Positions 1 through 32,000 of a DNA stretch of 32,000 nt are shown here, one piece after another. Every line of letters begins with the position of its first letter. Positions within the stretch are counted from its first letter, which is position 1. The notes below the pieces were generated by a model that was not told the origin of the DNA, ran no database searches, and saw only the letters and a program-made list of their open reading frames with translations. The position numbers and the translations under genes are program-made. This DNA is from Candidatus Heimdallarchaeota archaeon (lineage in GTDB: Archaea > Asgardarchaeota > Heimdallarchaeia > Heimdallarchaeales > Kariarchaeaceae): assembly GCA_030149205.1 (NCBI GenBank), contig JASBSB010000001.1:90001-122000 (forward strand). Direction: 5' to 3'.

Positions 1-243
1 ATAGAATTCTTTCAGTATTTTAGCCCTGTAACATCATTGCGTAATGTCTACAGAAAGATTTTTGTTGTAAATTTAGCCACTGGGACAAGTTTTGGAGGAT
101 TTGGAGCTCCATCCTCAACTGTTTCTAAACCATCCAACTCTGTCTATTTAAGTAGTCTATTGGCGCTTATATTAATGATCATTGGCTCGTTGTATGGTAC
201 ATATTGGAATTTAAAGAGATATGCAAGGAGGGGATTTACATAA
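1..243 (+). CDS. C-terminal fragment of a probable ABC-2 type permease (5' truncated by the window edge)
   Basis: Frame is open from base 1 (IEFFQYFSPVTSLRNV...). It ends in a hydrophobic helix (LSSLLALILMIIGSLYG) plus a basic tail, directly upstream of an ABC ATPase. Confidence 0.6.
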   Translation: MEFFQYFSPVTSLRNVYRKIFVVNLATGTSFGGFGAPSSTVSKPSNSVYLSSLLALILMIIGSLYGTYWNLKRYARRGFT

Positions 244-1184
244 ATAGAATAAAATTTAACAACGTCTCAAAGTTTTATGGAGAGATAATTGGACTGAACG
301 AGGTAAGTTTTAGTTTCAATAAGGGCATTATAGGACTGGTTGGAACAAATGGTGCTGGAAAATCTACCACAATCAAATTGTGTACCTCATTAATCAAGGA
401 AGATATTGGTACAGTCACAGTAAACGGTGAGGAAATTTGGTTAAATTACGATTACTTGTCAAAAATGGGTTACGCAGCAGAAAAGGATAGACAATTCAAT
501 TGGATGAGTGGAAGAGAATTCTTGGAATGGAATGGTAAAATGTTCAATCTAGATTCACAAACACTTACAAAACGAATAAAATCAATTCTTGATTTAGTTG
601 GCTTAAAAGATGCTGCAGATAGAAAAATTCAGGGATACTCTAGAGGAATGCGACAACGGATTAAAATAGGACAAACACTGTTAAATGATCCAGAAATAAT
701 TTTTGTTGATGAGCCAATGTCTGGAACTGACCCCTTAGGACGAATAATGATTGCTGATACATTTACAAGATTATACAAGGATTTAGGGGCTACCATAGTT
801 TTATCTTCACACGTCCTTCATGAATTAGAGCGTTTAAGCACGTCTCTCATAATAATTGATCAGGGAAAGCTGGTTGCAAAGGGATCATCTGAACAAATAC
901 GTGAGAAACTATCAGGGTTTCCCAGAAAATTCAGAATACATTGTGATAACTCAAGGGAAGTATTGAAATCTCTGGTTGACCTGGTAATAGATATCACAAT
1001 TAAATCTGATGGGGTTTTAGACATTACAACCAAAAAGTTCTATGATGTAGAGAATCAATTGTTACAAATCCAAAAAAGTGGAGTGTCAACTATCTTTGAG
1101 TTTTATCCCTTAGATTCTGACTTAAATAGTGTCTATTCTTTACTTAAAGCCCCCATCCCAGAAGAGGAGGAGTTGATGCAATGA
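204..1184 (+). CDS. ABC transporter ATP-binding subunit (ABC-2 exporter type)
   Basis: Walker A GTNGAGKST, signature YSRGMRQR, Walker B IIFVDEP, H-loop LSSH. The ORF-track start is TTG at 204; an ATA at 240 behind AGGAGG is an alternative start. Confidence 0.95.
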   Translation: MEFKEICKEGIYINRIKFNNVSKFYGEIIGLNEVSFSFNKGIIGLVGTNGAGKSTTIKLCTSLIKEDIGTVTVNGEEIWLNYDYLSKMGYAAEKDRQFNWMSGREFLEWNGKMFNLDSQTLTKRIKSILDLVGLKDAADRKIQGYSRGMRQRIKIGQTLLNDPEIIFVDEPMSGTDPLGRIMIADTFTRLYKDLGATIVLSSHVLHELERLSTSLIIIDQGKLVAKGSSEQIREKLSGFPRKFRIHCDNSREVLKSLVDLVIDITIKSDGVLDITTKKFYDVENQLLQIQKSGVSTIFEFYPLDSDLNSVYSLLKAPIPEEEELMQ

Positions 1185-2101
1185 ATTTCAGATTACTTCA
1201 AGTACCCCAACTGTTTGAGAATTTCAAAAAGGACTTCAAATTTAGTCGACCTGTATATCAATTATCTTTACGTGAGTTAAGGGTAAAGAAATCAACATGG
1301 GGCCTGTTCCTCTTAATGTTCTTTCCGTGGTTGATTGAAATGATAATTTTTGTTTACGCAGTGCTTCCCACAAATTCATTGATTAACGTTAGCAATGCAC
1401 CAAATTTAACTAATGGAGGTTTTTGGCGTACATATTATAGAATTCACCTCGATACAGTCTTGCCGTATTTTGTGACAATGGCTACTTTACTGATAGGAAC
1501 GAGTATGTACCAAGATGAAATCAAAGATGAAACAATTAGCTACATTATGACTAAACCGATAAAAAGAAGTTATATCTTTCTCCAAAAATTCCTAGCATAT
1601 TTCAAGGTCATAACTTTGATAACAATACCCGCGGTGGTTATTCAATATTTGACTGCGTTTTTATTTACTGCAAGATATGACTCAGCTTTCAATTATTCAC
1701 GTCCTCTTATTGATCTCCCCACCTTGCTTTATATCAACATATTTGATCTTTTTTTAGTCGTTATTTCGGTTATTGTTATCACTTCAACTTTAGGTGCTAT
1801 ATTTATTTTTACGGGTTTGATGGTAAATCGTCCCCTACTCTTGAATCTATTTTTAGGTTTTAGTATATTGATTGAACAAATACTTATTGATTTAATTGAT
1901 AACAGAATAGAACCCCTATATCTTGGAATCAATATTCTGGCGAGACAGGTACTAGGATTCGAAACTGTCTTTCCAAATTTTTTTCTACGCAGAGAAATCC
2001 CTTATTTCGATCAATTTTCCTCCTATGTCAGTTGGATTATAGTTTTAGCCTTAACTATATTTATTGGATTTACGCAATCAAGTAAAAAAGAATTTACCTA
2101 A
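1181..2101 (+). CDS. ABC-2 type transporter permease
   Basis: About 6 hydrophobic segments and the motif EIKDETISYIMTKPIKRSYIFLQKFLA typical of ABC-2 permeases. ATGA overlap with the ATPase. Confidence 0.88.
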   Translation: MNFRLLQVPQLFENFKKDFKFSRPVYQLSLRELRVKKSTWGLFLLMFFPWLIEMIIFVYAVLPTNSLINVSNAPNLTNGGFWRTYYRIHLDTVLPYFVTMATLLIGTSMYQDEIKDETISYIMTKPIKRSYIFLQKFLAYFKVITLITIPAVVIQYLTAFLFTARYDSAFNYSRPLIDLPTLLYINIFDLFLVVISVIVITSTLGAIFIFTGLMVNRPLLLNLFLGFSILIEQILIDLIDNRIEPLYLGINILARQVLGFETVFPNFFLRREIPYFDQFSSYVSWIIVLALTIFIGFTQSSKKEFT

Positions 2102-2111
2102 TCTAAATAAA

Positions 2112-3617
2112 TTATAGAAGAGGGAGTTGTGATACCCGTTGTGATATAAGTTCAATAAGATTTGAATCTATTGTAAAAATTCCTTCACAGTTTTCAAATG
2201 TACGCTCAAATGTAAGAAATGCAAGAGAATTGTTTTTCCCATGAATTATAAGAAAATCATAAAGATTCAAAAAAGCTTCTTCGTTAATTTGATCAAGAAT
2301 GGTAATGTTGTTTGTAAATTCAACATTTACTTGACCTGCAGAGAATAAATTAATTGTATGAGCACTCACATTATTCAAGGTCTGATACAAATCAGATAGA
2401 TCAATTAGATCTGAATTTATTGAAACATCAATTTGAAATATCTCAAAATCTGATGAGTTAAAAGAATTTAATACCTGTACAAAGGATTTAATGAGTTCTG
2501 TTTTCTCAATCTGAATGAAAACAGTTGGTTTCTGGTTCAATATTTGATCGTTCTGACCTAGTTTAAAGTATTCGAGTAACGATAGCAGGAAAACCGAGTA
2601 CCTTGCTTTAGGGCTAATTTTTTCTTCTGTGACTGTGTCATAAATCAAAAATCGGTCTTCCTCAATGAGGATCTCCAAGAATTCATCCTCAATTGTTTCG
2701 ATAAATGTAAAAACTTGTCCAAAAATCCCCTGCCTATCCAAGTTCTTGACCTCCCTTTCCAACATCTCTTGTATTAATGGAGAAAGTTGAGAAAACAAAT
2801 CGTTGGTCAAACTCAACTCGAGAATTTTAAACATATCAGAGGAAATGTTTCTTTCATCGTTAAAGTTCGGCAAAGTTTCATCAGCTTTGTTTTGAGTTAA
2901 TAGTTTGAATGAGTTTTGAACAACTAAAGCCCACCAAGATATCCCTGAATAGGATTTAGAATTCTTGTAAAAGATTGGTTTAAGCCACCATACACTGTCA
3001 TCATCTTTAATGATAGCGCCCTTACTCTGAAGCCCTAATGGTTTATGAAGGATCTCAACTGCATTTTTCCAAATTTTTTGATCTGATAATGTTAATGGTC
3101 TGTCTTGTCTCTCACTGATATTAACAACCCAGCTTTCTTCTGTGAGTAATCCAACCCTATCAATAAATGAATATTTTTTAAAGTAGTTTTCAGTTATATC
3201 ATTAATTTTTGCAAGATAGAGTGGGTTAGAGGGCAATTTTTCTCCAAGTACTCTGTGGAGTTTGTTAATTAGGTTATTTAGTATCCCTCGATCTCCGAAT
3301 GAATTAAATATTACTTCTTTGTTGTCTTGAATAACCCTTAGAACATTTTTTAATAGGATATCCACTCCACCTTGACTCATCTGATTAGTGACCCTTATAG
3401 TAACAAGGATACCCCCCGTTCTACCATAGACTATGGTTGAGTCTTCATACACTTCCTTTTGTAGAGTTTCACCCGTTGCTTCCTCACCGAGCATGTCTTG
3501 GACAGAAATTCTACCAGCTTTTAAAACACTGTCAGAGTCTTCTTTATTCTCTTGATTTAAATGTAAGACCGGAACAGAATTCGCAATAATAAAGACTTCT
3601 AGGACGTCTGAGTGCAC
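2112..3617 (-). CDS. Longin/roadblock-like multidomain protein (putative small-GTPase regulator)
   Basis: The N-terminal ~125 aa follow the longin beta-beta-alpha-beta-beta-beta-alpha pattern (VLEVFIIANSVPVLHL...DSVLKAGRISVQDMLGEEATGETLQKEVYEDSTIVYGRTGGILVTIRV). The C-terminal ~100 aa follow a roadblock-like pattern. GTG start. Confidence 0.55.
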   Translation of the reverse strand: MHSDVLEVFIIANSVPVLHLNQENKEDSDSVLKAGRISVQDMLGEEATGETLQKEVYEDSTIVYGRTGGILVTIRVTNQMSQGGVDILLKNVLRVIQDNKEVIFNSFGDRGILNNLINKLHRVLGEKLPSNPLYLAKINDITENYFKKYSFIDRVGLLTEESWVVNISERQDRPLTLSDQKIWKNAVEILHKPLGLQSKGAIIKDDDSVWWLKPIFYKNSKSYSGISWWALVVQNSFKLLTQNKADETLPNFNDERNISSDMFKILELSLTNDLFSQLSPLIQEMLEREVKNLDRQGIFGQVFTFIETIEDEFLEILIEEDRFLIYDTVTEEKISPKARYSVFLLSLLEYFKLGQNDQILNQKPTVFIQIEKTELIKSFVQVLNSFNSSDFEIFQIDVSINSDLIDLSDLYQTLNNVSAHTINLFSAGQVNVEFTNNITILDQINEEAFLNLYDFLIIHGKNNSLAFLTFERTFENCEGIFTIDSNLIELISQRVSQLPLL

Positions 3618-3877
3618 AAATAAATTGTTGTTTTCAGAGTTTAAAACTTCTTAGGAGATGAAATATTGAAAAGTTGAAGGAAATATTTGTAGGTTACATC
3701 CCTAGGGTTTAAAATTAGTCTATAAGTTATCTATTTGCCAATTCGAGGGCTGCTCGAGGTATCAATGAGAGTCAGTGCAAAATTGGCGTTACCTTCCATT
3801 TGAATATTTACCCAATATAGGTTAATTCAATCTTAACTTAATTTTTCTTGATATTGTAATATTATTCAAAGTCTTAG

Positions 3878-3983
3878 TATATATGTGAATTATTAAGAAT
3901 TAATGTGAATGTTTAATGTATTCGAATGTATATATATGTGAAATATTAGGAATTAAAGTGAATGTTTAATGTAATTGAATGTA
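3878..3983. repeat. Tandem direct repeat, 2 x 53 bp (48/53 identical), overlapping the dnaG 3' end
   Basis: 3878-3930 tatatatgtgaattattaagaattaatgtgaatgtttaatgtattcgaatgta versus 3931-3983 tatatatgtgaaatattaggaattaaagtgaatgtttaatgtaattgaatgta. Confidence 0.95.
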
Positions 3984-5521
3984 GTATAAATTGTACCGTT
4001 TGAATCAGTTTGTGACCCATATTCAGGTATTTCATCACTTACCACCGCACCGAGTAAGTATTTCACATGTTTATTTTTTGCTTCAGAAAGCAGCCTCGAG
4101 GATATTACTCCATCAATCAAAATCGCGGAGATATCTCTCTTGGTCTGGGTTAGGTAATTGTAGGTGTCTGCTGTTGAAACTGTTTGAAATGGCCTGTTTT
4201 CTGAATCAAAAAACGTTGAGGATGTGGAATGTTGAATTTCTCTGAGCGCCCCAAGAAGTTCTCTTGGAATCTCAAATTCAGGAACAGGTGGTCTTCTTTC
4301 TCTGCCACCTCTTCTTCCTGATCCTCTCGAAAATTTAGAGCGTTTATCGAATCCCTGTCCAGGTCTTTTGTCAAATCTCCTTCGGTTTCCAGATCTTCTA
4401 GGTTCTGAATACCTGTTTGTCTTTTTAGATTTAGACTTCAGTTCTGACATCCGGGGTTTGTTTTCACTCTGAGGCTTTTCATCTTTGTTTTTTGGTTCTG
4501 ATTTTCCATCAAATTTACTTTTAACTCTAGTAAGAAATGACTTTTTTTTGTCAGGTGTGGTTTTCACATCATCCTTAACATCAGTTCTTTGATTACTAGA
4601 ATACCTTCGTCTATCTCTGGAAATTCCCCTTGATGAGGTTCCTCTTCTTGAACCATTCATATCACCTAAGAAATCCCTGACGGATTTTTCAAAGGTTAAG
4701 AATTTCGCATCTTTAGCGGGAATTTTTCTTTCGAGCAAACTTCTAACATCTGCTTTTGAAAGGTCTTCAACCTCACTATGTGGAGGAGCTCTGGCAATAT
4801 AATCAATTTCAATTTGATTTAAGAGTTGCTTGAGAACTTGATCCCCTCCGCCATCTCCATCGAGAAAGACAGTAACAGATTTTTTCTTACACAGGTTTCT
4901 TACAGATGAGGGTAAATTTGTCCCTCTGACTTCGATAACGTTATCGATGCCACAGCTCAATAATTTGATAACATCTGCCCTTCCTTCTACTAAGATAATT
5001 TCATCATTCTCGAAAATCGCATTTCCTGCGGCAAGTTTTTCTTTCCCAAATGTGATTGGCTTCTTCGTAGATAGGGTGGATTTTAACACTGTATCTTTAA
5101 GATTTTTAATTTCTGGATCTTCTTTCCAGTTTTGCATTATTTCTTTGGCTCTATCAACAATTTTGGTTTTCTTTTCCTTACGAACGTCTTCAATCCCGTT
5201 TAATTTGACTGAAGCATCATAAGAACCAACCCGATCAACTATTTCAAGGGTTGCAGCTAGGATTGCTGTTTCAACCTTGTTTAAACTTGAAGGGATCTCA
5301 ATTGTACCAATGGTTTTTCCACCGGATGTTTTTATTTTTAATGAAATCCTTCCAATTCTCCCAGTTCTTTGGAGCTGTTTGAATTCCATTTCCCTTTCAA
5401 GAATTCCTTCGGTCTGGCCAAATAATGCACCTACAATATCAGCTTCTGAAGCAAGACCATCTACGGTCACCTGCGCGGTTAGTTTATATTTTATTGCTTC
5501 TTCATAAGTTTTTGCGCCGAT
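3953..5521 (-). CDS. dnaG: Archaeal DnaG (TOPRIM primase-like, exosome-associated RNA-binding protein)
   Basis: Motifs DIVGALFGQTEG, LQRTGRIGRI, AILAATLEIVDRVG and TOPRIM ILVEGRADV...VFLDGDGGG. The frame stays open 17 codons upstream of the GTG at 5470, to an ATC at 5521-5519, and encodes GAKTYEEAIKYKLTAQ, which resembles the conserved DnaG N-terminus. Confidence 0.93.
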   Translation of the reverse strand: MGAKTYEEAIKYKLTAQVTVDGLASEADIVGALFGQTEGILEREMEFKQLQRTGRIGRISLKIKTSGGKTIGTIEIPSSLNKVETAILAATLEIVDRVGSYDASVKLNGIEDVRKEKKTKIVDRAKEIMQNWKEDPEIKNLKDTVLKSTLSTKKPITFGKEKLAAGNAIFENDEIILVEGRADVIKLLSCGIDNVIEVRGTNLPSSVRNLCKKKSVTVFLDGDGGGDQVLKQLLNQIEIDYIARAPPHSEVEDLSKADVRSLLERKIPAKDAKFLTFEKSVRDFLGDMNGSRRGTSSRGISRDRRRYSSNQRTDVKDDVKTTPDKKKSFLTRVKSKFDGKSEPKNKDEKPQSENKPRMSELKSKSKKTNRYSEPRRSGNRRRFDKRPGQGFDKRSKFSRGSGRRGGRERRPPVPEFEIPRELLGALREIQHSTSSTFFDSENRPFQTVSTADTYNYLTQTKRDISAILIDGVISSRLLSEAKNKHVKYLLGAVVSDEIPEYGSQTDSNGTIYTTFNYIKHSL

Positions 5522-5527
5522 ATTAAA

Positions 5528-5533
5528 ACCTCC
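5528..5533 (-). promoter_or_regulatory. Shine-Dalgarno GGAGGT of dnaG
   Basis: Plus-strand acctcc lies 6 nt upstream of the in-frame ATC. Confidence 0.75.
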
Positions 5534-5643
5534 ATGCCGTTTGGCACAATTAAACTATATCTTTTGTTAATTATAAATATATGTTTATGAAGTATTTTCG
5601 TCAGGTTCCTTTAAATGAAATTTAAACTATAATACAACTTTTT

Positions 5644-7230
5644 CTAATCCTGTCTCCGCTTGTTTATGATTGGAATTAAGGCAACAAACCCTATGAAAAA
5701 TGCAAGTGCCGAAAATGGTGCTCCAACTTGTGGTACTGTTGGACTGACAAATGTAAATAGTGTTGTTGTACTTGCCATATTTCCTGCGTTATCGACTACA
5801 TACAGTGTTACTGTATAAGAATTGTATTTTGCATATGTATAGGTAAATGAACTAAGACCTGTAACCTCGACTGAAACATTATTACCTAAATCCAAGATGG
5901 CATATTTTATTCCAGATAGGTTATCATTAAAGTTGAAATAAAACGTGATGTTTCTTGATTCGGATTGTATATTTAACGAAGTTGCTGAGTTACTTAAATT
6001 TAAAGTTGGTTTAACATTGTCAATCACAAACTGGAGATGGATTGTTGTGTTAACTCCTTTATCAGACAGGGCTACAAATGTTAAATTATACCTGTTATTC
6101 TCTTTAAAGGTGAGTTGGGATGAATTTCCAGATTTGATCACAGAAACAGTTGAGCTGTTATCCGAAAGATTCTTGATTGTCATTGTATATTCGGACAGGT
6201 TACCCTTAGCTAATACAGAGGTATAATTAAGTGTGAATTTAGTTTTGTTGGAATAATAGGTGTTGTTAATCTTTGTGAAAACAGCTGTATTGTCACTGAG
6301 TTTAACAGTCAGATTCACCTTTGGTTTACCATCTACAACCTCCACCATATGATAATCAATGTTGTTAATAAAATAGGTGGTATTCCTATGTGGATCAAAA
6401 ATATACAACGTTGAAGTCCAAGTGATATTTACTCCCGGTTTAAATTTACCCAAATTATATGTTGAGTTAAACAGATTGCCAGGAAATGTTGCAACAGAAG
6501 AAAAATTAGCAAATTTGGTTAGAGGTGTTTGAGTAGTTTTGTATGCAAACCCAAATACACCAGTTGACTTGTTAAATCCATTGAGTACAAAAGTAACATT
6601 TTCTGTTTGTATATAGAAATTCGTGCTTGGTTTTGTTCCAAAGGTTACATTGTCAGATATAAGGTTTCTAACGTCATGAACACCAGTATCAGCCAGACCG
6701 TTCACCTCAACAAAAAACTGTGAGAAGGATGATTTTAATGTGAAATTATACTCATATCTAGAATAGGTTACGTTTTTTAGTGTGGTAAATGGATCATAAG
6801 GTAACTTATAGGTTGGTACATTGACAGTATTGAGATATCTAAACTTGGGGACACTCTTATTTGCAAAATTCAAAGATGAATTTATTCCCAATGCATCTGA
6901 ATGGAACAATGGTAAGGTGGTAGAAGAACCATTGATAACAAGATAGGTGAATGAGTAATTTTGCCCCACCTGAGCCTTATAAATACCACCTAAGTTCAAA
7001 GAATCGTTTCTTGAACGGAGTACGGGAACAGATGTTCCATTGGTAAACTTAACTGACTCAACAATAGGTCGGGAGAATTGTTGAATCTGTAAAGGTGTAG
7101 CAAATTCAGAACCCTTTGGGTTCAGATTGATTGATTGGATTGAAGTACCTGTTATGGTTGCTAACTGAAATGATGTTAGCACCAAAAGGCAAACAATAAT
7201 CATTGATGTTAGAATTTTAAATTTACTCAT
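5644..7230 (-). CDS. Secreted, C-terminally anchored cell-surface glycoprotein with Ig-like/PKD-like beta domains
   Basis: N-terminal signal peptide; about 29 N-X-S/T sequons by manual count; PKD-like YTVTLYVVDNAGN; C-terminal GAPF-hydrophobic helix-KRR sorting-signal-like tail. Confidence 0.8.
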   Translation of the reverse strand: MSKFKILTSMIIVCLLVLTSFQLATITGTSIQSINLNPKGSEFATPLQIQQFSRPIVESVKFTNGTSVPVLRSRNDSLNLGGIYKAQVGQNYSFTYLVINGSSTTLPLFHSDALGINSSLNFANKSVPKFRYLNTVNVPTYKLPYDPFTTLKNVTYSRYEYNFTLKSSFSQFFVEVNGLADTGVHDVRNLISDNVTFGTKPSTNFYIQTENVTFVLNGFNKSTGVFGFAYKTTQTPLTKFANFSSVATFPGNLFNSTYNLGKFKPGVNITWTSTLYIFDPHRNTTYFINNIDYHMVEVVDGKPKVNLTVKLSDNTAVFTKINNTYYSNKTKFTLNYTSVLAKGNLSEYTMTIKNLSDNSSTVSVIKSGNSSQLTFKENNRYNLTFVALSDKGVNTTIHLQFVIDNVKPTLNLSNSATSLNIQSESRNITFYFNFNDNLSGIKYAILDLGNNVSVEVTGLSSFTYTYAKYNSYTVTLYVVDNAGNMASTTTLFTFVSPTVPQVGAPFSALAFFIGFVALIPIINKRRQD

Positions 7231-7351
7231 GAATGTAAACCTACCTCAAATTTTGAGTCTTGTTAATAGAAAATCCCAAAAGTTAGTTTAAATACGTTTT
7301 CTTATTGTGGTCGTAAGTTCAGCAAGATTTGATATAAAGTAACCCCAACAC

Positions 7352-8533
7352 TCATCTTAAAAGACAAGCCGACAAAGGGATCTCATACCAGGGGGCTTTC
7401 ACAGAGAATGAGAATGAATCAAGCAAGATATAAAGTGAATTCGCTGAAAATAGTCCCTCAGAGAAAAAATTTTGTAGGGTTATGGATAATGTTTGATGAT
7501 CGCTTACTTTGATAATAAAATTTTGCTTATCAGAATTAAAGCTCACATCATTATTACAAAGAAACAAAGTTTTGAAATTCTTCCCAAAATTAAATCCATC
7601 ACCTAATCCTCCCAACACAACTATATTTGAAAATGATGGTCTGAGTGGATGACTCATGTCCCAAAATAGGAAGCGATCATTTCTTCTCCGAAAGGAGAAT
7701 TGTGACCTGAAATTTTGGATTTGGTTTTGACCAAGACGAATCAACTCTTGTGGCACTGTTGGACTCCATGCATCATCCAACTTTTGTGTAATCATTCCAT
7801 CATGAAGGTCTGGAATATCAAGAATCTTAAATTTTGAGTAAAAGGTTAAATGTGTGTCAATTTCCTGAGTTAAAAGGGCTGAGATCATTTTTGCAACCAG
7901 AAACGGGTGAACAACCACTGATTTTGGTAATTCTGATGTAACTCCAATGAATTCATTTGCATTATCCAACAAATTTTGAAAATCAAGAGTACTATTTATC
8001 TTTGAATGAAAATAAAACATTTCCTGATTGTTATGAAGAACTGAATATTTAATAAAGTTTAATGGATCTTGAATTGGGGACCTATCAACCTCAAATGAGA
8101 TTTTATACCCATTAAAAGATTCCATTAAAATAATTTTCCAATTTCCATAGCTAAAATTCTCAGATTTCTGAATTGATTCTTCAATAACACTCCCAGGAAT
8201 ACTCCAAGCACTTAAAATATCCCAATTCAATCCAAGTTCTACTTCATCGGATTTTTCGGGTTGGAAATTTATCATGTGATTTCTTACATCCTCAATTAGG
8301 TCATTGATATGAGAAATGTCAACCACTAAATCGTTAATTGTAACACCTTTGTTAAGAAATGATAGAATAAGCATTTTTCTTTCGATTTCCCTACTTACAG
8401 GAGCTGTGTACCACCCGCCGTGGACGTTTATAAGAGAAATTCTAAATTTCAACACAGGATTAATACTACGAATCTGTTTAGACATTAATTCTAATAGTTC
8501 TATATCACTTGTAATCTCAGTTTGAATATTCAA
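7352..8533 (-). CDS. Highly divergent TldE/PmbA-like partner protein
   Basis: Directly downstream of tldD (6 nt gap). Residual similarity: LPKSVVVHPFLVAKM, ILDIPDLHDGMITQKLDD, PSFSNIVV, VKAPW. No HExxxH. TTG start with upstream GAGGTG. Confidence 0.6.
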   Translation of the reverse strand: MNIQTEITSDIELLELMSKQIRSINPVLKFRISLINVHGGWYTAPVSREIERKMLILSFLNKGVTINDLVVDISHINDLIEDVRNHMINFQPEKSDEVELGLNWDILSAWSIPGSVIEESIQKSENFSYGNWKIILMESFNGYKISFEVDRSPIQDPLNFIKYSVLHNNQEMFYFHSKINSTLDFQNLLDNANEFIGVTSELPKSVVVHPFLVAKMISALLTQEIDTHLTFYSKFKILDIPDLHDGMITQKLDDAWSPTVPQELIRLGQNQIQNFRSQFSFRRRNDRFLFWDMSHPLRPSFSNIVVLGGLGDGFNFGKNFKTLFLCNNDVSFNSDKQNFIIKVSDHQTLSITLQNFFSEGLFSANSLYILLDSFSFSVKAPWYEIPLSACLLR

Positions 8534-8539
8534 TATTAT

Positions 8540-9940
8540 TCACCTCAGTGTTAGCTCCATATCCTTCCTTGTCAATGCAACATTTGAAATTTTAACAGAG
8601 GGAGATACGCTTCCAACTATGACAGGGTCCATTTCTTTCTCACAAATTACAGGACGGGAGTTTAAGGACCTTGTAATCTGAAATTGCTTGTTTAGTATAT
8701 TGCCCACATTGCCTCGTATCCTTATTGGTGCCAGTAATTCACCTAGCTCTCCATCCTTTACCTCTCTGATCAGGTTAGGTGAGAGGATAAACTCTCCAGT
8801 TGCCACGTTAATTTGTGCTTGAGGAACATCAATTATATACATCCCTGATTTGACCTCACTTAAAAGTTCATCTTCTTTGAAATCACCAGGTTCTAGAACC
8901 AGATTTGATTGCCTTGGTCTAGGAATTTCAAATGATAAACCTGCTCTTGAATTTCCAGTTAATGGCAGCTTGAGCTGGAAAGACGATTCTCTATCAACCA
9001 AGTAGTTAGTCAAGATTCCTTCTTCGATTAGATTTACTCCACCGGACTTGACTCCTTCATCATCATACCCATACCAAGTTAAATGCTCCAAAGACTTTAC
9101 ATCTGAGATAGAAATCTCAGAGCCTGCAATTTTCTGACCCATTGATGACCTCAAAAACGATTGATTTTTAACTACTGTGTCTCCCTCGAGTGCATGACCC
9201 AATGTCTCATGAAATAGTGTCCATGTTGCGTCATGTGACCACAATATATCACCTCTGTCGATATCTACACTCCGTCTAAAATTAAGAGATTTTACATCAT
9301 CAATGAACAGGTTCAAAGATTTTACAACCTTTACCCATGTGACTGAATCTAATGTCGTGCCCCCTATTGTTGTCGAGAATTTGAGCTCTCCTACTGGAGT
9401 GTTTACAAATAAATCAATGACTAAGACCAAAGACAAGGATTGAGCCTCAATTTGCATTCCTTCAGAACTAAAATATTTGTTGTCTGATTCATTTAGAATC
9501 AGTCTTGAATTTATCCTAACTCTATCTTTGAAATTACCTTCAATAAATTCAGTAATATCCTTCAATAGGTCACTCGCATATTCTTTAAAGCTTGCAGTCA
9601 AAATCCGCTTATCTCTCAAATCAATTTTCGCAGTTTTTATGGGTACTGGGGAAAGAGGAAGTGGTTCTACCTCACCCATGTTAGTTTCTCTTCTTCGTGA
9701 AAAGCGAGTCAGACTTGAATCCAAGGTATTAGTTTTATTCGAGTAATAATAAGCCTTCTCTTTTCCAGCTTGAAATTTTGATAAAATCCCAAAATCTCGT
9801 AATTTGTGACTAAATATTTTACCGTTTGTACCTAAAAAAAAAGTTTCCCTAACGTTTTCAGTTATTCTCATGTCAACGAATCCAGAAAATATAAGGCTAA
9901 TTTTATCAAGTAAGAATTCATAGTCAGATGATTGACTCAC
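8540..9940 (-). CDS. tldD: TldD/PmbA family zinc metalloprotease, TldD subunit
   Basis: LFHETLGHALEGD (HExxxH), YDDEGV, LIEEGIL, TGNSRA, PRPRQSNL and a C-terminal CEK...PVIVGSVSPSV. Confidence 0.9.
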   Translation of the reverse strand: MSQSSDYEFLLDKISLIFSGFVDMRITENVRETFFLGTNGKIFSHKLRDFGILSKFQAGKEKAYYYSNKTNTLDSSLTRFSRRRETNMGEVEPLPLSPVPIKTAKIDLRDKRILTASFKEYASDLLKDITEFIEGNFKDRVRINSRLILNESDNKYFSSEGMQIEAQSLSLVLVIDLFVNTPVGELKFSTTIGGTTLDSVTWVKVVKSLNLFIDDVKSLNFRRSVDIDRGDILWSHDATWTLFHETLGHALEGDTVVKNQSFLRSSMGQKIAGSEISISDVKSLEHLTWYGYDDEGVKSGGVNLIEEGILTNYLVDRESSFQLKLPLTGNSRAGLSFEIPRPRQSNLVLEPGDFKEDELLSEVKSGMYIIDVPQAQINVATGEFILSPNLIREVKDGELGELLAPIRIRGNVGNILNKQFQITRSLNSRPVICEKEMDPVIVGSVSPSVKISNVALTRKDMELTLR

Positions 9941-10044
9941 AAGTTAATAAATTTCTGCACTTATTTTAATATTATTCAATTAAGAGAAGGGGATTCTTAA
10001 GTAAAAGTAAATAATGAATTGATAGAACAAAATTCTACTTTACG

Positions 10045-10836
10045 ATGAGTGATTTAAATGTACAGATAACTTGTTTACAAGAAATTGGACTGTCAGAGTA
10101 TGAATCCAGATGTTTTATTAGTTTACTTGAGGAAGGAAAATCAACAGCTCCTAAATTGGCAAAGTTAGCAGATATACCTAGCAACAAAATTTATCAGGTT
10201 TTAGAGAGATTAACTGGAAAAGGATATGTGAAACGACTAAAAGGAAAGGGCTCTGTTTATCAATTTTATCCAACTGACTTTAACCAGCTCTTCGATCAGT
10301 TAGAGTTAGAATTTAGAAAAAAGGTTGATTTAGCAAGAAGGCAACTCAGCATGTTGTTGGAAAGACAAAAACGTACTGAGTTTCCAACAACCTATACAAT
10401 TACGGGAAGAAATGAACTAAATGCAACCCTACGACAGATTTTAACGAGTACATCAACGAATCTCCTTATTTCTTTAGACACTCTTGTGGAGATAGAACTA
10501 AGTAAATCAATTGGTTTGCTTAAAGATCTCTATTCTCAGGGTGTAAACATCAAAGTTCTCACATCACCTGAAGGAATTAATGATAGTTATGAAATAAATA
10601 TTTACAAAGAATTAAAGTTCTTAGAATTTCGCATAACTGAACATAGGCTGACAAACATCCTGGTTATAGTTGACACAACCTATAGCGTGCAGGTTACGTA
10701 CACCTCAGTGAAAGAAACTCAGGAGGAAAAGGAATTTGTTGGACTTTACAGTGAAGATTCTGGGATGGCTAAGATGCTGTCAGAAACTTTTAAGCTATAT
10801 TGGGAAAGAAGTAAGTCCATTGATCAATTCTTATAG
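10045..10836 (+). CDS. TrmB family transcriptional regulator
   Basis: GLSEYESRCFISLLEEGKSTAPKLAKLADIPSNKIYQVLERLTGKGYV wHTH, followed by a coiled coil and a C-terminal PLD-like effector domain. Confidence 0.88.
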   Translation: MSDLNVQITCLQEIGLSEYESRCFISLLEEGKSTAPKLAKLADIPSNKIYQVLERLTGKGYVKRLKGKGSVYQFYPTDFNQLFDQLELEFRKKVDLARRQLSMLLERQKRTEFPTTYTITGRNELNATLRQILTSTSTNLLISLDTLVEIELSKSIGLLKDLYSQGVNIKVLTSPEGINDSYEINIYKELKFLEFRITEHRLTNILVIVDTTYSVQVTYTSVKETQEEKEFVGLYSEDSGMAKMLSETFKLYWERSKSIDQFL

Positions 10837-10888
10837 GAACAAGGTAACCTTCAAAGATTTTTTTATATGGGTGGAGCAGTAGTATGTT

Positions 10889-11902
10889 ATGGGGTTTTTT
10901 GAACCTGACAGATTCCAAAACCGAGATGATGAAAGTCAACCTCAGGAATCATTTGCGACTCTGTCAAATTGGGTTTCTCAAAACTCTATCATTGGGTTAA
11001 CTAACACTTATTATTCAGAGACCCTCCCAGGAGAGCTAATTGATAGGTTTCATAAAAAGAAATTATTCCTAAACTATGTTGAGCATATAGTCAAACTCTC
11101 ATCAACTGTGTTTGAATCTACCAAGAGAGGAATATTGTATCAAAGAGGATACCTTGATGTGGATGAGATTGATTTAGGATGGTTAAGTCAGCGTGCAAAC
11201 ATGGAGATCCAAAGCAACTCAAACATAGAGAACCTCATCTATGGTGAGACCTTTTTGTTAATCCCACTTGCCACATCCTCTGGTTTCGAAATTTCAGGAA
11301 GATCAAGTATAAGTGATGACATCTCATATAAAACCATTGAATCTGGGGTTAATGAGATTATCACAAACAGTTCACCGGAAGATACAGTCTACATCTTAGA
11401 GCTATTGTTTGGTACACCTAATTCGGCATTCAAGCTAAAGGGATTAGTAGAAGTCACTTTTCCGGAGACAGTGGAACATATTTTAGATTCAGCCATTAAT
11501 CTATTAGATTTTTATAAGCTATTTGCAAATCAGAATACCTTATTTAAGGTCATCTCAGAGGGTTATTCAAAAGTTTTCGAGAATGGACTAACAAACTTTT
11601 GGAAGGTTTACGAAGAGACTAAACGAGTATCACTTGCTGTAACACAATCCTTTATAGCGCTTTGCTCCGTGTTGACTGATTCTTCTATAGAATCCATCCA
11701 TGGATTTGATAACGCAAAAAAAGTGCAGGTCAAAGCAAAAAATTACCTCAAACGGGGCGGCGTGTTATCAGATGACCAAGATTTTTTTACCTATGAGCTA
11801 AAGCCTGTTTTTAGTGAATTTGTGCCTCGATTGATCCTACCACTAACCTCTTCTGTCTCCTTTCTTGCCTATCTTTCAAACATTCACCCCTCTACTTCAT
11901 AA
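10889..11902 (+). CDS. Hypothetical protein; degenerate CitG (triphosphoribosyl-dephospho-CoA synthase)-like
   Basis: Segment order matches archaeal CitG (YGETFLLIPLA; GVNEIITNSSPED; ISEGYSKVFENGL; AVTQSFIAL...TDSSIESIHG...AKKVQVKA...RGG), but the NTNLG and NPGTTAD motifs are lost. Confidence 0.5.
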   Translation: MGFFEPDRFQNRDDESQPQESFATLSNWVSQNSIIGLTNTYYSETLPGELIDRFHKKKLFLNYVEHIVKLSSTVFESTKRGILYQRGYLDVDEIDLGWLSQRANMEIQSNSNIENLIYGETFLLIPLATSSGFEISGRSSISDDISYKTIESGVNEIITNSSPEDTVYILELLFGTPNSAFKLKGLVEVTFPETVEHILDSAINLLDFYKLFANQNTLFKVISEGYSKVFENGLTNFWKVYEETKRVSLAVTQSFIALCSVLTDSSIESIHGFDNAKKVQVKAKNYLKRGGVLSDDQDFFTYELKPVFSEFVPRLILPLTSSVSFLAYLSNIHPSTS

Positions 11903-11935
11903 TTTATTCATAATTTTCTGTTGCTATTCACAACC

Positions 11936-11943
11936 TTTAAATA
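11936..11943 (+). promoter_or_regulatory. Putative TATA box for grpE-dnaK-dnaJ
   Basis: TTTAAATA lies about 75 nt upstream of the grpE ATG, with SD GAGGT at 12005-12009. The background is AT-rich, so this is weak evidence. Confidence 0.4.
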
Positions 11944-12015
11944 ACATCTAGACTATATTACATTAGGTATATTACCACAGTGACAATACTGTTGTGAGAA
12001 CTACGAGGTTGAAAT

Positions 12016-12708
12016 ATGAGTACAGATGAGAGAAAAGACACTCAAGAAAATAAAGACTCAACTCCAGAGTTGAAAGGTAAGACCGCAGAACAAACAACCA
12101 AAGAGGCAATTCCTTCTGAGACAGATAAGCCTGAATTGGATGAATCCAAATCAAAAGTGAAAAAGGATGAAAAATCAAAAAATAAAAAGAAGGAGGACAA
12201 TGTAATTCTAGAAAAAAAGAAGTATGAGGAATTAGTAAGCATAGAAAAAATTGCTATGGAGGAAGTAAAAAGAGCAAGAGCTGATAGTCTTAATTTCAGA
12301 AGAAGAGTAGAAAAGGAAAAGGATGAATTTCTAAAATACTCGTCAGCTAAGATTTTAGAGAAGTTCTTACCTATAGTTGATGATCTTCATAGATTGGTCG
12401 AACAAGGGAAGGACACTATCGATGAAACACATATGCAACCAATTAAAAGTGTTCTTGCTCGGATTGAGAAAATTTTTGATGAGGAAGGAGTAAAACTTAT
12501 TGAGATCAAGAAGGGTAAAACCAAATTTGACCCTAGATTTCATGAGGCAATATTTGCACTGCCCTCAGAAGAACACGATCCAAACATTGTGGTTGATATT
12601 GTAAATACGGGGTTTGTGAAGGGTGAGAGAGTCTTAAGACCTGCAAAGGTTGTCATTTCGAAAAAGAATGAAGTTTCAGAAACTAACGAAAATAAAGAGG
12701 AGAATTAA
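12016..12708 (+). CDS. grpE: Nucleotide exchange factor GrpE
   Basis: [30 protein letters not shown] and [17 protein letters not shown]; immediately upstream of dnaK. Confidence 0.95.
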
Positions 12709-12709
12709 T

Positions 12710-14584
12710 ATGGCAAAGGAAATTGTAATAGGAATAGACTTAGGAACAACCAACTCTGTTGCGGCTTACTTGGAAAATGGGGAAGCCAAGGTTATCCCCA
12801 CTGCTGAAGGAGGAAATTTGACGCCTTCAGTAGTAAGTTTTAACGAGGACGGAACTAGAGTAGTGGGAGTATTAGCAAAAAGACAGGCAGTGTCACAACC
12901 TGAACGAACAATTGCGGAATCTAAGAGAGACATGGGAACCAACAAAAAGTACAAAGTTGGTGAAAAAGAATATACCCCCCAAGAAATTGCAGCATTTGTA
13001 TTACAAAAAATTAAAACTGACGCTGAGGGATACTTGGGACAACCCATTAAAAAAGCAGTAATAACTGTACCTGCCTACTTTTCAGATAGTCAAAGGACGG
13101 CAACACGAGATGCTGGCAGAATTGCAGGGTTAGAAGTTTTAAGAATTGTTGCAGAACCAACAGCTTCTGCTTTGGCCTATGGTCTAGAGAAGGACCAAGA
13201 AGAAACTATCTTGGTTTTCGACCTTGGTGGCGGTACCTTTGATGTTTCTGTCTTAGATTTAGACGAAGGTATTTTCGAGGTGAAAGCAACTGCAGGAAAT
13301 AATAAACTGGGTGGTAAGGACTTTGATGAAAAGATCGTTGATTGGTTGATTGAAGAATTCAAGAAAGATGAAGGTATTGACCTTTCAAAGGATAGAATAG
13401 CCATGCAGAGGTTAAAAGATGCTGCAGAAGAGGCTAAAATTGCACTTTCAACCGTAATGCAGACTCAAATCAACCTTAATTATATTACAGCAGATGCTAG
13501 TGGTCCAAAACACCTTCAAAAAACCCTTTCAAGGGCTCAATTTGAAGATATGACCAGAGAACTCATAGATTCCACTGTAGGACCAATGAGAAGGGCAATA
13601 GAAGATTCTGGAAAGAAACTATCAGATATTGCAAAAGTCATTTTGGTCGGTGGTTCAACCAGAATTCCAGCAATACAAAAAGTCGTAAAGGAGGTCACAG
13701 GAAAAGATCCTTACAAAGGAATTGATCCAGACCTCGTAGTTGCTGAGGGTGCTGCGATTCAGGCAGGTGTTTTATCGGGTGAAGTAGATGATATTCTTCT
13801 TCTTGATGTCACACCATTAACACTAGGTGTTGAGACCCTGGGTGGTGTTATGACACCAATGATTGAAAGGAACACAACAATCCCAACCCGAAAATCCCAG
13901 GTATATAGCACTGCTGCAGATAACCAAACTGCTGTTGAAATCCATGTCTTACAAGGTGAAAGACCAAAAGCACGAGATAATATTTCTCTAGGGAAATTTA
14001 ATCTGGTAGGAATCCCACCAGCTCCAAGAGGAATACCCCAAATTGAGGTGACCTTCGACATTGATAGTAACGGAATTGTTCACGTGACCGCAAAAGATTT
14101 AGCAACTGGGAATGAGCAGAAAATGGTTATAAACAGATCTCAGACATCCCTATCTGAAAAAGACATCGAACAGAAAATCAGAGAAGCTGAACAACATGCT
14201 GAGGAAGACAAAAAATTCAAGGAGCATGTGAAGATACGAAACGAGGCCGAAGGTTTGGTTTTCGGTATCAAGAAAGCTGTAACTGATGCAGGAGATAAAT
14301 TAACTGAAGATGATAAAAAAGTAATCGATGAGAAGATTACTGCAGTTGATGAAGCACTCAAGTCAGATGATGAAACCAGAATTACTTCTGCAAAAACTGA
14401 CCTTGAACAAACCTTCCAACAATTCGCTGCTAAGCTGTACCCTCAAGGTCAGCAGCAAGCCACCCCAGAAGGTAATTGGGGTGTAAACCCTGAGTCTGCT
14501 ACTGGGTCAGCAAATGATACACAATCTTCAGCGAAAGACAGTGGATTTGTCGATGTAGATTACGAAGTGGAAGATAATAACTAA
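12710..14584 (+). CDS. dnaK: Chaperone DnaK (Hsp70)
   Basis: [44 protein letters not shown] and [15 protein letters not shown]. Start placed at ATG 12710 behind GAGGAG rather than at 12650. Confidence 0.98.
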
Positions 14585-14593
14585 GCTTCCAAT

Positions 14594-14615
14594 GCTAGGG
14601 GAAACAACCCCTAGC
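14594..14615 (+). terminator. GC-rich stem-loop between dnaK and dnaJ (terminator or mRNA stabiliser)
   Basis: GCTAGGGG-aaacaa-CCCCTAGC is a perfect 8-bp stem, followed by tttaatt. Confidence 0.7.
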
Positions 14616-14644
14616 TTTAATTGTCTGGGAAAGGATGTAAATTT

Positions 14645-15748
14645 ATGGCAAAAGAAGATTATTATAAAATTTTAGGAGTTTCAAAAAGCGCTTCACCAGA
14701 CGAACTGAAGAAGGCGTTTAAGAAAAAAGCATTGGAGTATCACCCAGACAGATATAAGGGTGACAAGGCGGAGGCTGAGGAAAAATTCAAGGAGCTAAAT
14801 GAGGCATATGCTGTCTTATCAGACCCTAAGCAGAGGGAGATCTATGACAGATTTGGACATGATGGGTTAGACCCACGTATTCATCAGCAAACATATGCAA
14901 CTGATCCAATGGATTTCTTCTCCAGTATTTTTGGTGACCTCTTTGGTGGTGGATTTGGATTTGGTTCTTCAGGTTTTGGATCAAGAAGACCTCAAGGTCC
15001 CACCCGCGGGGAAGACGCCGTTCTCAATGTCAATATATCATTGGAAGAAGCATACAAGGGCACTTCAAAGAAAATAAAATTACCTTACAAAAGAGCATGT
15101 AAAGCATGTAATGGAAGTAGGGCAGCAGAAGGTAGTAAGCTTGTAACTTGTTCAACCTGTGGAGGTTCTGGAACTGTGGAAAGACAAACTAGACAGGGGA
15201 TGTTTGTTCAGATCACTAGATCAGCTTGTAGTCAATGTGGTGGAACTGGAAAGGTTCCAGAGAAACCCTGCCCAGTTTGCAATGGATCAGGATTATCTAA
15301 TGAACGTGAAACTATTTCTGTGAAGATACCCCCTGGGATAGATGAAGGACAACTTGTTAGAGTTCAAGGAAAGGGATACCCATCCAGCAATGGTGGGATG
15401 GCTGGAGATTTGATCCTTAGAATCCAGTTAAAGGAGCACTCTGTATTTACTCGACGAGGTTCGGATACATATATGGAATTAAAGGTACCTTTTGACATTT
15501 TAGCTCTGGGTGGCGAAGTAAACGTTCCAACCATTGGAACATTCGCAGAAGGTAAAGAGGTAAAATTAAAGGTTCCTTCAGGTTCTCAAGTAAATGATAT
15601 TTTAAGAGTGAAAGGAAAAGGGTTTCCCGTAACTCCAAATTCCAAATCTAATGGTCATGCATTTTATGTTTTAAATGTTGAAGTTCCTAAAAAGCTGAGT
15701 AAAGCAGAAAAAGAAGCACTATTAATGTATAGACAAGCTCGAGGCTAA
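14645..15748 (+). CDS. dnaJ: Chaperone DnaJ (class A J-protein)
   Basis: J-domain with HPD, G/F-rich linker, four CxxC repeats (CKACNGSR, CSTCGGSG, CSQCGGTG, CPVCNGSG) and a C-terminal beta domain. Start placed at ATG 14645 (MAKEDYY). Confidence 0.97.
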   Translation: MAKEDYYKILGVSKSASPDELKKAFKKKALEYHPDRYKGDKAEAEEKFKELNEAYAVLSDPKQREIYDRFGHDGLDPRIHQQTYATDPMDFFSSIFGDLFGGGFGFGSSGFGSRRPQGPTRGEDAVLNVNISLEEAYKGTSKKIKLPYKRACKACNGSRAAEGSKLVTCSTCGGSGTVERQTRQGMFVQITRSACSQCGGTGKVPEKPCPVCNGSGLSNERETISVKIPPGIDEGQLVRVQGKGYPSSNGGMAGDLILRIQLKEHSVFTRRGSDTYMELKVPFDILALGGEVNVPTIGTFAEGKEVKLKVPSGSQVNDILRVKGKGFPVTPNSKSNGHAFYVLNVEVPKKLSKAEKEALLMYRQARG

Positions 15749-18051
15749 TCTAAGTCCTTTAAATGATCTATTGAACCAAATAACTCATCATCTTTTCCAG
15801 AGTGATCTGGTGTTGGAGCTTCATTATTCTCCAAGTCGCCACCATTAAGTTGAACACCTTCAAGGTCATTGATTCTAACAAAAGGTTCGTTATAAATTTG
15901 GATTAATTTATCAAACTGTTGTTTTCTGCTCTTGAATGAAAGAGAGACCTTTTGAAGCAAGGTAGCTGAACCAGATTGAATAATGTCCAGTGTTTGATTA
16001 ATTGATGTGTTAATTTGTAGCTCATTCAATTCGTTTAAAATTCGAAGATACAAATTGTTAAAGTTCTGGGCGATAAGTTCTGTTAAAGTGTCCACAATTC
16101 TGCTATCTGTTGATGACTCCTCAAGAGTCATCGTTCTCAGGATGTATTGAATTGATTGCAATTGCACTTCAAAAATTTGTGTTAGTTCTTGTATATATCC
16201 GTTTATTCTGTATTTCATTGCTCTTGTATCTAATGTCTCATCAGATGGGTTTTCAGAGACTTTAATCAATGATAGAAACTGTTTTATCATTCCTTGCAAT
16301 TCTCTAATTTTTACATCTTCTATTTTATTTAGAGAATCTATACTTTTTTGATTTAGTTGTTGAACTTTTGATAAATTCTCTTGCATTACAGCAGCTGATT
16401 CCTCCAGATAACCTTTGGAGAGAATATCGACTAAATTGACGATTTGGGATTCTAGTGAGAATATGATTTCCTGTAAATTTGCTGAAGACGTTTTTCCCTT
16501 ATTAGAGCTCTTGTTTCCAATTGCTTGCAGGGATGTTGCTAGCTTTTCATTTTCCTCTTTGATTTGATTGAAAAACGAGGATATATTTTCAAGTTGATTT
16601 GTAACTAGATATGATATCTGTTGCAAATCGATAGTGAGTTCGTTGGAGACAACTTCTTTTAGATTTTGCTTTCCTTCTATTGTTTGTCGTTTTGAGTTGG
16701 CTATTTCCTCCCTTATTTCACGCATAACCTCCTCTAGTGTGTTTTTAACAGACTGTTCTTTAGTTTCAGGAGAAAATATACTGTTTAAAGAAACAGAGTC
16801 AAAAGAATTCATTTCAGGGTCTACGGATGATTTTGGAATAATGTAATAGTCTTGTTCAAACTTTGCAATCTGATCATCAGAAATCTGAAGGTAAGTTTTA
16901 TCATCTTCTAATCCAAGTGTCGAATTTTTTATTGCTTCTGCTTTTGAATCTAAGTTAAATTCAATGTTTTCTAGGACCTCCTTTTCCACGTTTGTAAGAA
17001 TTTCAATAAAGGAAATTATTTGACCTGAAAGGTTATTCTCAAGTGAAGAGGTTATATCTTTTAATTTTCTGCTAATTTGAGACATTTCTGCTGTGAAATC
17101 CTCAATATGCTTGTTAAACTCTGTTAGGGCGACCTCAGCATCCTGGTCTTCTCCACGCTCAAATGACCCTCCATCACCTGAGGATTGAATTTCCCTCTCC
17201 AACCCGCTTAGAGTTTCATTGAAGTATGTCTTTATCTCATTAATAAATCCTTTTCGAAATTCAAGAAATTCCATTTTCTGTTTCTCTTCAATTTCAATTA
17301 CCATGGAATTAGTATTTTGATTTATTTTTTTTATTTCTAACTCAGAGATTCTGACATCAGATTTAAATCTGTCAACATATAGATCATATAAATTATTTAA
17401 TTTCCCAACTAATGACGGGGATGATTGACTTCCTTCTTTTAAATTTGCGAGCTTTTGATTTATCTCTTTGCCGAGAATTGATCCAAATTCTGCTAGTGAA
17501 ACCCGAATTGAAGTTTGGAGGTCTTTAAGTTGAGTTGAGAGCATTTCATTCATTTCATCCTCTTTTGGACTTATAAATGAGTTTAGGTTTTTACTATGTT
17601 CCTCTATCCCAGATGAAAGCTTACCCTGAACTTCTCGCAACTCTTTTTCAAAATTTATTTTCATGTCTCCAAATTGAGTTATATGGACGTTTTGAAACTC
17701 TCGTAACACTTTTTCTAGTAGAATCAGGAACTCAGTGATTGTAAATTCCACAATTTTATCTGTTTCTCCAAGCAATGATGCATCAAGATAATGTTGAATG
17801 TCTTCAAGAATCAACTGGATTAGACCAGTAAATGGAGGTACGGTGATGGTAGATTTTTCAGACTGCTCAATGAGATGAAGTAATCTTAAGGCTCTTAATT
17901 GAGATAACCTTTCATCCTCACTCCCTTCAAAAGCAGTTATTGCCTCTTCCAACTTCATAGAACCCGAAAGGTTTGGAAACAATTGTAAATATTTATCGAA
18001 AGTCTCACTAGATGAGATTAATTCATAAATTGTTGAGGGTAAATCAACCAT
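15745..18051 (-). CDS. Large acidic alpha-helical/coiled-coil protein with a possible N-terminal degenerate TrmB-like wHTH
   Basis: 768 aa, E/Q/L/I/S-rich, helical-looking throughout, no TM segment. The N-terminal LRALRLLHLIEQ...ITVPP resembles the TrmB wing. Its stop overlaps the dnaJ stop convergently. Confidence 0.6.
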   Translation of the reverse strand: MVDLPSTIYELISSSETFDKYLQLFPNLSGSMKLEEAITAFEGSEDERLSQLRALRLLHLIEQSEKSTITVPPFTGLIQLILEDIQHYLDASLLGETDKIVEFTITEFLILLEKVLREFQNVHITQFGDMKINFEKELREVQGKLSSGIEEHSKNLNSFISPKEDEMNEMLSTQLKDLQTSIRVSLAEFGSILGKEINQKLANLKEGSQSSPSLVGKLNNLYDLYVDRFKSDVRISELEIKKINQNTNSMVIEIEEKQKMEFLEFRKGFINEIKTYFNETLSGLEREIQSSGDGGSFERGEDQDAEVALTEFNKHIEDFTAEMSQISRKLKDITSSLENNLSGQIISFIEILTNVEKEVLENIEFNLDSKAEAIKNSTLGLEDDKTYLQISDDQIAKFEQDYYIIPKSSVDPEMNSFDSVSLNSIFSPETKEQSVKNTLEEVMREIREEIANSKRQTIEGKQNLKEVVSNELTIDLQQISYLVTNQLENISSFFNQIKEENEKLATSLQAIGNKSSNKGKTSSANLQEIIFSLESQIVNLVDILSKGYLEESAAVMQENLSKVQQLNQKSIDSLNKIEDVKIRELQGMIKQFLSLIKVSENPSDETLDTRAMKYRINGYIQELTQIFEVQLQSIQYILRTMTLEESSTDSRIVDTLTELIAQNFNNLYLRILNELNELQINTSINQTLDIIQSGSATLLQKVSLSFKSRKQQFDKLIQIYNEPFVRINDLEGVQLNGGDLENNEAPTPDHSGKDDELFGSIDHLKDLD

Positions 18052-18115
18052 TAATAATTATTTCTAGCGGTTCTATTTATGTACTTCTAATTTTGTCTCA
18101 GAAAAAATTCAGAAT

Positions 18116-25766: not shown

Positions 25767-26572
25767 GGCAATTAATTTTAATGTTCCCAGAGAGAGATGG
25801 ATTGATACCAGTCAGCGAATATTTACATCCAGCTCTATGGGTTGTGGGAGAGAAAACCCAACAGGAGAAAAAAAATTATAGTAATTTTTCAATGCTTGAG
25901 TTATTGTATGCCGAATTTAATGCAAATAAATTAAACAGGATAAACATTATTGGAGATCACTCTATAGAACAATTACAGACATGGGTAAATCAGATCTCAA
26001 ATGAATATAACATCAAAACAACCCTTCAAATCCTACATGAAAAGTATAGTGCGGAACAACTAATTAATCTGGAAGATGAAGACTTGATTATATACCCAGG
26101 TCATATTCTTACAAATGCAAATCTTTCAGACTTTGTCAACTTTGATCTTTCACACAACGGACTAGGGACACTATTAGTAATGAGAGGAGTGAAATATAGG
26201 GTTGGTATAACAGAAATCGAAAAGGGAACTCAGGACGTGTTAAGATTCCGTGAGAAACCCTTTATTCATGATAAGTTAGCCTACACCAGTATATTTACAT
26301 TGAAGAAAGGATGGAAAAAATATCTAATTCAGTTCTTAAGTCAAGTTTGGGATCCAACCACAACAAAATCTATCTTAAGAAAACATGGGTATAAGTCTTC
26401 ATTACACCTCTTCGTAAAATTTTTGATAAAAAATGGGGACATGAAAATTTATGAGATGGAGTCAACTAAGACTGTACCTTGGTTCAAAGATTTATCTCAA
26501 CTTGAAACTTGGATGAAATTGAATACTGATGAAATATATGATAATTTAAAAAGTGTGTTAGAACAGTATTAA
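25763..26572 (+). CDS. Degenerate nucleotidyltransferase-like paralogue (probably inactive)
   Basis: Same fold cues (IYPGHILTNANLSDFVNF, GTLLV, VLRFREKP, AYTSIF, WFKDL), but the GGxGxR loop and conserved Lys are replaced by MFPERDG...HPA. ATGA overlap with the upstream gene. Confidence 0.7.
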   Translation: MRQLILMFPERDGLIPVSEYLHPALWVVGEKTQQEKKNYSNFSMLELLYAEFNANKLNRINIIGDHSIEQLQTWVNQISNEYNIKTTLQILHEKYSAEQLINLEDEDLIIYPGHILTNANLSDFVNFDLSHNGLGTLLVMRGVKYRVGITEIEKGTQDVLRFREKPFIHDKLAYTSIFTLKKGWKKYLIQFLSQVWDPTTTKSILRKHGYKSSLHLFVKFLIKNGDMKIYEMESTKTVPWFKDLSQLETWMKLNTDEIYDNLKSVLEQY

Positions 26573-26592
26573 GTTAGATCTCTAAGCCATAT

Positions 26593-28125
26593 CTATGTAG
26601 ACCGTCTTTTTCTTCTTTTAGGTTTGGTTTTTCTTTGGGTTGCTTGAGAGGTACTTGAAGGGGTTTCTCCACCTTCAAAGGCTTCACGGGATGTCACTGC
26701 TTTGCCCCTTTTAATCATTGATTCAATCTCAATTTCAGAGATTATAAGCTCCTCAGATTTTCTGGAAATATTTAGTAATTTAATTAGCAAGAGAGATACA
26801 CCTAAAATTAAAAACACTAAAGGAACAAATACAAGAAGCAATCCTTCAGGTTGATTGAACTCTATTGACTGTGTTATAGTTTTAGGAAAATTGATGTTTT
26901 GGTAGAAGAGCTTTGGATTTAATACTAACCAAGAAAGAAGTAATATTGCTGAGATTCGCAAAATTGAGGAAAGTGAAATGTAAAACAAAATGTAAAGGGG
27001 GTTAAATGTTTTTGCCGTCGTTCCTCCTAGTTTTTGGTTCAATTTCTGATCGTGTCTTAACAATCCTTCGTAATATCTTTGCAATCTTCCTGTTAGTTTA
27101 GCTTTTTCACCTCCAGGTCTACTAAAGAGTGAGGACTGTGTGTTTTCTAAGAGGAACAAAAGGGCCTCTCCCCCAAACTTTTTGGCTGATGTGGAACCTG
27201 ATCCACCAGCACTCATTGAGATAGCGTCCCCAGAAACTTGCTCTTCTTGACTTGTTTGTACTTTACGATCAACAATTTTTCCAGACTCATCAAACTCAGT
27301 TACTCCAAGTTTAAATTTAGATAACTCTTCTAATTGTTTGGCAACTCTATTTTGTCGTTCCAAATTAGGGTTCACAAGGGAAGCAAGGTAACTGGTTTGA
27401 AATGCGAATTCAAGGAAAAGGTAGGAAACAAAACCGATTTGGAAATAGGAAGACCCTAGGAGCGTAAATACGGTTGAACTATTAAAAGATAAAGGAATTA
27501 CCCTTTGCATAAAAAGTGCATAGGTTAAAGCAATCTGAGTTGAGAGAAATGTAGATATTGCTTGTGAAAGATTTCCTTTAATTACAAAATTGATTCCGGT
27601 TATTAGAGCTAAAAAGAGGAAAAATAAGATCATCCCATTTACAATAATTGGTTCATAAATATCTCGTTGAGGTTTATTCAAAAGATAAACCAGAGGATGC
27701 AATGCATCTGCACCAGAGCCAAGATAAGAGGTTGTATTTAACCCTATTATACTTAGGTTTAAGCTCTGAAATAATACCTTTTCCACAAATGCCCTAGTTA
27801 TATAAGTTAATTCTGTTGACAGAGCGTTAGAAGAAATATTAATTAGCGGAATGAAAGAAATTAGAATTGCTAATCCAGTAGCAACATAGGTAAACAGTGC
27901 AAGTAATACACTGAAGATCAAGAGGAAAATAAAATAAATAAAACCAAATAAGTTGTTCAAATTTTTAACTTCGGGAGTTACAACACCCCAAATCTGCAGA
28001 AAGAGTACTAATAGCATAATTGATCCAAAGCTTCGGATAATAATCTGTGAGGATCTAATTTTAAGTCTCTCGACTCGAAAAATATCTGCTGCTCTCTGAA
28101 TTTGACTAGAAATACTCATCTTCAC
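26593..28125 (-). CDS. Polytopic membrane protein of unknown function in the MoxR operon
   Basis: Many hydrophobic segments, a large central soluble loop and a basic C-terminal tail; 5 nt downstream of moxR. The start may be ATG 28119. Confidence 0.8.
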   Translation of the reverse strand: MKMSISSQIQRAADIFRVERLKIRSSQIIIRSFGSIMLLVLFLQIWGVVTPEVKNLNNLFGFIYFIFLLIFSVLLALFTYVATGLAILISFIPLINISSNALSTELTYITRAFVEKVLFQSLNLSIIGLNTTSYLGSGADALHPLVYLLNKPQRDIYEPIIVNGMILFFLFLALITGINFVIKGNLSQAISTFLSTQIALTYALFMQRVIPLSFNSSTVFTLLGSSYFQIGFVSYLFLEFAFQTSYLASLVNPNLERQNRVAKQLEELSKFKLGVTEFDESGKIVDRKVQTSQEEQVSGDAISMSAGGSGSTSAKKFGGEALLFLLENTQSSLFSRPGGEKAKLTGRLQRYYEGLLRHDQKLNQKLGGTTAKTFNPLYILFYISLSSILRISAILLLSWLVLNPKLFYQNINFPKTITQSIEFNQPEGLLLVFVPLVFLILGVSLLLIKLLNISRKSEELIISEIEIESMIKRGKAVTSREAFEGGETPSSTSQATQRKTKPKRRKRRST

Positions 28126-28130
28126 ACCGC

Positions 28131-29126
28131 TTAAACAGGAACAGTAGTGGATTTCATTATATCTTCAATTACTACCTGCCCACTGGTGCCCTCAAGTTCA
28201 GTTTCAGCCTTTAGCTGAAGTCTATGATGTATGGTTGATACCATAACACGTTTACAGTCATCAGGTATAACATAATTTCTACCTTGTAATGCAGCAAACG
28301 CTTTAGAATGACTCATGAGTGCAATTGATGCACGTGGTGAGCATCCCAAAACTAACCTGGGATCAGTTCGAGTTTTGACAACAACATTTCTCATATATTG
28401 CATAACCTCATCAGAGATATAGATATCGTTTTTTACAACATCTATCATTCTGTTAATAGTTTGACCAGTCGTCACCCTCCTTACTTTGAGTTTGGTACCC
28501 TCATGTTTCAACCTGATTATGTCTAGCTCTTCATCTGAAGAGGGCAGGGTTAGAACAAGTTTCATACCAAATCGATCTACCTGAGCCTCAGGAAGTGGAT
28601 ATGTCCCCTCTTGCTCAATTGGGTTCTGAGTAGCAATTACAATAAAAGGTCGATCAAGTTTGTAAGTTGTACCTTCTATAGATACCTGTTTTTCTGCCAT
28701 TGCCTCTAACAACGCTGCTTGTGTTTTTGGTGGGCTTCTATTAATTTCATCTGCAAGTAATAGATTGGAGAAGATGGGGCCACGTCGTAATTTAAATGTC
28801 GCTGTTTTGGGGTCAAAGATATTAGTTCCTAATACATCAGATGGAAGTAAATCGGGTGTAAATTGCGCTCTATTAAACTCTAAGCCAATTGCACTTGCAA
28901 AGGCATTGGTAATATGTGTTTTTGCGATACCAGGTACTCCTTCTAACAAGATATGCCCTTCACCGAGCAAAACAATCATAATATCTTCAAGCACATCTGC
29001 TTTTCCAATTACCACCTTTTTTACCTCTCTAAAACATTCATCCCAGATATTTTTTATATCCTGTGGGAGCATTGTTGTGTCTTTAGAAGTTTTTGGGGTA
29101 GGTTCTTCTGATTTTTTGTCTGCCAT
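28131..29126 (-). CDS. moxR: MoxR family AAA+ ATPase
   Basis: HILLEGVPGIAKT, RAQFTPDLLPSDVLG, LLLADEINRSPPKTQAALLEAMAE, IATQNPIEQEGTYPLPEAQVDRF and SPRAS. Confidence 0.95.
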   Translation of the reverse strand: MADKKSEEPTPKTSKDTTMLPQDIKNIWDECFREVKKVVIGKADVLEDIMIVLLGEGHILLEGVPGIAKTHITNAFASAIGLEFNRAQFTPDLLPSDVLGTNIFDPKTATFKLRRGPIFSNLLLADEINRSPPKTQAALLEAMAEKQVSIEGTTYKLDRPFIVIATQNPIEQEGTYPLPEAQVDRFGMKLVLTLPSSDEELDIIRLKHEGTKLKVRRVTTGQTINRMIDVVKNDIYISDEVMQYMRNVVVKTRTDPRLVLGCSPRASIALMSHSKAFAALQGRNYVIPDDCKRVMVSTIHHRLQLKAETELEGTSGQVVIEDIMKSTTVPV

Positions 29127-29248
29127 AGCTTCACCAATTATGTTTATACAAATTGTTTCTGATGTTGAGATAAAAAAAGGTTCCTTATCAAAATTTGAGA
29201 TAAGACTTTTTTTTTAAACATTGTTTAACAATAATCAAAGGTTTTATT

Positions 29249-30787
29249 TCACCCTATATTTTTCATCTTTGAAAATTCGGTCATAACATTTGCTAACATA
29301 TCATCTGGGCCAACACTAATAGAGAGTACGTCAAATCCTCTGAGTTTCTTAAAAAGTTCAGTTCTTCTTGCGATTAAGGACTCCTGAATCGCCTCACCAA
29401 TAATTCGATCTGTTGGTGTTAGATCTGCTAATTTTGACTCAAACCACGGACCGAATGGAGATATAATTGTTACTCGGTGCTTGTGTGCCCTAAGCTTCTT
29501 CATTGATTCTAGCAGATCTTCTGAAGGATATTCAAGATCTGTAAAAAGGACTATATAACTTGCTTTGTTTAATCTAGGGACAAGGTATTCAGTTGCACCT
29601 AACACATCCGGAGAGTTTTGAGGATTAATGTTTGCAAGAGCTTCAAGAAATTGGAACATGAATGATTGAGATGATTTAGGTTCCATCCATGTTCTAGGTT
29701 CTTTATCAAACACAAATAACCCAACAGTATCTTTTTTCTCCTGAGCAAGGTAGGCCATTAGCACCGCACTTCGAATTGAATATTCAAGTTTTGTGTTTCT
29801 TGGTAGACCTGCACCCATCGAACTGCTAGCATCAACCATGAGTATCACCCGAATGTTTTGTTCAGACTCGAACTCACGAACCAACATTTTTTCTCCTCCA
29901 CTTTTTGCAACTGAAGGCCAATGAATAAATTTCATGGGGTCTCCTGGTTGATAGGTTCTGATACCGAAGAAATCAGTCCCAGATCCTTTAATTCTTGTTT
30001 TATGTGCACCAAAGAGAACTCCAAGTTGTCTCTTTGATCCCAACATCTCTAATTTCTTAATGTCCTCGTATGATGGGTAGACTGTAAGTTCTGTTAGTTC
30101 AGCCAAAATAGCCTCAGTCGAAAAAAAGCCTTGCCTATCGTGTATAATAACTTTCGTTGGGCCAATTAAAAATTTACCTCGAATTGGTAATCGAACAATG
30201 TAAGCAAACACTATCGATTGTTTACCTGCAAGTTGTGTAACAAGAAAATTCTCACCTAACACCAGATCAAAAACCTCTGGATACGCATCATAGATCTCCA
30301 GTTGGGGAATCTGGTTAAACGATTTGTTCTTCACTAAGACCTCGATCAAAAGGTAATCCCCAGCAAAGGCTTTTTCTTTTGCTACACGTCTAACAATCTT
30401 AATGCTTTTGTAATCCGCTCCAGTTGCAAACAAAGGAAAGCTTATGACAACAGAAAAGATTAGCATGGTACCCAATAAAATGAAAAAGTAAATACTTGAT
30501 GAAGGAATAAAGAAAAGTTTATTGAAAATCAGCCTTAGAAAAAACTCGCCAATCGTGGATCCTAAGACCTGTCCCATCCCATCAATACCATTTGTCCCTA
30601 AGATCCGGGAGTTGCTTGGGTACATATTTTTTAAACTTTGATCACTCACAGCCCCTTGTGCAAGTTGTACAAGAAATGTGTTAGAAAAAATGGAAATTGC
30701 GATGTAACCTGCAATTGCAATTCCAATTGAAATGAAGATAAGTCCTAAAAATACAATTTGACCTCCTCGTTTCGTGAAAATCGTCAT
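29249..30787 (-). CDS. DUF58 domain (vWA-related) membrane-anchored MoxR partner
   Basis: N-terminal TM helices, an Ig-like segment, GSGTDFFGIRTYQPGDPMKFIHW, LVREFESE and ILMVDASSSM. Confidence 0.9.
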   Translation of the reverse strand: MTIFTKRGGQIVFLGLIFISIGIAIAGYIAISIFSNTFLVQLAQGAVSDQSLKNMYPSNSRILGTNGIDGMGQVLGSTIGEFFLRLIFNKLFFIPSSSIYFFILLGTMLIFSVVISFPLFATGADYKSIKIVRRVAKEKAFAGDYLLIEVLVKNKSFNQIPQLEIYDAYPEVFDLVLGENFLVTQLAGKQSIVFAYIVRLPIRGKFLIGPTKVIIHDRQGFFSTEAILAELTELTVYPSYEDIKKLEMLGSKRQLGVLFGAHKTRIKGSGTDFFGIRTYQPGDPMKFIHWPSVAKSGGEKMLVREFESEQNIRVILMVDASSSMGAGLPRNTKLEYSIRSAVLMAYLAQEKKDTVGLFVFDKEPRTWMEPKSSQSFMFQFLEALANINPQNSPDVLGATEYLVPRLNKASYIVLFTDLEYPSEDLLESMKKLRAHKHRVTIISPFGPWFESKLADLTPTDRIIGEAIQESLIARRTELFKKLRGFDVLSISVGPDDMLANVMTEFSKMKNIG

Positions 30788-31183
30788 AACTTATCAATGT
30801 TCAAATAGCTCACACTTAAAACTAGCTAATTTAATTTGAATTAAATTTGAGTTTGAAGACAGTTATTATGCATGAAAAAGGTCAGTTTAGAGAATTGGGT
30901 AATTTTTAATATTATCGGGATTATTCTGGGAATAACTATGTGATAATTCTCGAGGTAAACTAGATTTTCCATTCGGGTCTATAGAGATTGAATCTTAATG
31001 GAGGAAAAATTATTTTGTCTTGAAAGAAATTATGTTAAAGAAAGCATCTTTCAATACAAGCAGACTTAAAGCTGGCTGGGATGTAATTTAATATTTCAAT
31101 ATGTGACAGATCAAAGAAAAGATCGTGTGCGGGAAGTGATTTTATAGTGAAAACTGTGAAACGTTGTCTATGGCCAAAAATTT

Positions 31184-31942
31184 TCATAGAATAACATTCA
31201 TCTTTATCATTTTGTCAACTTTAACGTTACTATTGCTTGAAACATTTAAAAACCTCAATGAGATTGGTAAATCCTCTTTAGTGAGTTGAGTTAGTTCATT
31301 AAAAGAGAGGTCTAAACACCTGAGATTGTTTAAATTTCTAAAATCTACTGTTTTAATATTATTCCCTTTCAACTTTAAGTGAGACAAATTAGGGAAAATT
31401 TGTGTTAATGTGTCTAATTCTTCCAACTGATTCCACGATAGGTCCAACTTCCTCACTCTCGGAAAAATAACTTTACTAGGGTTGCTGAGTTCTCCTATAA
31501 AGTTTTCAGAGAGGTCAAGCTGTCTTAATTCAACAAATTTTTTTAGAAAATTGAATAAGATCGCTGTAGAATGGTTTCTCAGTCCTGAAACCTTGAGACT
31601 ATATATAGACTTTGAATTTAATGGCGGTTTCGAATCAATGTAATAATCAAAATTAATTTGCAATTTTTTTGTTTGTGAAAGATTTTTGGGAATTTCTAGA
31701 ACTGATGAGTTAAGAACTAATTCCCTAAGATTTGGCAACGATGCAAGTTCGTTGGGTAAATAAGTCAGATTTCTCTCGACAGAGATCTTAGAGATAGGTG
31801 TTGATAAATATTTTTTATACTTTTCATCTATTATTAGTTGTTTGGGAAGATGGAATACATCCCCTAATTTCCGACTTTTAACTTCTCCAGAGATCCTGAG
31901 CTCTGACAAAACTGTCTCAAGAATCTCCTTCTCTGTCTTCAT
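31184..31942 (-). CDS. Leucine-rich repeat protein
   Basis: LxxLxLxxN repeats: LRQLDLSENFI, VRKLDLSWNQL, LSHLKLKGNNI, LRCLDLSFNEL, LRFLNVSSN. Confidence 0.9.
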   Translation of the reverse strand: MKTEKEILETVLSELRISGEVKSRKLGDVFHLPKQLIIDEKYKKYLSTPISKISVERNLTYLPNELASLPNLRELVLNSSVLEIPKNLSQTKKLQINFDYYIDSKPPLNSKSIYSLKVSGLRNHSTAILFNFLKKFVELRQLDLSENFIGELSNPSKVIFPRVRKLDLSWNQLEELDTLTQIFPNLSHLKLKGNNIKTVDFRNLNNLRCLDLSFNELTQLTKEDLPISLRFLNVSSNSNVKVDKMIKMNVIL

Positions 31943-32000
31943 TTTATTAAATTGGGGGAATTATTATAATACTTTTATGGTCAATGAAGTAAATAAATAG

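What the first reader, a model, noticed from the sequence alone, without database searches (positions are those of the whole stretch)
5470..5533. dnaG appears to initiate at a non-canonical ATC codon
Seen: the minus strand reads GGAGGT-tttaat-ATC GGC GCA AAA ACT TAT GAA GAA GCA ATA AAA TAT AAA CTA ACC GCG CAG GTG. No ATG/GTG/TTG occurs between the upstream in-frame stop and the GTG at 5470, which lacks an SD and cuts into the conserved N-terminal domain. Established: archaeal DnaG N-termini have a K-Y-x-I/L-x-A/V segment before GxxExxDxxGAxFGQTEG; inefficient start codons tune expression (bacterial infC uses AUU). Inference: translational control of DnaG by a near-cognate start, which automated annotation would miss.
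Basis: partly seen in the sequence, partly recalled or inferred. Interest (0 to 1): 0.65.

Follow-up and report, generated by a model that had tools for sequence, protein, structure and literature searches.

The report
Archaeal dnaG starting at AUC
In this Heimdall-group (Asgard) archaeon the dnaG gene almost certainly begins at the weak codon ATC instead of ATG, and at least nine other core genes in the same genome do likewise, so gene finders misplace their starts and the lineage seems to tolerate or exploit weak start codons.

Summary
On the minus strand, GGAGGT (5533-5528), a 6-nt spacer and ATC (5521-5519) open the dnaG frame. No ATG, GTG or TTG lies between the stop TAG 5557-5555 and GTG 5470.

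The ATC aligns with the ATG start of DnaG in 23 of 30 related genomes. It is ATC or ATA in all four sister genomes of the same clade. The Shine-Dalgarno (SD) motif is conserved at the genome's modal spacing. Codons 2-17 change mostly at third positions, so they are translated. Assembly error, a start at GTG 5470 and a start at the out-of-frame ATG 5535 are rejected.

In this genome, family profiles also place non-canonical starts on uL3, uL1, eS17, aIF1, Orc1, OapB, PPDK, Acs and Csx7. For uL3, uL1, eS17 and aIF1 the same holds in related genomes of the family but not in neighbouring families.

The real infC analogue is aIF1, the start-codon fidelity factor, which starts at ATA or ATT in 9 of 10 family genomes.

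This scan had already reported weak starts on other DNA of this genome (eS17, rpl1) and weak aIF1 starts in other Asgard genomes. No expression data exist.

The parts
3953..5521 (-). dnaG coding sequence as re-annotated here (522 codons from ATC 5521, plus stop 3955-3953)
   Evidence: NCBIfam NF003108 archaeal DnaG: 387.6 bits against a cut-off of 300, residues 11-495 matching profile positions 1-406/419. Toprim domains found by Pfam. Translation.
5519..5521 (-). ATC, the inferred start codon
   Evidence: It aligns with the start ATG of DnaG in 23 relatives and with TTG in one. It is ATC in G002 and G003 and ATA in G001 and G007.
5528..5533 (-). Shine-Dalgarno GGAGGT, 6 nt upstream of the ATC
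   Evidence: Complementary to the 16S 3' end ...GGATCACCTCCT, at the modal spacing. A GGAGGT or AGGTGA motif is conserved at this place in all 30 loci.
5570..5577 (-). TATA-box-like TTTATAAT, 48 nt upstream of the ATC
   Evidence: This is the conserved upstream block in the alignment of the five ATH genomes. Its position implies a leader of about 25 nt that contains the SD. The transcription start site is inferred, not measured.
5555..5557 (-). In-frame upstream stop TAG
5468..5470 (-). GTG used by ORF and gene callers (wrong start)
   Evidence: and P0001. No SD precedes it. The codon is ATT, ATA or ATC in the four sister genomes. Starting here would delete invariant K11/Y12.
5491..5535 (-). 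Out-of-frame 14-codon upstream ORF from ATG 5535 (overlaps the SD) to TAA
   Evidence: The register is not conserved: the xTG-to-ATH distance is 14 nt in G000 and G002 and 15 nt in G001 and G003, and the codon is ATG, TTG or CTG, or absent. There is no evidence of function.

Best explanation
dnaG is translated from ATC 5521. The mRNA has its own promoter and a short unstructured leader. The GGAGGT Shine-Dalgarno pairs with the 16S 3' end and places the ATC in the P site. The ordinary initiator Met-tRNA (anticodon CAU) then pairs with A and U and mismatches at the third base. Such complexes are the ones aIF1 normally rejects. DnaG synthesis should therefore be lower than from ATG and should depend on how strictly start codons are checked. 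This is not special to dnaG. It is one of at least ten genes in this genome with an SD-led ATH or CTG start, in a family whose aIF1 gene itself starts at ATA/ATT. Shown: the codon, the SD, homology to the ATG of relatives, conservation in five genomes, and translation of the N-terminal codons. Inferred: initiation by Met-tRNAi, reduced efficiency, and dependence on aIF1.
For: Sequence and frame. Gene identity as DnaG. The homologous codon is ATG in 23 of 30 loci and TTG in 1. It is ATC in G000, G002 and G003 and ATA in G001 and G007, always 5-7 nt after GGAGGT or AGGTGA. Among the five ATH genomes, codons 2-17 differ at codon positions 1/2/3 by 26/17/64, with 47 synonymous and 28 non-synonymous codon differences, and GAKTYEE changes only synonymously. 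The upstream 48 nt show no periodicity (103/104/100). G2, K4, K11 and Y12 are invariant across families. The third base switched between C and A but never to G, while full-length DnaG diverged to about 50% identity. SD spacing is modal. A conserved TATA block lies upstream and no conserved RNA structure is predicted. The initiator tRNA is canonical: A1:U72, GGG/CCC stem, CAU anticodon. Other genes: full-length profiles align from the non-canonical codon for uL3, PPDK, Acs, Orc1, uL1, Csx7, eS17, OapB and aIF1. The same is seen in relatives for uL3, uL1, eS17 and aIF1. Literature: aIF1 discriminates against AUU in Sulfolobus (PMC4705826).
Against: There is no proteomic, ribosome-profiling or transcript-start evidence, and the organisms are uncultured MAGs. 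ATH codons show only a weak genome-wide excess behind SD motifs (1.4-1.6-fold against 6.6-fold for ATG), so such starts are a small minority. Ribosomal protein genes also use ATH, which argues that these codons may not be very inefficient here. The 'lower expression' step is therefore uncertain. A second near-cognate codon (ATA 5494) lies in frame 9 codons downstream.
Confidence: 0.8

Rival explanations
1. The ATC start was selected specifically to keep DnaG scarce or to regulate it. coli pcnB or infC.
For: ATH persisted in five genomes with C-to-A or A-to-C switching and never reverted to ATG, although one substitution would restore it. DnaG is not needed in large amounts (general knowledge).
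Against: The same clade has ATH starts on uL3, uL1 and eS17, which need high output, and on unrelated enzymes. No dnaG-specific element such as a conserved structure or upstream ORF accompanies the start. DnaG has no known role in start-codon selection, so no feedback loop exists.
Confidence: 0.25
2. The weak start has no function. In this family start-codon checking is relaxed, or selection is weak, so ATG-to-ATH changes drift to fixation in many genes, dnaG among them.
For: The distribution is nested and cumulative. aIF1 and eS17 are affected family-wide, uL3 and dnaG in genera g1 and g5, uL1 in g1 only, and Orc1 and PPDK in this genome only. No ATH start was seen at these genes in the three neighbouring families.
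Against: ATH is retained without reversion over deep divergence. Every case found sits behind a good SD, although my scan required an SD, which is an ascertainment bias. aIF1 starting at ATA suggests a regulatory loop rather than pure decay.
Confidence: 0.35
3. Translation starts at the annotated GTG 5470, or at ATA 5494, and the upstream codons are untranslated remnants.
For: GTG is a canonical start and gene callers choose it. ATA/ATT at 5494 is also conserved as a near-cognate.
Against: The GTG is not conserved: it is ATT, ATA or ATC in the sisters. Neither codon has an SD. Codons 2-9 show coding-type substitution and G2 and K4 are invariant in relatives that start at ATG. The DnaG profile begins at K11, upstream of the GTG.
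Confidence: 0.05
4. The real start is the upstream ATG 5535. It would be brought into frame by an assembly indel in the TTTT run or by a programmed frameshift.
For: Adding one T would give M-E-V-F-N-I-G-A-K, which resembles the in-frame TTG reading MEVFTIGAK of G003.
Against: G002 has the same 14-nt out-of-frame register with no homopolymer (GGTATTAAT). G001 has CTG and G007 has nothing at that place. The xTG overlaps the SD and has no SD of its own. uL3, uL1 and eS17 have in-frame stops directly upstream of their ATH codons, so weak starts are real in this lineage regardless.
Confidence: 0.03

Closest known systems
E. coli infC (IF3) AUU start with translational autocontrol (Butler et al. 1987, as cited in PMC4705826)
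   Same: An SD-led mRNA whose only usable start is an AUH near-cognate codon, conserved among relatives and missed or flagged by gene finders.
   Different: IF3 is itself the factor that rejects AUU, which closes a feedback loop. DnaG has no such role. The machinery here is archaeal (aIF1, aIF1A, aIF2). In this lineage the infC-like gene is aIF1, not dnaG.
E. coli pcnB (poly(A) polymerase I) AUU start limiting expression (from my own knowledge, not checked here)
   Same: An RNA-metabolism protein, as archaeal DnaG is an exosome subunit, whose output is thought to be held down by a weak AUU start.
   Different: A bacterial gene and a single-gene case. Here the weak start is shared with ribosomal protein genes, so 'kept low' is not established.
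Near-cognate starts of eS17, uL3, uL1 and aIF1 in the same archaeal family
   Same: The same clade, the same codon set (ATC/ATA/ATT), the same SD arrangement, and the same replacement of an ATG that is kept in neighbouring families.
   Different: eS17 and aIF1 are affected across the whole family. dnaG is affected only in genera g1 and g5.
Eukaryotic eIF1 autoregulation through a poor start context (Ivanov et al. 2010, cited in PMC6237735) and near-cognate initiation controlled by eIF1
   Same: Output of a set of genes depends on start-site stringency set by the eIF1/aIF1 family.
   Different: Eukaryotes scan and use Kozak context. Here an SD positions the ribosome, and the weak element is the codon's third base.
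Near-cognate initiation sites seen by ribosome profiling in Haloferax volcanii (PMC7261190)
   Same: Archaeal ribosomes were detected at near-cognate codons, about 30% of the putative alternative sites.
   Different: Those were alternative or extra sites set aside as possible false positives. They were not the sole, conserved start of core genes.

Membership tests
Archaeal DnaG (NCBIfam NF003108, Toprim primase/exosome subunit) | Full-length match to the equivalog profile above the curated cut-off | tested here: met
   387.6 bits against a cut-off of 300, E 8.7e-116, residues 11-495 matching profile positions 1-406/419.
Archaeal DnaG (NCBIfam NF003108, Toprim primase/exosome subunit) | Toprim domain with the acidic E and DxD motifs | tested here: met
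   Pfam Toprim_4, Toprim and Toprim_2 match at residues 173-251. LVEGRAD and FLDGDGGGD are visible in the translation.
Archaeal DnaG (NCBIfam NF003108, Toprim primase/exosome subunit) | Conserved N-terminal KY...GQTEG segment | tested here: met
   K11, Y12, G35, Q36, T37 and G39 are invariant in a ten-sequence cross-family alignment.
Genes with a near-cognate (AUH) primary start codon | No ATG, GTG or TTG in frame between the upstream stop and conserved N-terminal residues | tested here: met
Genes with a near-cognate (AUH) primary start codon | The codon is homologous to the canonical start of orthologues and is preceded by an SD at working distance | tested here: met
Genes with a near-cognate (AUH) primary start codon | Found in independent assemblies, with the codons just downstream evolving as coding sequence | tested here: met
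   Five genomes from two genera. Third-position excess of 26/17/64.
Genes with a near-cognate (AUH) primary start codon | Direct evidence of initiation at the codon (N-terminal peptide, initiation-site profiling or toeprint) | not testable with these tools
infC-type autoregulated weak start | The gene product itself discriminates against the weak start codon | tested here: not met
   The product is DnaG, not an initiation factor. The family's aIF1 gene does meet this feature.
infC-type autoregulated weak start | Changing the weak codon to ATG abolishes the regulation | not testable with these tools
   This needs a reporter or in vitro assay.

The most novel reading that the evidence does not exclude
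In this Heimdall-group family, weak AUH/CUG start codons form a stringency-controlled gene set. aIF1 limits its own synthesis through its AUA start, as IF3 and eIF1 do. The level it settles at sets the output of DnaG, Orc1, OapB, uL1, uL3, eS17 and others together. Replication and ribosome production would then be coupled to start-codon fidelity in close relatives of eukaryotes.
Probability: 0.25. Interest if true: 0.8.

Novelty: new variant of a known kind. Interest (0 to 1): 0.6.

Why it matters
Reviews of archaeal translation list only AUG, GUG and UUG as start codons (PMC7531240, PMC4705826). This case adds a conserved, SD-led AUC/AUA start on a core gene. It sits within a family-wide set of such starts that includes the fidelity factor aIF1.

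The practical consequence is annotation quality. Gene finders truncate or over-extend these proteins in Asgard MAGs: DnaG here loses its first 17 residues. That affects alignments, structure prediction and phylogenies.

The conceptual consequence is a concrete, testable system for asking how an archaeal, eukaryote-like initiation machinery handles third-base mismatches. It also lets one test whether aIF1 autoregulation exists in archaea.

Tried and rejected
1. Single-protein searches of genome and metagenome contigs for closer relatives found nothing. Profile searches returned only relatives at 59% identity or less, so they added no members of the ATH clade.

The DNA behind five further clade proteins could not be read. 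P0003 and P0011 carry I at the aligned position. P0006, P0009 and P0010 are truncated calls.

3. A plain GGAGGT-plus-codon count was uninformative.

4. A hexamer coding-potential score, meant to census untranslated versus translated regions upstream of the first canonical start, did not discriminate: the negative 95th percentile exceeded the positive median. I abandoned it, so the genome-wide number of weak starts is only roughly bounded, at about 3% of SD-led long ORFs.

5. A scan of short ORFs was mostly noise, but it recovered aIF1, eS17 and OapB.

6. An initiator tRNA with an altered anticodon is rejected. The tRNA is canonical with CAU. Base modifications cannot be seen.

7. A conserved RNA structure at the start is rejected, with 0 predicted pairs.

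8. A 'natural Sui-' aIF1 was considered. The family has ELQGNHE where its neighbours have ELQGDHR. The N aligns with yeast eIF1 D83, the site of sui1-D83G. However, N at this position is common in other archaeal aIF1 (18 of 58 representatives) and showed no link to abnormal N-termini, so it is not diagnostic.

9. No solved structure matches the DnaG N-terminal domain by sequence.

Full report
**Observation.** The features are GGAGGT at 5533-5528, the spacer tttaat, ATC at 5521-5519, and then 16 sense codons to GTG 5470-5468. The frame is closed upstream by TAG 5557-5555. It holds no ATG, GTG or TTG before the GTG. The mechanical ORF list therefore starts at the GTG and gives 505 aa. The public protein collection holds that same truncated product (P0001).

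**What the gene is.** Translated from the ATC, the protein has 522 residues. It matches the NCBIfam equivalog for archaeal DnaG at 387.6 bits against a cut-off of 300. Pfam finds Toprim domains. The DnaG profile begins at K11. That is seven residues upstream of the GTG-encoded residue.

**Comparative evidence for the start.** I searched 41 related genomes with the protein and fetched 30 loci. Record titles of matching public contigs name these relatives Candidatus Heimdallarchaeota. One of them, isolate RS678, corresponds to G010 of the same family. I aligned every locus on the codon homologous to the ATC:
- ATG in 23 loci.
- TTG in 1 locus.
- ATC in G000 (this genome), G002 and G003.
- ATA in G001 (same genus) and G007 (a second genus).
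- Ambiguous in G006, where GTA aligns and a GTG lies inside the SD three codons upstream.

A GGAGGT or AGGTGA motif lies 5-7 nt upstream in all loci. Proteins that start at ATG read MGAKTD..TKY. The five ATH genomes read IGAKTYEE.IKY. G2, K4, K11 and Y12 are invariant across families.

Among the five ATH genomes, codons 2-17 differ at codon positions 1/2/3 by 26/17/64. There are 47 synonymous and 28 non-synonymous codon differences. The segment GAKTYEE changes only synonymously. The 48 nt upstream show no periodicity, at 103/104/100. The stretch between the ATC and the GTG is therefore translated. Five independent assemblies rule out a consensus error.

**Alternatives for the start site.**
- GTG 5470 is not conserved. 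It is ATT, ATA or ATC in the sister genomes, and no SD precedes it.
- ATG 5535 is out of frame and opens a 14-codon ORF. The distance from this xTG to the ATH codon is 14 nt in G000 and G002 and 15 nt in G001 and G003. The codon itself is ATG, TTG or CTG, or is missing. It is best read as the flank of the SD.
- The indel idea fails because G002 has the same out-of-frame register without any homopolymer run.
- ATA 5494 is another in-frame near-cognate codon. It has no SD, and it lies downstream of residues that are conserved and translated.

**Leader and ribosome-binding site.** The genome's 16S rRNA ends in ...GGATCACCTCCT, so the full SD is GGAGGTGA. Before 800 unambiguous ATG starts, GAGG is most often followed by 7 nt (45 of 135 occurrences). 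That is exactly the dnaG spacing.

A TTTATAAT block at 5577-5570 is the conserved upstream element in the five genomes. It lies 48 nt before the ATC here and about 70 nt before it in the sisters. This implies an own promoter and a leader that contains the SD. No conserved RNA structure is predicted around the start.

**The trait is not specific to dnaG.** In the genome's long ORFs I counted SD matches of at least 5 nt before in-frame codons lying at or upstream of the first canonical start. I compared these with the rate at internal codons.

| Codon | Enrichment |
|---|---|
| ATG | 6.6-fold |
| TTG | 5.0-fold |
| CTG | 3.4-fold |
| GTG | 1.7-fold |
| ATT | 1.6-fold |
| ATC | 1.4-fold |
| ATA | 1.4-fold |
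| Baseline | about 1.1-1.3-fold |

Weak starts are thus a small minority. Even so, among 28 candidates, full-length family profiles align from the non-canonical codon in several genes:

| Gene | Codon | Residues | Profile positions |
|---|---|---|---|
| uL3 | ATT | 4-332 | 2-339/342 |
| PPDK | CTG | 2-927 | 2-865/865 |
| Acs | ATT | 9-638 | 5-634/649 |
| Orc1/Cdc6 | ATT | 4-402 | 4-402/415 |
| uL1 | ATA | 2-212 | 4-214/216 |
| Csx7 | ATT | 14-227 | 6-211/216 |

A scan of short ORFs added eS17 (ATC; Pfam positions 2-68 match residues 2-68) and OapB (ATA). Against 228 canonical SD-led starts, this is roughly 3% of SD-led long ORFs.

**The same genes in relatives** (f1 is this genome's family; f2-f4 are neighbouring families).
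- uL3 starts at ATT in G000-G003 and G007. It starts at ATA in G006 and TTG in G009. It starts at ATG in the other five f1 genomes and at ATG or GTG in all 18 loci of f2-f4. An in-frame TGA inside the SD lies two codons upstream, so no upstream start is possible.
- uL1 starts at ATA or ATC in the four genomes of this genus and at ATG elsewhere.
- eS17 starts at ATC or ATA in 10 of 11 family genomes. It starts at TTG, GTG or ATG elsewhere.
- Orc1 (ATT) and PPDK (CTG) are weak only in this genome, while the sister genomes have ATG.

No ATH start was seen at any of these genes in f2-f4. The pattern is nested and cumulative within one family.

**aIF1.** The genome's only SUI1/aIF1 gene lies outside the window. 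It has no canonical start before its zinc knuckle. The frame reads TGA ACA ACA ATA TTC GAT GAT ... and the first canonical codon, a TTG, falls inside the knuckle. The NCBIfam profile aligns from residue 7.

Across the family, the codon before FDD(D/E) is ATA in eight genomes, ATT in one and TTG in one. A GAGGT or AGGTGA motif lies 7-11 nt upstream. Three genomes also carry an ATG only 3 nt after the SD. Outside the family, aIF1 starts at ATG or GTG.

aIF1 is the factor that rejects AUU complexes in Sulfolobus (PMC4705826). This arrangement is therefore the true counterpart of the infC AUU start and of the eIF1 poor-context loop (PMC6237735). Earlier notes of this scan report the same for aIF1 in other Asgard genomes. 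They also report weak starts of eS17, rpl1, oapB and others in this genome. I re-derived eS17, rpl1, oapB and the family's aIF1 myself.

**Searching for a cause.**
- The initiator tRNA is ordinary: A1:U72, a GGG/CCC stem and a CAU anticodon.
- The family's aIF1 reads ELQGNHE where neighbouring families have ELQGDHR. The N aligns with the D of LQGD in solved aIF1, YciH and yeast eIF1. In yeast eIF1 this is D83, whose D83G mutant binds the pre-initiation complex poorly (PMC3300007).
- N at this site is frequent in other archaeal aIF1, in 18 of 58 representative sequences. It showed no link to odd N-termini. This stays a weak lead.

**Mechanism and reading.**
- Shown: the position of the start, its SD, its conservation, and that it is one of a family-wide set.
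- Inferred: Met-tRNAi initiates on AUC with a third-base mismatch.
- Inferred: aIF1 opposes this, so output is sub-maximal and sensitive to stringency.

Whether the weak start was selected to tune DnaG, is part of an aIF1-governed set, or is neutral drift under relaxed checking cannot be decided here. Use of ATH by ribosomal protein genes argues against very low efficiency and against a dnaG-specific purpose.

**Novelty.** The reviews I read list only AUG, GUG and UUG for archaea. Ribosome profiling in Haloferax saw near-cognate sites but set them aside. Weak AUH starts are well known in bacteria and mitochondria. I therefore class this as a new variant of a known kind.

**Limits.** The genome-wide count rests on an SD-conditioned scan, so starts without an SD would be missed.

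Noticed in passing
G000:C4:157383-157706 (minus; locus L305:1471-1794), outside the window: The only aIF1/SUI1 gene has no canonical start before its zinc knuckle and most likely starts at ATA. The homologous codon is ATA or ATT in 9 of 10 genomes of the family and ATG or GTG in neighbouring families. This is a candidate for infC-like or eIF1-like self-limitation.
   Followed up: yes
G000:C2:414659 (minus, uL3, ATT); G000:C4:669392 (plus, uL1, ATA); G000:C8:235525 (plus, eS17, ATC): Three ribosomal protein genes start at ATH codons behind strong SDs, with in-frame stops directly upstream. The ATH start is conserved in the genus (uL1), in two genera (uL3) or across the family (eS17).
   Followed up: yes
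G000:C8:252913 (plus, Orc1/Cdc6, ATT); C4:532119 (plus, PPDK, CTG); C8:500361 (minus, Acs, ATT); C7:231277 (minus, OapB, ATA); C8:14223 (minus, Csx7, ATT): Further genes whose full-length family profiles begin at a non-canonical codon. Orc1 and PPDK have ATG in sister genomes, so these changes are recent. Three of the weak-start genes (DnaG, Orc1, OapB) are replication-associated.
   Followed up: partly
window 4280-4660 (minus), inside dnaG: DnaG carries a basic insert of about 125 residues, rich in Arg, Gly, Ser and Lys, between the Toprim domain and the C-terminal domain. In relatives the match to DnaG is split around it.
   Followed up: no
window 5491-5535 (minus): A 14-codon ORF from an ATG that overlaps the dnaG SD, out of frame with dnaG. 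Its register and start codon are not conserved in the sister genomes.
   Followed up: partly
window 5522-5569 (minus) against L002, L004 and L007: The dnaG leader of this genome is about 23 nt shorter than in its three congeners. The deletion lies between the conserved TATA block and the SD.
   Followed up: no
L011 (G006:C207), dnaG start region: In G006 the codon aligned to the start is GTA, behind AGGTGA, and an in-frame GTG lies inside that motif three codons upstream. The real start there is unclear. The same genome has ATA at uL3 and at eS17.
   Followed up: no
aIF1 alignment, loci L306-L335: Family-specific ELQGNHE replaces ELQGDHR at the position of yeast eIF1 D83/R85. N at this site is common among other archaeal aIF1, so its meaning is open.
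   Followed up: partly
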